Assembly (NCBI GenBank): GCA_963708135.1 | Contig: OY970192.1 | Span: 3,200,001 to 3,264,000 of the forward strand | Length of the DNA stretch: 64,000 nucleotides | Direction: 5' to 3' | Source: an uncultured Gemmatimonadales bacterium | GTDB lineage: Bacteria; Gemmatimonadota; Gemmatimonadetes; Longimicrobiales; RSA9 | Shown: piece by piece, positions 1-64,000 of the stretch | Layout of the letters: each line of letters opens with the position of its first letter | Numbering within the stretch: the stretch's first letter is position 1 | Made by a program: the position numbers and the translations under genes | Notes under the pieces: generated by a model | Databases searched by the model: none | The model's input: the letters and a program-made list of their open reading frames with translations, nothing else | What the model was told of the DNA's origin: nothing

Positions 1-151
1 CCGCGTTGACGAGCTGGGCTAGCACGTCGTAGCGGGCCATGGTGAGCCCGTGCTCCTTGCGCATCTGCGCCTCGAGCTCATCCCACAGCCGGCTGTGGGT
101 GCGGACGAAGGACAGCCAGGCGGGCATCCAGCGCTCATAGCTCTCGGCCAT
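1..151 (-). CDS. MarR-family transcriptional regulator, N-terminal part (runs off the window edge)
   Basis: Manual translation from ATG at 151: MAESYERWMPAWLSFVRTHSRLWDELEAQMRKEHGLTMARYDVLAQLVNA, a typical MarR N-terminus (GLT..YDVL..L). Not in the ORF track because it is truncated. Confidence 0.8.
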   Translation of the reverse strand, partial: MAESYERWMPAWLSFVRTHSRLWDELEAQMRKEHGLTMARYDVLAQLVNA

Positions 152-157
152 ACGGGG

Positions 158-202
158 AGTCTAGCCAAAATACTTGACATGTCAAGTACATCGGCGTAGC
201 AT
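158..202. promoter_or_regulatory. Divergent sigma70 promoters overlapping an 18-bp perfect palindromic operator
   Basis: TACTTGACATGTCAAGTA at 171-188 is a perfect palindrome. Plus strand: TTGACA(174-179)-17bp-TAGCAT(197-202). Minus strand: TTGACA(185-180)-16bp-TAGACT(163-158). Confidence 0.8.
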
Positions 203-248
203 TGCGCCGGTGGCCGGTAACCATCCCCTGCGATCAGGAGCAACGATC

Positions 249-545
249 ATGGCCGAGGTCATCGTCATCGAGTTCGCGGCAGCCGGTGCCGCCAGCATCT
301 ACCCGCGCGTGAACCGGATCCTGGGATGGGACGGCGTGCCCGGTCCCGAGGTCAGGCCGGAAGGCCTCATCAGCTCGATCGCCGGCGAATCGGGCGACAA
401 GCTGATCGTTGTCGAGGTATGGGAGTCCAGGGAGTTTCAGCAGAGGTTCATGGAGTCGCAGCTCGGCCCCGCGCTCGCGGAGGCCAGGGCCGCCCAGCCG
501 TCGCGCGTCGAGTGGTTCAACGAGGTGATCGACTTTCACCTGTAG
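249..545 (+). CDS. Small dimeric alpha+beta barrel (ABM-like) protein
   Basis: AGGAG RBS at 236-240 and ATG at 249; PEGLISSIAG...LIVVEVWESRE...RFM pattern typical of ABM-like proteins. Confidence 0.7.
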   Translation: MAEVIVIEFAAAGAASIYPRVNRILGWDGVPGPEVRPEGLISSIAGESGDKLIVVEVWESREFQQRFMESQLGPALAEARAAQPSRVEWFNEVIDFHL

Positions 546-599
546 TGCACGGTCCTTCCGGCAGCCTGGCCGGAGGCCGGGATTCCATCAAGCGGGGAG

Positions 600-800
600 G
601 TGTCCGATGTTCGCGGTGCGGTTGGCCTGCACGGCTGGTGGCTGGTGGATCGGGACACAGGCCGGCGTCTGACGGTGATGGTGTGGGACACCCGGGAGCA
701 GTACGACGCCGGCATGGCACGCATCCAGGAGGCGCGCGCCAGGGACCCCGACCGCCGCCGGCCCGCTCCGAGCGCAGTGGCGCGCTTCGAGGTGTACTGA
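600..800 (+). CDS. Small ABM-like protein, possibly N-terminally truncated
   Basis: GGGAGG RBS then GTG; GWWLVDRDTGRRLTVMVWDTRE...ARFEVY resembles the C-terminal half of ABM-like barrels. Confidence 0.5.
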   Translation: MSDVRGAVGLHGWWLVDRDTGRRLTVMVWDTREQYDAGMARIQEARARDPDRRRPAPSAVARFEVY

Positions 801-1477
801 TCCGTGGGCGGAGGTAGCTGAGGGACGGTGCGAGAATCCAGGCGCGGCGGGCGGCCGATCACATCGTCCAGCATCACTCGCCTCGCGCGATGTGCCGTGG
901 GATCGGAGTAAAGCGCGCCGACATGGCGCCGGGCCAGGGCACCCGGCGGCCCGCCGCCGGGCGCCTTCACCGCGCGTGAGCACCACCACGCCGGCGATCA
1001 CGACGCCGGCCGCGAGCCAGTGCGGCTCAGCCCCGCGGCTCGGGCGCCCTCCGAGCAGGAGCGCGATCCGTCGGCGAAGGGGCCGCCCTCTCGGACGCGA
1101 CAGACTTCGAGGCCGCGGGCGGCCGCGACCTCCCGTTCGTGGCGGCCCGAGGAGGCTTCGCCTCCCGAACGTTCCGGGCTCGTACGCCTCGATCGCCTCG
1201 CCAACAGCGCCGCCACCCACGACGGTGCCGGCCCCCTTCCCTCCACCCAACCCCTCATGCGGCCGGCCTCCGCTCGCCCGCATTGCCATCCGCCTCCGCG
1301 GCCACCGCCGGCCCGGTCGGGTACTCCGCCGCCACGTGCCCCACCAGGTGCGCGTGCATCTCGCCCGTCGACTCGACGAACAACACCCATCCGCGCGCCC
1401 ACGCCCGAACCAGCCGTCGCACCACCCCTCGCACGCCGCCCCGCCGTGCCGCCGCCGCTCCGCTCCTCGCCTCGCGC

Positions 1478-2074
1478 ATGCCCGTCGGCGGCAACCTCGC
1501 GCTGGACCTGGCGAACACGGCCAGCGCGCGCGAGCGGCCGCAGGTGCACGAGAAGCTGCACACGTATGCGGACGTGGTGGTGTGGGCGGAGCGCACGGGG
1601 GTGCTGGGGCCGGAGCGGGCGGCGCGGCTGCGCGCGGAGGCCGAGGCCCGCCCGGCGGAGGCGGCGGTGGTGCTGGCGCGGACGCTGGAGCTGCGCGAGG
1701 CCATCTATCGGGTGCTCTCCTCCGTGGCGGTGGCGGCCTCGCCCGCGCCCGCCGACGTGGCGGTGCTGAACCAGTACGTGGAGGAGGCGGGGTCGCACCG
1801 CCGGCTGCGGGGTGGCGAGCGCGGCTTCGAGTGGGGCTGGGGCGAAGGCGACGAGCCGCTGGCGCAGCTGCTCTGGCCCGCGGCATGGGCGGCGGCGGAG
1901 CTGCTGGCGGAGGGAGAGCTTGGGCGCGTGAAGCAGTGCGGCAACGATGGCTGCAACTGGCTGTTCGTCGATCTCAGCCGCAACCGGAGCCGCCGCTGGT
2001 GCGACATGAAGGACTGTGGCAACCGCGCGAAGGCGCGACGGCACTACGCGCGGCGGCGGAGAGGTACCGGCTGA
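1478..2074 (+). CDS. ABATE/CGNR zinc-finger domain protein
   Basis: GGNLALDLANT N-terminal motif and C-terminal CGNDGCNWLFVDLSRNRSRRWCDMKDCGNRAK. Start chosen at ATG 1478 inside ORF 1139..2074. Confidence 0.9.
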   Translation: MPVGGNLALDLANTASARERPQVHEKLHTYADVVVWAERTGVLGPERAARLRAEAEARPAEAAVVLARTLELREAIYRVLSSVAVAASPAPADVAVLNQYVEEAGSHRRLRGGERGFEWGWGEGDEPLAQLLWPAAWAAAELLAEGELGRVKQCGNDGCNWLFVDLSRNRSRRWCDMKDCGNRAKARRHYARRRRGTG

Positions 2075-2297
2075 AGCCACCGGGCGCTGCGCAAGACGCT
2101 CCCGCCGAGGCACGGTCGAGAGTCCGGACCAGCCGAGGCAGAGAGGCAGCACGGCTGAGGAGAGGTCCCCGCGGAGCGGTCGTCCCCGCCCGCCGGGGCA
2201 CACGGCTTGCCCCATTTTCCAGACTGATGGACCGGCAAAGCTACCGCAGTCTTCGAGGCCCTTACTCGAGGACCGACCCGAGCAGAGGGAGGGAACA

Positions 2298-2858
2298 GTG
2301 GCCGAGAATCAAGACCGCCAGCGTGACGATACGTCGCGTGGCCCGACCCCGGGCGAGGAGGAATTCTACGACACGGAGGGCGCCGAATGGAGCGCCGGAG
2401 ACGAGCCCCTCGGTGCCGCCGGCGCCGCGCCTGCCGCGCCCCGGCGGGAGCGCGAGGAGACCCGGGTCGGGAAAGGGGATCCTCTCGACCCCTCCGGCCG
2501 CTTCGACGAGTCCCGCAGGGGGATCTCGCGTGGGCGGGCGGCGCCTCGCGACGTCGTCGCGGAGCCCGGCTCCGAGCCCTCCGGGAGCGCCGGTCGGCTC
2601 TTCGCCGACGAGGAGGCGGCCAGCCTGCGCGCCCGCTGGGACAGCATCCAGACGGAGTTCGTGGATGAGCCTCGCGTCGCCGTGGAGCAGGCCGACGGCC
2701 TCGTCGTCGATGTCGTCCAGCGCCTGACCGACGGCTTCAGCGGCGAGCGTGCCCGCCTGGAGCAGCAATGGGACCGGGGCGACTCCGTCTCCACGGAGGA
2801 CCTGCGCGTGGCGCTGAAGCGCTATCGCGCCTTCTTCGACCGCCTCCTGTCCATCTGA
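2298..2858 (+). CDS. Conserved hypothetical protein
   Basis: GGAGGG RBS then GTG; the C-terminal LRARWDSIQTEFVDEPRVAVEQAD...STEDLRVALKRYRAFFDRLL looks like a conserved domain, preceded by a disordered N-terminus. Confidence 0.75.
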   Translation: MAENQDRQRDDTSRGPTPGEEEFYDTEGAEWSAGDEPLGAAGAAPAAPRREREETRVGKGDPLDPSGRFDESRRGISRGRAAPRDVVAEPGSEPSGSAGRLFADEEAASLRARWDSIQTEFVDEPRVAVEQADGLVVDVVQRLTDGFSGERARLEQQWDRGDSVSTEDLRVALKRYRAFFDRLLSI

Positions 2859-2865
2859 GCGGGCC

Positions 2866-2909
2866 GGCCGCGGCGAGGGCTTCGGCCCCGCCGCGGCCTT
2901 CTCCGTTTT
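2866..2909 (+). terminator. Possible intrinsic terminator hairpin
   Basis: GGCCGCGGCG-A-GGGC-TTCG-GCCC-CGCCGCGGCC followed by TTCTCCGTTTT. Confidence 0.45.
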
Positions 2910-2915
2910 CCAACC

Positions 2916-4445
2916 ATGCTCCTCTCCGACCTGGTCCACGCCTCCGACCGCGCCGCGGCGACCTCCTCGCGCAACGAGAAGATCGCGATCCTGGCCGACG
3001 CGCTCCGCCGCGCCACGCCCGAAGACGAGGCGATCGCCGTCGCCTGGCTGAGCGGCACGCTGCCCCAGGGAAGGATCGGGCTCGGCCCGGCGGCGGTGCG
3101 GGAGGCGTGGCCGCCGGCCGCGGCGACGTCGCCTGAAGTCACGGTGTCCGAGGTGGACGCGGCGTTCGCGCGCATGGCCGCGCTCGAGGGCGCGGGCTCG
3201 ACGGCGGAGCGCGTCCGTCTCCTCGCCGCCCTCCTCGCCCGCGCGACCGCTCGGGAGCAGGACTTCCTCGCCCGTCTCGTCCTCGGGGAGCTGCGGCAGG
3301 GCGCGCTCGAATCGCTCGTCGCCGACGCGGTGGCGAAGGCGACAGGCGTGGCGGCGTCGCGGGTCCGGCGCGCCCTCCAGCTCTCCGGCGACCTCCCGAC
3401 GGTGGCGGCCGCGGCCCGGCGAGGCGGCGTGCACGCGCTGGACTCCTTCGGCGTGCGGCTCTTCCGTCCCGTCCAGCCGATGCTCGCCTCCACCGCCGAG
3501 GATCCCGACGACGCGCTCGCGAGGCTCGGCACCGCCTCGCTCGACTGGAAGCTCGACGGCGCGCGCATCCAGGTGCACCGGCAGGGCGACGAGGTGCGCA
3601 TCTACAGCCGTCGCCTGAACGAGGTGACCCACGCCGCGCCGGAGCTCGTGGAAGCCGTGCGCGCGCTCCCCGCCTCGTCGCTCGTGCTGGATGGCGAGGC
3701 CGTCGCGCTCGCGCCTGACCGACGGCCGCGGCCGTTCCAGGAGACGATGCGCCGCTTCGGCCGCCGCCTCGATGTGGACCGCATGCGCCGCGAGTTGCCG
3801 CTCTCGCCGTTCTTCTTCGACCTGCTCTATGTCGATGGCAGCTCGCTCATCGACCAGCCGTCCGAGGAACCCTTCGCCGCGCTGGACGCGCTGGTCGCTC
3901 CGCGGGAGCGCGTGCCGCGGCTCGTCACAGGCGACGCCGGGGCCGCCGCCGACTTCCTGCGCGCCGCGCGCCGCGCGGGCCACGAGGGGCTCGTCGCCAA
4001 GGCGCTCGACGCAACATACGACGCCGGGCGCCGCGGTGGCGCGTGGCTCAAGCTGAAGCCCGCCGATACGCTCGACCTCGTCGTCCTCGCCGCCGAGTGG
4101 GGACACGGCCGCCGCAAGGGCTGGCTCAGCAACCTGCACCTCGGCGCGCGCGATGCCGGGGGCGGCGGCTTCGTGATGCTCGGAAAGACCTTCAAGGGGA
4201 TGACGGACCGCGTGCTCGAGTGGCAGACGCGGGAGCTGCTCGCGCGCGAGCTGGGGCGCGAGCGGCATGTCGTGCACGTGCGCCCGGAGCTGGTCGTGGA
4301 GGTCGCGTTCGAGGGGCTCCAGACGAGCCCCCGCTACCCCGCCGGCCTCGCCCTCCGCTTCGCCCGCATCAAGCGCTACCGCACCGACAAGACCGCCGCG
4401 GAGGCGGACACGATCGCGAGGGTGAGGGAGATCGCCGCGCGCTGA
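2916..4445 (+). CDS. ligB: ATP-dependent DNA ligase (LigB-type)
   Basis: KLDG adenylation motif, VLDGE, FDLL, EGLVAK, WLKLK and ALRFARI motifs; 509 aa. Confidence 0.93.
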   Translation: MLLSDLVHASDRAAATSSRNEKIAILADALRRATPEDEAIAVAWLSGTLPQGRIGLGPAAVREAWPPAAATSPEVTVSEVDAAFARMAALEGAGSTAERVRLLAALLARATAREQDFLARLVLGELRQGALESLVADAVAKATGVAASRVRRALQLSGDLPTVAAAARRGGVHALDSFGVRLFRPVQPMLASTAEDPDDALARLGTASLDWKLDGARIQVHRQGDEVRIYSRRLNEVTHAAPELVEAVRALPASSLVLDGEAVALAPDRRPRPFQETMRRFGRRLDVDRMRRELPLSPFFFDLLYVDGSSLIDQPSEEPFAALDALVAPRERVPRLVTGDAGAAADFLRAARRAGHEGLVAKALDATYDAGRRGGAWLKLKPADTLDLVVLAAEWGHGRRKGWLSNLHLGARDAGGGGFVMLGKTFKGMTDRVLEWQTRELLARELGRERHVVHVRPELVVEVAFEGLQTSPRYPAGLALRFARIKRYRTDKTAAEADTIARVREIAAR

Positions 4446-4784
4446 GGGGGCGGCGCCGGGGCGCGGGGAATTTTTCGGCGTCCGGCGATCGCCACCCACC
4501 GGCCAGCACCCGCATCCCGCGTCCCGCGCCCCGCGTCCCGACGAACATTGTCCTTCGCCCCCTCATTGACCACAATGACGGTAGAGTTCCTGATGGCGCC
4601 GCGAAGCTGCCGGAGCAGCCGTCGAACGCTCCCCCTGAGAGTCGCCGTTCACGAGCCGCCCCCGCCGGCGCGCGCCCCGAGGCCGCCGCGGGTGGGGACG
4701 CTGATCCGGCTCCATTCCGAATCTGGGCGAGGTAAATGAGCGGCCATGAGGCAGGATGAGGAATCCGACGGGAGGCCACCGTCC

Positions 4785-7457
4785 ATGAGCGTGACCGAAG
4801 AGCTGCACGCGGCGCTCACGGGCCGCTACGCCATCGAGCGCGAGCTCGGCGCCGGCGGGATGGCCAGCGTCTATCTCGCCGAGGATCTCAGGCACCACCG
4901 CAAGGTGGCCATCAAGGTGCTGCACGCCGAGCTCTCGGCGGTGCTCGGGCCCGAGCGATTCCTCAAGGAGATCGAGCTCACGGCGGGGCTCCAGCACCCC
5001 CACATCCTGCCGCTCTTCGACAGCGGGAGCGCCGACGGGCTTCTCTACTACGTGATGCCGTACGTGGCCGGGGAGAGCCTGCGCGACCGCCTCGACCGGG
5101 AGGGGCAGCTGCCGGTCGCGGAGGCGGTCCGGATCGCCACGGAGACGGCCGACGCCCTCGACTACGCGCACCGCGGCGGCATCGTGCACCGCGACATCAA
5201 GCCCGAGAACATCCTGCTCCACGACGGTCACGTGGCGGTGGCGGACTTCGGCATCGCCCTCGCCGTCGAGCACGCAGGCACGCAGCGCCTGACGGCAACG
5301 GGGCTCTCGCTCGGCACGCCGCAGTACATGGCGCCCGAGCAGGCGACGGGGGAGCGCCGCATCGACGCGCGCGCCGACATCTACGCCCTGGGCGCCATCA
5401 CCTACGAGATGCTGGCCGGCGTGCCGCCATTCACCGGGCCCACCGCGCAGTCGATTCTCGCGCAGGTGATCACCTCCGACCCGCCCTCGCTCGTGGCGCA
5501 GCGCAGGAGCGTGCCGCCCCACCTCGAGGCGGCGGTGGCGCACGCGCTCGAGAAGCTGCCGGCGGATCGGTTCGCGACGGCCCGGGAGTTCGCCCTGGCC
5601 CTGGCGGGAGACGGCAGTGGTCTCGATGTGCGGTACGCGGGCCACGCGGGGCATTCCGTGACCGCGGTGCCGGCGCGCGCCCGCCTGGTGGCCCGGGCCC
5701 GGCAGGCGGCGCCATGGGCAGTCACGGCGGTCGCGCTCCTCGCGCTGGCGGGCGTGTCCTGGCGCGCCACGCACGCCCCCGCCGCCGCGCCGGTGCGCTT
5801 CGCGCTGTCGCTTCCTCCGGATCAGCACCTCGTGACCCGGGGATTACCGGTCGCGTTCTCGCCCGATGGGACGGCGCTCGCCTACGTCGCGACGACGGAC
5901 ACCGGACAGCAGGCCGCACTGTACTACAGGCCGCTCGGAGCACTCGAAGCGCGACAGCTGGCCGGCACCGAAGGCGCCTTCGGGCCCTTCTTCTCCCCCG
6001 ATGGCCAGTGGGTGGGCTTCTTCGTCGGAGAGCCGGGCGGCTACGTCCTGAAGAAGGTCCCGGTCGTATCCGGCGGAGCCGTCACGGTCGCGCCGGCGCC
6101 CAATGTCGCAGGCGGCGCCTGGGGGAGCAGCGACGTGATCGTCTTCGGCTCGCTAAGGGGCCTGTTCCGGGTCCCGGCCTCCGGCGGCACACCCGAGCTG
6201 GCGATCGCGGTCGACAACGCTAAAGGCGAGAAGACCTACCTGGAGCCGCACTTCCTCCCCGGCGGCCAGACGGTTCTCTTCGGGATCAGCTACTCCGCCG
6301 CCAGTGCCGACCGCGTCGGTGTAGCATCGCTCCGCTCGGGCAAGCGCGCCACCCTCGACCTGAACGGTCTCGTGAACGGCTACCTCGACGGCCACCTCAT
6401 CATCGCCGTGCGGCAGGGCGGGGGCGCGATCGGGTTGGCCGCCGTGCCGTTCGACCTCCGGCGCTGGCGCGTCGCCGGGCCCGCGGTGCCGCTGGTGAGC
6501 GACGTGGTCGGATCCTCCTTGTCCGACAACGGCTCGCTCGTCTACCTCCGCGGCGGCGGCCGGAACCGGTTGGTGTTCCTGGACGAGCGTGGCGCCCTCA
6601 CGCGAGATTCGGCTCCGCAGGGACCCTACGCCACGCCGCGCTTCTCGCCGGACGGCACCCGGATCGCGCTGGAGGGGAGAGGGACCGACTGGATCTATGA
6701 CATCGCCTCGGGCGCGCTGTCCCGAGCCACTGCCCGCGCGTCCGCAACATTTCCGGGCTGGACGCCGGATGGGCGGCACATCGTGTATCCGGTGTCGCCG
6801 AACGGCACGTACCAGGCGAGGAGGGAGCTGTGGTGGGTTCCAGCTGACGCAAGCGGACCGGAGGAGCGGCTGTACACCCTCCCGCAAGGCTTTGTCTTCG
6901 ACTGGTGCCCGACCTTCACGCCGGACGGCGCCAGCCTTGCCGAAGAGGTGACCTCCCTGCGCACACTGCGCCACGGCCTCTGGCGACTGACGCGCACCCA
7001 GGCGGGGCAATGGCAGGGCGCCCCTCTCTTCGAGTCCAACTTCAACGTCGAGGACCCGCGCCTCTCGCCCGATGGCCGATGGCTCGCGTACGACTCGGAC
7101 GAGACCGGCCGTTCGGAGGTGTACGTCCGGCCCTTCCCGGGCCCCGGCGGACGCGTGCAGGTCTCGGCCCGCGGCGGCGCGTTCCCGATGTGGTCCCCGG
7201 ACGGGCGGCGGCTCTACTACCAGCCCCCGGCCCGGGGCGGCCGGCTGCGCGTCGCCTCCCTGTCCTTCACACCCGCGCTCGCCGTGCGCGCCCGCGGCGA
7301 CGGCTTCGCCGAATCGGACGGCCCCGGTGAAATCGACCTGCGACCGGACGGCAAGGGCTTCGTGGCGGTTCGGGCCGCCACGCCAAGCCGCGAGGCGATC
7401 GTCGTGCTCAACTGGCGCGAGGAGCTGCGCCGGAAGCTGGCGGCGGCGGAGCGGTGA
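4785..7457 (+). CDS. Ser/Thr protein kinase with transmembrane segment and TolB/PD40 beta-propeller
   Basis: GAGGMASV, VAIK, HRDIKPEN, DFG and APE motifs; TM helix PWAVTAVALLALAGV; repeated FSPDG motifs. GGAGG RBS before ATG 4785. Confidence 0.92.
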   Translation: MSVTEELHAALTGRYAIERELGAGGMASVYLAEDLRHHRKVAIKVLHAELSAVLGPERFLKEIELTAGLQHPHILPLFDSGSADGLLYYVMPYVAGESLRDRLDREGQLPVAEAVRIATETADALDYAHRGGIVHRDIKPENILLHDGHVAVADFGIALAVEHAGTQRLTATGLSLGTPQYMAPEQATGERRIDARADIYALGAITYEMLAGVPPFTGPTAQSILAQVITSDPPSLVAQRRSVPPHLEAAVAHALEKLPADRFATAREFALALAGDGSGLDVRYAGHAGHSVTAVPARARLVARARQAAPWAVTAVALLALAGVSWRATHAPAAAPVRFALSLPPDQHLVTRGLPVAFSPDGTALAYVATTDTGQQAALYYRPLGALEARQLAGTEGAFGPFFSPDGQWVGFFVGEPGGYVLKKVPVVSGGAVTVAPAPNVAGGAWGSSDVIVFGSLRGLFRVPASGGTPELAIAVDNAKGEKTYLEPHFLPGGQTVLFGISYSAASADRVGVASLRSGKRATLDLNGLVNGYLDGHLIIAVRQGGGAIGLAAVPFDLRRWRVAGPAVPLVSDVVGSSLSDNGSLVYLRGGGRNRLVFLDERGALTRDSAPQGPYATPRFSPDGTRIALEGRGTDWIYDIASGALSRATARASATFPGWTPDGRHIVYPVSPNGTYQARRELWWVPADASGPEERLYTLPQGFVFDWCPTFTPDGASLAEEVTSLRTLRHGLWRLTRTQAGQWQGAPLFESNFNVEDPRLSPDGRWLAYDSDETGRSEVYVRPFPGPGGRVQVSARGGAFPMWSPDGRRLYYQPPARGGRLRVASLSFTPALAVRARGDGFAESDGPGEIDLRPDGKGFVAVRAATPSREAIVVLNWREELRRKLAAAER

Positions 7458-7583
7458 CGAGCGCCGCGCCGCTAACCCGCCGGCCCCGCCCTCGGCTTCG
7501 CCCGCATCGAGCGCTGCCGCCCCGACAAGCCGGCCCCCGGGCCCTGCACCATCGCGAGGGTGAGGGAGATGGCGGGACGCTGA
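7456..7583 (+). pseudogene. Degenerate duplicate of the ligase 3' end (4322-4445)
   Basis: Shares GCTTCGCCCGCATC and the exact 20-mer ATCGCGAGGGTGAGGGAGAT with 4322-4445, and ends in the same GCTGA. Confidence 0.8.
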
Positions 7584-7606
7584 GCCGGCCGGGCTGCCCC
7601 GACCGG

Positions 7607-7894
7607 TCAGAAGCTCGCGACGACCTCGCGCACCTCGACCGTGCGGAACTTCACGCCCTCCGGCGCCCCGCGAGGCGCTTCGCCGACCCTGAGCATCGAC
7701 GCCATCGCCTTCGCCGCCGACTCGTCCGGGAAGACGATCACCCCAATGCCGCGACCGCCCTGCGGGCTCAGCCAGAACCCCATCGAGGCGCCCTGCGACC
7801 TGGCCATCGGGATGGCCGTGTCGTTCAACGTCTGCCGCGCCTGGTCCTGCGACGCCCCCCCGGGCACGTCCACCTCGGTGAAAACCGCGTACAT
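7607..7894 (-). CDS. Small hypothetical protein, probable alpha+beta barrel
   Basis: AAGGAGG RBS; MYAVFTEVDV...GFWLSPQGGRGIGVIVFPDE...EVREVVASF. Confidence 0.75.
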   Translation of the reverse strand: MYAVFTEVDVPGGASQDQARQTLNDTAIPMARSQGASMGFWLSPQGGRGIGVIVFPDESAAKAMASMLRVGEAPRGAPEGVKFRTVEVREVVASF

Positions 7895-8176
7895 GGCCCC
7901 TCCTTCCGCTCGGTAGAGTACTGGTCACGCGAATGCGAGACTCTGCCTGTCCCGCGTCGAAACGTCAATAGTGGTCCCGCCGCCCACCCGGACCCTGCAG
8001 AAAGGTCCGCCCACACGCACAGCCGCCGGCCGGGCGCGCTCGGCGCCGCCGCCGCGGTTGCCCGGCAGGGAGGGATAGCGCACCCGGGGGCTTGCGGCAA
8101 GACGGCGGTCGTGCCGCACTGTTCGGGGCCGAACGATCCATGAGAGACGCTGGGACCGACGGAAACGGGAGTCGCA

Positions 8177-9643
8177 ATGATCGAGCATGAGGTGGTGATC
8201 GCCGGAGGAGGTCCGACGGGGCTGATGCTGGCGGGGGAGCTGGCGCTGGCGGGTGTGGATGTCGCCATCGTGGAGCGACGCGCCGGCCAGGATCTCGTCG
8301 GCTCGCGCGCGGGCGGGCTGCACGCACGCACCATCGAGGTCCTCGATCAGCGCGGAATCGCCGATCGCTTCCTGTCGCAGGGGAAGGTGGCCCAGGTCGC
8401 GGCTTTCGCCTGGATCCCTCTGGACATCAGCGACTTTCCCACGCGGCACAACTACGGGCTCGCGCTGTGGCAGACCCACATCGAGCGCATTCTCGCCGCC
8501 TGGGTCGCCGAGCTGGCGGTGCCGATCTATCGCGGGCGTGAGGTGACCGGTTTCGGGCAGGACGACGCCGGCGTCGACGTCCAGCTGTCCGACGGCCAGT
8601 CGCTGCGGGCGGACTACCTCGTCGGGTGCGACGGCGGACGCAGCCTGGTCCGGAAGGCCGCCGGCATCGACTTCCCCGGGTGGGAGGCGACGACCAGCAA
8701 CCTGATCGCCGAGGTCGAGCTGGCCGAGGAGCCGGAATGGGGCCTGGGCCGCGACGCCCGCGGCATCCATTCGCTGAGCAGGCTGGCGGATGGGGGGCCG
8801 GTGCGAGTCCTCGTGACCGAACGGCGCCTCGGCCGGACCGGCGAACCCACCCTGCGCGATCTCAGCGACGAGCTCGTCGCCGTGTACGGGACCGACTACG
8901 GCGTCCACAGTCCCACCTGGATCTCGCGATTCACCGACATGGCTCGGCAGGCGGCTTCCTACCGCAAGCGACGGGTGCTGCTGGCCGGCGACGCCGCGCA
9001 CGTCCATTACCCGGTGGGCGGACAGGGCCTCAACATCGGCGTGCAGGATGCGGTGAATCTCGGGTGGAAGCTGGGCCGTGTCGTCGGGAAGACGTCGCCG
9101 GAAAGCCTCCTCGATACGTACCATGCCGAGCGCCACCCCGTGGCTGCCCGCGTGCTGCGCGACACGATGGCGCAGGTCGCGCTGCTCCGCACGGATGACC
9201 GCACCAACGCGCTGCGCGAGATCGTCACCGAGCTGCTCGGCATGGACGAGCCTCGCCAGCGGCTCGCCGCCAGGATGTCCGGCCTCGACATTCATTACGA
9301 TCTCGGCGTGGGACACCCGCTGCTCGGGCGCCGCGTGCCCGATCTCGACCTGGTCGCCGCCGACGGCCCGCTGCGCCTCTTCTCCCTCCTGCACGATGCC
9401 CGGCCGGTGCTCCTCGACCTCGGTGAGCCCGGCGGCTTCGACATCAGTCCATGGGCAGGTCGCGTTCAGTCGCTGGAGGCCAGGTACGAGGGCAGGTGGG
9501 AGCTTCCCGTGATCGGCGAGGTCACCCCGCCGGCGGCCGTGTTGATTCGGCCGGACGGATACGTGGCCTGGGTGGGCGACGGAACGACGGTCGGGCTTTC
9601 CGACGCGCTGACCACCTGGTTCGGACCGCCTGCTGCGGCGTAG
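8177..9643 (+). CDS. FAD-dependent aromatic monooxygenase (PheA/TfdB/Rox-like)
   Basis: GGGPTG Rossmann motif, CDGGRS, LAGDAAHVH..GGQGLN, C-terminal LIRPDGYVAW. Confidence 0.92.
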   Translation: MIEHEVVIAGGGPTGLMLAGELALAGVDVAIVERRAGQDLVGSRAGGLHARTIEVLDQRGIADRFLSQGKVAQVAAFAWIPLDISDFPTRHNYGLALWQTHIERILAAWVAELAVPIYRGREVTGFGQDDAGVDVQLSDGQSLRADYLVGCDGGRSLVRKAAGIDFPGWEATTSNLIAEVELAEEPEWGLGRDARGIHSLSRLADGGPVRVLVTERRLGRTGEPTLRDLSDELVAVYGTDYGVHSPTWISRFTDMARQAASYRKRRVLLAGDAAHVHYPVGGQGLNIGVQDAVNLGWKLGRVVGKTSPESLLDTYHAERHPVAARVLRDTMAQVALLRTDDRTNALREIVTELLGMDEPRQRLAARMSGLDIHYDLGVGHPLLGRRVPDLDLVAADGPLRLFSLLHDARPVLLDLGEPGGFDISPWAGRVQSLEARYEGRWELPVIGEVTPPAAVLIRPDGYVAWVGDGTTVGLSDALTTWFGPPAAA

Positions 9644-9832
9644 CGCACGGCGCGCCCAGGCGACCGGACGTCGGCGCGAGCTCGGGTTGGCTCCGGTCCG
9701 GGTTCGCTTCTTGCGCTCTGGACGGGGTCAGCGCCGGCCATACCATCCCACGACGAGAGCAGGTTGGACATGGACAAGTCGGACCTCACGCGCCTGGTGG
9801 CGCAACGCGGCGGGCGCCGCCGCCGCTGAGTC

Positions 9833-10795
9833 GTGGCCGTCCTGCTCGTGGTGGTTGGCTCTCTGCTCGTCGGGCTCGTGCTGACCGATGTCTTCTTCAC
9901 CGTCTTCCACCCCACCGCGCATGCCGGTCCGCTGACCCGCTTCCAGAGCCGCACGGTGTGGCGGGCTACGCGACGGGTCGGCGGCTGCGGCGGGCGCACG
10001 CGCGAGCGCGTGCTGTCCGTCGGCGGTCCGGTGATCGCGGCGCTCACCCCCGTGGCCTGGCTACTCCTCCTGGTCGTCGGCTTCACGCTCATCCACTACC
10101 CCTTCGTGCTTTCGTTCGCCTTCTCGCCCGAGAACCGGGGAGCGCGCTGGCTCGACTCGTTCTACTACAGCGGCTACCTGGCGACCACCCTCGGCCTCGG
10201 CGACATCGTCCCCCGCGCCGGCGTGTTCCGGCTGCTGGCCGTGTTTGAGGCGTTCCTCGGGTTCGGTCTGTTTTCCGTGGGGATCACCTACGTCCTCTCG
10301 ATCTACACCCAGCTGTCGGCCCAGATGGCCCTCGCCACCACCATCGATCATGCGCTGGCGGATGCCGATCCGATGGACTGGCGGAACCCGGACCCCACCG
10401 AGCTCCAGTGGTCGTTCACCCTGGCACGCCACGTGGCACAGCAGCTCTCCCGGGCGAACCGGGCCAACAGCCAGTACCCGATCCTCCAGTACTTCCGGCA
10501 TCCCCACCCCCGCGATGCCCTTGCCGTGCAGGTGGGCCGCCTCATCCGATGGCTTCACGAGCTCGAGGCCGCCTCGCCCGAGCGGGACTGGTTCCGCAGC
10601 CGCTCCCCCTTCCGCACGCTGCGCCGTGCCGTGGACGAGTACATCCGGGAGGTCCCCCAGCACCTGCTGCCGGGACGGGACACGGGCGAGGACGTGGACT
10701 GGGACCGTGAACACGCCCGGCTCCTCCACTACCTCTGCTACGACGACGTCCCGTCCGCCGCCGCCCCGGGCCGAGCGAGGGAGCCGGGGCGATGA
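9833..10795 (+). CDS. Potassium-channel-family (Ion_trans_2) membrane protein
   Basis: Hydrophobic helices around a pore-like FYYSGYLATTLGLGDIVP motif. Confidence 0.8.
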   Translation: MAVLLVVVGSLLVGLVLTDVFFTVFHPTAHAGPLTRFQSRTVWRATRRVGGCGGRTRERVLSVGGPVIAALTPVAWLLLLVVGFTLIHYPFVLSFAFSPENRGARWLDSFYYSGYLATTLGLGDIVPRAGVFRLLAVFEAFLGFGLFSVGITYVLSIYTQLSAQMALATTIDHALADADPMDWRNPDPTELQWSFTLARHVAQQLSRANRANSQYPILQYFRHPHPRDALAVQVGRLIRWLHELEAASPERDWFRSRSPFRTLRRAVDEYIREVPQHLLPGRDTGEDVDWDREHARLLHYLCYDDVPSAAAPGRAREPGR

Positions 10796-11643
10796 GCGGC
10801 GGACGCGACGCGAGCCACTACTGGAAGGGCATAGCCCGCGGCTTCGGCGGCGCGCTGCTCTTCTCGCTCCCGCTGTACATGACCATGGAAATGTGGTGGC
10901 TCGGGTTCTACATGAGCCCGCTCCGGCTGGCGGCGCTGCTGCTGTTCGGGATGCCGCTGCTGGTGGGGCTCGCCTCCATCTCGGGAATCCAGCAATCAAA
11001 CGGGTTCCGCGAGGCCCTCCTGGGGGGATTGACGGCGTACGGCATCGGCCTGGTCTCCAGTGCCGTGCTGCTGACCGTAATCGGCGTGATCGGCGGGACC
11101 GACCCGCTGTCGGACGTGGCCGGCAGGATCGGGGTGCAGGCGCTCCCCGCCGGCATCGGCGCCTCCCTGGCTCGCAGCCAGCTCGGCGACACCGGGAGCC
11201 AGGCCAGGCAGAAGGAGCAGCGATCGTCGGGCGAGCCGCAGATCCATGGCGGGGCCTATACGGCCGAGCTGTTCCTTATGCTGGCGGGGTCGATCTACGT
11301 GGCGTTCAACGTCGCGCCGACGCAGGAGATGAACCTGCTGTCCTACATCGCGCGGCCCGTCCACGTCCTCGCGACCGCGGTCCTGACGATCGTGGTCATG
11401 CACGCGTTCGTCTACGCCATGGAGTTCCGCGGCGCCCCGTACGGTGGCTCCGACACGCGCTGGTGGAGCCTGCTGCTCCGATACACGGTGCCCGGGTACG
11501 TAATCGCCCTGGTGACGAGCGGGGTGCTGCTGTGGGTGTTCGGTCGCATGGAGAACAGCGTCCTGGAGTGGGTGGTCCTGCGATCGGTGGTGCTGGGCCT
11601 GCCCGCCGGCCTGGGCGCGGCGGCCGCCCGACTGGTGGTGTGA
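10792..11643 (+). CDS. TIGR02587/DUF2391-family membrane protein
   Basis: RGFGGALLFSLPLYMTMEMWWLG and AFNVAPTQEM motifs; ATGA overlap with the upstream gene. Confidence 0.85.
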   Translation: MSGGRDASHYWKGIARGFGGALLFSLPLYMTMEMWWLGFYMSPLRLAALLLFGMPLLVGLASISGIQQSNGFREALLGGLTAYGIGLVSSAVLLTVIGVIGGTDPLSDVAGRIGVQALPAGIGASLARSQLGDTGSQARQKEQRSSGEPQIHGGAYTAELFLMLAGSIYVAFNVAPTQEMNLLSYIARPVHVLATAVLTIVVMHAFVYAMEFRGAPYGGSDTRWWSLLLRYTVPGYVIALVTSGVLLWVFGRMENSVLEWVVLRSVVLGLPAGLGAAAARLVV

Positions 11644-11644
11644 G

Positions 11645-12160
11645 ATGACCATGACGGAACGGGACGATCACGGCGACCGGAGCGGTGGGAACGAGCCCCG
11701 CCACCGGAGCGACAACCGTCGCGGCGGTGGGGGCGAGCGTGGCGGTCCGGCCGACGGCGGCGAGGGCAGGCGCCAGAGCGGCGCTGGCGGCACCTCGGTC
11801 TGGGAATGGGTGGTCGCCGGGATGAGCACGGCCCTGGTGCTGGCGCTCATCGCCTACCTGGTCTACCTGGGAGTGTCGGCTCCCCACACACCGCCGCACG
11901 TGACCATCAGGCGAGACACGGTGACGGCCATGGAGGGCGGCTACGTGGTCACCTTCACCGCTCGCAACACGGGCGGGGCCACGGCGGCCTCGGTGCAGGT
12001 GGACGGAGAGCTGAAAGCGGACACGGCGACCATCGAGAAGCGGAGCGCGACGCTGCGCTTCGTCCCGGCCGGCGCCACCCGCCATGGCGGGCTGTTCTTC
12101 ACACACGACCCCCGCTCCTACCGCCTGGAGCTGAGCGCGAGCGGTTACGACCGGCCCTGA
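11645..12160 (+). CDS. TIGR02588-family protein
   Basis: WEWVVAG TM segment, NTGGATAASVQVDGEL and GGLFFTHDP motifs; usual partner of TIGR02587. Confidence 0.8.
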   Translation: MTMTERDDHGDRSGGNEPRHRSDNRRGGGGERGGPADGGEGRRQSGAGGTSVWEWVVAGMSTALVLALIAYLVYLGVSAPHTPPHVTIRRDTVTAMEGGYVVTFTARNTGGATAASVQVDGELKADTATIEKRSATLRFVPAGATRHGGLFFTHDPRSYRLELSASGYDRP

Positions 12161-12729
12161 TCTCCCCTGAGCGGCCGCCGGCGAAGCCCGCAGCGAGCAA
12201 ATCGCTGCGGGCGTTGCGCATCTCCGTCATTCCGCGTGGAAGCGCGGACGCGATCTGGCGCGGTAAGCCCCGCCGGTCAGCGCCGCCGGAGCGCGGCCGC
12301 GGGCGAGGAGCCGCCGAGCGTCACGGCCGCACCGCGGGGCGGTGGCGGCCGGGAGCCGGCCGGATTCCGCTTCACGACGCGGAATATGGCCTTCGAGAGA
12401 CGGGGCCTCCGCCTGCGCCGGTGAGCCGTATCGTCCCACGCCGCCCCGGCGCTCCGAGGCGAGGTGGCGCCGGCACGCTCGACCATCTTCCGTAGATCGT
12501 TCTCGTCGAAGAAGCGCGTCAGCATCTCACGGTTCCGGGCGAGTCGTTCAACGGAGCGCGATCATGCGATCGAGATCTGCGCGAGGGCATCACGGCCGTG
12601 GGGAGATCTCCCACGCGAACGTCCCCGAACCTCCCTACGCCCGCGGGCCCTCGCTGTCCTTACCTTGGCGGCATCCCCCCGCTGGCGAAGCCGGGAACCT
12701 TCACGCCGGAGGAAAGCATGCAGCTGGGG

Positions 12730-12900
12730 CCGTCCACCATGCGACTGCTGCCGAGTGGAAGGTCTGGACTCAGGCGGCCCTGGCGTTCGCGACCATCTAC
12801 GCCCTCCTTACCGGCACGGTGTACTACGGCCAGCTGACGTACGTGGCACCGCACATGTTGCGCGGGGACATGGCGGGGATCCTCGCCATCCTCTTCCGGC
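12730..12900 (+). pseudogene. Fragment of a membrane-protein gene
   Basis: VHHATAAEWKVWTQAALAFATIYALLTGTVYYGQLTYVAP reads like a natural TM segment but has no credible start; boundaries approximate. Confidence 0.4.
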
Positions 12901-12940
12901 GCGCCGAAACCCTTGCCGCGGAACCCGCCGTGTTCGCCGG

Positions 12941-13708
12941 ATGAGCTTCCGGAAGGATCTGGCTGTCGCGAGGGCGCGGCTCGCGAGCGTCCCGAGCTCC
13001 GTCTACGAATCCACGTTCGGCGACATCGAGTACCTCCTGGAGGGTGCGGGACCGACGGTACTCGTGTGCCACGGCGTTACCGGCGGGGTAGACCAGGGCA
13101 TTCGCCTGGCCCGGGACTTCCGCATCCTCCCCAATGGGTGCCGCTTCCTCTACGTATCGCGATTCGGCTACCTCAGGTCCTGGCTTCCCGAACATGCCTC
13201 CGCGCAGCGGCAGGCGAGCGCCTACCTCGAGCTCCTGGACCACCTGGACATCCGTCGCGCGTTCGTCTTCGGAAACTCCGCAGGTGGCCCCTCGGTCATG
13301 TGGTTCGCCATCGACAGCCCCGAGCGGACGCAGGGCCTGATCCTGGTCTCATCGGTCGTGCCCGGTGCCCGCGTCGCCCCCACGCCGGGGCCCGTGTTCA
13401 AACATGACCTCCTGTACAAGAACGCCTTCGAGGCCGCACTTCCCATCACGCGGAGGAGCCACGGCGTCTTCTTCGACAACGGAATCTCCACACCTTCGAT
13501 CGAGGACATCCCGTTCGAGCGAATCGCGGCACCGACCCTCATCGTCCACGCCGTGGATGATCCCGCCCCGCCCATCGCCGGCGCGCGTGCAGTCGCCGCG
13601 AGGATCCCTCGGTGCGATCTGGTGACGTTGGATGGAGGTCATCTTCTCCTGAGACGGGGAGATGACGCCCGGCGGGCGATCGAGAGGTTCATCGCCCAGA
13701 ATCCGTGA
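12941..13708 (+). CDS. Alpha/beta hydrolase
   Basis: HG oxyanion motif, GNSAGG nucleophile elbow, IVHAVDD acid and GGH histidine; the cap region looks short. Confidence 0.85.
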   Translation: MSFRKDLAVARARLASVPSSVYESTFGDIEYLLEGAGPTVLVCHGVTGGVDQGIRLARDFRILPNGCRFLYVSRFGYLRSWLPEHASAQRQASAYLELLDHLDIRRAFVFGNSAGGPSVMWFAIDSPERTQGLILVSSVVPGARVAPTPGPVFKHDLLYKNAFEAALPITRRSHGVFFDNGISTPSIEDIPFERIAAPTLIVHAVDDPAPPIAGARAVAARIPRCDLVTLDGGHLLLRRGDDARRAIERFIAQNP

Positions 13709-15947
13709 CCGTGCGCCCGCGCGTCCCGGCGCCGGGGTCCACCGCGAGCCCCATCTCGCGCCGCACGCGCGCGGTCAGCCGCGCAAAGCGCGGATCCGCG
13801 CGCAGCGGATCGAGGGCCGGGTCGGCGAGAACCGCGCGGTTCGGCCACTGCCAGTTGCTGCGGTCGAGCCATGCGAACGCGCTGTCAGGCTCGCCCAGCG
13901 CCGCGTAGGCGCGCGCGAGCGGAACGGCTGCGATCTCACCCGTCCTGGCGCGTTCCAGGTACGGCAACGCTTCGGCCTTCCGGCCCGCGCGCGCGTACAC
14001 CATGGCGAGATCCGCCGAATGCTCCGAATTCGGCACCAGCCGGTACGCCCTGGACACCTCCCGGATCGCGAGATCGTGCATGCCTTTCTCGGAATAGCTG
14101 TAGCCCATCTGCGCGTGCGCCGGTGCCCAGGCGTCGTTGATCTCGAGCGTGCGCCTGAATTGTGCGATCGCGCGATCGTATTCCCGGTTGAAGTAGAGGG
14201 CCGAGCCGTACGTGATGCTGATGGCCATCGCGTACGGGTCCAGCTCGTCGGCGCGGCGACTCTGCTCGAGCGCTTCCTGCAGCCGCCCCATCCCGGAGAG
14301 CAGCATCGCGTACCATGCGCGGGCGGTGGCCTGCTCCGGGTCGAGCTCGAGGACGCGCAGATACTCGCGTTCGGTGGCCGGCCAGTTCTTCTGCCACCAG
14401 AACACGGTGGCCATGGCGCTGTGCGCCGCTGGCGACCTGTCGTCGAGCGCGATCGCCCGCTCGGCCGCCTCTTTCGCGCGTCTGTAGCTCTCCTGCTCCG
14501 ATCCGATCGAGAACCGCAGCTGGTACATCGTGAAATACGCATCCGACAGGCCGGCGTAAGCGTCCGCGAACGTGGAATCGCGCTCGATGGCCTTCAGGTA
14601 GAACGTGATCGCCTGCTGCTGCGCGTCCTTGCTGCGCGTGCTCCACAGGTCCCTTGCCCGCCGGTAGAGCTCCAGAGCGCCCGGATCGCGCGTCTGACCG
14701 CTCGGGCTCGCGAGCGCATGGGCGCCGCCCGCTTTCTCGACGGCCGATCGCGGCCGTGACGCCAGGAACGCCGCGAGCAGAACGGCCGTGGCCACGACTC
14801 CGGCCGCGAGCGGGCCGCTCCGGCGGGCGATCGTGCGCCGCGCGCGGTACCAGAGCGTCTGGTCCCGCGCGCGCACGGGCTGCCCGCCGAGGTAGCGCCG
14901 GAGGTCCTCGGCCAGCTCGCCGGCGGATGCGTAGCGCTCCGCCGGCATCTTGCGCAGCGCCTTGAAGACGATGGCGGCGAGGTCGCGATCGACGGCGGCA
15001 GGAAGCGGCGAGGGATCCTCCTCCAGCACGGCGGTCTCCAGCTCGTGCGTCGTGCGCGCGCGATCTCCGAACGGCGTGTGGCCCGCCAGCAGCTCGTACA
15101 GCACGGCGCCGAGCTGATAGACGTCGGTGCGCTTCGTGGCATGGGCGCCACTCACCTGTTCCGGCGCCGCGTATTCCGGAGTCATCCACCGCATCTGCGT
15201 GCGCGTGGGCGCCGCCCCGCCACCGGGACCGGGCTCCAGCATTTTCGCCAGCCCGAAATCCAGCAGCTTCACCGTGCCGTCGTCTCGGACCAGAATGTTC
15301 GAGGGCTTGAGGTCCCGGTGCACGACCGAGCCGCGATGCGCGTACTCGACCGCATCCAGCACGCCGAGGAAGAGATCGAGGCGCGCGCGCACCGGCAGCT
15401 CGCCGGCCGTGCAGTAGCGCTCGATGGGTTCACCACGCACGTGCTCGAGCACGATGTAGGGGAGCCCATCATCGGTGACGCCACCATCGAGCAGGCGTGC
15501 AATGTTCGGATGATCGAGCGAGGCGAGAATCTGACGCTCGGCGCGGAAGCGGACGACGTCGAGCTCGGAATCGAAGCCCGGCCGCAGCAGCTTCAGCGCC
15601 ACCTGCTGTTCGTACTGACCGTCCGCGCGGCGCGCGAGATAGACGCGCGACATCCCGCCGCGTCCCAGCTCGCGCACGATGCTGTATGCAGCGATGCGAC
15701 GACCTTCCTCGCCCGCGGCTGTTTCCGCCGACTCGGACTCGGTGAGAAACGCCGCCGCAATCTCGGCGACGGGCGTCTCGAGGAAGCTCCTCGCCCGATC
15801 GACGCGCGCGAGCAGCCCCGCCACCTCCCGCTGTAGCTCCGCGTCGCCGGCGCAGGCGGTCCCCAGCGCCTGCGCCCATTCGCCGGGATCGGCGGACAGC
15901 ACCGCCTTCAGGACCCGCTGAACTTGCCGCGCGCGCTCAACGTCCAT
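13689..15947 (-). CDS. Ser/Thr protein kinase with TM segment and C-terminal TPR repeats
   Basis: GRGGMSRV, VALK, HRDLKPSN, DFG, TPEYAAPE motifs; TPR-like C-terminus; N-terminal CAGDAELQREV motif seen in ECF-coupled kinases. Confidence 0.9.
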   Translation of the reverse strand: MDVERARQVQRVLKAVLSADPGEWAQALGTACAGDAELQREVAGLLARVDRARSFLETPVAEIAAAFLTESESAETAAGEEGRRIAAYSIVRELGRGGMSRVYLARRADGQYEQQVALKLLRPGFDSELDVVRFRAERQILASLDHPNIARLLDGGVTDDGLPYIVLEHVRGEPIERYCTAGELPVRARLDLFLGVLDAVEYAHRGSVVHRDLKPSNILVRDDGTVKLLDFGLAKMLEPGPGGGAAPTRTQMRWMTPEYAAPEQVSGAHATKRTDVYQLGAVLYELLAGHTPFGDRARTTHELETAVLEEDPSPLPAAVDRDLAAIVFKALRKMPAERYASAGELAEDLRRYLGGQPVRARDQTLWYRARRTIARRSGPLAAGVVATAVLLAAFLASRPRSAVEKAGGAHALASPSGQTRDPGALELYRRARDLWSTRSKDAQQQAITFYLKAIERDSTFADAYAGLSDAYFTMYQLRFSIGSEQESYRRAKEAAERAIALDDRSPAAHSAMATVFWWQKNWPATEREYLRVLELDPEQATARAWYAMLLSGMGRLQEALEQSRRADELDPYAMAISITYGSALYFNREYDRAIAQFRRTLEINDAWAPAHAQMGYSYSEKGMHDLAIREVSRAYRLVPNSEHSADLAMVYARAGRKAEALPYLERARTGEIAAVPLARAYAALGEPDSAFAWLDRSNWQWPNRAVLADPALDPLRADPRFARLTARVRREMGLAVDPGAGTRGRTVTDSGR

Positions 15948-16485
15948 GGGGCTCCGTCGCGACGTCGAGCTCGGCGACGAGAAACAGGCGCGCGCGCAGC
16001 CAGTCACGCCGAACCGTGCGCTCTGAGATGCCGAGCATCCCGGCGACCTCCTGCTCGGACGCGCCGCCGAAGAACCTCAGCTCGATGATCTGACGCAGCC
16101 GCTCCTCGACGGCATCGAGCCGATCGAGAGCCGCGTCAAGCGCGAGAATCTCATCCAGCTGCACCTCGAGCGCGGCATCTCCATCCGACAGTGTGACCGC
16201 CCGCCAGGCGCCGCCGCGCTTTGCCGCCCGCCGTTGCCGCGCGAGATCCACCAGGACCTGGCGCATCGCGCGCGAGGCGGCGCCGAAGAAATGTGCGCGG
16301 CTGTCCCACGAGGTGCCGTCGCCGTGGCCGAGCTTGAGGTAGGCCTCGTGCACCAGCTCCGTGGTCGTCAGACTCGCCTGACCGCGCACGCGCAGGTGCC
16401 GGCGCGCCACCCGCTTCAGCTCCGTGTAGGCGGCGGCGAACAGGGCGTCGGACGGACCGGGACCGGCTGGAGGACGGGCAGGCAT
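15937..16485 (-). CDS. ECF RNA polymerase sigma factor (TIGR02999/ECF43-like)
   Basis: LTTTELVHEAYLKL, RAHFFGAASRAMRQVLVD, AAKRGG and LGISERTVRRDW motifs; overlaps the kinase start. Confidence 0.9.
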   Translation of the reverse strand: MPARPPAGPGPSDALFAAAYTELKRVARRHLRVRGQASLTTTELVHEAYLKLGHGDGTSWDSRAHFFGAASRAMRQVLVDLARQRRAAKRGGAWRAVTLSDGDAALEVQLDEILALDAALDRLDAVEERLRQIIELRFFGGASEQEVAGMLGISERTVRRDWLRARLFLVAELDVATEPHGR

Positions 16486-16671
16486 CAAACGATCACGGAA
16501 GGGACGGGTGACGGGCACGCGCTCCCGCGTGCATCCCGCAAGTTGGTCGAATCTGCGCGCTTACGACCCCCCGAGTCAAGGAATCAGAAGAACCCTGGCC
16601 GGTTCCCCGCGGGAATTCCGTATGTCACAGGTACCAGCCACAGTGACGGTCATTCCCACAGGAGGAGGATC

Positions 16672-17217
16672 ATGCCCATCCCCGCACGCGCCGCGACGGC
16701 GGCGCTCACCCTGACATTCGCGCTGCTGGCCTGCAACGACAGCGTGTCCCCGGAGGCGACCGCCGCGCAGGCGCCGCGCGCCGACGTGGCCGCCAGCACC
16801 GGCGGTGATCACGCGCTCGTCAACGGCCAGGGGATCCAGTGGGGCGACGCGCTCCCCTGCTTTGCGCCGGGAGCGAAGCTGGCCGTCGTCGAAGGCAACC
16901 CCCTCGCGCCCGGAAAGGTCTGGACCGTCCGCCTCCTGCTCCCGGACGGCTACGTCGTCAACCCGCACTGGCACCCGACGGACGAGAACGTGACCGTGCT
17001 GAGCGGCACCCTGCTCTTCGGCTTCGGGCAGCACTACGACGAGAGCGGGATGACGGCATATGGCAAGGACGGCTTCTTCACCGCGCCCGCCGGGGAGAGC
17101 CACTACGTGAGGGCCCGGGGCCGCACCGAGATCCAGGTCCACGGCCTCGGGCCCTTCGCCCTTATCTACGTCGAGCAGACCCACGGCGCCCTTCCCGACT
17201 GCTCCGTCCCGTCCTGA
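16672..17217 (+). CDS. Cupin-domain lipoprotein
   Basis: AGGAGG RBS; lipobox LLAC; PHWHPTDENVTVLSG cupin motif. Confidence 0.85.
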   Translation: MPIPARAATAALTLTFALLACNDSVSPEATAAQAPRADVAASTGGDHALVNGQGIQWGDALPCFAPGAKLAVVEGNPLAPGKVWTVRLLLPDGYVVNPHWHPTDENVTVLSGTLLFGFGQHYDESGMTAYGKDGFFTAPAGESHYVRARGRTEIQVHGLGPFALIYVEQTHGALPDCSVPS

Positions 17218-18050
17218 GTCGGACGAGTCCCGGCCGATGCCCCGGGGACGCCCCATCGGCGTCCCCCGGGTCGCTCGCCCAGATGCTTCAGCTTCTCGAC
17301 CGCGTTCTGGTTTTCCGGGTTGAGCTGCAGCGAATGGCGGTAGGCGCGGATCGCGTCCTCCCTCCGTCCCGCCGCCGCGTATGCCTCCCCGAGGCTGTCG
17401 TAGACGTTCCAGGAGTCGGGGTGCAGGCGCCCGTTCAGCTCGAACAGCACCACAGCCTCCACCGCGTCGCGGGGCAGGATCGCGTAGCCGAAGCGATTCA
17501 GCCCGTTCTCTGGCAGCAGGAGGTGGTCCGGCGTCGCCTTGCGCTCCTTCTCGAACAGGGCGACGGCCTCCTTGACCTGCCCGGCGCGCGCCAGCCTCAG
17601 GAACTCCTGCTGCGCCGCCACGCGGACGTTGGTTTGCGGACGGCTGATCGTCCACACGTACGCCGCCACTGCTTTCTGCTGCTCCCGTGTGAGCGGCATG
17701 CCGCCGCTCGGGTGCATCTCGAAGCGCCGCGGAGTGACGGCCTTGAATTCCTCCTTCTTCACGCCCCAGAAGATGGTGTGGAGGATGCCATCGTAGTCTC
17801 CGTCGCTGTGCAGCCACTCGACGTCGGCGAGGCTGGGCGCGAACCGGCCGCTGCCCACGCCGGCGACGGCGTGGCAGGCGATGCAGCTGCCGTTGTTGAA
17901 GATCTCGCTGCCGGCGAGGACGCGCTCAGGCGTCACGCTGTCGGGGATGGCCACGGGCCTGGCCGGCGGGTTCCGTTGCGCCGCCACCTCGGTGGTGGAT
18001 CCGGTCCACGCGAGAAGCATCATGCCCAGGATGAAGCCCGCTCTGCTCAC
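17166..18050 (-). CDS. Exported c-type cytochrome fused to TPR repeats
   Basis: Signal peptide; CIACH heme motif; APSLAD.EWLH; distal Met candidate in EMHPSGG; C-terminal NVYDSLGEAY...SLQLNP TPR. Confidence 0.8.
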   Translation of the reverse strand: MSRAGFILGMMLLAWTGSTTEVAAQRNPPARPVAIPDSVTPERVLAGSEIFNNGSCIACHAVAGVGSGRFAPSLADVEWLHSDGDYDGILHTIFWGVKKEEFKAVTPRRFEMHPSGGMPLTREQQKAVAAYVWTISRPQTNVRVAAQQEFLRLARAGQVKEAVALFEKERKATPDHLLLPENGLNRFGYAILPRDAVEAVVLFELNGRLHPDSWNVYDSLGEAYAAAGRREDAIRAYRHSLQLNPENQNAVEKLKHLGERPGGRRWGVPGASAGTRPTQDGTEQSGRAPWVCST

Positions 18051-18222
18051 GATGCTCGTCTCCGGATCTCGAGGAGGGTGGGCCGGCGAGGCGCTGAGGC
18101 TCACGGATTTCGGGGTGCTCGAACGGTGAATCCGGCGACGTGGCGATCGGTTCCCGCCGGTGGCGCGCGGAACGAGAACATGCGACGGCTTCGCCTTCCG
18201 TGCCGGCTCGGAGCGCGGGAGT

Positions 18223-19275
18223 CTACGGCCTCGCCGCTGAAGGGCTGCCGCCGGCTTCGGTGAGCGCGCGCTCGAGAACGGGGTCGTACTTCCGGGCGAA
18301 GTCGTCCGCGGACCAGGGCACCACCTCGTCGGGCGCGATCCCGTTCCACTCGATCACCTTCCTGTCGGCGGTATAGGCGATCCAGCGCGGCACCGAGTAC
18401 TGCCATCCCTCGCCGAGGTCGAAGCGCACGGGGTTGCCACTCGCGCCGATCGTGGTGTCTCCGAGCACGCGCACGTTCGGCAGCTCGCGCATGGCGGAGA
18501 TGAAGCCCTCGCTGCTGCTCGCGTCTCCGCGGCCGACGAGCAGGTACACGGGTCTCAGGTACTGCCACGTGCCGCGAGGCGAGATCGGCTCCGACATCAG
18601 CGGCCCGAGATCATCGTGACGGGGGCCGTTCCGGTACTGGACGTAGCCGCCGATCCACGCCGTCGCCGAGAACCGGCCGGCGACGGCGTACGCGATCGAG
18701 CTGTTGCCGCCCGGATTGGTGCGGACGTCGAACACGATCGCCCGCGTTTCACGCAGGCTGTCCAGCGCGACGTCGACCGCCGTCGCCTGCACGTGCTCTC
18801 CACTCCAGTCGCCGATCACGATGTAGCCGACATCGCCGAAGCGGCCCCACCCCCATCCGCTGCCCGCGGTCGTGTGCCAGCCCGCCGTGGCGACGTAGGC
18901 CAGCCACGTATCCCGGTCCCAGTTCCGCGCGATGGACGGGGCATACGTCGGGACGGCCGCTCCATCCGGCCGGTAGAGACTCGCATGAAGGTCCCGCAGC
19001 GGCGCCAGCATCTCGAGCACGAGATCGCTGAGCTCCGCCTGGCTCGTGGCTGCCTCCGCCCGTGGTCGGTACTCCGCCCGCGCGGCCTCCCAGTCCACGC
19101 CCTTGTACGGGAAGTAGGGATACGTCTCGTCGAAGTGCCGCCAGAGGTCATCGAAGCGGCCGACGTACGCGCGGCCGTCGGGACCGGTCGCGTCGCTGCA
19201 TCCGCCCGCGGCGTAAGCCAGGGCGAGGAGCGCGATGCGGGCGGCTTTCGCGACACCGAATCGGATGCGGGCCAT
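18223..19275 (-). CDS. S41-family peptidase lipoprotein
   Basis: Lipobox AGGC; FDDLW..FDETYPYF..KGVDW; DVRTNPGG; ASSSEGF; GIAPD motifs. Confidence 0.88.
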   Translation of the reverse strand: MARIRFGVAKAARIALLALAYAAGGCSDATGPDGRAYVGRFDDLWRHFDETYPYFPYKGVDWEAARAEYRPRAEAATSQAELSDLVLEMLAPLRDLHASLYRPDGAAVPTYAPSIARNWDRDTWLAYVATAGWHTTAGSGWGWGRFGDVGYIVIGDWSGEHVQATAVDVALDSLRETRAIVFDVRTNPGGNSSIAYAVAGRFSATAWIGGYVQYRNGPRHDDLGPLMSEPISPRGTWQYLRPVYLLVGRGDASSSEGFISAMRELPNVRVLGDTTIGASGNPVRFDLGEGWQYSVPRWIAYTADRKVIEWNGIAPDEVVPWSADDFARKYDPVLERALTEAGGSPSAARP

Positions 19276-19489
19276 TCCTGCCGTCCCGGGAGCCGGGCGC
19301 CCATGAGGTGCCTGCGGGCGCCGCTCCACATACGTTGCGCTTCCCCGCCCCGCCCTGCTGTAGGACAACCTCCGCGGTGCCGTCGGGGAATTCCCCACAC
19401 GAGGATCGCCTGGACGGTGCGGGGTCGCCACGGCTCGTGCTCGTGCGCGAGCCAGACCAGCTCGGGGTCGAGCGCGAGGCGGCGGCGGT

Positions 19490-19991
19490 CATCCCGTTCC
19501 CTGCCTTCATCGCGATCACGTGCTCCACGAACTGGTCGAGGGCGATCTCGGTCCCCTCCTGCCAGCCCGACGCCTTGTTCTTCTCGAGGTCGGACTCGTC
19601 CCGGTGCAGCGCCGTGAAGACGTAGCGGGTGCCGGCTCCCTCGCTCTCCATCGTCATGATGGCGGTGATCGGAACGTCGTCGAAGACCGCCGGACGATAG
19701 CCGGGGAACAGCATGGAGGTCCAGACGAGCCGCTCCATCGGAACCACGTCCAGGAAGCAGCCCAGGTTGGGAACCTCCTGGCCGTCGGCCAGCGCGATGT
19801 CGATGCTGAAGACGCCGCCCGGCCGCACGTCCATCTCGGCACGCGACACACGCCCCCAGGCCCGGGGCATGTACCACTCCTTGAGGTGCTCCGGCTTCGT
19901 CAGCGCTTCCCAGACGAGCCGCCGCGGGCGCGTCGATGAACCGTTCGAAGACGAGATCGAGCTTCGGATCGATCGCGAAGTGTTTGCTCAT
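19490..19991 (-). pseudogene. SRPBCC/AHSA1-family protein with a +1 frameshift near 19925
   Basis: MSKHFAIDPKLDLVFERFIDAP is in one frame and RLVWEALTKPEHLKEWYMP...GWQEGTEIALDQFV in another. No stop at the expected end (the frame runs on to 19148), so the 3' coordinate is approximate. Confidence 0.7.
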
Positions 19992-20330
19992 GGGTCGGAC
20001 TCCTTCTCCTTGAGTTGTTTGACGTACTCGTCGAACCGGTCCAGCCGGGCTTCCCACAACCGACGCCGCTCGGTCAGCCAGTCCTCGGCGACGCTCGAAC
20101 CGTTCGGGTACGATCTCGTAGGTCCGCACCCGCCCCCGCTTCTTCGACCTCACCAGCCGGCTCCGTTCGAGCACCGCCAGGTGCTGCACGAACGAGGGGA
20201 GCTTCATGTCGAACGGTGCCGCCAGCTCGCTGACCGTGGCCGGTCCGACCGACAGCTGCTCCAGAACTCTCCGCCGAGTCGGGTTGGACAGGGCATGAAA
20301 GACGTCGTCGGCGACCGCGGATGGAGCCAT
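19988..20330 (-). pseudogene. ArsR/SmtB-family regulator with a +1 frameshift near 20095
   Basis: DDVFHALSNPTRRRVLEQL...QHLAVLERSRLV...GRVRTY continues as VAEDWLTERRRLWEARLDRFDEYV in a shifted frame. The span is 343 bp (3n+1) and the stop overlaps the SRPBCC ATG. Confidence 0.8.
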
Positions 20331-20374
20331 CTCGACACCACTCGATCCGGTTGGGCTGCGTGATCCGACGAGGG

Positions 20375-20414
20375 AGTCTAGCACCGAACGATACTAAGGT
20401 CAATACCTAAGTAT
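20375..20414 (-). promoter_or_regulatory. Promoter and inverted-repeat operator of the ArsR-SRPBCC operon
   Basis: ATACTAAGGT-CAAT-ACCTAAGTAT (20391-20414, one mismatch); minus-strand TTGACC(20403-20398)-17bp-TAGACT(20380-20375). Confidence 0.75.
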
Positions 20415-20482
20415 AGGTTCACGGGTCGAGCGGCGGTCCAGGCCGTGCGATGGATCGGGTCAACGGTGAGACGGCGGGACGG

Positions 20483-20800
20483 CCGGGATGGGATTGGGGT
20501 TGGGGTTCGGGTTCGACCGGGCAGCTCACCGGGGTGACCCGGACGCTCGCCCGGACGGTTTGCGGGGGCGGCGGGTTCACGGATTCCCCGCCCACCCCGC
20601 CCTACCCCCGCCCACCCCCGCCACCCCGCCCTCGCCGCGGGGGGGAGGGAGAGGGGTGCGGGCGGGGCGGGCGGGGGTAGGGCGGCGCGGGGCCGGCAGT
20701 GAACCCGCCCCACCCCGGCAACCGGCGGCGCCGGAATCCTGGCTTACCCGATGGACCCTCCGCGTCGAACCCGAACCCGAACCCGAACCCGTCCGTCCCG
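20483..20800. repeat. Long imperfect GC-rich inverted repeat (~320 bp hairpin)
   Basis: Nested complementary blocks: GGGTTCGGGTTCGAC/GTCGAACCCGAACCC, GCGGGTTCAC/GTGAACCCGC and CCGCCCTACCCCCGCCC/GGGCGGGGGTAGGGCGG. Confidence 0.75.
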
Positions 20801-20831
20801 ACCCGGGTCGGCAGCCCCGAACCGCCGTTGT

Positions 20832-20925
20832 TGCCTATTCCGGTGATTCCGTCCACGAGTTCCGGAGGAAGCCGTCCAGCGGTTCCGGCGCAAGCCGTCC
20901 ACCCGTTCCGGTCCATGCCGTCCAC
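20832..20925. mobile_element. Isolated exact inverted copy of the IS21 right end
   Basis: 94 bp that match the reverse complement of 23616-23709. Confidence 0.9.
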
Positions 20926-21268
20926 ACGGGAGCTTGGCCCGCTCTACGCCGGCCGACTTCGCGGCCGGCGCTCTGTTCACCCCAGGCCCTGAGAAGCTCG
21001 AAAATTCTCGCTTGTAATGGACCAGAAACGGGGTGAGGAGCAGAAGTTGAGTATTCCGGCCCAAGCCGGCCACCGATTCCGGTCGAAGCCGGCCACCGAT
21101 TCCGGACCATTCCGTCCACCCGTTCCGGAGCAATCCGTCCACCGATTCCGGGGATTCCGTCCTGCCATTCCGGCGGAATCCGTCCACCCTTGGGGGAGCG
21201 AAGCCGACGCTGGATGACCTGAACCAGACCAGCCGCCACCTTGTGCGGGTCCTGAACCCGGAGGAGAG

Positions 21269-22840
21269 ATGGCGGCGGAGAGGTTGTCCATGCGGAAGAT
21301 CAAGGAGGTGCTGCGGCTGAAGGCTGCAGGCCATGGGAACCGGGCGATCGCCCGGAGCCTGCGGATCGCGCACAGCACGGTCCGCGAGTACCTGAACCGG
21401 GCCGAGGCGGCGGAGCTGGGCTGGCCGCTGCCGGAGGGGCTGACGGAGGCGGAGCTCGAGGCCCGGCTTTTTCCGCCGCCGCAGCCGTCGAACGTGGCGC
21501 GTCCGCTGCCGGACTGGGCGGAGGTGCACCGGGAGCTGAAGTCGAAGAAGCGGAGCGGCGTCACGCTCCAGCTGCTCTGGCTCGAGTACAAGGAGGACCA
21601 CCCGTACGGGCTCCAGTACAGCCAGTTCTGCGAGCGGTACCGGCGGTGGCGGGGCGGGCTCGACCTGGTGCTCCGGCAGGAGCACCGCGCCGGGGAGAAG
21701 GTCTTCGTGGACTTCGCCGGCCAGACGGTGCCGGTGGTGGACCGGGGCACCGGGGAGATCCGCGAGGCCGAGATCTTCGTCGGGGTGCTGGGCGCCAGCA
21801 ACTACACCTACGCCGAAGCGTGCTGGAGCCAGGAGCTGCCCGAGTGGATCGGCGCGCACGTGCGCATGTACGAGTACTTCGGCGGGGTGCCGCAGCTCAC
21901 GGTCCCCGACAACCTGAAGGCAGGGGTCCGCCACGCCTGCTACTACGAGCCGGACCTGAACCCGACGTATCACGAGCTGGCGGTGCACTACGGCACGGCC
22001 GTGCTGCCGGCCCGGGTCCGGAAGCCGAGGGACAAGGCGAAGGCGGAAGCGGGCGTGCTCCTGGTGGAGCGGTGGATCCTGGCCCGGCTCCGCAAGCTGA
22101 CCTTCTTCAGCCTGGCCGAGCTGAACCGGGAGATCGCTCGTCTGCTGGAGCTCCTGAACGACCGGCCCTTCCAGAAGCTGGAGGGCAGCCGCCGCTCGCT
22201 CTTCGAGACGCTGGACCGGCCGGCGCTCCTGCCGCTCCCCGAGCAGCGCTACGAGTTTGCCCGCTGGAAGAAGGCCCGGGTCAACATCGACTACCACATC
22301 GATGTCCTCGGCCACTACTACAGCGTGCCCCACACCCTCGTCCGCCAGCAGGTGGACGTGCGCATCACCCGCACGAGCGTCGAGATCCTGCACTCCGGCC
22401 GCCGGGTGGCGGCGCATCTGCGGAGCCACCGCAAGGGTGGCTTCAGCACGGAGCCCGGACACCGGCCCAAGGCGCACCAGAAGCATCTCGAGTGGACGCC
22501 GTCGCGAATCGTCGCCTGGGCCGAGAAGACCGGGCCCGCCACGGGCGAGCTGGCCCGGCAGATCCTCGAGAGCAAGCCGCACCCGGAGCAGGGCTACCGC
22601 GCCTGCCTCGGTCTCCTGAGGCTCGGCGATCGACACTCTCCCGAACGGCTCGAGGCCGCCTGCGCCCGCGCGCTGCGGATCGGCGGCGTCTCGTACCGCT
22701 CGGTCAAGTCCATCCTCCAGAGCGGACTCGACCGCCTCCCCCTGGAAGAGCAGGCGAGCCTCGCCCTGCCCCAGAACCATGAACATCTGCGCGGCGGGAC
22801 CTACTACGCCGCCGCCGCCAACGGAGCCCTCTCATGCTGA
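21269..22840 (+). CDS. istA: IS21 transposase IstA
   Basis: N-terminal HTH, HRAGEKVFVDFAG, VPDNLK, KPRDKAKAE DDE motifs. Confidence 0.95.
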   Translation: MAAERLSMRKIKEVLRLKAAGHGNRAIARSLRIAHSTVREYLNRAEAAELGWPLPEGLTEAELEARLFPPPQPSNVARPLPDWAEVHRELKSKKRSGVTLQLLWLEYKEDHPYGLQYSQFCERYRRWRGGLDLVLRQEHRAGEKVFVDFAGQTVPVVDRGTGEIREAEIFVGVLGASNYTYAEACWSQELPEWIGAHVRMYEYFGGVPQLTVPDNLKAGVRHACYYEPDLNPTYHELAVHYGTAVLPARVRKPRDKAKAEAGVLLVERWILARLRKLTFFSLAELNREIARLLELLNDRPFQKLEGSRRSLFETLDRPALLPLPEQRYEFARWKKARVNIDYHIDVLGHYYSVPHTLVRQQVDVRITRTSVEILHSGRRVAAHLRSHRKGGFSTEPGHRPKAHQKHLEWTPSRIVAWAEKTGPATGELARQILESKPHPEQGYRACLGLLRLGDRHSPERLEAACARALRIGGVSYRSVKSILQSGLDRLPLEEQASLALPQNHEHLRGGTYYAAAANGALSC

Positions 22841-23586
22841 CGCACCAGACCCTCGACCAGCTCCACGAGCTCCGCCTCACCGGCATGGCCCAGGCCCTGG
22901 AAGAACAGATGCGCATGCCCGACGTCGAGAGCCTCGCCTTCGACGACCGTCTGGCCCTCCTCCTGGAACGGGAGATCACCTTCCGCGACGACCGGCGCCT
23001 CACCCGGCTCCTCCAGGTGGCCAAGCTCCATCTTCAAGCCGCCATCGAGGACCTCGACTTCCGAAGCCCTCGAGGACTGGAGCGATCCCTCATCCTGCGC
23101 CTCTCCAGCGGCCAGTGGATCCGCGACCACCAGAGCGTCCTGATCTCCGGCGCCACGGGCACCGGCAAGAGCTTCCTGGCCTGCGCCCTCGGTCACAGCG
23201 CCTGCCGCCAGGGCCTGTCCACCCGCTACTACCGCTTCTCCCGGCTCCTCGGAGAGCTGGCTCTGGCCCGGGCCGACGGCTCCTACGCCAAGCTCCTCGA
23301 CCGCCTGGCCAAGACCCAACTCCTCATCCTCGATGACTTCGGCCTCGCTCCACTCACCGACTCCGAGCGCCGTGATCTCCTCGAGGTCCTCGAAGACCGC
23401 TACGGCCGACGCGCCACCCTCGTCACCAGCCAGCTGCCCGTCGAGCACTGGCACGCGGTCATGGGAGACGCCACATTCGCCGACGCCATCCTGGATCGGC
23501 TCGTCCACAACGCCCACACCATCACCCTGAAAGGAGCATCCATGCGGCGGAAGAAGAATCAGACCCCCGCCGTCGCCGAGTCCTGA
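22834..23586 (+). CDS. istB: IS21 helper ATPase IstB
   Basis: Walker A GATGTGKS, Walker B LILDDFG, ADAILDRLVHNA. Confidence 0.95.
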   Translation: MLTHQTLDQLHELRLTGMAQALEEQMRMPDVESLAFDDRLALLLEREITFRDDRRLTRLLQVAKLHLQAAIEDLDFRSPRGLERSLILRLSSGQWIRDHQSVLISGATGTGKSFLACALGHSACRQGLSTRYYRFSRLLGELALARADGSYAKLLDRLAKTQLLILDDFGLAPLTDSERRDLLEVLEDRYGRRATLVTSQLPVEHWHAVMGDATFADAILDRLVHNAHTITLKGASMRRKKNQTPAVAES

Positions 23587-23709
23587 ACACGCCAGCGTCG
23601 CTTCGCTCCGACCGGGTGGACGGCATGGACCGGAACGGGTGGACGGCTTGCGCCGGAACCGCTGGACGGCTTCCTCCGGAACTCGTGGACGGAATCACCG
23701 GAATAGGCA

Positions 23710-24302
23710 TCCGGATCGTAGACAATGACGCCGATCGCCTCGAGGAGGTGCGGCGCACCCGCTTCGCTTTCACGCCCGCCCGCTCTCCTCAGCCGCTCTA
23801 CGGCGCGCTCGATCAGCGGTAGCGTCAACTTCTTGCGCCCGGCTGCAGCTTCCTCGTAGCTGGGGAGGGCGAGAACGCCACCGACCACGGCGAACGGAAA
23901 TTTTAGATGGATGTTGACCGCGAACGTCCGGATGTCTCCGAACCGGTTCCAGATGGCGCGGCCAACCGCGAGGTTGACGGGTTTGATCTCGACGGCGAGT
24001 CGCAGGCCGTCCAGGCGGTGGGCCTCCGAGACGTCCGCCTGGACGGTACGAAGAGCCCCGGCAACTTTCGTCTCGCTCGCTTTGCCGGATTTCGCGAGGT
24101 GAGGGATGGAATCCGCCAGGTCGTTCAGCAGCACCTCGCCGAGGGTCCGGGAGAGGCGAATCTGAGCGCTCTTCTTCGGTCCGGCTGCAAGCGTTTCGGC
24201 TGCGCGCACGTACTCGCTCGCAGCCTCGAGGTAGTGCTCGAGCCGAGCCGACTTGAGCGATTCGAGGCGGTTGACCTTCGGCAGTCCGGTCTTGTCTTTC
24301 AT
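23710..24302 (-). pseudogene. PD-(D/E)xK nuclease, type II restriction endonuclease-like, truncated by IS21
   Basis: E..VAGALRTVQADV...LAVEIKPVN...NRFGD pattern; the frame runs directly into the IS21 end after IVYDPD. Confidence 0.6.
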
Positions 24303-24616
24303 GTCAAGCGAAGATCCGTTGACGGGCCGCCGAAAGCAAGCACCATCCGAACCGCCCGATCCCGGACCTCTGCGGAGTACCGCTTCGGCTTGCTCATGAC
24401 CCCATCCTCTCAAGATCTGGGGCCTCCGGCAAACCCGGGGTGGTTCACACCGTGAAGTAGCGGGTCATCAGCAGGTAGAGGCACCGCCGCAAGGCCGGTG
24501 ATCTCTGCCGCGGCCGTGAGCAGGGCTTGAGCGGACGAGTTTCCACCCGCCCTGGCGAGCAACTCCCCGTGCTTCTCCCGGGCCCTCGGCCGAAGCTCTG
24601 CCTATGGACCCATCGT

Positions 24617-24860
24617 CTACTCCTCACGCTGCGCCTGTGCGATGGTGATCCATCGGTCGCGGTCCTCCAGCGCAATCGATGGATCAGTGCGGACCGCCTC
24701 AAAGAAGTCTTGCTGGCCGCCGACGGTCGGTACCTGCTCGGACCGGTAGTTCGCGCCGGCAGCCAACGTGGGTTCGAGGCTCAGATGCTCGGCGACCGCG
24801 GCTGCGCTGCAGTGGAGTGTCCGCGCCAGATCCTCGATCAAGGTTCGGGGGATCGAAGTC
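24617..24860 (-). pseudogene. C-terminal fragment of an XRE/HTH-like protein
   Basis: SIPRTLIEDLARTLHCSAAAVAEHL...AGANYRSEQVP...QQDFFEAVR reads as natural protein; the 5' part is replaced by IS4 sequence. Confidence 0.45.
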
Positions 24861-25392
24861 GCGGAGAATACGCCCTCCCACCGCCGGTACTCCCGCCCGG
24901 TCAACCACTCGACCGGCCTGCGCTGCGATCAAACGATCGTCCTCGACACGTTCCATTCCGCCGCGCGCTACCCGGAGCCGCTGCGCCGCATCAGCTATCG
25001 TGACGTGCTCAGCGGCAGCGGGTTCGTCTTCCTCACGAACGACTTTCAGCTGCCGGCCCTTACGACCGCCAACCTCTACCACGAGCGCTGGCAGGTCGAG
25101 CTCTTCTTCAAGTGGATCAAACAGCACCTCCGGATCAAAGCCTTCTATGGCACAACGCCCAACGCGGTGCGGACTCAGATCTGGATCGCCATCTCCGTCT
25201 ACGTCCTCGTGGCGGTCGTCCGGAAGCAGCTCCAGACCGAACGCGACCTCTACACTTTGCTAAAGATCCTGAGCATCACTCTGCTCGCGAAAGTGCCGCT
25301 GCAGCAAGCACTTACGGCGGACGCCTATACTCTCCAAGAGACCCAAAGTCGTAACCAGTTGTCACTCTTCGACTTGTGACCGGACACTACTG
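24860..25392 (+). mobile_element. IS4-family remnant: 3' third of transposase plus right inverted repeat
   Basis: GLRCDQTI...FVFLTN...LYHERWQVELFFKWIKQHLRIK (YREK motif), stop at 25379, then terminal ACCGGACACTACTG. Confidence 0.88.
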
Positions 25393-25550
25393 GCCCGAGA
25401 CAGAAGTTCATCTGTAGAGAGGGCAAGGCAGGTCCGGATCTGAAGGTCTGTCTCCGCCGTCCGGCCGTAGAGCTGCCCCTTTCGGTTGCGTTTGGTGAGA
25501 GGAGTCGGATGTGGAGAGGTAGAATCGGGCGGTTGAGCGAGCGCTGACAT
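25393..25550 (-). pseudogene. N-terminal fragment of a gene interrupted by IS4 (possibly sigma-factor-like)
   Basis: MSALAQ...PLTKRNRKGQLYGRTAETDLQIRTCLALSTDELLSRA is cut exactly at the IS4 end; the family call is from recall only. Confidence 0.4.
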
Positions 25551-25785
25551 CGAGTCGTCTGTCACGTCAATCTTCTCAGGTGGGAAGAACGGGAAATGCG
25601 CGCGGCAGGGAGCATGACCGTGAAGCCACTGTGTGCGCAATATCCGGCCGGAGGTGGGAATACGTAGACCGAGGCCGAGCATTGACTCCGCAGCAAACCG
25701 GTCGCATAGGCCAGGCTCAGGCACAGAATGCCCCCGAAGGGATCGCTACCGCAAGACGTGGATCCCCAGCGAGAAGCCGGAACCG

Positions 25786-26180
25786 AGTCAATGGCGGCTG
25801 AACATGCCCCACCCGGAGGGGGTGACGAGCCGCAGGGCGTCGACACCTGCCGGCGGCTCCCTCTCCGTCGTCGTTGAGAGTCCTCCCCCTCAGGCGCCGG
25901 GGTGAGGACGGGGAAGAGGTCGGTGTGGTGGGCGCATGCGGTAGCTGTTGCCGCGGATCGAGAGGACGTAACAGTGGTGGAGCAGCCGATCGATCAGAGC
26001 GGCGGCCATGACCTCGTCACCGAAGATCTCGCCCCAGTCCTCGAAGTCCTTGTTGGACGTGAGGACGGTGGAAGCCATTTCGTAGCGCCGGGTCATGAGC
26101 TGGACGAAGTGCATGGCTCCGGTGCGGCTCACGGGGAGGTAGCCGATCTCATCCACCACCAGCACGGCCGGGTCGGCCCT
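25786..26180 (-). pseudogene. istB: Remnant of a second, different IS21: 3' half of istB and a degenerate end
   Basis: VLVVDEIGYLP...RRYE..STVLTSNK.F..WGEIFGDEVMAAALIDRLLHH...GNSYRM; GTCAATGGCGGCTGAACATGCCCCAC near 25787 resembles an IS21 terminal repeat. Confidence 0.8.
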
Positions 26181-26369
26181 CCACCACCCGATCACCCCGC
26201 AGCTACCGAGTGAAGGGGTTCGCTGCTTCGGAGATAGTATGACTCGCGCGCCGGGACAATCATGGTGTCTGTTTTTCGGCCCGATAACGGCCGTCTAGGC
26301 CGCCGGCGATCGCCGGACCGGGCCGGCCAGCGCGGTCAATTCCGTCCGATTTCGTGACTCCGAAAACAC

Positions 26370-26399
26370 GAGAAAGGCCCACCGTAGCTGGCCTTTCTC
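26370..26399 (-). terminator. Hairpin downstream of pilC, likely terminator
   Basis: GAGAAAGGCC-N10-GGCCTTTCTC, followed on the minus strand by GTGTTTT. Confidence 0.55.
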
Positions 26400-26403
26400 C
26401 GAG

Positions 26404-26479
26404 CGACAACGAATCAATTACCCACAAAACAACGAATCAACTGACGCGGCCGCAACGAATCAAGTGACGTTCAGGGACA
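26404..26479. mobile_element. Tn7/Mu-like transposon end with three transposase-binding repeats
   Basis: CAACGAATCAA at 26407, 26430 and 26453 (23-bp period), then terminal ...CAGGGACA, which reads TGTCCCTG inward on the minus strand. Confidence 0.65.
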
Positions 26480-26487
26480 CACACCCC

Positions 26488-27690
26488 CTACTTCACCGCG
26501 TTCACCATGTCGAAGATCGGCAGGTACATGGCGACGATCATCCCGCCGACGACGACGCCGAGCACGACGATCATGACGGGCTCCATGGCGGCGAGCAGGG
26601 CTTCGACGGCGGCGTCAACTTCCTCGTCGTAGAAGTCGGCGATCTTGTTGAGCATCTCGTCGAGGCCGCCGGTCTGCTCGCCGACGTTGATCATCTGCAC
26701 GACCATGGGGGGGAAGACGTTGCTCTTCTTGAGCGGCTCGGAGATGGTCTCGCCGCCGGCGATGGAGGCGCGGCTCTCCATGACGGCGTCGTGGATGACG
26801 CGGTTGCCGGCGGTCTTGGCGGTGATCTCGAGGCCGTCGAGGATGGAGACGCCGGAGGCGACGAGGGTGCCGAGGGTGCGGGTGAAGCGCGCGACGGCGG
26901 ACTTTCGCAGCATGTTGCCGAGCACGGGGATGTGGAGGCTCATCTTGTCGATGGCGAGCTCGCCGTTGTCGGTGCCGTAGTAGGCGCGGATGGCGAAGAT
27001 GGCGCCCGCGATGGCGGCGGCGACGGCCCACCAGTAGGCCTGGAGGAAGGCGGACATGCCAATGACGATGCGGGTGGGCAGCGGCAGGGCGATGCCGGCG
27101 TCGGCGAACATGGTCTGGAAGGTCGGGATCACGAAGATGAGCAGGATCGCGATGGCGCCGGCGGCGACGGACATGACGACGGCGGGGTAGATCATGGCGC
27201 CCTTGATCTTGCGGCGCAGCGCGTCGGCCTTCTCGAGGAAGGTGGCCAGGCGGAGCAGGATGGTGTCGAGGATGCCGCCGGCCTCGCCGGCGGCGACCAT
27301 GTTGGTGTAGAGGGCGGGGAAGACCTTCTCCTGCTTGCGCATGGCGTCGGCCAGGGTCTGGCCGGACTCGACGTCGTAGAGGATCTCCTCGATGACCTTC
27401 TGGAGGTGCTTGTTCTCGCTCTGCTTGGCCAGGATGTCGAGGGACTGCACGAGGGGCAGCCCGGAGTTGATCATCGTGGCGAACTGGCGCGTGAAGATGA
27501 CGAGGTCGCGGGTGGAGACGCCGGTCCCGAAGCTGAGGTTGAGGGCGCCGGCCTTCTTCTCCTCGACCTTGACGGGGATGAGGCGCTGCTTGCGCAGCAG
27601 CTGGACGACATCGTCGCGGCTGGCGAGGTCGATCTCGCCGTTCTGGATCTCGCCCGTGGTGGCGCGTGCGGAGTAGGTGAACGTCGGCAT
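26488..27690 (-). CDS. pilC: Type IV pilus platform protein PilC (T2SS F family)
   Basis: FTRQFATMINSGLPL, AGEAGGILDTILLRLA, VGEQTGGLDEML motifs. Confidence 0.95.
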   Translation of the reverse strand: MPTFTYSARATTGEIQNGEIDLASRDDVVQLLRKQRLIPVKVEEKKAGALNLSFGTGVSTRDLVIFTRQFATMINSGLPLVQSLDILAKQSENKHLQKVIEEILYDVESGQTLADAMRKQEKVFPALYTNMVAAGEAGGILDTILLRLATFLEKADALRRKIKGAMIYPAVVMSVAAGAIAILLIFVIPTFQTMFADAGIALPLPTRIVIGMSAFLQAYWWAVAAAIAGAIFAIRAYYGTDNGELAIDKMSLHIPVLGNMLRKSAVARFTRTLGTLVASGVSILDGLEITAKTAGNRVIHDAVMESRASIAGGETISEPLKKSNVFPPMVVQMINVGEQTGGLDEMLNKIADFYDEEVDAAVEALLAAMEPVMIVVLGVVVGGMIVAMYLPIFDMVNAVK

Positions 27691-27728
27691 CCGATGATCC
27701 TCGTCTCGGGGGTCCGTTGTCGACGCGG

Positions 27729-28840
27729 CTAGGCGGGGAGGGGCTGGCCGGTCATTCGGAGCAGCTCGTTGGGGTCGGAGGAGTGCTGGAGCGCCTCCTC
27801 CAGGGTGATGTCGCCTGCGATGAAGAACTGGTAGAGCGCATCGTTGAGGGTCTGCATGCCGAACTTCTTGCCGGCCTGCATGGTGGAGTAGATCTGGTGC
27901 ACCTTGTCGTCGCGGATGCAGGCGCGCACGGCGGGGGTGCAGATCATGATCTCGCAGGCGCACACGCGGCCGGTGCCGGTGGCGCGCGGGATGAGGGTCT
28001 GGGTGACGACGCCCTCGAGGACGAAGGCGAGCTGGGCGCGCACCTGGGCCTGCTGGTTGGAGGGGAAGACGTCGATGATGCGGTTGATGGTCTCGGCCGC
28101 CGAGTTGGTGTGCAGGGTGGCGAAGGCGAGGTGGCCGGTCTCGGCGATGGTGAGGGCGGCCTGGATGGTCTCGAGGTCGCGCATCTCGCCGATGAGAACG
28201 AAGTCGGGGTCCTGGCGCAGCGCGTACTTGAGGGCGGCGCCGAAGCTCTTGGTGTCGGCGCCGACCTCGCGCTGGTTGACAATGCAGCCCTGGTGCTTGT
28301 GGACGAACTCGATGGGGTCCTCGACGGTGAGGATGTGGCCCTTCTCCTCGCGGTTGATCTTGTCGAGCATGGCGGCGAGGGTGGTCGACTTGCCGGAGCC
28401 GGTGGGTCCGGTGACGAGGACGAGGCCGCGCGGCTTCTCGGCGAGGGCGGCGACGATGGCGGGCAGGCCGAGATCGTCGAAGGTCTTGATGGAGAAGGGG
28501 ATCTGGCGGACGGCCATGGAGACGCAGCCGCGCTGGCGGTAGACGTTGCCGCGGAAGCGGGCCAGGTTGGTGATGCCGAAGGAGAAGTCGAGCTCGTCCT
28601 CGAGCTCGAAGCGCTTCTTCTGCGCGTCGGTGAGGATCGAGTAGGCGATCTGGAGCGTGTCCTTGGCCGAGAGCACGTAGTCGGCGGAGGCGTTGGTGAG
28701 ATGGCCGTCGATGCGCAGCTTGGGGTGCTCGCCGGCGGTGATGTGGAGATCGCTGGCGTCGCGACGGATCATCTCCTCGAGCAGGGCGCGCAGGTTGATC
28801 CCCTGGCCCTGCTGCTGCTGGGTCGGCACCTGGGTGGTAC

Positions 28841-28844
<4 letters not shown>
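27729..28844 (-). CDS. pilT: Type IV pilus retraction ATPase PilT
   Basis: ASDLHI, GPTGSGKSTT, TVEDPIE, LRQDPD, AETGHL, GMQT motifs. Confidence 0.95.
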
Positions 28845-30562
<1,718 letters not shown>

Positions 30563-30609
30563 GTCTGTTGCTTGAACTGCCTTCGGTGGAGGCATTTCGG
30601 GGAGGTCTC

Positions 30610-30639
30610 AGTATACCAAGAGGGGCGGGCATAGGTCAA
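30610..30639 (-). promoter_or_regulatory. sigma70 promoter for pilB-pilT-pilC
   Basis: TTGACC(30639-30634)-18bp-TATACT(30615-30610) with an extended -10 TG. Confidence 0.7.
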
Positions 30640-30674
30640 GGTGTTGCGTCGTATGCGCGTGTGCGCGCGCGGCA

Positions 30675-31037
30675 AGAGTGGGCGAGTGGGAGAGTGGGAG
30701 ACCGGGGCGACGCTCGCGGCGGCCGACCGCGACCGGGCCTCGCACCGTGCCGGGTGCCGCACGTGCAGGGCCCTTCCTCCGGACCGGGCGACGCCACTCT
30801 CCCACGCCCTCCCCCAGAGTGGGAGAGTGGGAGAGTGGGAGACCGGGGCGACGCTCGCGGCGGCCGACCGCGACCGGGCCTCGCACCGTGCCGGGTGCCG
30901 CACGTGCAGGGCCCTTCCTCCGGACCGGGCGACGCCACTCTCCCACTCCGAACGGCCGCCGCAGGCAATGAGGGCCGCGGAAACGCCGGCACCCTGCCCT
31001 GCCCGGCACAGCACCCACTCTCCCACTCTCCCACTCT
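30675..31037. repeat. Two octamer-bracketed cassettes (141-bp offset), same family as the 32-35 kb array
   Basis: GAGTGGGA runs on the left, TCCCACTC runs on the right, internal modules homologous to the 225-bp unit. Confidence 0.9.
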
Positions 31038-31045
31038 TGCTTCCA

Positions 31046-31906
31046 TCATCGGTCCAGGCTCAGGAATGGCTTCAGCTTGGCCAGCTTCGCGGGGCCAATG
31101 CCGTTGACCTTGAGGAGGTCCTCGGCGGTGCGGAAGGGGCCGGACTTCTCGCGCAGGGCCACGATGCGGGCGGCGAGGGCGGAGCCGATGCCGGGGAGCT
31201 TCTGGAGGTCGGCGGCGGAGGCGGTGTTCGGGTCCACCAGCGCGGCTGGAGCCGCGGGATCCCTGCCCTGCCCTCCCGCCCGACGCGCGGACGCGGGGCG
31301 ACTTCGGGCGACGCGACCGCGCGAGGCCGGGCTCGCGGCGGAGCCGGGCTCCGATTGCGGCGACGCTGCGGCGTCCCGGGACCGGCCCGGTTCCACGATT
31401 TCCGTCACCTCCGCCCTCGCGGCCCGACCGTTCGCCACCCGGCCGCTCGATGCACCGTCGTCGCCCGACCGCGCCGCGAGCTCCGCGTGCGTCCGGATGG
31501 GCAGGCCGTGCGAGGCGCCGAAGGTCAGGTGGGGCAGGAGGCGGGCGATGCGGCCGGCGCTCATGCCGGGGACGGTGCCGAGGTCGTCGCTGCCGGCGAA
31601 AGGGCCGTCTTTCTCGCGGGCGGCGATGACGGCGTGGGCGAGGGTCGGCCCGATGCCGGGGAGGCGATCGAGCTGCTCGGGCGGGGCGGCGTTGACGTTG
31701 ATCTTCTCCGTGCTGCCGAGCGGGCGAGCCGCGCGCCGGTCCTTCTCGGCCGCGGCCTGGCTCTGGCGCTCGATTCTGGCGAGGTCAACGGTGGGCAGGT
31801 CCGGCACGGGCACGGGTGGCCGCAGCACGAGCCGCCCCGCGCCGGCGAGGACGAGCAGGAGCAGCACGAAGCCGACCGCGCGGGATTCGTCCCTGGAGAG
31901 GCTCAT
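31046..31906 (-). CDS. comEA: ComEA-family DNA-binding protein with two helix-hairpin-helix domains
   Basis: N-terminal TM helix; INVNAA...LDRLPGIGP and [15 protein letters not shown]...[16 protein letters not shown]; 3' end of ORF 31046..34945. Confidence 0.88.
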
Positions 31907-31932
31907 CGCCGGTTCAGGGGAGGGTGGGGGAA

Positions 31933-34900
31933 TGGGAGAGTGGGAGACCGGGCGACGTTCGCGGCGGCCGACCGCGACCGGGCCTCGCACCGTGCCGGGT
32001 ACCGCACGTGCACCGGCCTTTCTCCGACCGGGCGCACGCCTCCCCCTTTTCCCACCAGAGTGGGAGAGTGGGAGAGTGGGAGACCGGGGCGACGTTCGCG
32101 GCGGCCGACCGCGGCCGGGCCTCGCACCGTGCCGGGTACCGCACGTGCAGGGCCCTTCCTCCGGACCGGGCGACACCTCCGACTCCGAACGGCCTTCGCA
32201 GGCAACGAGGCCTGCGGAAACGCCGGCATCCTGGCCTGCCCGGCGCTGCACCCACTCTCCCACTCGCCCACTCCCTCCCCCAGAGTGGGAGAGTGGGAGA
32301 GTGGGAGACCGGGGCGACGTTCGCGGCGGCCGACCGCGGCCGGGCCTCGCACCGTGCCGGGTACCGCACGTGCAGGGCCCTTCCTCCGGACCGGGCGACA
32401 CCTCCGACTCCGAGCTGCCTTCGCGGGCAACGAGGGCCGCGGAAACGCCGGCATCCCGGCCTGCCCGGCGCTGCACCCACTCTCCCACTCGCCCACTCCC
32501 TTCCCCAGAGTGGGAGAGTGGGAGAGTGGGAGACCGGGGCGACGTTCGCGGCGGCCGACCGCGACCGGGCCTCGCACCGTGCCGGGTACCGCACGTGCAG
32601 GGCCCTTCCTCCGGACCGGGCGACACCTCCGACTCCGAACGGCCTCCGCAGACAACGAGGGCCGCGGAAACGCCGGCATCCCGCCCTGCCCGGCGCTGCA
32701 CCCACTCTCCCACTCGCCCACTCCCTTCCCCAGAGTGGGAGAGTGGGGGAGTGGGAGACCGGGGCGACGTTCGCGGCGGCCGACCGCGACCGGGCCTCGC
32801 ACCGTGCCGGGTACCGCACGTGCAGGGCCCTTCCTCCGGACCGGGCGACACCTCCGACTCCGAGCTGCCTTCGCGGGCAACGAGGGCCGCGGAAACGCCG
32901 GCATCCTGCCCTGCCCGGCGCTGCACCCACTCTCGCACTCGCCCACTCCCTCCCCCAGAGTGGGAGAGTGGGGGAGTGGGAGACCGGGGCGACGTTCGCG
33001 GCGGCCGACCGCGACCGGGCCTCGCACCGTGCCGGGTACCGCACGTGCAGGGCCCTTCCTCCGGACCGGGCGACACCTCCGACTCCGAGCTGCCTTCGCG
33101 GGCAACGAGGGCCGCGGAAACGCCGGCATCCTGCCCTGCCCGGCGCTGCACCCACTCTCCCACTCGCCCACTCCCTCCCCCAGAGTGGGAGAGTGGGAGA
33201 GTGGGAGACCGGGGCGACGTTCGCGGCGGCCGACCGCGACCGGGCCTCGCACCGTGCCGGGTACCGCACGTGCAGGGCCCTTCCTCCGGACCGGGCGACA
33301 CCTCCGACTCCGAACGGCCTCCGCAGACAACGAGGGCCGCGGAAACGCCGGCATCCTGCCCTGCCCGGCGCTGCACCCACTCTCGCACTCGCCCACTCCC
33401 TCCCCCAGAGTGGGAGAGTGGGGGAGTGGGAGACCGGGGCGACGTTCGCGGCGGCCGACCGCGACCGGGCCTCGCACCGTGCCGGGTACCGCACGTGCAC
33501 CGGCGTTTCTCCGACCGGGCGCGCGCCTCCGGTTCCGAGCTGCCTTCGCGGGCAACGAGGGCCGCGGAAACGCCGGCATCCTGCCCTGCCCGGCGCTGCA
33601 CCCACTCTCGCACTCGCCCACTCCCTCCCCCAGAGTGGGAGAGTGGGGGAGTGGGAGACCGGGGCGACGTTCGCGGCGGCCGACCGCGACCGGGCCTCGC
33701 ACCGTGCCGGGTACCGCACGTGCAGGGCCCTTCCTCCGGACCGGGCGACACCTCCGACTCCGAGCTGCCTTCGCGGGCAACGAGGGCCGCGGAAACGCCG
33801 GCATCCTGCCCTGCCCGGCGCTGCACCCACTCTCCCACTCGCCCACTCCCTTCCCCAGAGTGGGAGAGTGGGGGAGTGGGAGACCGGGGCGACGTTCGCG
33901 GCGGCCGACCGCGACCGGGCCTCGCACCGTGCCGGGTACCGCACGTGCAGGGCCCTTCCTCCGGACCGGGCGACACCTCCGACTCCGAACGGCCTCCGCA
34001 GACAACGAGGGCCGCGGAAACGCCGGCATCCTGCCCTGCCCGGCGCTGCACCCACTCTCCCACTCGCCCACTCCCTCCCCCAGAGTGGGAGAGTGGGGGA
34101 GTGGGAGACCGGGGCGACGTTCGCGGCGGCTGACCGCGACCGGGCCTCGCACCGTGCCGGGTACCGCACGTGCAGGGCCCTTCCTCCGGACCGGGCGACA
34201 CCTCCGACTCCGAACGGCCTCCGCAGACAACGAGGGCCGCGGAAACGCCGGCATCCTGCCCTGCCCGGCGCAGCACCCACTCTCCCACTCGCCCACTCCC
34301 TCCCCCAGAGTGGGAGAGTGGGGGAGTGGGAGACCGGGGCGACGTTCGCGGCGGCCGACCGCGACCGGGCCTCGCACCGTGCCGGGTACCGCACGTGCAG
34401 GGCCCTTCCTCCGGACCGGGCGACACCTCCGACTCCGAACGGCCTCCGCAGACAACGAGGGCCGCGGAAACGCCGGCATCCCGCCCTGCCCGGCGCTGCA
34501 CCCACTCTCCCACTCGCCCACTCTCCCACTCTGGCGGGGGGGAGTGGGAGGGCGGGAGGGGCGCCCGCCTCCGACTCCGAACTGCCTTCGCAGGCAACGA
34601 GGCCCGCGGAAACGCCGGCATCCCGCCCTGCCCGGCGCTGCACCCACTCTCCCACTCGCCCACTCTCCCACTCTGGCGGGGGGAGTGGGAGGGCGGGAGG
34701 GGCGCCCGCCTCCGGTTCCGAGCTGCCTTCGCGGGCAACGAGGCCCGCGGAAACGCCGGCATCCCGCCCTGCCCGGCGCTGCACCCACTCTCCCACTCGC
34801 CCACTCTCCCACTCTGGCGGGGGGAGTGGGAGGGCGGGAGGGGCGCCCGCCTCCGACTCCGAACTGCCTTCGCGGGCAACGAGGGCCGCGGAAACGCCGG

Positions 34901-34980
34901 CATCCTGCCCTGCCCGGCGCAGCACCCACTCTCCCACTCGCCCACTCTCCCACTCTGGCGGGGGGAGTGGGAGGGCGGGA
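31933..34980. repeat. Tandem array: one ~123-bp partial unit, 11 x 225-bp units, 3 x 141/142-bp units
   Basis: 225-bp units start at 32056, 32281, 32506, 32731, 32956, 33181, 33406, 33631, 33856, 34081 and 34306; short units start at 34529, 34671 and 34812. Confidence 0.95.
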
Positions 34981-35003
34981 TCGCGAAGATTCAGGCCGCG
35001 CGT

Positions 35004-35399
35004 TCACCGGATCTTCCATTGGCCTGGGCGGGCGGACATCACGGCGAGGCCGGCGATGATGCCGTCGTAGCGGGCGTCGTGGGCCTTCGCGGCTTCGGCA
35101 TCCATCCAGCCGGAGAGCTCCGCGAATTCGATCCAGACCCGCGTCTCCCCGGCCTCGCCCGCCGCTTCGGTCAGCTTGGCGACGAAGGCGGCGGGGTAGC
35201 GTCGCTTCTGCCAGGCCTCGGCAATGTTGGCGCAGACGGAGCGGGACGAGCGACGCATCTGGGATGTCAGCGCGTAACGCTCATCCCGCGGGAAGTGCTG
35301 GCTGGCCTCGAAGAGAGCCATGGCCGCATCGCGCGACTCACGGTAGACGCGGAGCTGCCGGTGGTCGAGGATCCGGCCCTGCCATCTGTCCTGAGGCAT
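35004..35399 (-). CDS. Four-helix-bundle protein (23S rRNA IVP / Avd-like, TIGR02436-type)
   Basis: L.VY......A...F..S..FPRDERYALTSQMRRSSRSVCANIAEAW..RRY...F..KL....GEA.ET..W; GGAGTGA RBS. Confidence 0.92.
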   Translation of the reverse strand: MPQDRWQGRILDHRQLRVYRESRDAAMALFEASQHFPRDERYALTSQMRRSSRSVCANIAEAWQKRRYPAAFVAKLTEAAGEAGETRVWIEFAELSGWMDAEAAKAHDARYDGIIAGLAVMSARPGQWKIR

Positions 35400-35434
35400 T
35401 GGCGTTCACTCCGGGCGTTGTCGTGCGCGGACGC

Positions 35435-35794
35435 AGAGAGTGGGAGAGTGGGAGACCGGGCGACGTTCGCCGGGGCCGAACGTGCCCGGGCCTCGCAGCG
35501 CTCGCAGCCGGGCGGCTTCGCCGGGGCGCCGAACGTTTCCGGCGGCTCCCCCTCCCTCGGACCCGCGTCGGCCCGATTCAACCCGCCTGCCAGCGCTCCC
35601 GGCGACCACAAGCCTGCACCGCGCCGGCAACCCGGCGCAGCCGTGGCAGCCTGCACCGCACCGCAGCCCGGCGCAGCCGTGAGCGCCCGCACCGCGCCGG
35701 CAACCCGGCGCAGCCGAGCGGAGCCTCCGCAGCCCGCGCCCCCGCCCCGCCCGGCAGCTCTCCCACTCTCCCACTCTCCCACTCTCCCACTCTC
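35435..35794. repeat. Diverged octamer-bracketed cassette upstream of the four-helix-bundle gene
   Basis: GAGAGTGGGAGAGTGGGAGACCGGGCGACGTTCGC start, (TCCCACTC)x4 end, internal GCACCGCGCCGGCAACCCGGCGCAGCCG repeats. Confidence 0.85.
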
Positions 35795-35922
35795 GCCGGC
35801 GCGGACGAACAAGCGGCCCGACCCACCCCCCACCAGCAAACCCCGGCCCACCCGGGGCACGGCCACCCGCCTGGCCGGAGCTCCTGCCGGCCGTCATCCC
35901 GCCGGAAAGACCCGGCCGGCCG

Positions 35923-36927
35923 TCATCCTCCTGCAAAGATCAGCGCGCCCAGCACCTTCCCGACGACCTCCAGCCCGACGGGCGAGGTATGCGCGACGGT
36001 GTCCTCGAGCGTGTGCCAGTATGCGTTTCCGGGGCCGTAGTCGAAGTCGATGATGTCGATGGTGTGGATGCCGGCCTTGTTGAGGGGGATGTGGTCGTCA
36101 TCGATCGCCATGCCCTCGGTGCGGGGGAAGTACTGGCCGAAGCCGAGCTGCTCGGCGGTGCGCCAGACGCGGTCGACGACCTCGGGGGCCTGCTGCTCCG
36201 AGGTGGGCTCGATCGGATAGACGGGGCTCTGGTCGCCCACCATGTCCACGAGAATGCCGTAGAGGGGCTTGTAGCCGGGCGGCATGTTGGCGGCGAAGTG
36301 TGTCGAGCCGAGGTACATGTCGCCGGTGTAGTCCTCGCCGTCCACGAAGAGTAGGTCCACGCCGATCGGCGGGGAATGGCGTTTCAGGACATCGGCAAGC
36401 TCCATCAGGACGGCGACGCCGCTGCCGCCGTCGTTGGCGCCCTGGATCGGCTTGATCTTCGCGCTGTCGGTCTCGTTGTCGGCGGTGGGGCGGGTGTCCC
36501 AGTGGGCGAGCAGCAGGACGCGGTCGTGGGCGGAAGGGTTGAAGCGGGCGAAGACGTTGGAGAGGTGGAGCGTCTTGCCGGCGGCCTGCGCGTCGAAGCT
36601 GTGCACCTGCACGGTGTCGGCGCGCGTCTTCAGGTAGTCGACCATCCACTGGAGCTGCTTTTCGTGGCCGGGGGTGCCCGGCACGCGCGGGCCGAAGGCG
36701 ACCTGCTGCCGGATCAGGTCCTCGGCGGCCGCGCCGCTGAAGTCGGGCGCCACGAGCGGCTTCCCCGCCGCCGTCTCCGCGCCCTGGGCGTTGCCCGACC
36801 CGCCGGACCCGGCGGACCCGCCGGAGCGCTCGCACGCGGGCAGCGCCATCCCGACCAACAGCAGCATGCAGGCGACGAGCCCGCCGCGGATCCAGCGCGG
36901 CAGTCGGCGTTCGCGGACGGCTCCCAC
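35923..36927 (-). CDS. M28-family peptidase / glutaminyl cyclase-like lipoprotein
   Basis: FGPRVPGT, AHWDTRP, GANDGGSG, DGED, DDH and WHT motifs; lipobox LPAC. Start uncertain (36867, 36927 or 36996). Confidence 0.85.
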   Translation of the reverse strand: MGAVRERRLPRWIRGGLVACMLLLVGMALPACERSGGSAGSGGSGNAQGAETAAGKPLVAPDFSGAAAEDLIRQQVAFGPRVPGTPGHEKQLQWMVDYLKTRADTVQVHSFDAQAAGKTLHLSNVFARFNPSAHDRVLLLAHWDTRPTADNETDSAKIKPIQGANDGGSGVAVLMELADVLKRHSPPIGVDLLFVDGEDYTGDMYLGSTHFAANMPPGYKPLYGILVDMVGDQSPVYPIEPTSEQQAPEVVDRVWRTAEQLGFGQYFPRTEGMAIDDDHIPLNKAGIHTIDIIDFDYGPGNAYWHTLEDTVAHTSPVGLEVVGKVLGALIFAGG

Positions 36928-36992
36928 CCGCGCCCGCGGTCGCAGTCGCAGCTCGAGCGGGCCGGCGATGGGCGGCGCGCCGCGTCGCCTGC

Positions 36993-39900
36993 TCAATGGG
37001 GCAGGTCCGAGGGGAGCTGGCCGGCGGAGAGGTCGAACTGGCCGAAGATGCCGAGCTGGAACTGGCTGGTCCCGTTCAGGGTGCCGATGTGGCTCTGGCG
37101 GGAGTTGTAGCTCATCTGGACGCCGACGTTCAGGTCGGAGAGCATGGTGTCGAAGGTCAGGTCGATGCGGCGGTTCATGTAATCCACGTAAGGGACGCAT
37201 CCGGAGCTCTCCGTGGTGGTCTGGACGAAGCGGCACGAGCGCTCCCCCTGCTGGGAGAGGGAGAGCGAGACGTGCAGCGGGCTCTTGAGCTTGTCGCGGA
37301 ACATCGGGGGTGCCCTGAACGCGCCGGAGAGCTGGACGGTGTGGTTCGTCTGGTCCTCCTGCGCGTTGCCGGTCGGGTCCGCGGTGCTGCCGTGCGTGAT
37401 GGAGCCGGTGTAGGTGGCGGTGCCAATGGTGCCGACGCCGAGGCTGAGCTGGAGCGGGTAGCGGCTCTGCACGGTGCTGCGGACCTGGGCGCGGGTCGCG
37501 CCGGCCCCGCCGCCGCCGGGGCCGCCGGCGCCGCCCTCGAGGACGAGGCCGGCGCCGCCCAGCACGTTGCGCTGGTCGGTGTGCTGGTACCCGGTGGTCA
37601 TGGAGAGGTGGCGGAAGACGGGCCGGGCGAAGCCGGGGATCGGGATGCTGCCCCACTGCAGCTGGATGTCGGGCCAGGTGGCCTGGTGCTGCGTGCGCTG
37701 CCCGCCGCGGGTGTCGAGGTAGCTGTTGTCGGACCCGTCGTAGGAGAGGGCGAGCTGGGTCTGGAAGGGCAGGGCGAGGCCGGTGCGGGCGCGGAAGGCG
37801 CTGCGCTGGTTGGTGGAGACGGCGGTGTCCTGGCCGATGACGCGGAAGCCGCCCAGCCCGCCGAGGCCGAGCTGGTAGCCGGTGCCGGGGTCGCCGTCGG
37901 CGCGCTCGAACTGGGAGCCGAGGCCGTCGATCCAGGTGAGGTCGATCGGGCGGACGGCGGAGCCGATGCTCCGCAGCACGCGCGAGGCGCGGCCGGCGGT
38001 CGAGTCGCGGCGGGCGCCGAACAGGGTGCTCATGAGGCCGCCCGGGTCGATCTGAAGCGTGCGGTTGAGCGTGCGGTCCGCCTGGAACTGCCGCTGCAGC
38101 GCGGCGCTGCTGTCGGCGCCGTCGGCGATGATCCGCAGGTAGGACGGGTTGCGGGCCGTGCCGAAGTGGGCCGAGTAGGAGAGGCCGGGCTGGAGCCAGG
38201 AGGCGACGCGGGGGCGGAACGCGAAGCTCGTGGTCATGTTGCGCGCGGTCTCCCACCCGATGTCGAGGCCGCCGACGCTGCCGCGGGCATCCCGGATGGC
38301 CTGGCGCTGGAGCGGCGCGGTGGTGGCGCGGTCGGCGGGCAGCAGGTCGCGTGTGCTGTTGACGGAGACGGACGCGCTCATGGTCTCGAAGGGGCGCAGC
38401 GAGAGGCGGGCGGTGTTCTGGAGCCCCATGCGCGGCGACTCGACGGGCGCCACGAGCGTGTCGGAGGGCAGCGCGAGGATCGTGCTATAGCGGTACGCGC
38501 GGCTCTGCTGGTTCGAGTAGCTGGTGGAGAAGGAGATCGCGTCGGGGCTCCAGCGCAGCTTCGCCCCGGTGAGCTCCTTGAAGAGCTGGCTCTTCTCGAG
38601 GAAGGCGGGAAAGAGCGCGTGGACGAGGCCGTCCACGAAGCCGGGGGTGATGTCGAGCTCGTGGGCGTCGATCTTCCGGTCGTAGGTGAGCGCGGCGTCG
38701 AGCCCGCCGGCCTGGGAGAGGGAGGTGATGTTGCCGTTGCTCGCGGCGCTGTAGCCGAGGCGCAGCGCGGTGCCGTCGAGGAGCAGCCCGAGCCACGGGT
38801 TGGACGCGGGCGTGGTGCGGCGGAGCGCCAGGTCCACGCGGGTCCGCGAGGCGCCGGTGAAGCGCAGGTTCGAGAGCTGGTTGGCCAGCACGTCGCTCTG
38901 CTGGAGGAACATCGGGTCGAGCCCGGTGTGGGCGTAGCTCACCGTGAGCGGCGCCTCGATGCCCCAGCCGGTGGGGGCGAGGTGGCCGAGCTCGGCGCGG
39001 GCGTTGAGCCCCATGTCGGCGGACCGCTGGTAGGACGCTCCCTGCCCGAGCTGGTGGAAGAGCGCGCCCTGGTGCGAGTAGGAGGCGGTGGCCGCGATGA
39101 AGTCGCCGCCGCGCACATCGAGGTTCACGGCGCCGGCGAAGCCGGGGTCGGTGAGCGCGGAGCCGAGGCGGACGTCGTCGATCCAGACCTCGGCGGGCTC
39201 GGGCGCGATGCCGCCGTTGTAGATGGAGAAGGAGAGCTCGCGCACGGCGGCCAGGTTCGGAGCGCGGGCGCGGTCCTGGAGCACGACGCCGTAGGTGCTG
39301 TCGGCGCTCCAGAGCACGAGCGGGGCGGTCCGGTCGGGCTGCTGGATGAGGGCCTCCTCGGCGGCGGCGCGGAGCTCGAACCAGGGCTCGAAGTCGATGG
39401 CGATCTCGGGCAGCCAGTCGGACGCCTTCGCGCCCGCGCCCGGGACGGGCGCGGCGAGGCGGGTGCGGTAGAGGTAGTAGTTGGCGTCGTCGTTGCCGAC
39501 CTTGATGAGGAGCTGCTCGTCGCCGCTCGGTCCCCAGTTGCCCTGCCGCGCCACCGCCCACACGCGCATCTGGCGGTAGCTCAGGAAGTTGCGTGGCTGC
39601 TGCGGGTAGCGGTAGTAGACCTCCGCGCGACTGTCCGGCTGGAGCGCCGTGACGCTCAGCCGGAGCGCCTTCTCGTTGATCTCGACGCTGCTCACGCCGA
39701 GCGCGCTGGTCGGGTCCTGGAGCTGGTCGGTGACGCCGGGCGGGCTCGCGTAGCCGCTGTCGTTCACGCGGCTCACGGGGCCGACGCGGAAGCCGGCCGC
39801 GTCGCCAGGCGCGCCGGGGTCCGTGCGGTCGAGGCCGTCCACGATGCCGCTCACCCCGCGCTTGGCCCAGCGGGAGCCGATGATGTTCATGCGCGCAAGC

Positions 39901-42900
39901 AACACCTGCCCGGGCCTCTCCCCGACGGTGGCGGCCACGGTGATGCGCAGGTCCTTGATGAAGCGCCAGGTGCCTTCGGTCGCGCCGCCGATCGGGATGG
40001 CATCCATGCCGCGCAGCGGGATGCGGTAGAGCTGGAAGTGAGTGCCGGTGATGGAGGTGTCGCGCACGAGGTAGGGCGTCATGCGGTCGAGCGGCACGAC
40101 GTAGCGGAAATAGGCGCCGTCGGAGAGGTCGGGCACGCCGTTGCCGTCGAGGTCCTCGCTGTCCAGCATGCCGTTGCCGCGGGTGCAGTCGGCGCGCGGG
40201 TCGCCGAGCGGGTAGGTCTGGCCGGGCGCGGCGTGGCAGTCCTGGTTCCAGAGGCCGAGCGAATCGGAGACGGCGCTCCAGACCTCGTGGCGGGCGACGT
40301 TCACCTCCTGGTCGAGGGTGCCCTGCCCCCACGGCGTGCCATCGGGGTAGGTGCCCGTGACCTGCCCCTGCGCGTCGTAGTAGAACGCATCCTCGCCCAC
40401 GGTGCCGAGGTCGAGGATGAGGGCGGCATCCTGGCCGACCGTGTGGGCGACATAGAACTCGAGGTACTCGCTCCGGCTGAGGTCGCGGCCGGTGGTCGAG
40501 AGCACGGTGGTCAGGGAGCGCCAGCGGCGTGCGCCGGGCGTCATGGCCGAGTCGCCGTAGGTCATGTAGAGCACGGGCTCGCCGCCGGCGCCGGAGGTGC
40601 CGACGACCTTGATGCTGTCGTCGATCTGGGTCGTCGGGTCGAGGAGCCCGGCAATGACGCCATCGCTGGTGCGATAGTCGTGCTGCCAGACGAGGCGCAT
40701 GGCGCTGGCCGCGTCGAGCACGGGCGGGAGCACGGCCCCGGCGCCCGTGAGGTCGGCGGGCCTGGAGCCGAGGCGCCAGACGGGGCGGTCGAGGGAGAGC
40801 GAGATCTGGTCCGTGGACTCGAAGTCGTCCACGTAGGTGGCGCCCTGCCGGTTCGGGTTGGGCGAGGAGAGGGCCAGCTCCCCGGTGAGCTTGACGCTGG
40901 AGGCGCCGTTCAGCCGGAGCCCCGGCAGCCGGGCCAGCGCGCGGTCGAGCAGGCGGCCGCCGAGGTCCATGCGGCCGCTCACGCCGCCGAGCATGATGGA
41001 GCCGGGCTCGTTGCCGAGCTGGGGGCGTGCGTTGATGGAGCGCTGGGCCTGGTAGAGGCCCATGAAGTCGAGCTCTCCGCGCTTGCCGAGCGCGTACTTC
41101 GTGTTCAGCCCGAAGACGCTGGTGGGCGCGATCTGGAACTGCGACTTCTGCTCCCAGGTGGCCTGGATCTGCGCGTCCGGAGTGGTGCCGAAGAGCGACT
41201 CGGGGTTGGTCAGCGTGACCTGCCCAATGTCGTAGTCGATGGTATAGTCGGTGCCGCGCGCCAGCGGCTTGCCGCCGATGGTGATCTTCTCGCTGCCCTC
41301 CCGGATGCCGAGTGCGCCCAGGCTGAAGGTCGAGACCAGGCCGTCCACCTTGACGCGGTAGTCGAAGCTCAGGCGGAAGCGGCTGCTCGACTCGCGCGTG
41401 ACGGGGTCGGGGTTCTCGTAGATGTCGCTGTTCGCGTCCGTGCCGAGCGCCGCGCGCGACTGCGCGCTGTCCAGCCCCGCGGCCGGCACGGGCGGCGGCG
41501 CCTCGAAGGGCTGCAGCGTGGGGAAGACGATGAAGGTGCCGCCGACGGTGGGCGCGCCGCCGCCGCCGCCGCCCGCCGCGCCGCCGCCGAAGCCGTTGTC
41601 GGCCGCGGGCTGGTAGATCTGCGCGTTGTCGATCTGGTCGGCGGGCGCGTTCTCGTCCAGCCCGAAGAGGCGCAGGTAGGTGACCTGGTCGGCGCCGACC
41701 TGGGCGAACGTCTTGCCGCCCGACAGCTCGCCCAGCGAGATCGTGAGGTTCACGCTCGAGGGGTCCACGCCGCTCGAGCTGTCCAGCCGGTAGACCTGGT
41801 GCATCTCGTACTTCCAGGTCGCGGCTCCCGGCTGGTGGATCGTGGTCGGGCCGCGCAGCAGCCGGAGCGTCGGCGTGACGCCGGCGGGCGAGTTCTCGGC
41901 GTCGAGCGCGCCCACGGTGTCGCCGGCGGCGGTCACGTACGAGACGGCTAGCGCCTCGTCGTCGCGCAGCGGCTGGCGCAGCACGATCCACAGCCCGCTC
42001 GAGTGCACGATGTAATCCTCGCCCTGCACCAGGCGACGGAACTGGCCGCTGTGCTTCAGGCTGCCGTCCGGCGTCGTCGCGTCCGCCAGGAAGTAGCCGA
42101 GCTGCGCCTGCTGCTGCTGGTTGGCGGCGCTCGGCCGCTCGTCGCGGTAGACCTGGATGGCGCTGCCGCCCGCGGGGCGGAGCGAGGCGGGCGCATCCTC
42201 GAGCCGGAGCTGGAGGATGTTCACGTGCGGCGCGCCGGCGAGGCTGTCGGGATCCAGCAGGAAGAAGAACTGCCCCTTCACGTAGCTGGCGTCGTCCAGC
42301 ACGATCGACTGGTCCTGGACCAGCCCGGCGCTGCCCTGGTTGCCGTTCAGCCGGAACTCGCGCCTGGAGACATCGCCGCGCTGCTGGGCCCACACGGCCT
42401 GGAAGTCCATCGGCCCCATCTGGCCGGTGGCCTTGAAGCCGAAGTTGCCGGCCGGGATGCCCTGCGTGAGGTAGCGCGACTGCGGCAGCTGGATGGAGAC
42501 GTCGCCCACCTCGAGGCGCTGCAGGATCTCGTCGGGCAGCCCCTGATAGTAGACGTTGATGTTGTTGGCCGCGTCGAACTCGCGCCGCTGGTCGTAGTCC
42601 ACGTCCAGATGGATGCGGTCCGAGATCGTGCCGCCCACGCGCAGCCCGAACTGGAGGTCCGGCTTGAGCTGCGGGAAGAGCGAGGGGTTGCAGTCGAGCC
42701 GCAGCCCCGGGTCGCACGGGTGGTAGCGGTTCCACGCCCCGCCCATCTCGCCGCGGCCGGTGATGATCATGCCGACATCGGCATACTGGGACAGCGACGG
42801 CGGCAGCACGAGCTGCCGGGGCGCAGGCGCGCCGGGCACCCCCGCCACGCCGGCGGGCGGCGAGATCGTCGGCCCGCCGGGCGGCCTGCCCGGGCCGCCC

Positions 42901-43394
42901 TTCCCCGTATCCGCGGCGGCGGCAAGGGCGGCGGAGTCGAGACCGACCGTGCGCCAGAGCTCCTCGAGCCCGCTCGTGAGCTGCGCACGCGCGTGGCGCG
43001 CCCAGCCACCCGACCAGTCCTCGAAGCGCGGGCGGAAGCGCAGCATGTCGGTCCAGAACGGCGGCGAGAGGCGGACGGCGAAGAGGTGGGCGAGCGACTC
43101 GAGGCCGAGGAAGACGGTGTCGGGCGCGGCAGCGGTGACGGAATCGGCGGCGGGGAGGGAATCGGCGGGCGGGGCGCGGAGCACGGAGTCGGGCCTTGCG
43201 ACGGGGGAGTCCGCCGGCGCGCGCAGGCGGCTGGAATCCGCGCGCGCGGGTAGCAGGCTGGAGTCCGCGCGCGCGGGTAGCCGAAGCGAGTCCGTCGCCG
43301 GACGGGCCCGGGCCGAGTCGGGCGTGCCCTGTGCGGCGGCGGGTGCCGCGGCGGCGAGGAGCAGCGCGGGGATCAAAAGCCAGCGTGCGTGCAT
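36993..43394 (-). CDS. sprA: SprA-like large outer-membrane protein
   Basis: Signal peptide, ~2130 aa; N-terminal G.I.D.I...VDYD..REFD..N.I...Y.G..DEILQRLEVGDV, GTDYTIDYDIGQV, YVDDFES, DSEDLDGNG and WIDDVRL motifs recalled from SprA/Sov; beta-rich C-terminus. Confidence 0.75.
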   Translation of the reverse strand: MHARWLLIPALLLAAAAPAAAQGTPDSARARPATDSLRLPARADSSLLPARADSSRLRAPADSPVARPDSVLRAPPADSLPAADSVTAAAPDTVFLGLESLAHLFAVRLSPPFWTDMLRFRPRFEDWSGGWARHARAQLTSGLEELWRTVGLDSAALAAAADTGKGGPGRPPGGPTISPPAGVAGVPGAPAPRQLVLPPSLSQYADVGMIITGRGEMGGAWNRYHPCDPGLRLDCNPSLFPQLKPDLQFGLRVGGTISDRIHLDVDYDQRREFDAANNINVYYQGLPDEILQRLEVGDVSIQLPQSRYLTQGIPAGNFGFKATGQMGPMDFQAVWAQQRGDVSRREFRLNGNQGSAGLVQDQSIVLDDASYVKGQFFFLLDPDSLAGAPHVNILQLRLEDAPASLRPAGGSAIQVYRDERPSAANQQQQAQLGYFLADATTPDGSLKHSGQFRRLVQGEDYIVHSSGLWIVLRQPLRDDEALAVSYVTAAGDTVGALDAENSPAGVTPTLRLLRGPTTIHQPGAATWKYEMHQVYRLDSSSGVDPSSVNLTISLGELSGGKTFAQVGADQVTYLRLFGLDENAPADQIDNAQIYQPAADNGFGGGAAGGGGGGAPTVGGTFIVFPTLQPFEAPPPVPAAGLDSAQSRAALGTDANSDIYENPDPVTRESSSRFRLSFDYRVKVDGLVSTFSLGALGIREGSEKITIGGKPLARGTDYTIDYDIGQVTLTNPESLFGTTPDAQIQATWEQKSQFQIAPTSVFGLNTKYALGKRGELDFMGLYQAQRSINARPQLGNEPGSIMLGGVSGRMDLGGRLLDRALARLPGLRLNGASSVKLTGELALSSPNPNRQGATYVDDFESTDQISLSLDRPVWRLGSRPADLTGAGAVLPPVLDAASAMRLVWQHDYRTSDGVIAGLLDPTTQIDDSIKVVGTSGAGGEPVLYMTYGDSAMTPGARRWRSLTTVLSTTGRDLSRSEYLEFYVAHTVGQDAALILDLGTVGEDAFYYDAQGQVTGTYPDGTPWGQGTLDQEVNVARHEVWSAVSDSLGLWNQDCHAAPGQTYPLGDPRADCTRGNGMLDSEDLDGNGVPDLSDGAYFRYVVPLDRMTPYLVRDTSITGTHFQLYRIPLRGMDAIPIGGATEGTWRFIKDLRITVAATVGERPGQVLLARMNIIGSRWAKRGVSGIVDGLDRTDPGAPGDAAGFRVGPVSRVNDSGYASPPGVTDQLQDPTSALGVSSVEINEKALRLSVTALQPDSRAEVYYRYPQQPRNFLSYRQMRVWAVARQGNWGPSGDEQLLIKVGNDDANYYLYRTRLAAPVPGAGAKASDWLPEIAIDFEPWFELRAAAEEALIQQPDRTAPLVLWSADSTYGVVLQDRARAPNLAAVRELSFSIYNGGIAPEPAEVWIDDVRLGSALTDPGFAGAVNLDVRGGDFIAATASYSHQGALFHQLGQGASYQRSADMGLNARAELGHLAPTGWGIEAPLTVSYAHTGLDPMFLQQSDVLANQLSNLRFTGASRTRVDLALRRTTPASNPWLGLLLDGTALRLGYSAASNGNITSLSQAGGLDAALTYDRKIDAHELDITPGFVDGLVHALFPAFLEKSQLFKELTGAKLRWSPDAISFSTSYSNQQSRAYRYSTILALPSDTLVAPVESPRMGLQNTARLSLRPFETMSASVSVNSTRDLLPADRATTAPLQRQAIRDARGSVGGLDIGWETARNMTTSFAFRPRVASWLQPGLSYSAHFGTARNPSYLRIIADGADSSAALQRQFQADRTLNRTLQIDPGGLMSTLFGARRDSTAGRASRVLRSIGSAVRPIDLTWIDGLGSQFERADGDPGTGYQLGLGGLGGFRVIGQDTAVSTNQRSAFRARTGLALPFQTQLALSYDGSDNSYLDTRGGQRTQHQATWPDIQLQWGSIPIPGFARPVFRHLSMTTGYQHTDQRNVLGGAGLVLEGGAGGPGGGGAGATRAQVRSTVQSRYPLQLSLGVGTIGTATYTGSITHGSTADPTGNAQEDQTNHTVQLSGAFRAPPMFRDKLKSPLHVSLSLSQQGERSCRFVQTTTESSGCVPYVDYMNRRIDLTFDTMLSDLNVGVQMSYNSRQSHIGTLNGTSQFQLGIFGQFDLSAGQLPSDLPH

Positions 43395-43472
43395 ACCAAT
43401 CCAGGAACGGGGGCAGCATCCCCCGGCATTCACGAAGAGACGGCGGCGCCGAGCGGGGCGCGGGGTCGAGGG

Positions 43473-43522
43473 TTGTCGCTCACGGAAGCCGTAAATATAC
43501 TAACTGTTTACACACCTCTCAA
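43473..43522. promoter_or_regulatory. Bidirectional sigma70 promoters with overlapping -10 boxes (sprA / lptF)
   Basis: Plus: TTGTCG(43473-43478)-17bp-TATACT(43496-43501). Minus: TTGAGA(43522-43517)-17bp-TATATT(43499-43494). Confidence 0.65.
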
Positions 43523-43575
43523 CGCCGGATCGGTCCGTCGATGCAGACGTCGGGAACAGGGAGCCGCGTGAGCCC

Positions 43576-45003
43576 GTGCGGATCCTGACACGCTATCTGC
43601 TGAGGGCCCACGTGGCGCCCTTCCTGTTCGCGCTGATCGCGCTGACGAGCATCCTGCTGGTGAACACGGTGGCGCGGCAGCTGGAGAACCTGGCGGGCAA
43701 GGGGCTCCCGGCGTCGGCATTCGTCGAGGTGTTCGGCCTCTCGGTGCCGCACGTGGTGGCGCTGACGCTGCCGATGGCCGTGCTGGTGGCGGTGCTGTAC
43801 ACGTTCAGCCAGCTGACGGCGGAGAACGAGATCACGGCGATGAAGGCGAGCGGGGTCAACCTGCTGCGGCTGCTCGTGCCGGTGCTCGGGGCCGGCGTGC
43901 TGCTGGCAGTCTTCATGGTATGGTTCAACGACCAGGTGCTGCCGAACGCGAACCACCGGCTGGCCAACCTGCTGCTCGACATCGCGCGCAAGACTCCGAC
44001 GCTGCAGCTCAAGGAGCAGGTGATCAACGAGATCGACTCGGGCGACATGCGCTCGCGCTACTACCTGCAGGCGGCGAACATCGACGCGGGCACGAACCGG
44101 CTGAAGGACGTGGTGATCTACGACCTGAGCGATCCGGCGAAGGCGCGGACGGTGTACGCCGACAGCGGGCGGATGGCTTTTAACCGGGAGCGGACGGATC
44201 TGTTCCTGGAGCTTCGCTCGGGGTGGGTCCACGACCTGAGCACGCGCCAGCCGGACCAGTTCCAGCGGACCCGCTTCGACAGCTACCTGCTCGACCTGAA
44301 GGACGTGGGCAACCAGTTCGAGCACAGCGGCGACAGCTACCGCGGCGACCGGGAGATGGGGCTCGCCGAGCTGCGGGCCGAGGCGGAGAGCGCGCGCAAG
44401 GAGCTCGCGCGCGTGGGCCAGGACGCGGCCGCACGCTCGGGGCGCGCGGTCACGCTGGCGCTGCAGGGTGTCGAGCGGCGGCCGCCGCCGCCGGTGTACG
44501 CGACGCCTCCGGCGCAGCCGGAGCACCCGCGCTACCGGCCGGAGGACGAGATGGTGCGGCAGACGGCGCTCGAGCTGCGCGTGCTCCGCGACCGGCAGAG
44601 CGCGCTGCAGGACCGCCTGAACTCCTACGAGGTGGAGTACCACAAGAAGTTCGCGATCCCCTTCGCGTGCATCGTGTTCGTGCTGATCGGCGCGCCGCTG
44701 GCCGTGCGCTTCCCGCGCGGCGGCATGGGAATGGTGATCGCGATCTCGCTGTCGATCTTCGGGATCTATTACGTGGGGCTGATCGGCGGGGAGACGCTCT
44801 CGGACAACGGGCTGCTGGCGCCGTTCTGGGCCATGTGGGCGGCCAACATCCTCTTCCTCGCCGCGAGCGTGTGGGGGCTGGTGCGGATCGGCCACGAGGC
44901 CTCGACCACGCGCGGCGGCGGCTGGGACGACCTGCTGCACACCCTGCGCGGCGCCGCGCTCCACCCGGTGCGGGTACTGCTCGGCCGCGGAAGAGCGGCG
45001 TGA
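43576..45003 (+). CDS. lptF: LptF/LptG-family LPS export permease
   Basis: MRILTRYLLR, ENEITAMKASGV, VEYHKKFAIPFAC, AMWAAN. Confidence 0.88.
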   Translation: MRILTRYLLRAHVAPFLFALIALTSILLVNTVARQLENLAGKGLPASAFVEVFGLSVPHVVALTLPMAVLVAVLYTFSQLTAENEITAMKASGVNLLRLLVPVLGAGVLLAVFMVWFNDQVLPNANHRLANLLLDIARKTPTLQLKEQVINEIDSGDMRSRYYLQAANIDAGTNRLKDVVIYDLSDPAKARTVYADSGRMAFNRERTDLFLELRSGWVHDLSTRQPDQFQRTRFDSYLLDLKDVGNQFEHSGDSYRGDREMGLAELRAEAESARKELARVGQDAAARSGRAVTLALQGVERRPPPPVYATPPAQPEHPRYRPEDEMVRQTALELRVLRDRQSALQDRLNSYEVEYHKKFAIPFACIVFVLIGAPLAVRFPRGGMGMVIAISLSIFGIYYVGLIGGETLSDNGLLAPFWAMWAANILFLAASVWGLVRIGHEASTTRGGGWDDLLHTLRGAALHPVRVLLGRGRAA

Positions 45004-46076
45004 TGTTCCGCCTGCTCGACCGCTACATGAGCCGGGAGTTCACGCGCATCTTCATCGTGTTCGTGCTGGGCGCGCCGCTGCTCTTCGTGATCGGCGACCT
45101 GGTGGACAACCTCGGCCACTACCTCGACCGCGGCCTCAGTCCCGGCCAGGTCGCGCTCGGCTACGTCTACCAGATGCCGCAGTTCATCCTCTTCTCCTTC
45201 CCCGTGGCCGCCCTCATCGCGACGGTCTTCACCGTGGGCAACATGACGCGGCACTCCGAGATCGCCGCGGCCAAGGCGGGCGGCGTGAGCTTCCACCGGC
45301 TGACGCTGCCGCTGCTGCTGCTCGGGGTGCTGCTGACCGGCGCCGGCTTCGGCCTCTCGGAGCTCGTGCCGATCGGGATCCGCAAGCGCGCCGAGGTCAT
45401 GGGCGAGCGCGGCCCCGCCCAGGCCGCCCGCACCGACTTCGTCTACCGCGCCCCCGACGGCGAGGTCTACGCCGTGCGCCGCCTCGACGTGGCCGCCGGC
45501 CGCATCGAGGGCCTCTCCATGGAGCGGGAAGGCGACGAGCCGCGCGTCCCCGGCGTCAGCGTCTTCGCCAGCAGCGCCTACTACGCGAAGGGCGCCGGCT
45601 GGCTGCTGCGCGAGGGCTACCTGCGCCTGTTCGTGGGGCCGGGCCAGGAGCGCAGCTGGGAGTTCCAGACACTGCACCCCGTCGGCCTCACGGCCACGCC
45701 CGAGCAGCTGCTCGCCATCCCGAAGTCCCCCGACGAGATGGGTTACCGCGAGCTCGGTCGCTTCATCGACATCCTGCGCCACTCCGGCGGCAAGCCGTTC
45801 CAGCTCATGGTCAAGCGCGCGCAGAAGATCGCCATCCCCGTGGCCACCCTCATCATCATCCTCTTCGGCGCGCCACTCGCCAACAGCTCCGCGCGCGGCG
45901 GCGCCGCCTACGGCATCGGAATCTCCCTCGGCATCACGGTCATCTACATGATGCTGCTCCGCGTGTCCGGGGGAATGGGCGCGGGCGGCTCGATCCCGCC
46001 GCTGCTGGCGGCATGGCTGCCGAATCTGGTGTTCTTCGTTGCGGGGGTGGGGCTGCAGGCGAGGGTGAAGACGTAA
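45003..46076 (+). CDS. lptG: LptF/LptG-family LPS export permease
   Basis: MFRLLDRYM, HSEIAAAKAGGVS, PDEMGYREL, AAWLPNLVF; TGATG overlap with lptF. Confidence 0.88.
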   Translation: MFRLLDRYMSREFTRIFIVFVLGAPLLFVIGDLVDNLGHYLDRGLSPGQVALGYVYQMPQFILFSFPVAALIATVFTVGNMTRHSEIAAAKAGGVSFHRLTLPLLLLGVLLTGAGFGLSELVPIGIRKRAEVMGERGPAQAARTDFVYRAPDGEVYAVRRLDVAAGRIEGLSMEREGDEPRVPGVSVFASSAYYAKGAGWLLREGYLRLFVGPGQERSWEFQTLHPVGLTATPEQLLAIPKSPDEMGYRELGRFIDILRHSGGKPFQLMVKRAQKIAIPVATLIIILFGAPLANSSARGGAAYGIGISLGITVIYMMLLRVSGGMGAGGSIPPLLAAWLPNLVFFVAGVGLQARVKT

Positions 46077-46148
46077 CGGCGGGCCCGGGGCCCGAGGCTC
46101 GGGCTTCGGGGCCCGGGGGTCGCGCTTCGACCTCCGGGCGGGAGCACA

Positions 46149-46613
46149 TCAGTCGGCGGAGAGGGCGCCCCCGTGGCCGTCGTCGTGATCGGCGTCGGGA
46201 CCGCGCGGGCGGGTGGACGAGGTGGCCGGCGGAGGACGGCCGATGCGGGACTCGACCTCGTGCAGCACGCGCACGGGGGAAACCGGCTTCTCCAGGTAGC
46301 GGCAACACCCGGCCTCGCGGGCGGCGGCGCCCATCTCGGCTTCGGGGCGGCCCGAGAGGACGATGACGTGGATGTCCGACGTCGCCTCATCGTCCTTCAG
46401 GATCCCGCAGAACTGCAGTCCGTCGAGCCGCGGGATCATCAGGTCGAGCAGCACCAGGTCCGGATGGTGCGCCTGCGCCATCTCGAGCCCCTCCACGCCG
46501 TCGTGGGCGAAGAGGACGTCGAAGCCGTTGTACCAGAGGACCCGCCCGTAAATCTCGCGGTCGTGGGGGTCATCCTCCACGACGAGCACGAGCTGCCGCT
46601 TCAGTCTCGTCAT
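46149..46613 (-). CDS. Single-domain response regulator
   Basis: VLVVEDD, PDLVLLDLMIPRLDG, YLEKP. Confidence 0.9.
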   Translation of the reverse strand: MTRLKRQLVLVVEDDPHDREIYGRVLWYNGFDVLFAHDGVEGLEMAQAHHPDLVLLDLMIPRLDGLQFCGILKDDEATSDIHVIVLSGRPEAEMGAAAREAGCCRYLEKPVSPVRVLHEVESRIGRPPPATSSTRPRGPDADHDDGHGGALSAD

Positions 46614-46878
46614 CCGGCCCCCGACTCAAAAGCCAAAGCATCTCATTGCGGTGCCGCAAGTTGCACGCCCGGAGGGCAGGCGCCAGGGGAATCGCGCGCC
46701 TGCTGGAAGGTCCGTGGAGCGACTGTGCCGGGGGTGGGGGAAAAGGGACGGGAACGGGGGGAACTGGGGGGGCACGGGCACACGTTTACGTTCACGTGGA
46801 CGGGCATCAACGGAAGGCAGAAACGGAAGGCAGGGGCAGGTTCAGGGGCAGGTTCAGGGGCAGGGGCAGGGGCAGGTT

Positions 46879-47757
46879 CTACTCCGCGGCGAGCCGGCTC
46901 GTGAGCTCCTCCGTCAGCTCCCCCTCGAGGATGATCTCGACATCGCCGCGCAGGCGCACGGAGTAGTCGTCGGCCACCCTCACTCTCACGCTCCCGCCCT
47001 CCATCTCGACCGTGAGCTCGTCGCCGCGGGAGACGAGGCCGAGGCGGGTGGCGATGGCGGCTACGGCGCAGGCGCTCGAGCCGGAGGCCAGGGTCTCGCC
47101 GGCGCCGCGCTCCCAGATCCAGGCCTGGAGGCGGTCGGGGCCGAGGACGCGGGCGAGCTGGACGTTGGTGCCGGCGGGGAAGGCGGCGTGGGTGGCGAGC
47201 TGCGGGCCGCGGCGCAGGAAATCGGCGCGGTCGAGCGGGCCGTCGAGCAGCACGACGCAGTGGGGGTTGGCCAGCGAGACGGGATTGACCTCGAGGACCT
47301 CGCCGTCGGGCAGCTCGAGCGGTGTACGCAGCGCCTCGCCCGGCACGGGCGTGAAGCCTACGGCCTCGCCGCGGAAGTCGGCGCGGCCCATCTCGACGGT
47401 GATGTCGAGGATGCCGGTCGCCGGCGCGGCCTGGATGGTCATGGTGACCTCGTCGCGCGGGAGGCGGACGGTGAAGGCGTCGCCTGCCACGAGGCCGCGG
47501 CGGTGCAGGAAAGCGCCGAAGATGCGCAGCCCGTTGCCGCTCTTCTCGGCCGTGGTGCCGTCGGGATTGAAGATCTCGAGGCGGAACGGCGGCCCGTCCA
47601 GGTGGCCGAGCAGGATGCCGTCGGAGCCGATGCCGCGGTGGCGGTCGCAGAGGCGACGCACGCGCGCGGGCGTGAGCGGCCAGGGCAGCGCGGCCGCGTC
47701 GAGGACGATGTAGTCGTTGCCCAGGCCGTGGCCGCGGGCGAAGGCGAGGCGGCTCAC
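46879..47757 (-). CDS. dapF: Diaminopimelate epimerase-like protein (Ser/Ser active-site variant)
   Basis: HGLGNDY, LCDRHRGIGSDG, IFNPDG..AEKSGNG, NPHCV, TNVQ, WERGAGETLASGSSAC. Confidence 0.85.
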   Translation of the reverse strand: MSRLAFARGHGLGNDYIVLDAAALPWPLTPARVRRLCDRHRGIGSDGILLGHLDGPPFRLEIFNPDGTTAEKSGNGLRIFGAFLHRRGLVAGDAFTVRLPRDEVTMTIQAAPATGILDITVEMGRADFRGEAVGFTPVPGEALRTPLELPDGEVLEVNPVSLANPHCVVLLDGPLDRADFLRRGPQLATHAAFPAGTNVQLARVLGPDRLQAWIWERGAGETLASGSSACAVAAIATRLGLVSRGDELTVEMEGGSVRVRVADDYSVRLRGDVEIILEGELTEELTSRLAAE

Positions 47758-47870
47758 CGGACGAGCTCGGGCGCGGGTGCAACCATGAAACCTCCCATCG
47801 GTATCTACGTAAGGGAAACGCGAGCCCGCGGGCGGGCTCCGCACCCGATCATCGAGAACGAAAGACGCGC

Positions 47871-50621
47871 ATGCAGAATAGATACGCGACGATGTTCCCG
47901 GCCCGGCCGAGTCGGGCCTGGCCGCTGGCCGCCGCGCTCGCCCTCCTCACCGCCGGCGGCCTTTCCGCGCAGAAATCGGAGCGCCTGGCGGCACAACCCG
48001 CGCCGGCGGCCGCTCGTCCCGCGCCGAAGCGGAACGCGCCGCGCGAGATGACGGCGGAACGGATCCCCGCGCACGCGTCGGCGCCGGTCATCGACGGCCG
48101 GCTGGACGACGCGGTATGGGCCGACGCCCGCGTGGCGGACGCGTTCACGCAGATCCAGCCGGATCCGGGCGCCGCCGCGACGCTGCGCACCGAGGTCCGT
48201 ATCGCCTACGACGCGGACGCGATCTACGTGGCGGCGCGGATGTACGACCCGCACCCGGACTCGATCGCGGCACAGCTGACGCGGCGGGACGAGGTCGGGT
48301 ACTCGGGCCAGTTCCTCGTCGCCTTCGACAGCTACCACGACCACCGCACGGGCTACGCGTTCGCGCTGACGCCGAGCGGCGTGAAGCAGGACGTCTTCCT
48401 GTACGACGACACGAAGAGCGACGTGAGCTGGGACGCCGTCTGGGACGGCGCGGCGAGGGTGGACTCGCTCGGCTGGACGGCGGAGTTCCGGATCCCGCTG
48501 TCGCAGCTGCGCTTCAACCTGAAGGAGCGGGGCGAGGACGGCAAGCTGGTCTGGGGGGTGGACTTCAAGCGGACGATCGCGCGCTACAACGAGCAGGCGG
48601 TGTGGGCGCCGATCCCGCGCGAGGTGGACCGGGTGGTCTCGCTGTTCGGCGAGCTGCACGGGCTCAGCGGGCTGGCCTCTCCGCGGCGGCTCGAGGTGGT
48701 GCCGTACAGCGTGGCGCGGCTGACGCGCGCGCCGGCGGACCCCGGCGATCCGTTCCACAGCGCGAACGACCTGTCCACGACGGCGGGCGCGGACGTGAAG
48801 TACGGGCTCGGCCCGGACCTGACGCTGACCGCGACGGTGAACCCGGACTTCGGGCAGGTCGAGGCGGACCCGTCGGTGGTGAACCTGTCGGCGTACGAGA
48901 CCTTCTTCCCGGAGAAGCGGCCGTTCTTCGTGGAGGGCGCCGACATCTTCCGCTTCGGCATCGGCTTCGGCGACGGCTCGATGGGCAACGAGCAGCTCTT
49001 CTACTCGCGCCGCATCGGCCGCTCGCCGCAGGGGCCGGTGCCGGACAGCGCGGCGTTCAGCAGCATGCCGTCCTCGACGACGATCCTGGGCGCGGCCAAG
49101 CTGTCGGGCAAGACGGCGAGCGGCTGGTCGGTCGGCGTGCTGGATGCGGTCACCGGGCAGGAGAACGCGCGCACGGCCGGCCCTCAGGGCGGACGGCTCG
49201 GCAGGATTCCCGTCGAGCCGCTGACCAACTACGGCGTGGCGCGGCTGATCCGCACGTCCAGCGACGGGCAGAGCGCCGTCGGCGGCGTGTTCACGGCGAC
49301 GAACCGCCGGCTCGACGACCCCTCGCTCGACTTCCTGCGCAGCGCGGCGTACTCCGGCGGTGCGAACGTGCGGCACCGCTGGGGCGGCGGCAACTACGAG
49401 GTCACGGGGTGGCTGCTGGGCAGCGAGGTGCTGGGCAGCGACTCCGCGATCGCGCAGACGCAGCGCTCCTCGACCCACTACTACCAGCGGCCGGATGCCG
49501 GCTACCTGCACTACGACCCGACGCGCACCTCGCTGGCGGGGTGGGCGGCCGACCTGAGCGTGGCCAGGACCGGCGGCGGGCACTGGAGCGGCGGCTTCAT
49601 CGGCAACGTGCGCTCGCCCGGCTTCGAGGTGAACGATCTCGGCTACCAGCAGAACGCCGACCTGGTGATCTCGGGCCTCTACGGCTCCTACAGCGAGTAC
49701 CGCCCCGGCCCGCTGCTGCGGGACTGGCGCGTGAACGCGAGCGCGTTTGGCGGCTGGAACTTCGGCGGCGATCCGCTCGACCGCGAGCTGAACGTGAACG
49801 GCCACTTCACTCTGCTCAGCAACTGGGGCGGCGGGCTCGGAGTGAACCGGAACATGGCGCGTATCGAGACGGGCGCGCTGCGCGGCGGCCCCTCGATCCA
49901 GGCGCCCGGCCGCACGAGCCTGAACGCATGGGTCTACAGCGACGACCGGAACCCGGTGAGCGTCTCGCTGAGCGGCTGGCTGAACCGCGAGGACGGCACC
50001 GGCGGCCGCTCGGGCGGGCTGTCGCCGAACATCAGCGTGCGGCCGTCGGGCAACGTGCAGCTCTCGCTGGGGCCGAGCATCGACTGGAACCGCGATGCCT
50101 GGCAGTACGTGGCCGAGGCGGACACCCCCGGCGGCGCGCGCTACGTCTTCGGCTCCCTGCGCCAGACCACGGTCTCGCTCACGACCCGGCTGAACTACAC
50201 GTTCTCGCCCACGCTCTCGCTCCAGCTCTACGCGCAGCCGTTCGTGAGCGCGGGCCGCTACAGCCGGTTCCGGCAGATCGTGGACCCGCGCGCGGCCGCG
50301 TTCTCGGATCGCTTCCACACCTACGCGCCCTCCGAGATCCACTACGACCCGGGCGCGGAGAGCTACACCGTGGACCCCGGCGCGGGGGCGCGGGCGTTCA
50401 GCTTCGACCAACCGGACTTCGGGGTGCGGGAGCTGCGCTCGAACGCGGTACTGCGCTGGGAGTACCGGCCGGGCTCGACGCTCTTCATCGTGTGGAGCCA
50501 GGGCCGCTCCATCGATGACAGCGACGGCTCGTTCCGCTTCTCCCACGACGCGCGGGCGCTCTTCTCGGCACCCGGAACGAACGTGCTGCTGGTCAAGTTC
50601 AGCTACTGGCTGGGGCTGTAG
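47871..50621 (+). CDS. DUF5916 outer-membrane protein with N-terminal CBM9-like domain
   Basis: PVIDGRLDDAVW, GWTAEFRIPLSQLRF, TVNPDFGQVEAD, FFPEKRPFFVEG, LFYSRRIG; C-terminal KFSYW. Confidence 0.88.
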   Translation: MQNRYATMFPARPSRAWPLAAALALLTAGGLSAQKSERLAAQPAPAAARPAPKRNAPREMTAERIPAHASAPVIDGRLDDAVWADARVADAFTQIQPDPGAAATLRTEVRIAYDADAIYVAARMYDPHPDSIAAQLTRRDEVGYSGQFLVAFDSYHDHRTGYAFALTPSGVKQDVFLYDDTKSDVSWDAVWDGAARVDSLGWTAEFRIPLSQLRFNLKERGEDGKLVWGVDFKRTIARYNEQAVWAPIPREVDRVVSLFGELHGLSGLASPRRLEVVPYSVARLTRAPADPGDPFHSANDLSTTAGADVKYGLGPDLTLTATVNPDFGQVEADPSVVNLSAYETFFPEKRPFFVEGADIFRFGIGFGDGSMGNEQLFYSRRIGRSPQGPVPDSAAFSSMPSSTTILGAAKLSGKTASGWSVGVLDAVTGQENARTAGPQGGRLGRIPVEPLTNYGVARLIRTSSDGQSAVGGVFTATNRRLDDPSLDFLRSAAYSGGANVRHRWGGGNYEVTGWLLGSEVLGSDSAIAQTQRSSTHYYQRPDAGYLHYDPTRTSLAGWAADLSVARTGGGHWSGGFIGNVRSPGFEVNDLGYQQNADLVISGLYGSYSEYRPGPLLRDWRVNASAFGGWNFGGDPLDRELNVNGHFTLLSNWGGGLGVNRNMARIETGALRGGPSIQAPGRTSLNAWVYSDDRNPVSVSLSGWLNREDGTGGRSGGLSPNISVRPSGNVQLSLGPSIDWNRDAWQYVAEADTPGGARYVFGSLRQTTVSLTTRLNYTFSPTLSLQLYAQPFVSAGRYSRFRQIVDPRAAAFSDRFHTYAPSEIHYDPGAESYTVDPGAGARAFSFDQPDFGVRELRSNAVLRWEYRPGSTLFIVWSQGRSIDDSDGSFRFSHDARALFSAPGTNVLLVKFSYWLGL

Positions 50622-50638
50622 GAGGGAACGGAGAGGGT

Positions 50639-50747
50639 TCGCGGGGGGCTCACCCGGGCGCTCGCGGGGGCTCACCTGCGCGCTCGCGGGGGCTCACCTG
50701 CGCGCTCGCGGGGGCTCACCTGCGCGCTCGCGGGGGCTCACCCGCGC
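50639..50747. repeat. 22-bp tandem repeat, about 5 copies
   Basis: GCGCTCGCGGGGGCTCACCTGC repeated head to tail. Confidence 0.9.
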
Positions 50748-51084
50748 GGCGATTCGACCTTCCAACTGCTTGTCAGGGAGTGAACGGAGGCAACGGAGAA
50801 CGGATCCTTCCTTTTCCCCGCACCGCCCGGCCGGCCGCATTCCCGGGCGCGGCGGACGGATGAAAGAAATGGGCGGGGTCGTGCGGATGCCGGGAGGCGG
50901 CGCTCGCCCGGGTAGCGGCGCCCGCCGGCTCCGTTGCCTCCGTTCCTCCGTTTCCTCGGGTAACATCGCTGTTCGGCTGCCCGACCCTCGCCCAGACGCG
51001 CGCCCTCGCGCCAGCCCCGCGATGCCCGACGCCGCGCCCCTCGCGCCAGCCCCGCCGAGCTGTCTGGTCCCTCAGTGCGCTCCC

Positions 51085-52194
<1,110 letters not shown>

Positions 52195-52208
52195 ACGCCC
52201 TCCCCCGC

Positions 52209-53561
52209 ATGAGCGAAGATGCGCGCTTCCCCGACGGCTTCCTCTGGGGCGCCGCGACGTCGGCGTACCAGATCGAGGGCTCGCCGCTGGCCGACGGCGC
52301 CGGGCCGAGCATCTGGCACCGCTTCTCGCACACGCCCGGCCGCACGCGGGACGGCGAGACTGGCGACCTGGCGTGCGACCACTACCACCGCTGGGAGCGC
52401 GACGTCGCCCTCATGGGCGAGCTGGGCCTCACGGCCTACCGCCTGAGCATCTCCTGGAGCCGCATCCTGCCGGAGGGGACAGGGCGCGTCAACCAGGCGG
52501 GGCTCGACTTCTACAGCCGGCTCGTGGACGCGCTGCTCGAGCGCGGCATCACGCCGAACGTCACCCTCTACCACTGGGACCTGCCCGCGGCGCTCGACGA
52601 CCGCGGCGGCTGGCTCAACCGCAACGTGGCCGGCTGGTTCGCCGACTACGCGCAGGTGGTCTTCCGCGCCCTCGACGACCGCGTCCGGCTCTGGGCCACG
52701 CTCAACGAGCCGTGGGTGGTGAGCGATGGCGGCTACCTGCGCGGCGCGCTCGCGCCCGGCCACGCCAACCTGTTCGAGGCCCCGCGCGCCAGCCACAACC
52801 TGCTGCGCGCGCACGGCGCGGCCGTGGACGCGTACCGCGCGGAGGGCAGGCACGAGATCGGCATCGTCGTCAACCTCGAGCCCAAGTACCCGGCCTCCGA
52901 CAGCGACGCCGACCGCGCGGCTACGCGGCGCGCGGACGCCTACATGAACCGGCAGTACCTGGACGCCGTCTTCCTCGGGCACTACCCGGAGGAGATGGCG
53001 GAGATCTTCGGCGAGGCGTGGCCGGACGTGGCGGCGGCGGACCTGGACGCCATCCGCCGGCCGATCGACTTCCTGGGGATCAACTACTACACCCGCAGCG
53101 TGACACGCGACGATCCCGCCGCGCCCCCCGTGCGCGCCTCCAGTGTCCGGCAGCCGCAGAGCGCCTACACCGAGACCGGCTGGGAGGTCTACCCGCCCGC
53201 GCTCACCGACGTGCTCGTGTGGGTCAGGGAGCGCTACGGCGCGCCGCCGACCTACATCACCGAGAACGGCGCCGCGTTCTACGATCCGCCGCGGCCGGTC
53301 GAGGGGCGGATCGACGACCCGCTGCGCGTGGCCTACCTGCGCGACCACCTGCGCGCCGGCCGCGAGGCCATGCGGCGCGGCGTGGACCTGCGCGGCTACT
53401 TCGCCTGGTCGCTGCTCGACAACTACGAGTGGAGCCTCGGCTACTCGAAGCGCTTCGGCCTCGTTCACGTGGACTACACGACCCTCGAGCGGACCGTCAA
53501 GGCGAGCGGGCGGTTCTACGCCGACGTCGTCCGGACGAACGGAGCCGTCCTGGCGGATTGA
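52209..53561 (+). CDS. GH1 beta-glucosidase
   Basis: [19 protein letters not shown] acid/base, ITENG nucleophile, WSLLDNYEW. Confidence 0.95.
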
Positions 53562-54090
53562 GCCGGCACCGCGGAGGCGGGCGGGCGCCCCCTCGGGGCC
53601 AGCACCGTCCTCGCGGCTCCGCCGCTGCGGTCGGCGAATGTCCCCTCCGGGGCGCCCGCCCGCCTCCGCTCCAGCCACCACGCGCGTCGGATCCCTCGCC
53701 AGGCCGGCGCCGCGGCGCGTGTTGAGGGGGACGGTACTGGCAAGCAGGTGGATCTTGCCTCGGGGGTCCCGGCCGGACTCGGCGGGGGCGCGTGTGGGGC
53801 ACCGACGCGAGAGGGCGCGGCCAAGGGCGGGTCGCTCGTCGGCGGCGGTGGGAGGCGCCGGACACACCGGCGTATGGGCGCCGCGGAAATCCACCGGCGC
53901 GTACGGAGGCCGGGATCGGCTCCCACTCCCCCACTCTCCCACTTGCCCACTCTCGCGCTTCGGCGCGCGCCGCGGCCGCCGCCACGCGCCGCGGGCGATG
54001 CTTCGCCCGGTGAGGCCGGCGGAAATCCGCGCGCGCTTGCGGTCGCCGGAAGCGGCTCCCACTCCCCCACTCTCCCACTCCCCCACTCTC
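53562..54090. repeat. Structured dispersed element ending in CCCACTC(C/T) octamer runs, copy 1
   Basis: Perfect 21-bp stem 53571-53591/53649-53669; colinear homology with 59260-59735; octamer runs at 53921-53953 and 54057-54090. Confidence 0.8.
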
Positions 54091-54091
54091 A

Positions 54092-57000
54092 TCACCGGTA
54101 CCTCAGCTCCACCACCGCCGGCATCCGCGTGCCCGGCGGGACGCGCACATACCCATCCTCCAGCGCGACCTTCCGGCCGTTCAGCAGCGCGGCGGCCAGG
54201 GGCCGGCCGATCTCGGGCGGGCGCAGCAGGAGCCCGGCGGCCGGAACCCGGAAGGGGCCGGCGGGTGCGGCGCGGACGGCGAGGGTCGCGTGGACGACGT
54301 CGCCCGAGCGGGTCATGCGGAGATCCAGCGAGCCGTAGCGCGTGCGCAGCCCCTCGATGCGGAGGCCGGGGCCGACGAGCCAGGAGGCGTCCACGGCGGC
54401 GCCGAGGACGAGGGCGCCATCGCGGGCGCGGACGTAGGCCAGCATGTCGAGCACGGAGCGGATGAAGTCGGTGCCGACCCAGGCGTGCGGGATGTCGCCG
54501 ATGAAGCGGGGCAGGGCCGCGTCGTGCCAGACGACCTCCGCCCACGCGTTCCAGGCGGGCGGGCGGCGGCCGCGCATGAGGAAATCGGCCAGCGCGTGGG
54601 CGCGCGCGGGCTCGCCCAGCCGCACGAACGCGCCGACGCCGCGCCACTCGTACGGCGTGTAGGCGTCCCACGCGGTGTCGCCGGCGGCGCGCGCGCGGAC
54701 GAAGCGGAAGTAGCGCTCGAAGGTGTTCCGCAGCGCGGGCTCGGGCAGCCATGGCAGCCCGCCCGCGGGCTCGAGACCGATGGTGGTCGAGGTCGCATCG
54801 AAGTCGCCGAGCTCGGCGGAGCCGGGGATGTAGTCGATCCCGTGCTCCCGCATCGACAGGCGCATGGAGGCCAGGATGTCGGCCTGGAAGGTGTCGGCCT
54901 TCAGCGAGATGGCGCGGCCGAGCCCGGGCCGGCCGAGCGTGTCGGCCAGCCACGCCGCGTCGCGATAGCCGACGAGCCCCCACAGGTCGTCCCAGTACGA
55001 GTGCTCCGGGTGCGCCGAGTAGCCCTCGTGGCTGATCGACGCGGGCAGCAGCCCGAAGAACTTCCGCCCCTCCCCTTCCCGCTCGGTCGGTCCCATCTGG
55101 CTCGCCCGGAGCGAGTCCATGTAGGCGACGGCGCCCGCGACGTGCTCCCATTCCTCCGCCGCCAGCGCCGTATCGCCCGTGAAGCGGACGTACTCGGCGA
55201 TGAGGTGGATGAGCTCGCCGTGGCTGTCGTTTTCGGGCACGGGATCCGCGCCGCGGTGGTCCACGCAGCACGGCACCTTGCCATCCGGGAACTGGTAGGG
55301 CGCGTACCAGCGGATGAACGCGGCCACGGGCGCCACGTCGCCGAGGCGGAGCAGCGCGTTCGAGATGAGCGCGCCATCGCGGATCCACGCGCGGGCGTAG
55401 GCGCGCGAGCCGGGCTGGAGCGCGGCGCCATCGGCGTCGATCAGGACGTACGCGTGGTTCGCGCGGATGGCACGCGCCAGCGCCGCGCCCCGGCCCGGCA
55501 GCTCGATCCGGACGCGGCCGAGCCGGGTCCGCCACGCGGCTATGGTGGCGGCGAGCAGGGAGTCGGCGGGCGCGAGCGCGCGGGCGGAGGGAGTCGGGGC
55601 ACCTGGATTCGCGCCGGTCGCCGCCGCCTCGCCGAGTCCCGCGGCGGCGACGCCGGGGGCCACCGGCGCATCCGCATAGAACGGCGCGGCGATCCACACG
55701 TCCCTCGCCTCGCCCGGTCTCAGCGAAAGGGAATAGCCGAGCGCGCCGCCGGCATGGTGGAACGGGTCGTGGACGGAATCTGCGGGCGGCACGGTGCCAC
55801 GTGCGAGCCAGTCGGGGACGGCGCCCATGTGGAAGGTGGTGGCGCCGAAGCTGTCGGGCGGCGTGAGCAGGACGAGGCGGCGCTCGCCATCGACCTCGAT
55901 CGTGCGGCCGTGGCGGGCGACGTCCGTGACCTCGGCCACGCCGCCGGGCGTGTTCAGGAACTGCCACGGCGGGTTCACCTGGAAGGCGCGCAGGGCGAGG
56001 AACAGGGTGAGGCGGCGCGGCCGGCGGGAGCGGTTCTCCACGCGGTAGCGGGCGTAGAGGGTGGAGCCGCCGGTGTCGCCCGCGGTGAAGGCGGTCACGG
56101 TGAGCCCCAGCGAGTCGGCGCTCCAGCGGACGGACGGCACGGGCACGTCGCCATCGGGGAGCGACTGCGCGGTGGCCGCATCGGCCCAGCCGAGGAGCCG
56201 GCCATCGGCGTGGAGGAACGGCTCGATGGAGAAGGAGGCCTGGCGCGTCTCGAGGCGGCCGTCGGTGTCGAGCAGCGCCTCGCGCCGGTCGGCCGCGGCG
56301 CCGACCACGGTCCAGTACGTCTGGAGGCCGAGGTAGGCGCGCGGGAAGCGGCCGCGGGGCGAGGCGCGGGCGATGCCCTCGAAGAAGGTGTCGATGGAAG
56401 CGCCGAAGGCGACGGGCTCGACCGTGAGCTCGCGGAGGGAGTAGGTGCCGGGACTCGTGGTTCGGGGGTCGGGGCTCGGGGCGGCCGCGGCGCTCGCCGC
56501 GGGCCGCAGCAGGACGAGGCGGAGGTATCTCGCCTCGGAGTCCGGCAGATAGAGCCAGTCGCGGCCGCCGTCGCTCTGACGGACGGAGTCCACGGTCTCC
56601 CAGCGCGCGCCGTCGCCGGAGAGCTGGACATCGTAGTCGGCGGCGTGCGGCTCGCCCCAGTCGAGCGCGAGGCCGCCGAACTCGCGGCGCTCGAGGAAGT
56701 CTAGCGTGAGCGTCTCGCGGCCGCCGGGCGCGTGCCAGGCGGTGGCGGTGTCGCCGTCGAGGGCGTTCCGGGGGCCGGCGCCGGGCAGCGACGCCGTCGC
56801 CTGGACGGTGGGCGTGCGGGTGTAGGGGTGCGGCGGCGGCAGCGGGCGCAGCACCAGGTCCGCGATCCAGACGGTGCCCTTGCCGCCCGTCCCGGCGGTC
56901 ACGACGAGCTCCATGCTGGCGGCGTGGCGGATCTCGCCGCCGCCGGCCGGCCCCCAGGCGAAGTGGATCTGGCGCTTGCGGGTGATCAGCGTGCGCCACG

Positions 57001-57427
57001 CCTCCGGGAAGTGGAAGAGCAGGCGGTCGTCCCACCAGACGTTTTCACCGCTCGCGTCGATCAGCTTGAACTCGAGGTTCTCCGGCGGCGCCCTGCCGCG
57101 GACGCGGAAGGTGAACTCGTAGTTCTCCGGCAGGTCCAGGTCGAGCGCGCGCCGGGCGATGGCGTAGCCGGCGTGGCCGTGGAAATCGAAGTCCAGGCGC
57201 ATGGTGGGGACGCCGTCCACGGTGTCGGCCGTGATCTCCAGCGTGACGCCGTCCGAGGGGTGGGGCGACCAGGCCTGGACGGTCGTGAAGGCATCCAGCG
57301 TCGCGGCCCCGGCGGGCTGCTGCTGGCCGGCGGACGGGCCAGGGAGGAGCAGGACGCCGGCGAGGAGCAGGACGGCGGAAGCCGCCTCCCCCTTCCCCCA
57401 CCCGACGCGGGGCCGGCGCCCGCTCAC
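54092..57427 (-). CDS. Exported discoidin (F5/8 type C) domain glycoside-hydrolase-like protein
   Basis: Signal peptide; ALDGDTATAW discoidin motif; C-terminal PGSRAYARAWIRDG, PENDSHGE, SISHEGY, HSYWDD suggest an (alpha/alpha)6 catalytic barrel; GTGA overlap with the permease. Confidence 0.8.
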   Translation of the reverse strand: MSGRRPRVGWGKGEAASAVLLLAGVLLLPGPSAGQQQPAGAATLDAFTTVQAWSPHPSDGVTLEITADTVDGVPTMRLDFDFHGHAGYAIARRALDLDLPENYEFTFRVRGRAPPENLEFKLIDASGENVWWDDRLLFHFPEAWRTLITRKRQIHFAWGPAGGGEIRHAASMELVVTAGTGGKGTVWIADLVLRPLPPPHPYTRTPTVQATASLPGAGPRNALDGDTATAWHAPGGRETLTLDFLERREFGGLALDWGEPHAADYDVQLSGDGARWETVDSVRQSDGGRDWLYLPDSEARYLRLVLLRPAASAAAAPSPDPRTTSPGTYSLRELTVEPVAFGASIDTFFEGIARASPRGRFPRAYLGLQTYWTVVGAAADRREALLDTDGRLETRQASFSIEPFLHADGRLLGWADAATAQSLPDGDVPVPSVRWSADSLGLTVTAFTAGDTGGSTLYARYRVENRSRRPRRLTLFLALRAFQVNPPWQFLNTPGGVAEVTDVARHGRTIEVDGERRLVLLTPPDSFGATTFHMGAVPDWLARGTVPPADSVHDPFHHAGGALGYSLSLRPGEARDVWIAAPFYADAPVAPGVAAAGLGEAAATGANPGAPTPSARALAPADSLLAATIAAWRTRLGRVRIELPGRGAALARAIRANHAYVLIDADGAALQPGSRAYARAWIRDGALISNALLRLGDVAPVAAFIRWYAPYQFPDGKVPCCVDHRGADPVPENDSHGELIHLIAEYVRFTGDTALAAEEWEHVAGAVAYMDSLRASQMGPTEREGEGRKFFGLLPASISHEGYSAHPEHSYWDDLWGLVGYRDAAWLADTLGRPGLGRAISLKADTFQADILASMRLSMREHGIDYIPGSAELGDFDATSTTIGLEPAGGLPWLPEPALRNTFERYFRFVRARAAGDTAWDAYTPYEWRGVGAFVRLGEPARAHALADFLMRGRRPPAWNAWAEVVWHDAALPRFIGDIPHAWVGTDFIRSVLDMLAYVRARDGALVLGAAVDASWLVGPGLRIEGLRTRYGSLDLRMTRSGDVVHATLAVRAAPAGPFRVPAAGLLLRPPEIGRPLAAALLNGRKVALEDGYVRVPPGTRMPAVVELRYR

Positions 57428-58245
57428 CCTTTGACGCTCCCCAGCATGATGCCCTGGATGTAGTAGCGCTGGAGCACGAGGAAGACGGCGAGGACGGGGG
57501 CGACGGTCAGGACGGCGCCGGCCATCATGAGCTCGGTGTCCATGACGTGCTCGCCGGAAAGGTTGGCGAGGGCGACGGGCAGCGTGTAGTGGGCGGCGTC
57601 GCTGAGCACGATGAGGGGCCACATGAAGTCGTTCCAGGTGGCCAGGAAGGTCCAGATGGCGAGGGTGGCGAGGATCGGCGCGATGACGGGGAGCACGATG
57701 GCCGTGTAGATCCTCCACTCGGAGGCGCCGTCGATGCGGGCGGCGTCGAGCAGGTCGTCGGGCAGCGCGATGGTATACTGGCGGACGAGGAAGATGCCGA
57801 AGATGCTGGCCAGCCCGGGCAGGATCACGCCGGCGTAGCTGTTGATGAGGTGGAGCTCCTTCATGAGCAGGAAGAGCGGCAGCATCGAGACCTGGACGGG
57901 CACGAGCAGCCCGGCGCTGAGGGCGCGGAAGGCGCGGTCGCGGTGGCGGAAGCGGAGCTTGGCGAAGGCGTAGCCGGCCATCGAGTTCACGACCAGCGAG
58001 AACAGCGTGACGGCGCTGGCGATGAGGGTGCTGTTCAGGAAGTCGCGGCCGAGCGCCAGGCGGGTGAAGAGGTCGCGGTAGTGGGCGAAGGTGACGTGGC
58101 GCGGGAACAGGTGCGGCGGGTACGTGTTGGCCTCGCCCGTCGGCATGAGGGAGGCGGAGACCATCCAGACGAGCGGGATCAGGCAGAGGATCGCGCCGAG
58201 CACGAGGAGCGTGTAGAGAAGGAGGCCGGGAAGACGTCGCCTCAC
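57424..58245 (-). CDS. Carbohydrate ABC transporter permease (MalG-like)
   Basis: AGYAFAKLRF, LLDAARIDGASE EAA motif, WNDFMWPL. Confidence 0.92.
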   Translation of the reverse strand: MRRRLPGLLLYTLLVLGAILCLIPLVWMVSASLMPTGEANTYPPHLFPRHVTFAHYRDLFTRLALGRDFLNSTLIASAVTLFSLVVNSMAGYAFAKLRFRHRDRAFRALSAGLLVPVQVSMLPLFLLMKELHLINSYAGVILPGLASIFGIFLVRQYTIALPDDLLDAARIDGASEWRIYTAIVLPVIAPILATLAIWTFLATWNDFMWPLIVLSDAAHYTLPVALANLSGEHVMDTELMMAGAVLTVAPVLAVFLVLQRYYIQGIMLGSVKG

Positions 58246-59210
58246 GGGGCCTCCGAGCGCTGGAGCCGCACCTGCACGAGCGTGAAGGCGATGATGATGA
58301 GGAAGAGGATGAAGGCGATGGCGGCGGCGAAGCCCATGCGCCACCAGCGGAATCCCTGCTGGTACATGTAGAGGACCATGCTGAGGGTGCTGTTCAGCGG
58401 GCCGCCGGAGGTCATGACGTACGGCTCGGCGAAGAGCTGGAAGTAGCCGATCATGGTGACCACGCCGACGAAGAGCATGGTGGGCCCGAGCATCGGCCAT
58501 GTGACGTGGCGGAATCGGCGCACGGCGCCGGCGCCATCCAGCTCGGCGGCCTCGTACAGATCGCGCGGGATGGCCTGCAGCCCGGCGATGAAGATGAGCA
58601 TGTTGTAGCCGAAGTTCTTCCACACGGCCATGACGATGATGGCGCCCAGCGCGGTGTGCGGGTTGCCGAGCCAGTCTACGGGCGGGATGCCGAAGGCGCC
58701 GAGCCCGTAGTTGAGCAGCCCGTACTTCGCGTGGTAGAGGTAGCGCCAGACGATGGCGACGGCGACGAGCGTGGTGACGAAGGGCGTGAAGTAGACGGTG
58801 CGGAATAAGCCGCGGAAGCGGACGAGCGGCGCGTTCAGGAGCAGCGCCGCGCCGAGCGAGGCGGCCACGGTGAGCGGACCGCCGATGAGCGCGAACTCGA
58901 GGGTGTTGCGCAGCGCGAGCCAGAAGTCGCCGGTGTGCAGCAGCGTCAGGTAGTTGGCCAGGCCGACCAGGCGGACGTTGTGCGGGTCGGCGACGGCGTA
59001 GATGTCGAAGTCGCTGAAGCTGAGCAGGAACGAGGCGGCGATCGGCAGGAAGAAGAAGACGCCGATGAGGACGAGCGCCGGCGCGACGAACCACCACCCG
59101 GCGCTGCCGGCCCCTGGCTCCGCCAGGCGACGCCGGCGTCCGCGCGGCGCCGGCGCGGGAGCGGCGAGCGCGGAGTCGGCGAGGTGCTCGGCGCGGGAGC
59201 CTTCGGTCAT
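58242..59210 (-). CDS. Carbohydrate ABC transporter permease (MalF-like)
   Basis: VGLANY, WKNFGYNM, AGLQAIP..LYEAAELDGA. Confidence 0.92.
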   Translation of the reverse strand: MTEGSRAEHLADSALAAPAPAPRGRRRRLAEPGAGSAGWWFVAPALVLIGVFFFLPIAASFLLSFSDFDIYAVADPHNVRLVGLANYLTLLHTGDFWLALRNTLEFALIGGPLTVAASLGAALLLNAPLVRFRGLFRTVYFTPFVTTLVAVAIVWRYLYHAKYGLLNYGLGAFGIPPVDWLGNPHTALGAIIVMAVWKNFGYNMLIFIAGLQAIPRDLYEAAELDGAGAVRRFRHVTWPMLGPTMLFVGVVTMIGYFQLFAEPYVMTSGGPLNSTLSMVLYMYQQGFRWWRMGFAAAIAFILFLIIIAFTLVQVRLQRSEAP

Positions 59211-59259
59211 CGGCGCGGCTCACGGGCGCGGCGGCGGCGCACCGGCTCCGGGCGGTTCC

Positions 59260-59966
59260 GCTTGCCGGCGCGGCGTCGGTGGGCGGGCGCACCGGCGCGG
59301 CAGGAAATGCCCTCGCGGCTACGCCGCTCGGGACATTTGACAGCCGCGCCGGTGCGCCCACCCACCTCCGCTGCGGGTTCCCGGAAAGGCGGACGCATCG
59401 CGGGGGCGGCGCCGCAGCCGGAGTGTTTGGGGACATCTTCGGTCGGCGCGTGGATCTTTCCTCGGGCTTCCCGGCCCGACCCGGCGACAGGCGGTGCGGC
59501 GCACCGCGGCGCACGGGCATGGCCGGGCGTGGGACGCTCGTCGGGGGCGACAGGCGGCGCGGCGCGCCGCGGCGCGCGGGCGCGGCTGGACGCGGGACGC
59601 TCGTCCGCAGCCGCAGCCGCAGCGCCGAACCCGGATGCCCGGGCGCACCCACGTGCGCCGCGGAAATCCGCCGGCGAATGCGGGCGCCCGGATCGGCTCC
59701 CACTCCCCCACTCCCCCACTCCCCCACTCTCGCCCGCGCCGGACCCGGATGCCCGGGCGCACCCACGTGCGCCGCGGAAATCCGCCGGCGAATGCGGGCG
59801 CCGGGATCGGCTCCCACTCCCCCACTCCCCCACTCCCCCACTCTCGCCCGCGCCGGACCCGGATGCCCGGGCGCACCCACGAGCGCCGCGGAGATCCGCC
59901 GGCGAATGCGGGCGCCCGGATCGGCTCCCACTCCCCCACTCCCCCACTCCCCCACTCTCGCCCGCG
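59260..59966. repeat. Structured dispersed element copy 2, with 3 x 114-bp tandem units ending in octamer runs
   Basis: CCGGATGCCC recurs at 59631, 59745 and 59859; each unit ends (TCCCCCAC)x3; 24-bp stem 59278-59301/59343-59366. Confidence 0.88.
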
Positions 59967-60012
59967 GCTCCCGTCGCCGCGGCGCAAGGACAAGAGTGGG
60001 CCATTGTCGGGT

Positions 60013-61398
60013 TCAACGCGCGCCTCCGGCGGACTGCCGCGCCAGCATCCAGCGGCGCTTGGCGAGGACGGCGTCCACATCGCTGTCGAGCGCCTTCATG
60101 GCGGCATCGACCGGCATGCCACCGCGGATGATCTTCTCGCCGTAGTCGGCGAGAGTGTTCGAGATCAGCTCGATCTCGGGGACCTTGGGTAGCGGGCGCA
60201 CGCGCTGGAGCTGGAGCCAGAAGGCGTGGGCGTAGGGGTTGTCCACGAGGCTGGAGTCGCGCCACGCTGCGAGCGAGGGCGGCAGGTCGCCGGTCAGGTG
60301 GTAGAACTGGCGCTGCCGGTCGGGGCGGGACAGGAACTCGATCAGCTTCCACGCGGCGGCCGCGTGGCGCGAATGGCGGAAGACGGAGAGCGAGGAGCCG
60401 CCGGCCATCGAGATGCCGGGCCAGCTCGTGTCCGGGCTCGGCATCGGCGCGGTGCCCCACCGGGTCTGCAGGCTGTCGGGCAGGCGGTTCCGGAACTCGC
60501 TGATGTACCACGGGCCGCTGATGTACATGGCGAAGGTGCCGCGCGCGAACTCCTGGAAGATGTTCGAGATGTCGTTGTTCGAGACCGCCGGCGCCAGCCC
60601 GCGGCGGAAGAGGTCGACGTAGAAGGTGTAGCCGCGCTCGAAGGCGGGCGACTCGAAAGCGCCGTACCGGCCGCTGTCGCCGAGCACGGTGCCGCCGGTC
60701 GCCATGCCCATGATCATCGGCTGTGGCCACTCGTTGATGGGCAGCAGGATCGCCCAGCGGCCGGCGCCGCCCTGCGCCTTGAGCCGCTCCATGGCGCGCA
60801 GCCAGTCCGCCCACGTCTTCGGGAAGCTCGGGTAGCCGGCCTTCGCGAGCAGGTCCGTGCGGTAGAAGACGAGCCGCGTGTCGACGTACCAGGGGATGCC
60901 GTAGACGCTGTCGCCGATGACGTTGGTGTCCCAGATGCCGCGGAAGAAGTCGGCGGCGTGGAGCGTAGGCGACGCGGCCACCAGCGAGTCCAGCGGCAGC
61001 AGCGCATCGATGGCGGTGAACTCCGGGATCCACGTGTTGCCGATCTGCGCCACGTCCGGCGTGGCCTCGCCCACGAACGCGGTGAGCAGCTTCTCGTGCG
61101 CGGCCGTCCACGGGATCTGCTGGAGCTCGACGCGGATCCCCGGGTTCAGCTTCTCGAACTCGCGCACCATCGGTGCGACGACGTCGCCCTCGTGCCCCAT
61201 CGCCCAGAACCGCAGCGTCACCGGGCCGGGCGCGGGCCGGCCGGGGCGGGAACAGGCGGAGAGGCCCAGCAGTGCGAGGAGCAGCAGAGCGGCCCGAACA
61301 GATTCCGGCCCGCGCCTCCTGCCGGGCGGCTGCTGCGGTGGGGAGGCCCTCTCCGGCCCTGCGGAACGCTCGGCCCACCGCAACCACCTCCGCACCAC
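60013..61398 (-). CDS. Sugar ABC transporter substrate-binding lipoprotein
   Basis: Lipobox LSAC; LRFWAMG.EG, QIPWTAAHEKL, GIPWYVDTR, AGGSSL. Start uncertain (frame open to 61722). Confidence 0.88.
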   Translation of the reverse strand: MVRRWLRWAERSAGPERASPPQQPPGRRRGPESVRAALLLLALLGLSACSRPGRPAPGPVTLRFWAMGHEGDVVAPMVREFEKLNPGIRVELQQIPWTAAHEKLLTAFVGEATPDVAQIGNTWIPEFTAIDALLPLDSLVAASPTLHAADFFRGIWDTNVIGDSVYGIPWYVDTRLVFYRTDLLAKAGYPSFPKTWADWLRAMERLKAQGGAGRWAILLPINEWPQPMIMGMATGGTVLGDSGRYGAFESPAFERGYTFYVDLFRRGLAPAVSNNDISNIFQEFARGTFAMYISGPWYISEFRNRLPDSLQTRWGTAPMPSPDTSWPGISMAGGSSLSVFRHSRHAAAAWKLIEFLSRPDRQRQFYHLTGDLPPSLAAWRDSSLVDNPYAHAFWLQLQRVRPLPKVPEIELISNTLADYGEKIIRGGMPVDAAMKALDSDVDAVLAKRRWMLARQSAGGAR

Positions 61399-61718
61399 CC
61401 ACCCCGCCACCTGCCTCGCGGACGGCAGTCCTCGGTCCTCCGAGGGCCTCCCCGCCTCCGCCCAACGCTCCAGGGGCCGGGCCATGCGCCGCGGCGCCCG
61501 ACGGGCCCGGGTGGTCCCGCCGGGCGGACCAGCGCGCCGCGTCAGCGCGGGACCGGCCCACGTGGTCTCCGCCGCCGAACCAGCGCGCGGCGTGGACGGG
61601 CGTCCCGAAGCGCGTGGCGCCGGGCGGCTCGCGCGGCGAGGCGAGGCTGGCCGCGCGCCCCCACTCCCCCACTCTCGCGCCAGCTGGCCGCGCCCCGGCG
61701 CGGCGCAGAGGCGCCGCA

Positions 61719-63170
61719 TCACCCACCTCCCGCCGGCGCCGAATCCAGCCAGCCACCCGTGAACCCGGCGCGGCGTAGGCCGCGGACGATGTAGGGGTTC
61801 TGCCGCAGCAGCTTCCAGATGAGGCCGCTGCGGTAGTTCTCGATCATGGCGACGATCGGGCCCTCATCGATGCCGAGGTAGTCGGTGTCGAACCAGCCCA
61901 GCGCGGGATCCGTCCTCCCCGCCGTGGCGCCGGGCACGCGCAGCGTGGGGTTGAAGGCGTCGAGGAAGCCGTAGGTGGAATACAGGGCGTCGCCGTAGCG
62001 GTCCTTCATGGCCATGAGCGCGGGGACGGCGATCTCGGGGGCGAAGGCGATGGAGCCGCCGGCCGCGGTGGCGGCGAGGGTGCCGTCGTCGCGGACCTCG
62101 GTGAAGTCGGCGCCGCGCGCGGCGTAGCCCATGAAGGTCCGGCTGCGGCCGTCGATGGTGGCGGTGAAGTCGCCGGGACCATCGGAGGCGGTGAGCCCCC
62201 AGATGTCGGCGCCGTAGCCTGTCCAGCCGGCGGGGTCGGCCGTGGCGTAGGCGCGCTGGGCGAGGGTGGCGCGGCGCGAGTTCTCGAAGTAGTCGATGCC
62301 GTGGGCGCGCATGAAGGCGTCCCGGATGCCGCGGAAATCGACCCAGATCTGCGAGTACTGGTGCCCGAAGAGCGGCGCGAAGCCGAGGTGCTCCTGGCCG
62401 TAGTAGGCGCCCCAGCGGTAGGTGCTCGTGAAGTAGTCCCACGCGCCGTCCGCGGCGGGGTGGGTGGGCGAGCCGAGCGCCAGGATGTAGAGGATCATCG
62501 CCTCGTTGTAGCCGTGCCAGTCCATGGCGTGGAAGCCGGCCTCGGGCGTCCATCCCATGGCGACGCCGGGCGGCCGCGGCGAGAACCACGCCCAGTCCGC
62601 TCGGCGGTAGAGCGAGTCGGCGAGCGCGCGGATCGAGTCCTCGGGCGGCGTCGCCTGCGCGAAGTACTGCTGGCAGGCGAGCACCCCCGCGAAGAGCAGC
62701 GCGGAATCGATCGAGGAGAGCTCGATCTTCTGGTAGCGCCGGCCCGTCTGCATGTCGAGGAAGTGGTAGAAGAAGCCGTGGTAGCCGGCGGCGTCGGTCG
62801 TGGAGTCCTGGGGCGCGGTCCATAGGAAGCGGAGCGTGGTGAGCACGCGGGCGTCGGCGTCGGCGCGGGAGACCCAACCGCGCTCGACGCCGATCGGGTA
62901 GGCGGTCAGCGCGAATCCGACCGCGGCGATGCTCGAGAAGGTCGGGGTCGGCCAGCGGTCGGGCGTGAGTCCGTTGGCGGGGTTCGACCGCTCCCAGAAG
63001 AACTCGAAGGTGCGGTGCTCGAGGTCCTGGAGGAAGGCATCGGCCCCGGGCGGGAGCGGGCCGGGCGCCGGCGTGGTGGGGGTGGTGGCCGTGCGGGCGC
63101 AGGCGGCCAGCCCCGAGACGGCGAGCACGAAAGCAAAGCTGAGAGTCTGGGCGGCGCGCGATGGTCGCAT
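61719..63170 (-). CDS. Glucoamylase-like/DUF3131 lipoprotein, GH144 endo-beta-1,2-glucanase-like
   Basis: Lipobox LAAC; RTFEFFW, SIAAVGF, GFFYHF, ELSSIDS, GYNEA, PLFGHQYS, WGLTASD, YGFLDAFN, GIDEGP. Confidence 0.85.
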   Translation of the reverse strand: MRPSRAAQTLSFAFVLAVSGLAACARTATTPTTPAPGPLPPGADAFLQDLEHRTFEFFWERSNPANGLTPDRWPTPTFSSIAAVGFALTAYPIGVERGWVSRADADARVLTTLRFLWTAPQDSTTDAAGYHGFFYHFLDMQTGRRYQKIELSSIDSALLFAGVLACQQYFAQATPPEDSIRALADSLYRRADWAWFSPRPPGVAMGWTPEAGFHAMDWHGYNEAMILYILALGSPTHPAADGAWDYFTSTYRWGAYYGQEHLGFAPLFGHQYSQIWVDFRGIRDAFMRAHGIDYFENSRRATLAQRAYATADPAGWTGYGADIWGLTASDGPGDFTATIDGRSRTFMGYAARGADFTEVRDDGTLAATAAGGSIAFAPEIAVPALMAMKDRYGDALYSTYGFLDAFNPTLRVPGATAGRTDPALGWFDTDYLGIDEGPIVAMIENYRSGLIWKLLRQNPYIVRGLRRAGFTGGWLDSAPAGGG

Positions 63171-63321
63171 CCGGCTCCTGGGGCGCGAAGGCAGCGGTGC
63201 GGGCAGTCTATCGCGGCCCGCAGAACGCGGGCCGCCCGGACGCACCAGACCGTTGCGCGCCCGGGCGGCACCGACTCGACGGGGGCGACGCCCCGCCGGG
63301 TCGCCGAGCTCGGTTCCGCCG

Positions 63322-64000
63322 CTAGAAGTTCGCCTCCGCGCCCAGCTGGAAGTGGCGCGCGTCGGTGACGAGACAGGTCGGCACGCCAAAGTTGGCGTCC
63401 GTGCGGTTGCCCGTCTGGTAGCAGCCGTAGTTGTTGTGGTTCAGCGCGTTGAAGATGTCGAGCGTGAGCCCGTACTTCACGCTGGAGCCGAACGCGTACA
63501 GGTCCTTGCGGAAGCGCAGGTCGAGGTTCTGGTACGGGAACGTGCCCGGCACGCTGAACCCGCCGCGCTGGTAGGCGTTTCCGGTGGTCCCGACACCGCA
63601 GAAGCGGCCGGGGCAGCCCACGTCCAGCGTGTACTTGCCGCCGAGCGTGAGGAGGCCGGAGGCCTGGATCCCCCAGAGGTAGGGGATGTCGGTGATGGCG
63701 TTGGCGACGAGCCGATACCGCTCATCATTGGACGGATGCCTCGGGATGCTCGCCGCGTTGGGGAAGGCGAAGTCGTCGTTCAGGAGGTCGGCCCCCGCCA
63801 CGTCGCGCCAGGCATACGTGAAGGCGAGGCCTGCGCCCCAGCCAAACCTGCTGTCCCCGGCCCGCGAATAGGGCCGCTGGATCTTGCCCTCGAGCCCCTT
63901 GTACCACGTCTGCTTCTGGTTCGAGGCGTAGATGAAGTTGCTGAAGCCGTGCTCGCCGACGTTGAAGGACGCGCAGCAGGTGCCGTCCGGGTTGAGCCCG
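63322..64000 (-). CDS. TonB-dependent receptor, C-terminal part (starts beyond the window)
   Basis: Frame open from the window edge; beta-strand pattern, LDIFNALN..N motif, terminal Phe (QLGAEANF). Confidence 0.8.

Follow-up and report, generated by a model that had tools for sequence, protein, structure and literature searches.

Directly behind the stop codon of pilC, the stretch of DNA analysed here (64,000 nucleotides, hereafter the window) carries three short direct repeats followed by a hairpin, and the question arises what this array is and how it came to lie there. The earlier note had interpreted it as the end of a Tn7- or Mu-like transposon, with pilC as a candidate new attachment site. 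We conclude, with a probability of roughly 0.8, that the array is one end of a mobile element that inserts site-specifically into the DNA immediately behind pilC.

The pilC coding sequence (26488..27690, minus strand) encodes a type IV pilus platform protein (Pfam T2SSF, E 1.2e-69), of which residues 1-400 were alignable in 20/20 family relatives, and ends with a TAG at 26488-26490. An 11-nt linker composed of a G-run and a GT run (26477..26487, minus strand), which varies among copies, separates the stop codon from a conserved block that begins with CCCTGAA at 26476 and runs downward in coordinates. The first conserved bases of this module form a terminal segment or core half-site, CCCTGAACGTCAC (26464..26476, minus strand). 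It is followed on the same strand by three exact copies of the repeat TTGATTCGTTG at 26453..26463, 26430..26440 and 26407..26417, spaced 23 + 23 bp from start to start and perfect at 33/33 core nucleotides, and by a conserved stem-loop (26370..26399) with perfect 10-bp arms at 26370-26379 and 26390-26399. Further inward lies a conserved inner block, A-rich and then ACCATGAT (26254..26277, minus strand), which is common to four pilC-linked copies (alignment columns ~258-282). The position of this block in the alignment shows that the module reaches ~220 bp inward from its terminus, and the surviving end in the window spans about 26213-26476. On its inner side the module is truncated by a neighbour outside it, a C-terminal IstB fragment of the IS21 family (25890..26195, minus strand; Pfam IstB_IS21, profile positions 153-233 of 238). 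The IstB fragment is accompanied by a DDE_Tnp_1 fragment (24768-25379, Pfam), an ORF interrupted by an IS21, for which no family match was found in Pfam, PADLOC or NCBIfam, and a complete IS21 (~21043-23709), in agreement with the earlier description of a switch at this point from core genes to IS and defence debris.

The array is genuine and not a product of chance. When the window was shuffled by dinucleotides 100 times, TTGATTCGTTG was matched 0.15 times on average and three or more times in 0/100. The three exact copies followed by a hairpin were confirmed. They are the sole exact copies in the whole 5.45 Mb genome, and no second cluster of TTGATTCGTTG was found in it with up to 2 mismatches. 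With no further copy of the motif in the genome, a host regulon site is unlikely. Among four sequencing runs, the contigs of one (possibly the source sample) spanned pilC, the module and the istB fragment together.

A survey of the DNA downstream of pilC, for which 73 family genomes were counted (four of them, G412, G413, G416 and G453, flagged as unpublished), revealed the ~260-bp module directly after the pilC stop, complete or decayed, in six genomes (the window genome, G425, G443, G423, G424 and G442) and additionally on metagenome contig L171. The copy in G423 is cut after the first repeat, only 14 nt are left in G424, and in G442 the module is reduced to a single degenerate repeat in front of the same hairpin. 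A pattern search alone detected the array in 5/73 family genomes including that of the window, two of them with arrays at other genes: diverged relatives follow a MacB/FtsX permease gene after its stop codon in G461 and lie beside another MacB/FtsX permease gene in G446. Each carrier genome has one array locus, or two in the case of G443 when its contigs are counted separately. The array was absent from the nine family relatives first inspected, each of which had different DNA after pilC (the unpublished G416 is among these nine and also accounts for one row of the tree discussed below), and with two mismatches allowed the repeat pair was still found in 0/400 further genomes drawn from across the phylum. 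Broader scans for three repeats at 23/23 spacing returned 22 metagenome stretches with one true homologue (L171), and a viral scan returned 3 stretches, none of them related. In 27/64 parts of a genome collection, scanned with a pattern that also fits (TTGATTCG)n microsatellites, L082 was the sole true homologue by eye among the matches listed. The full G443 site had no blastn match among plasmids and phages, and Rfam and tRNA scans of 14 and 9 pilC-flank loci found nothing. As far as searched, the element family is confined to one bacterial family.

What precedes and follows the module differs from copy to copy. The linker between stop codon and conserved block measures 7-14 nt, with a different sequence each time, in the window, L171, G425, G423 and G424, and 32 nt in G442. 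Across nine homologous ends CCTGAA is invariant and the bases before it vary; TGT precedes the block in two of them (window and G424), and the terminus, originally placed at a TGT, had to be moved to the CCCTGAA at which conservation begins. Identity of the module between lineages is 72-78%, compared with 79-90% for the adjacent coding end of pilC, and the carriers are scattered in a poorly resolved PilC tree. Behind the module we found two GHKL ATPase genes and a split DruA gene in G425, a second module and then a DUF262/HEC-05 gene on L171, and the istB fragment and IS debris in the window. The recurrence of this boundary in several lineages with different cargo, for the most part defence genes, bears out the proposal that it marks inserted mobile DNA at a preferred site after pilC.

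The pilC flank also hosts sister modules with the same layout of a terminus, three repeats at ~22-23 bp and a hairpin. Sister modules B, C and D begin with TGTGG, the start being TGTGGTTCGCC in B and TGTGGGYTTAC in C. Such TGTGG modules lie after pilC, with differing junctions and doubled termini, in G409, G423, G424, G447 and L171; doubled termini as such were recorded in G409, G424, L171 and G403. Module C follows pilC in G409, G423, G424 and G447, lies within a truncated A module (the type seen in the window) in G423 and G424, and in G409 and G423 is followed by type I restriction-modification genes. C-type ends were found in 0/121 other high-completeness phylum genomes. Contig C2 of G423 carries a second C-type end, in whose vicinity there is no recombinase; the integrases of that genome near contig starts (C6 and C3) showed no link to the module, and a fourth module variant is located elsewhere in the same genome. 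Other occupants of the flank are an Xer/IntI-like integrase gene with at least 16 attC-like repeats of ~150 bp in G407; 16 of these repeats had no blastn match in the window genome or the loci. The pilC 3' end is duplicated in G411 and in G412, the latter statement being drawn from the unpublished G412 genome alone. The window genome has an integron of its own, ~140 kb away and outside the window.

A copy with two arms was encountered in G443. On contig C67, pilC is followed by the array and the hairpin, and the contig ends 235 bp later. Contig C95, one stretch of which is both L082 and L149 and was counted once, has in succession three inverted repeats at 26 + 35 bp spacing, then GACCTTCAGGG, TTGATG and CCCTGAAGGTC, after which come three direct repeats spaced 23 + 23 bp and a hairpin. 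The C67 tail and the reverse-complemented C95 head overlap by ~130 bp (first 53 nt identical, ~92% overall), and G443 has one DUF4143 gene; the simplest reading would be that both contigs belong to one locus. If they adjoin, the order is pilC, the 23/23 arm, ~230 bp, a DUF4143/AAA_14 ATPase gene on the opposite strand (PADLOC PDC-S01), the inverted 26/35 arm, TTGAT, G and an older copy's end, behind which there are two more modules. TTGAT is then present on both flanks, in this single case and with the pilC-side terminus set by register with the other copies; what the two junctions share can be taken as TTGAT or as an imperfect stretch of ~12 bp. The pilC-side terminus is off consensus at about half of 14 positions. 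G443 thus apparently holds a complete, non-autonomous element of ~1.95 kb between pilC and the older end, the sole complete copy known and one that depends on an imperfect contig overlap. The array in the window corresponds to the contiguous-site arm of this copy. At the G443 junction the terminal segment faces an inverted copy of itself across 6 bp with a match of 11/11 and 3 + 3 arms, and at the G446 junction it does so across 6 bp with a match of 8/11 (chance ~0.001 per register) and one arm. The matching opposite end with a 5-bp duplication postulated in the earlier note can hence be recognised in G443, given the contig join, as an inverted arm with TTGAT, but there is no second end in the window's own genome, and no arm arrays surround the DUF4143 genes of that genome.

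Several explanations compete for these observations. An array inherited vertically with the host, either a protein-binding array or a 3'-UTR element with the native pilC terminator that most relatives have lost, would account for the identical place and orientation of all pilC-linked copies, for a divergence near that of the pilC 3' end, for a hairpin kept by compensatory change and for a decay within genera (G442, G424) that looks vertical. We nevertheless consider it improbable, since such a feature should not be limited to 6/73 family genomes in lineages scattered over the (poorly resolved) PilC tree, be missing as a repeat pair from 400 other phylum genomes, consist of a motif without another site in the genome, and recur behind other genes in G446 and G461, nor does it explain a second inverted arm in G443 that encloses a cargo gene together with a flanking repeat. 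The neighbouring istB fragment raises the further idea that the array is the left end of an internally deleted IS21: the fragment has the same orientation, lies ~280 bp inward and has no DNA match elsewhere in the genome, and the IS21 ends of this genome show the same 23-bp phasing. Their motif differs, however, and the repeats are not those of the window's IS21 copies, as had been stated before. The end was not seen to flank istA or istB at any of the other copies (ist genes beside 0/8), its likeness to these copies fades before the fragment is reached, ~60 bp separating the fragment from the last block in common, and no inverted repeat copy follows the istB stop. Moreover, no multi-copy IS with such ends was found in the 400 phylum genomes, the 73 family genomes, the metagenome scan or, among the matches listed, the 27/64 genome-collection parts, and this derivation appears very improbable indeed.

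The choice of enzyme system is harder. If the array were a true Tn7-family end, the repeats would be TnsB sites and pilC a new attachment site for TnsD/TniQ. The architecture, the 5-bp flanking repeat of G443, insertion past a conserved gene, tandem stacking and defence cargo all point in this direction, and in G443 each end has at least three sites in inverted orientation (right arm 23/23, left arm 26/35). A wealth of defence genes in the cargo of Tn7-like elements, and multiple ends arising where insertions adjoin, are described in PMC8649781. Yet while the proposed site preference was supported, membership of Tn7 was not: TniQ, Mu-transpos_C and Tn7_TnsA-like_N were detected in 0/5 carrier genomes (14 control genomes were likewise without matches). 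TniQ, the search for which was validated by matches in G412 and G429 only, occurs in 3/73 family genomes, all of them non-carriers. The one TniQ element inspected, in G429, adjoins a tRNA gene (read by eye) and has unrelated ends; the rve search says little, as it missed the TnsB-like gene of G429. Furthermore, TGT stands before only 2/9 ends, the genes adjoining the pilC-proximal end are cargo and not tns genes, and pilC goes unmentioned in the main text of two Tn7 surveys. A Tn7 origin in the strict sense is accordingly doubtful, and we give it little credence. We are less dismissive, though still sceptical, of the array as a relic attL arm of an integrative element, mobilisable in cis and without an integrase of its own. 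CCCTGAA would then be a core-type half-site, the repeats arm-type sites for a heterobivalent tyrosine integrase, the stop region of pilC (TAGGG) the bacterial half-site, and the palindromic junction of G443 an attP-like site created by tandem integration of a second element. The two full cores with 11-bp inverted sites around a 6-bp spacer speak for this, as do arm repeats that are unlike the core in sequence and inverted on two sides. The overlap region of a recombinase would also leave a short repeat on both flanks (TTGAT or ~12 bp), and events of recombinase type have taken place at the same spot, namely the integrase with attC-like repeats in G407 and the duplicated pilC 3' ends in G411 and G412. 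Against it, there is no PF00589 integrase in the window or on contigs and stretches with copies, the half-sites on the pilC side are poor (4-6 of 9 positions, read by eye), and sister module C is joined to unrelated flanking sequences with no common core. For the only full junction, an att site is about as good an explanation as a DDE transposase. XerCD was rejected as the enzyme, the host dif being canonical and unrelated to the module.

Within the preferred reading, that of a mobile-element end, we tentatively assign the array to an element of the DDE class with Tn7/Mu/IS21-like architecture, an assignment to which we give somewhat less than an even chance. Since the resident IS21 ends in the window also carry 23-bp phased repeats (3.4-5.5 copies), this phasing would be a property of the transposase superfamily concerned. 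The sister modules, with their TGTGG starts and dissimilar flanking sequences, likewise favour a DDE element. The end would be built from a terminal segment of 8-13 bp (CCCTGAA...) and three putative protein-binding sites two helical turns apart, with the conserved hairpin and then ~150 bp of inner sequence further inward. Several copies of the presumed transposase may bind the phased sites, and the contiguous-site end would pair with the inverted end of dispersed sites. Contiguous sites in one arm and dispersed sites in the other are the pattern of Tn7 and Mu. The element would be joined to the target a few bases past the pilC stop, duplicating 5 bp, new copies would enter between pilC and the older ones so that ends stack, and the enzyme presumably acts in trans; no transposase of any kind adjoins the seven pilC-linked copies or two other copies. 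In the window, the interior may have been replaced by IS debris and the partner end lost, which would leave one surviving end. The array in the window is an orphan relic, with no partner end and no cognate enzyme encoded. Besides the lack of an adjoining transposase, other observations run counter to the DDE assignment: the pilC-side terminus of the G443 copy is off consensus, this sole complete copy depends on a contig join, the conserved block lacks an initial TG, a TG being found 3 nt inside, and both full junctions have the 11-6-11 inverted arrangement, which is the canonical core geometry of tyrosine recombinases.

The hairpin deserves separate consideration. Its consensus over five homologous copies is a 13-pair stem, in which 6 pairs are kept by compensatory changes. 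The T-tail is weak, a T-run of four being present in the window and absent from other copies, and a simple terminator scan makes no call. The hairpin of the window, conserved together with the repeats, probably ends or 3'-stabilises the pilC transcript, as predicted from its sequence. Of the earlier idea that the module supplies the operon terminator, the conserved hairpin carried by the module could be verified; its role as terminator is a prediction.

A bolder proposal, for which we see only a slim chance, is that the pilC flank is the attachment site of an undescribed site-specific family with at least four end types (A-D) that shuttles defence genes. Its enzyme might belong to a divergent system of the Tn7/Mu type for which pilC is a new target or, more boldly still, be the DUF4143 AAA ATPase. 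No gene other than that of this ATPase lies within the single apparently complete copy (G443), and the C-terminal part of the ATPase has a weak match to a PADLOC CARF/PD-(D/E)XK model (E 1.6e-5). In the literature searched we found no link between pilC and Tn7-like elements, integrons or hotspots for this group. Should the reading be right, pilC would be a safe-site target for mobile DNA alongside glmS, tRNA genes and comM, and the compact two-armed element with one gene would be a tractable entry point to the mobilising enzyme. Orphan ends piling up behind a conserved gene might also represent a route to a defence-island hotspot without mobility genes. In the window itself the feature is a relic, useful for locating the island border and probably also where the pilC transcript ends.

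Comparison with known systems reveals partial likeness to each. The terminal repeats of IS21, which are binding sites for IstA, are likewise direct repeats with a 23-bp period that start near the terminus, but they have a different motif, and the module is a site-specific single locus per genome whose other copies have no ist genes. With an integron platform the site shares the place behind pilC, where G407 carries an Xer/IntI-like integrase and an attC-like array. In integrons, an attI site consists of a simple site together with direct repeats. The module has no GTTRRRY-type box, its repeats ending in GTTG and then C or T. Lambda-type att sites resemble the module in their inverted 11-bp cores around a 6-bp spacer and in the arm repeats that flank the core on either side and are unlike it in sequence, and differ in that no integrase is found at any copy, the half-site on the pilC side is weak and sister modules join unrelated flanks. 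Integrative and cis-mobilisable elements that accrete in tandem at a gene's 3' end provide a further parallel, with an attP-like junction between new and old copies, a short identical stretch at both junctions and no integrase of the element's own. From Tn7-like elements the module is set apart by the lack of tnsA, tnsB, tnsC or tniQ signatures in the carriers tested, by a terminus at which TGT is not conserved, by cargo directly after the pilC-proximal end, by the non-autonomous nature of the sole complete copy and by insertion 7-14 nt past the stop. It shares with Tn7-like ends and attachment sites of the attTn7 type the short terminal segment followed by three phased sites at ~22-23 bp, one contiguous and one dispersed end, the 5-bp flanking repeat (in the single apparently complete copy, that of G443), the insertion just past the stop of a conserved gene, the stacked orphan ends and the defence cargo.

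Three further types of non-coding end with the layout of the module behind pilC were found in genomes of the same bacterial family, modules B and C on pilC flanks and module D elsewhere in genome G423 (loci L128, L171, L180, L188, L195 and L210). All three start with TGTGG, then carry three AT-rich repeats with a period of about 22-23 bp, followed by a hairpin; their termini were doubled in several genomes. Modules B and C end in GTTGCGGGTGTCACA, and type I restriction-modification genes were linked to module C. Within the window, 23-bp phased repeats were also present in every IS21 end at 20831-23709, which include a solo end (20831-20929) and those of a complete IS21 (istA, 21269-22840; istB, 22834-23586). 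The genome holds three copies of this complete element with 99.4% identity, and the window copy interrupts an ORF of 284 aa (23559-24413, minus strand) for which no family match was found. Immediately upstream of pilB lie large tandem arrays (30675-34980), with 11 copies of a 225-bp unit (96% matches; 32050-34523) and flanking units of 137-141 bp (30675-30946, 31924-32180 and 34426-34980).

Signs of other kinds of mobile DNA were also present at pilC in relatives. In G407 an integron platform starts right after pilC (L136, contig C35, 300-18437), with the integrase gene on the minus strand (L136 17250-18437), 9-bp tandem repeats between the pilC terminator and this gene, and 16 or more attC-like repeats, each about 150 bp long. 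The window's own genome encodes an Xer/IntI-like integrase with 47.6% identity to that of G407, oriented towards a long array of repeated cassettes with boundaries reading TAAC...GTTA; this locus, outside the window (contig C1, 3066924 to about 3088000), is an integron. A dif-like site of canonical form, showing the 11-6-11 layout and ATAA...TTAT, lies on the same contig at about 1506342, near the cumulative GC-skew maximum at about 1.11 Mb; the skew minimum lies at about 4.01 Mb. In G411 the last 150-170 bp or so of pilC are duplicated on both sides of a 1.4-kb insert (L137, contig C2, 16040-17640), and the unpublished genome G412 has a stray pilC 3' fragment ahead of unrelated DNA (L139, contig C566). 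Both cases point to a different kind of integration, within the pilC 3' end.

The family member G429, itself without pilC modules, hosts a Tn7-like gene set (L205, contig C141, 2700-7715) consisting of a TnsB-like ORF of 903 aa, an ATPase ORF and TniQ, which adjoins a putative tRNA gene recognized by eye.

Follow-up and report, generated by a model that had tools for sequence, protein, structure and literature searches.

Results

Genes of the locus and arrangement of the cassettes

The window, a 64-kb stretch of genomic DNA, carries pilC-, pilT- and pilB-like genes, a comEA-like gene, a gene for a four-helix-bundle protein, an M28 peptidase gene and a SprA-like gene (Table 1). A previous reading of the same letters without database searches, hereafter the sequence-only reading, had placed the four-helix-bundle gene within a competence and pilus gene cluster, and these identifications bear this out. 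The assignment of its product to the IVP/S23p family also holds, as the protein lies above the cut-offs of both PF05635 (88.7 bits, cut-off 33.8, E 3.5e-25) and TIGR02436 (82.6 bits, cut-off 24, E 2.2e-23) and matches PDB 2GSC with an E-value of 3.1e-9.

The spacers between these genes are rich in one octamer. There are 66 GAGTGGGA octamers in the window, 60 of them within 30684-35792, versus 2.65 expected for the window (sd 1.65, maximum 8, 100 dinucleotide shuffles). They form the arms of cassettes in which a G-rich, GAGTGGGA-type run (G-type) is followed by a non-coding core of 90-310 bp and a complementary TCCCACTC-type run (C-type). Reading of the sequence gives 18 cassettes: two in the pilB-comEA spacer, 15 in the comEA-IVP spacer (one short, eleven of 225 bp and three of the 141-bp type) and one in the IVP-M28 spacer. 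The sequence-only reading had counted about as many. Its observation that cassettes occupy all three spacers around comEA and the four-helix-bundle gene is confirmed, and Tandem Repeats Finder (TRF) reports the repeats listed in Table 1. In all, copies of the word-armed element take up about 4 kb among genes for the pilus and DNA uptake.

Table 1 Features of the locus and of further same-word loci in the window
Feature	Position	Strand	Evidence and remarks
pilB-like secretion ATPase	28841..30595	-	T2SSE 484.9 bits; MshEN
Promoter-like site immediately upstream of the pilB-like gene	30610-30639	-	TTGACC-18-TATACT; 10/12 positions match; TG precedes second hexamer
Two cassettes, pilB-comEA spacer	30675..31036		G-type runs 30676-30699 and 30817-30840; C-type run 31013-31036; cores: module A twice, then diverged module B; TRF 141 bp x 1.9, 30675-30946, 99% matches
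comEA-like gene, two helix-hairpin-helix domains	31046..31906	-	HHH_3 137.1 bits; TIGR00426 96.7 bits (cut-off 53.1)
Short first cassette	31924..32049		Module A only; degenerate right arm; abuts comEA start; TRF 137 bp x 1.9, 31924-32180, 90% matches
Tandem array, 11 x 225 bp	32050..34523		Sequence reading; TRF 225 bp x 11.0, 96% matches
Three 141-bp cassettes	34524..34980		Module B only; GGGGGGAGTGGGAGGGCGGGA-like left arm; TRF 141 bp x 3.9, 34426-34980, 96% matches
Four-helix-bundle gene (IVP/S23p family), 131 aa, intact	35004..35399	-	PF05635; TIGR02436
Single cassette, IVP-M28 spacer	35438..35792		G-type run 35438-35453; C-type run of 4 words 35761-35792; core 307 bp, with 37-bp x 2.9 repeat (35611-35716)
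M28 peptidase gene	35923..37020	-	Peptidase_M28 120.7 bits; conserved upstream neighbour of the four-helix-bundle gene
Further same-word locus	53921..54088		Two C-type runs
Further tandem array, 114 bp x 3.0	59622..59966		Units end in C-type words (TCCCACTC/CCCCACTC); no clear G-type arm

Each 225-bp unit consists of three G-type words, module A (99 bp), module B (70 bp) and three C-type words, with 9 nt between units; at full length, modules A and B are found only at the 30.7-35.8 kb locus of this genome. When folded in silico, a single unit is predicted to pair its arms (-141.5 kcal/mol, z -4.56), in line with the stem-loops suggested earlier, and the runs around the open reading frame (ORF) pair in the predicted fold of the four-helix-bundle gene with its flanks (z -4.56). 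Complementary runs do enclose this gene, as had been noticed (35438-35453 and 35761-35792 on one side, 34925-34980 on the other). Its 3′ arm is the last, truncated copy (34965-34980) of the left arm of the 141-bp units and is identical to it in sequence. Its own 5′ G-type arm is missing in the window, and the nearest run upstream of its ATG has the opposite polarity and is part of the neighbouring cassette, so that the adjacency could reflect cassettes landing beside existing arms.

A single assembly underlies the copy number of the 225-bp array, and the only public run with this stretch yields short contigs that break inside the repeats, none of them spanning the array. A real repeat could thus have been inflated to 11 copies, and perhaps to 3.9 in the 141-bp array, by assembler expansion or a mis-join, but this is quite unlikely. 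The eleven units differ by 0-27 substitutions in pairwise comparison, with only one identical pair, one unit with a diverged segment of 19 changes and two interleaved variants; such divergence and interleaving argue against the simple expansion of one unit. Similar word-armed tandem arrays with other cores are present at four other loci (234 bp x 7, 238 bp x 6, 251 bp x 6 and 281 bp x 1.9), and the k-mer depth of the repeat contig is 18.5 compared with 2.7-8.3 for flanking contigs, a weak indication in the same direction.

A dispersed cassette family

Members of the cassette family are scattered over about 80 intergenic loci, and no other short tandem word is as common in the genome as theirs. 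Strict runs number 166, in 80 loci; 23 of the 166 lie inside called genes, though the crude gene caller used covers 68% of the genome. In its canonical form, ACTCTCCC, the word accounts for 105 of 3629 arrays, more than any other short-period unit, and the variant ACTCCCCC adds 75. Among 257 looser runs, 76 adjacent pairs at least 60 bp apart are ordered G-then-C versus two C-then-G, and 22 of the 56 apparently solo runs have a degenerate partner on the convergent side, with none on the other side. One similarity cluster holds 57 of the 76 cores; two cores from loci 2.7 Mb apart, for example, share 85% identity over 140 nt. The view that the cassettes behave as a spreading intergenic family is therefore supported. 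Inspection of 31 isolated cassettes by eye revealed no target-site duplication. The cores have no similarity to the four-helix-bundle protein, with a best blastx E of 0.076 and translations that seem unrelated.

Like REP sequences, REPINs or MITEs, the cassettes are intergenic, hairpin-forming and dispersed, and they could belong to a known mobile system: REP/REPIN with a RAYT, a MITE of a known insertion sequence, a CRISPR array, or a diversity-generating retroelement (DGR) with an Avd-like protein. The four-helix-bundle family is related to Avd (PMC10053308), and '23S rRNA IVP' is named in the legend of a figure on CRISPR-associated proteins (PMC10910872). However, the genome has no match to Y1 transposase or to reverse transcriptase (RVT_1), which extends to the whole genome the earlier remark that neither lies next to the array, and no transposase-sized element bearing these word ends was seen among the run loci. 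The bAvd profile gives 20.6 bits with the protein (cut-off 40), no Rfam family reaches threshold, and the array units are 96% alike end to end, which leaves no spacers. A known system of this sort is extremely improbable.

Word arrays and PF05635 genes

The sequence-only reading had proposed to test whether GAGTGGGA runs co-locate with TIGR02436 genes. The word itself shows no such pattern: the genome has 12 PF05635 matches, which represent 10 intact genes and one gene in two pieces, and only one of these matches has GAGTGGGA runs within 500 bp. Such a comparison is mis-specified because each PF05635 gene carries its own word: short tandem arrays adjoin all 12 matches, a separate word for each gene. 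When the 5′ flank was aligned to the reverse complement of the 3′ flank, nine of the ten intact genes reached the threshold score of 18.5, versus 0.4% of 800 control genes. Most of 74 metagenomic relatives share this inverted layout (median score 18.0, versus 7.5 for a same-strand control and 9.0 across loci), with G exceeding C upstream in 69/74 and C exceeding G downstream in 64/74; 35 are strongly polar and none is reversed. These results support a class-level tie between the repeats and the four-helix-bundle gene. The association is not strict, as two genomes of one genus, G053 and G002, show.

In these two genomes, GAGTGGGA double words (44 and 9) are present without a matching gene: none of the 12 PF05635 genes of G053 has GAGTGGGA-type arms, and neither assembly (91-92% complete, 240 and 830 contigs) has a match to the window's four-helix-bundle protein at E<=1e-10. 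Similarly, G006 has a second family of 38 GAGYGGGA double words, and none of its seven PF05635 genes has such arms.

The four-helix-bundle gene has stood at the junction of the M28 peptidase and comEA genes since before several genera split. Of 16 ortholog loci, 9 have the order M28-IVP-comEA, and in a tenth locus the other IVP subfamily occupies the same site; tblastn finds the M28 synteny at 10 loci of relatives. Orthologs are 39-59% identical among the first 11 relatives listed, the same-site ones 43-59%. At L213, the one ortholog locus read closely, about 50 nt separate the gene from comEA, which follows it on the same strand, and there is no array, nor was one seen in the inspected flanks of the other eight syntenic loci. 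In the window's genome (G000), this junction and two neighbouring spacers are filled with cassettes.

Three words were counted in these genomes as double words with up to one mismatch on both strands. GAGTGGGA occurs 286 times in G000, 38 in G006, once in G018 and not in G004 or G071; GATGGGGA occurs 76 times in G006, once in G000 and not in G004, G018 or G071, the next highest count among 61 genomes being 10; GGGGGACT occurs 16 times in G004, 11 in G018, four in G000, once in G071 and not in G006. The syntenic gene has GAGTGGGA arms in G000, GATGGGGA arms in G006 and GGGGGACT arms in G004 and G018, so the word beside it is the commonest of the three in four of five related genera; in G071 the arms are GATGRGGG-like and fit none of the words counted. 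Since kin share words by descent, this pattern amounts to few independent events.

It is conceivable, but unlikely, that the proximity is a coincidence, the cassettes being an ordinary intergenic satellite or REP-like family without a functional tie to the four-helix-bundle gene, which would merely occupy one colonised spacer. The single PF05635 match with GAGTGGGA runs, the missing 5′ arm and the presence of the word in G053, G002 and G006 without a gene that bears such arms speak for coincidence. Moreover, (GAGYGGGA)3 occurs in about 800 stored stretches from many phyla, with a PF05635 ORF detected by profile in only 3 of 119 fetched loci (39 of which had only 300-nt flanks) and a convergent partner run in only 8 of 68 run loci. 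On the other hand, the three PF05635-bearing loci belong to two other phyla, and in each of them the run directly adjoins an ORF of the window gene's subfamily. The excess of inverted word arrays around PF05635 genes, the match between syntenic and abundant word in four genera, and a 141-bp subarray that begins with the gene's own 3′ arm also speak against coincidence.

A possible reading of the arms as RNA stems

Another reading is that the cassettes act as an RNA device of the intervening-sequence (IVS) type, in which the arms would pair in the operon transcript and a double-strand RNase would cut the stems, setting comEA or pilB mRNA levels or releasing products of about 225 nt. The predicted folds pair the arms, a degenerate C-type run ends 12 nt ahead of the comEA ATG, and the gene is close to comEA on the same strand in L213, whose synteny nine loci share. 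In the ORF-bearing IVS of 23S rRNA, RNase III cuts the terminal stem (PMC4990558). However, RNase III (PF00636) has no match in any of 41 genomes of the order (the window's genome and 40 relatives), and neither PF14622 nor an RNase III signature motif finds anything in G000. The arms also lack an excess of G.U pairs: transition mismatches between arms are compatible with G.U on the sense strand in 144 cases and of the opposite type in 168 (p 0.19), counts that are blurred by register slippage in tandem words. Nor do they co-vary at the 31 isolated cassettes, where a left arm scores on average 18.2 with its own right arm and 20.2 with those of others. The same cassettes sit at some 80 unrelated loci, the array was not seen in the inspected flanks of relatives' syntenic loci, and downstream of the cassettes lies a promoter-like site that belongs to pilB itself. 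We consider an RNA device improbable, and the dedicated RNA-level control of comEA offered by the sequence-only reading is not supported in view of the unrelated loci, the missing RNase III, the lack of G.U bias and the array-less L213.

Discussion

We think it probable that the 30.7-35.8 kb region is a local bloom of gene-less word-armed cassettes, of the same class as the neighbouring PF05635/TIGR02436 gene cassette. The best reading of this class is as a relative of the ORF-bearing intervening sequences of 23S rRNA that resides between ordinary genes. The interleaved unit variants, the restriction of full-length modules A and B to this locus and the identity of the gene's 3′ arm with the 141-bp left arm point to recombinational growth. 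The directly repeated arms of adjacent cassettes may have let the arrays grow, by unequal recombination or replication slippage, and the 141-bp subarray probably started from the 3′ arm of the four-helix-bundle gene; A-only, B-only and A+B cores would be mosaics from recombination between cassettes. We infer that the arms are family-specific recognition words at the DNA level and not a selected RNA stem, possibly analogous to the terminal repeats shared by transposons and MITEs or to REP sequences and their RAYT. The four-helix-bundle protein is a candidate reader of these words, and we know of no catalytic activity in the PF05635 family.

It is unlikely that the block serves comEA or the pilus genes in any dedicated way. 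What it would chiefly do is separate, by 3.1 kb of structured DNA, two genes with only about 50 nt between them in L213, the one ortholog measured. The protein-plus-repeat system proposed from the sequence is thus partly supported: a spreading intergenic cassette family and a class-level link to the gene are supported, and a comEA-specific RNA control is not.

We found no description of this word-armed repeat class in the literature searched. The element is one of a widespread kind of bacterial repeat, and several known systems share features with it. Leptospira is one source of ORF-bearing 23S rRNA IVSs. The helix-45 IVS of Coxiella burnetii 23S rRNA bears an S23p ORF of unknown function, S23p is a four-helix bundle that forms a homopentamer in 2GSC, and the ORF-bearing IVS is regarded as selfish (PMC4990558). 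Both elements have a PF05635/S23p protein and an ORF within terminal inverted repeats able to form a long stem, whereas the window element lies between protein-coding genes instead of in rRNA, has arms of short tandem words instead of a unique 28-bp stem, and occurs in an order in which the IVS-excising RNase III was not found (41 genomes). Unlike the IVS, the window family has gene-less copies that are dispersed and tandemly amplified.

REP, BIME and REPIN sequences are short intergenic hairpin-forming repeats with hundreds of copies; BIME-2 are mosaic tandem repeats in alternating orientation with specific linkers, and in REPIN-RAYT systems a single-copy gene is flanked by its own repeat type, which is also dispersed in the same genome. 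The window cassettes are likewise intergenic, hairpin-forming and mosaic in tandem, with a word-flanked gene and a dispersed word. However, the genome is devoid of a Y1 (RAYT) transposase, the repeat is an array of 8-nt words and not a 20-40-nt imperfect palindrome, and the gene encodes a 131-aa helical bundle without known catalytic activity. MITEs are non-coding, with terminal inverted repeats, and share their ends with a gene-bearing parent insertion sequence. The window units (170-650 bp) are similarly non-coding, dispersed in intergenic DNA and bounded by terminal inverted repeats, and share ends with one gene-bearing element, but neither a transposase nor, by eye, a target duplication was found for the family, the cores are mosaic and mostly locus-specific, and much of the copy number is local tandem amplification.

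The STRR heptamers of cyanobacteria, described as solo arrays, are also short G-rich or C-rich tandem words in intergenic DNA, and (GAGYGGGA)3 occurs in many cyanobacterial records; the window arrays differ in being convergent complementary pairs around a core or gene. Finally, the BOX elements of Streptococcus pneumoniae (modular boxA-boxB(n)-boxC) have no sequence relation to the cassettes and are without word-array ends or an associated gene, but the cassettes resemble them in being intergenic, in their stable predicted fold and in their modular build (arm, A, B, arm, with A-only, B-only and A+B forms).

Cassette arrays around comEA and the four-helix-bundle gene

The three spacers around comEA and the neighbouring four-helix-bundle gene (IVP; PF05635/TIGR02436) are filled with cassettes, each consisting, as read directly from the sequence, of two to four GAGTGGGA-type words (the G-type run), a core and a complementary TCCCACTC-type (C-type) run; we refer to the two runs as arms. 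The window contains 66 copies of GAGTGGGA, where 2.65 would be expected, and 60 of them fall inside 30684-35792; all genes around this block are on the minus strand. A sequence-only reading had proposed about 18 cassettes, eleven of them tandem copies of 225 bp. Our count over the three spacers agrees (2 + 15 + 1), and TRF returns the 225-bp unit at 11.0 copies, a number taken from a single assembly; the public contigs are 26 short pieces, none of which crosses the array, with several bins uncovered. In the 225-bp unit, a 99-bp module A and a 70-bp module B follow one another between two arms. A-type units are found in the pilB-comEA spacer and B-only units adjoin the IVP gene; genome-wide, both modules occur at full length at this locus only. 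The eleven units are 0-27 substitutions apart, and two variants are interleaved.

Genes and tandem arrays in and around the cassette block (window coordinates)
Feature	Position	Strand
SprA_N-containing protein, 2146 aa	36993-43433	-
M28 peptidase gene	35923-37020	-
IVP, four-helix-bundle protein, 131 aa	35004-35399	-
ComEA-like protein, two helix-hairpin-helix domains	31046-31906	-
pilB-like gene	28841-30595	-
pilT-like gene	27729-29060	-
pilC-like gene	26488-27963	-
TRF array, 225 bp x 11.0	32050-34523	
TRF array, 141 bp x 3.9	34426-34980	
TRF array, 141 bp x 1.9	30675-30946	
TRF array, 137 bp x 1.9	31924-32180	

Between 30000 and 36500, Rfam at E ≤ 1 returned only microRNA-type hairpins, which coincide with the arm junctions and stay below threshold (the best has 30.6 bits, the gathering score being 74), and there were no rRNA matches. 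A scan of 30400-36100 gave no terminator (1.2 expected). The same interval has a sole promoter-like site (0.0 expected), TTGACC-18-TATACT with a TG extension at 30610-30639 on the minus strand, downstream of the cassettes and ahead of the pilB start. Within 30684-35792 each G-type arm, together with the first core bases, fits by sequence the quadruplex pattern G3-N5-G3-N5-G3-N5-G3; the fitting strand switches between the left and the right end of a cassette.

The same cassettes are dispersed through the genome (G000), one contig of 5,445,952 bp with a G+C content of 72%. Strict runs (two words, at most one mismatch) number 166 in 80 loci, and a looser definition gives 257 runs. Where neighbouring runs are at least 60 bp apart, G-type precedes C-type 76 times and follows it twice; 31 close C-then-G pairs are junctions within tandem arrays. 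For 56 apparently solo runs, a degenerate partner was found on the convergent side in 22 and on the other side in none. Only 23 of the 166 runs fall within called genes, as judged by a crude GC3 caller covering 68% of the genome. The 31 isolated cassettes span 168-651 bp, often within tens of bases of the end of a called gene; no target-site duplication was seen by eye, with fuzzy arm boundaries and no empty sites for comparison. The cores are related, as 57 of 76 join one similarity cluster (a figure inflated by tandem copies), and those at 259652 and 2934784 are 85% identical over 140 nt. Four other word-armed tandem arrays have units of 234 bp (seven copies), 238 bp and 251 bp (six copies each) and 281 bp (1.9 copies), and within the window, at 59622-59966, a 114-bp unit with a single arm is repeated three times. 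No other short-period tandem unit is as common in the genome as the GAGTGGGA word, which accounts for 105 of 3629 arrays; a G variant adds 75.

PF05635 genes carry complementary word arrays of their own

IVP scores 88.7 bits against PF05635 (cut-off 33.8) and 82.6 bits against TIGR02436 (cut-off 24), and its sequence matches the solved four-helix bundles 2GSC_A (E 3.1e-9, residues 12-119) and 2RLD_A (E 8.4e-5). The earlier proposal that the gene is enclosed by complementary runs is borne out: the predicted fold pairs the runs around the ORF (z -4.56), and the flank score, for which the 5′ flank is aligned to the reverse complement of the 3′ flank, is 18.5, a value reached by 0.4% of control genes. 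No G-type arm is found at the ATG; the closest run of any type upstream is part of the 35438-35792 cassette and has reversed polarity, and the closest G-type run is 362 nt upstream. The 3′ arm (34965-34980) is identical in sequence to the left arm of the 141-bp units, and on this basis the 141-bp subarray appears to have grown out of the gene's own arm. We rejected the idea that the cassette cores are decayed IVP copies: blastx and six-frame profile searches were not significant (best E 0.076), and the three translations of the core at 35454-35762 look unrelated.

The suggested co-location of GAGTGGGA with TIGR02436/PF05635 genes fails when the word itself is followed and stands when the class of array is considered. 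Only one of the 12 PF05635 matches in G000 has GAGTGGGA within 500 bp, and in two related genomes such runs accompany 0 of 7 (G006) and 0 of 2 (G002) genes. Reading these counts as the lack of any gene link was rejected: GAGTGGGA is absent beside most PF05635 genes because each has its own word. Arrays of their own accompany all 12 matches in G000 (10 intact genes, and an eleventh whose two halves are about 1.3 kb apart), with words such as GGTTTT/ACCCAA, GCTTTC/GCGAAT or a 14-mer. Flank scores of at least 18.5 were obtained for nine of the 10 intact genes and for 0.4% of 800 control genes. Several of the words of the other PF05635 genes also recur, as raw occurrences, at gene-less loci.

This arrangement extends well beyond the genome. 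In nearly all of 80 metagenomic relatives (44-57% identity), inspection by eye shows upstream words that are rich in purines and usually have a period of 8, with complementary words downstream, and the arm word differs from locus to locus. For the 74 metagenomic loci with at least 100 nt on either side, the median flank score is 18.0, compared with 7.5 for a same-strand control and 9.0 for cross-locus pairs, and 31 loci exceed the 95th percentile of the latter. G outnumbers C upstream in 69 of the 74, and C outnumbers G downstream in 64; polarity is strong in 35 and reversed in none. A scan of named genomes for (GAGYGGGA)3, a run estimated to occur in 800 stretches over many phyla, yielded 119 loci. 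Three of these, one each in an Acidobacteriota MAG and two Planctomycetota MAGs, have the run directly next to an ORF of the IVP subfamily, with the G-type run just 5′ of the ATG and the C-type run just 3′ of the stop. The window locus fits a working class defined by a PF05635 ORF, a G-rich 5′ array, a complementary 3′ array and gene-less copies of the same word, the exception being its 5′ arm.

Several individual loci add to this picture. The split gene (G000:C1:2369145-2370787) keeps complementary arms, GCAAGA-type and GCGCTTGC-type, at both outer ends of its two halves, which suggests an insertion into the gene. At L243, in the related genome G053 (contig C144), a small gene-less GAGYGGG-type hairpin is nested within the 3′ arm region of a differently worded PF05635 gene, a hint that cassettes may land in or beside existing arms. 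In G006 (L231, C17:1-1400), a PF05635 gene has GGGTTA/GGGTTG hexamers upstream and CCCTAA/CCGTAA downstream, the hexamer unit also found in the vertebrate telomere repeat. The GAGTGGGA-type octamer also forms very long solo runs in phyla unrelated to one another, of 63 words in a Streptomyces hawaiiensis record (L056) and of 14 and 13 words at L047 and L022. An estimated 800 or so stretches contain it, among them ones from Cyanobacteria, Planctomycetota, Acidobacteriota, Verrucomicrobiota and Bacteroidales.

The arm word of one syntenic gene differs between genera

Matches to the window IVP protein at E ≤ 1e-10 were found in 16 of the 61 genomes of the family, a tally that includes one unpublished genome whose locus is omitted. 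The order M28 peptidase-IVP-comEA is kept at nine of the 16 ortholog loci, and in the G006 ortholog (L213) the IVP stop is about 50 nt from the comEA start. From this shared synteny it follows that the IVP gene is an old resident, and what is peculiar to G000 is the cassette bloom around it. At a tenth locus (L241, in G053), a PF05635 gene of another subfamily occupies the same M28-comEA junction, with GGGCTC hexamer arms in place of octamers. That two subfamilies occupy the junction in different genera points either to a hot spot for insertion or to a functional link with comEA.

The syntenic arms, of three words each, are GATGGGGA in G006, GGGGGACT in G004 and G018, and GATGRGGG-like in G071. 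We counted three of the words in five genomes; in four of these, the syntenic gene's word outnumbers the other two.

Counts of three arm words (double words, at most one mismatch, both strands) in G000 and four relatives
Word	G000	G006	G004	G018	G071
GAGTGGGA	286	38	0	1	0
GATGGGGA	1	76	0	0	0
GGGGGACT	4	0	16	11	1

Among the 61 genomes, the runner-up to G006 for GATGGGGA has 10, and many of the G006 matches are convergent pairs about 100 bp apart. There are counter-cases to a strict dependence, all in draft assemblies: G053 and G002 contain 44 and 9 GAGTGGGA double words, yet arms of this kind are absent from all 12 PF05635 genes in G053, and the second family of G006 (38 GAGYGGGA) likewise has no gene armed with its word. 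The number of independent word-change events is also small, because relatives share words by descent.

Arms as RNA stems or as DNA words

ORF-bearing intervening sequences (IVS) of 23S rRNA are, according to PMC4990558, excised from the transcript by RNase III, which cuts the terminal stem. Predicted folds of the cassette unit, and of the gene with its flanks, do pair the arms. The RNase III profile PF00636 matched none of the 41 genomes of the order (G000 and 40 relatives; 36 of the 41 are of high quality and two are unpublished), and in G000 neither PF14622 nor a signature motif gave a match; the control search was positive in 8 of 14 known genomes. A nuclease other than RNase III may act as the exciser. 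An order that lacks classical RNase III would, if true, be notable in itself.

Two further results bear on pairing. Across 68 metagenomic loci, transition mismatches in the arms are no more often compatible with G.U on the sense strand (144) than of the opposite kind (168; p 0.19). In the 31 isolated cassettes, left arms match their own right arm (mean 18.2) no better than the right arms of other cassettes (20.2), i.e., without co-variation. Taken together, these three negative results disfavour the RNA model, and they indicate that the family word is conserved, not the pairing of the individual hairpin. This suggests that recognition of the arms takes place on DNA, as words, and that they are not maintained as RNA stems. 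A conserved family word is what one would expect if a protein recognises both ends of a DNA element, or if the word is homogenised genome-wide.

Proposed mechanism and comparison with known systems

The account that we favour, and consider fairly probable, combines array growth at the DNA level with occasional copying and with IVP as an unproven candidate reader of the word. Arrays would grow by unequal recombination between directly repeated arms, and cassettes would now and then be copied to new intergenic sites. That IVP itself reads the cassette arms is a doubtful component of this account. Equally tentative, and in our opinion rather unlikely, is the broader idea that PF05635 proteins are the word-reading specificity factors of undescribed mobile DNA whose ends are arrays of 6-16-nt words. 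Every gene copy would then hold its own word, and gene-less cassettes of the same word would be copied or maintained in trans, resembling the support of MITEs by an insertion sequence or of REPINs by a RAYT. The classic rRNA IVS would then count as a special case of landing site, the action would be at the DNA level in an order in which no RNase III was detected, and it would be through this system that the comEA-linked gene's word came to be the commonest short repeat in G000.

The locus ties two things together unusually clearly, namely the PF05635/TIGR02436 proteins, a large family of unknown function, and unexplained intergenic tandem words. The arm word of one syntenic gene shifts by genus, the abundant dispersed word shifts along with it in four of five genomes, and the gene-less form can be seen expanding to kilobase tandem arrays within an operon region. 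Such arrays disrupt short-read assemblies and may also mislead CRISPR-array finders. A limited full-text literature search turned up no account of PF05635 genes with word-array arms outside rRNA, or of gene-less derivatives; beyond a PMC10910872 legend, in which '23S rRNA IVP' is listed for a figure about CRISPR-associated proteins, it returned nothing related.

Among known systems, CRISPR arrays combine identical repeats with unique spacers, whereas here the entire 225-bp unit repeats at 96% identity. G000 has two large CRISPR-like arrays elsewhere, at C1:3644332-3652716 (period 61, 28-nt repeat) and C1:5132884-5140399 (period about 73, 36-nt repeat). Six period-61 tandem arrays (C1:867371, 3109414, 3189156, 3190762, 5092682 and 5158750) match at 86-97% over the whole unit, have no spacers and differ in their consensus units.

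Diversity-generating retroelements require Avd and a reverse transcriptase; RVT_1 has no match genome-wide in G000, and IVP scores 20.6 bits against the bAvd profile (cut-off 40). The dispersed intergenic hairpins of the REP/REPIN-RAYT system, often inverted doublets, are matched by the G000 cassettes, but a RAYT (Y1 transposase) gene is flanked by its repeat and the cassettes have no such gene: PF01797 matched nothing in G000 genome-wide (control positive in 6 of 14 known genomes). With neither a Y1 transposase nor a reverse transcriptase in the genome, the REP/RAYT and retroelement routes are out. MITEs share their ends with a transposase-bearing parent, whereas the only gene seen with cassette ends here is IVP; the family searches covered Y1 transposases and reverse transcriptases. 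The closest known elements are the ORF-bearing IVS of 23S rRNA. An rRNA IVS sits in a helix of the 23S (or 16S) rRNA gene and the window gene lies instead between an M28 peptidase gene and comEA, but in both cases the ORF is held within complementary, stem-capable termini.
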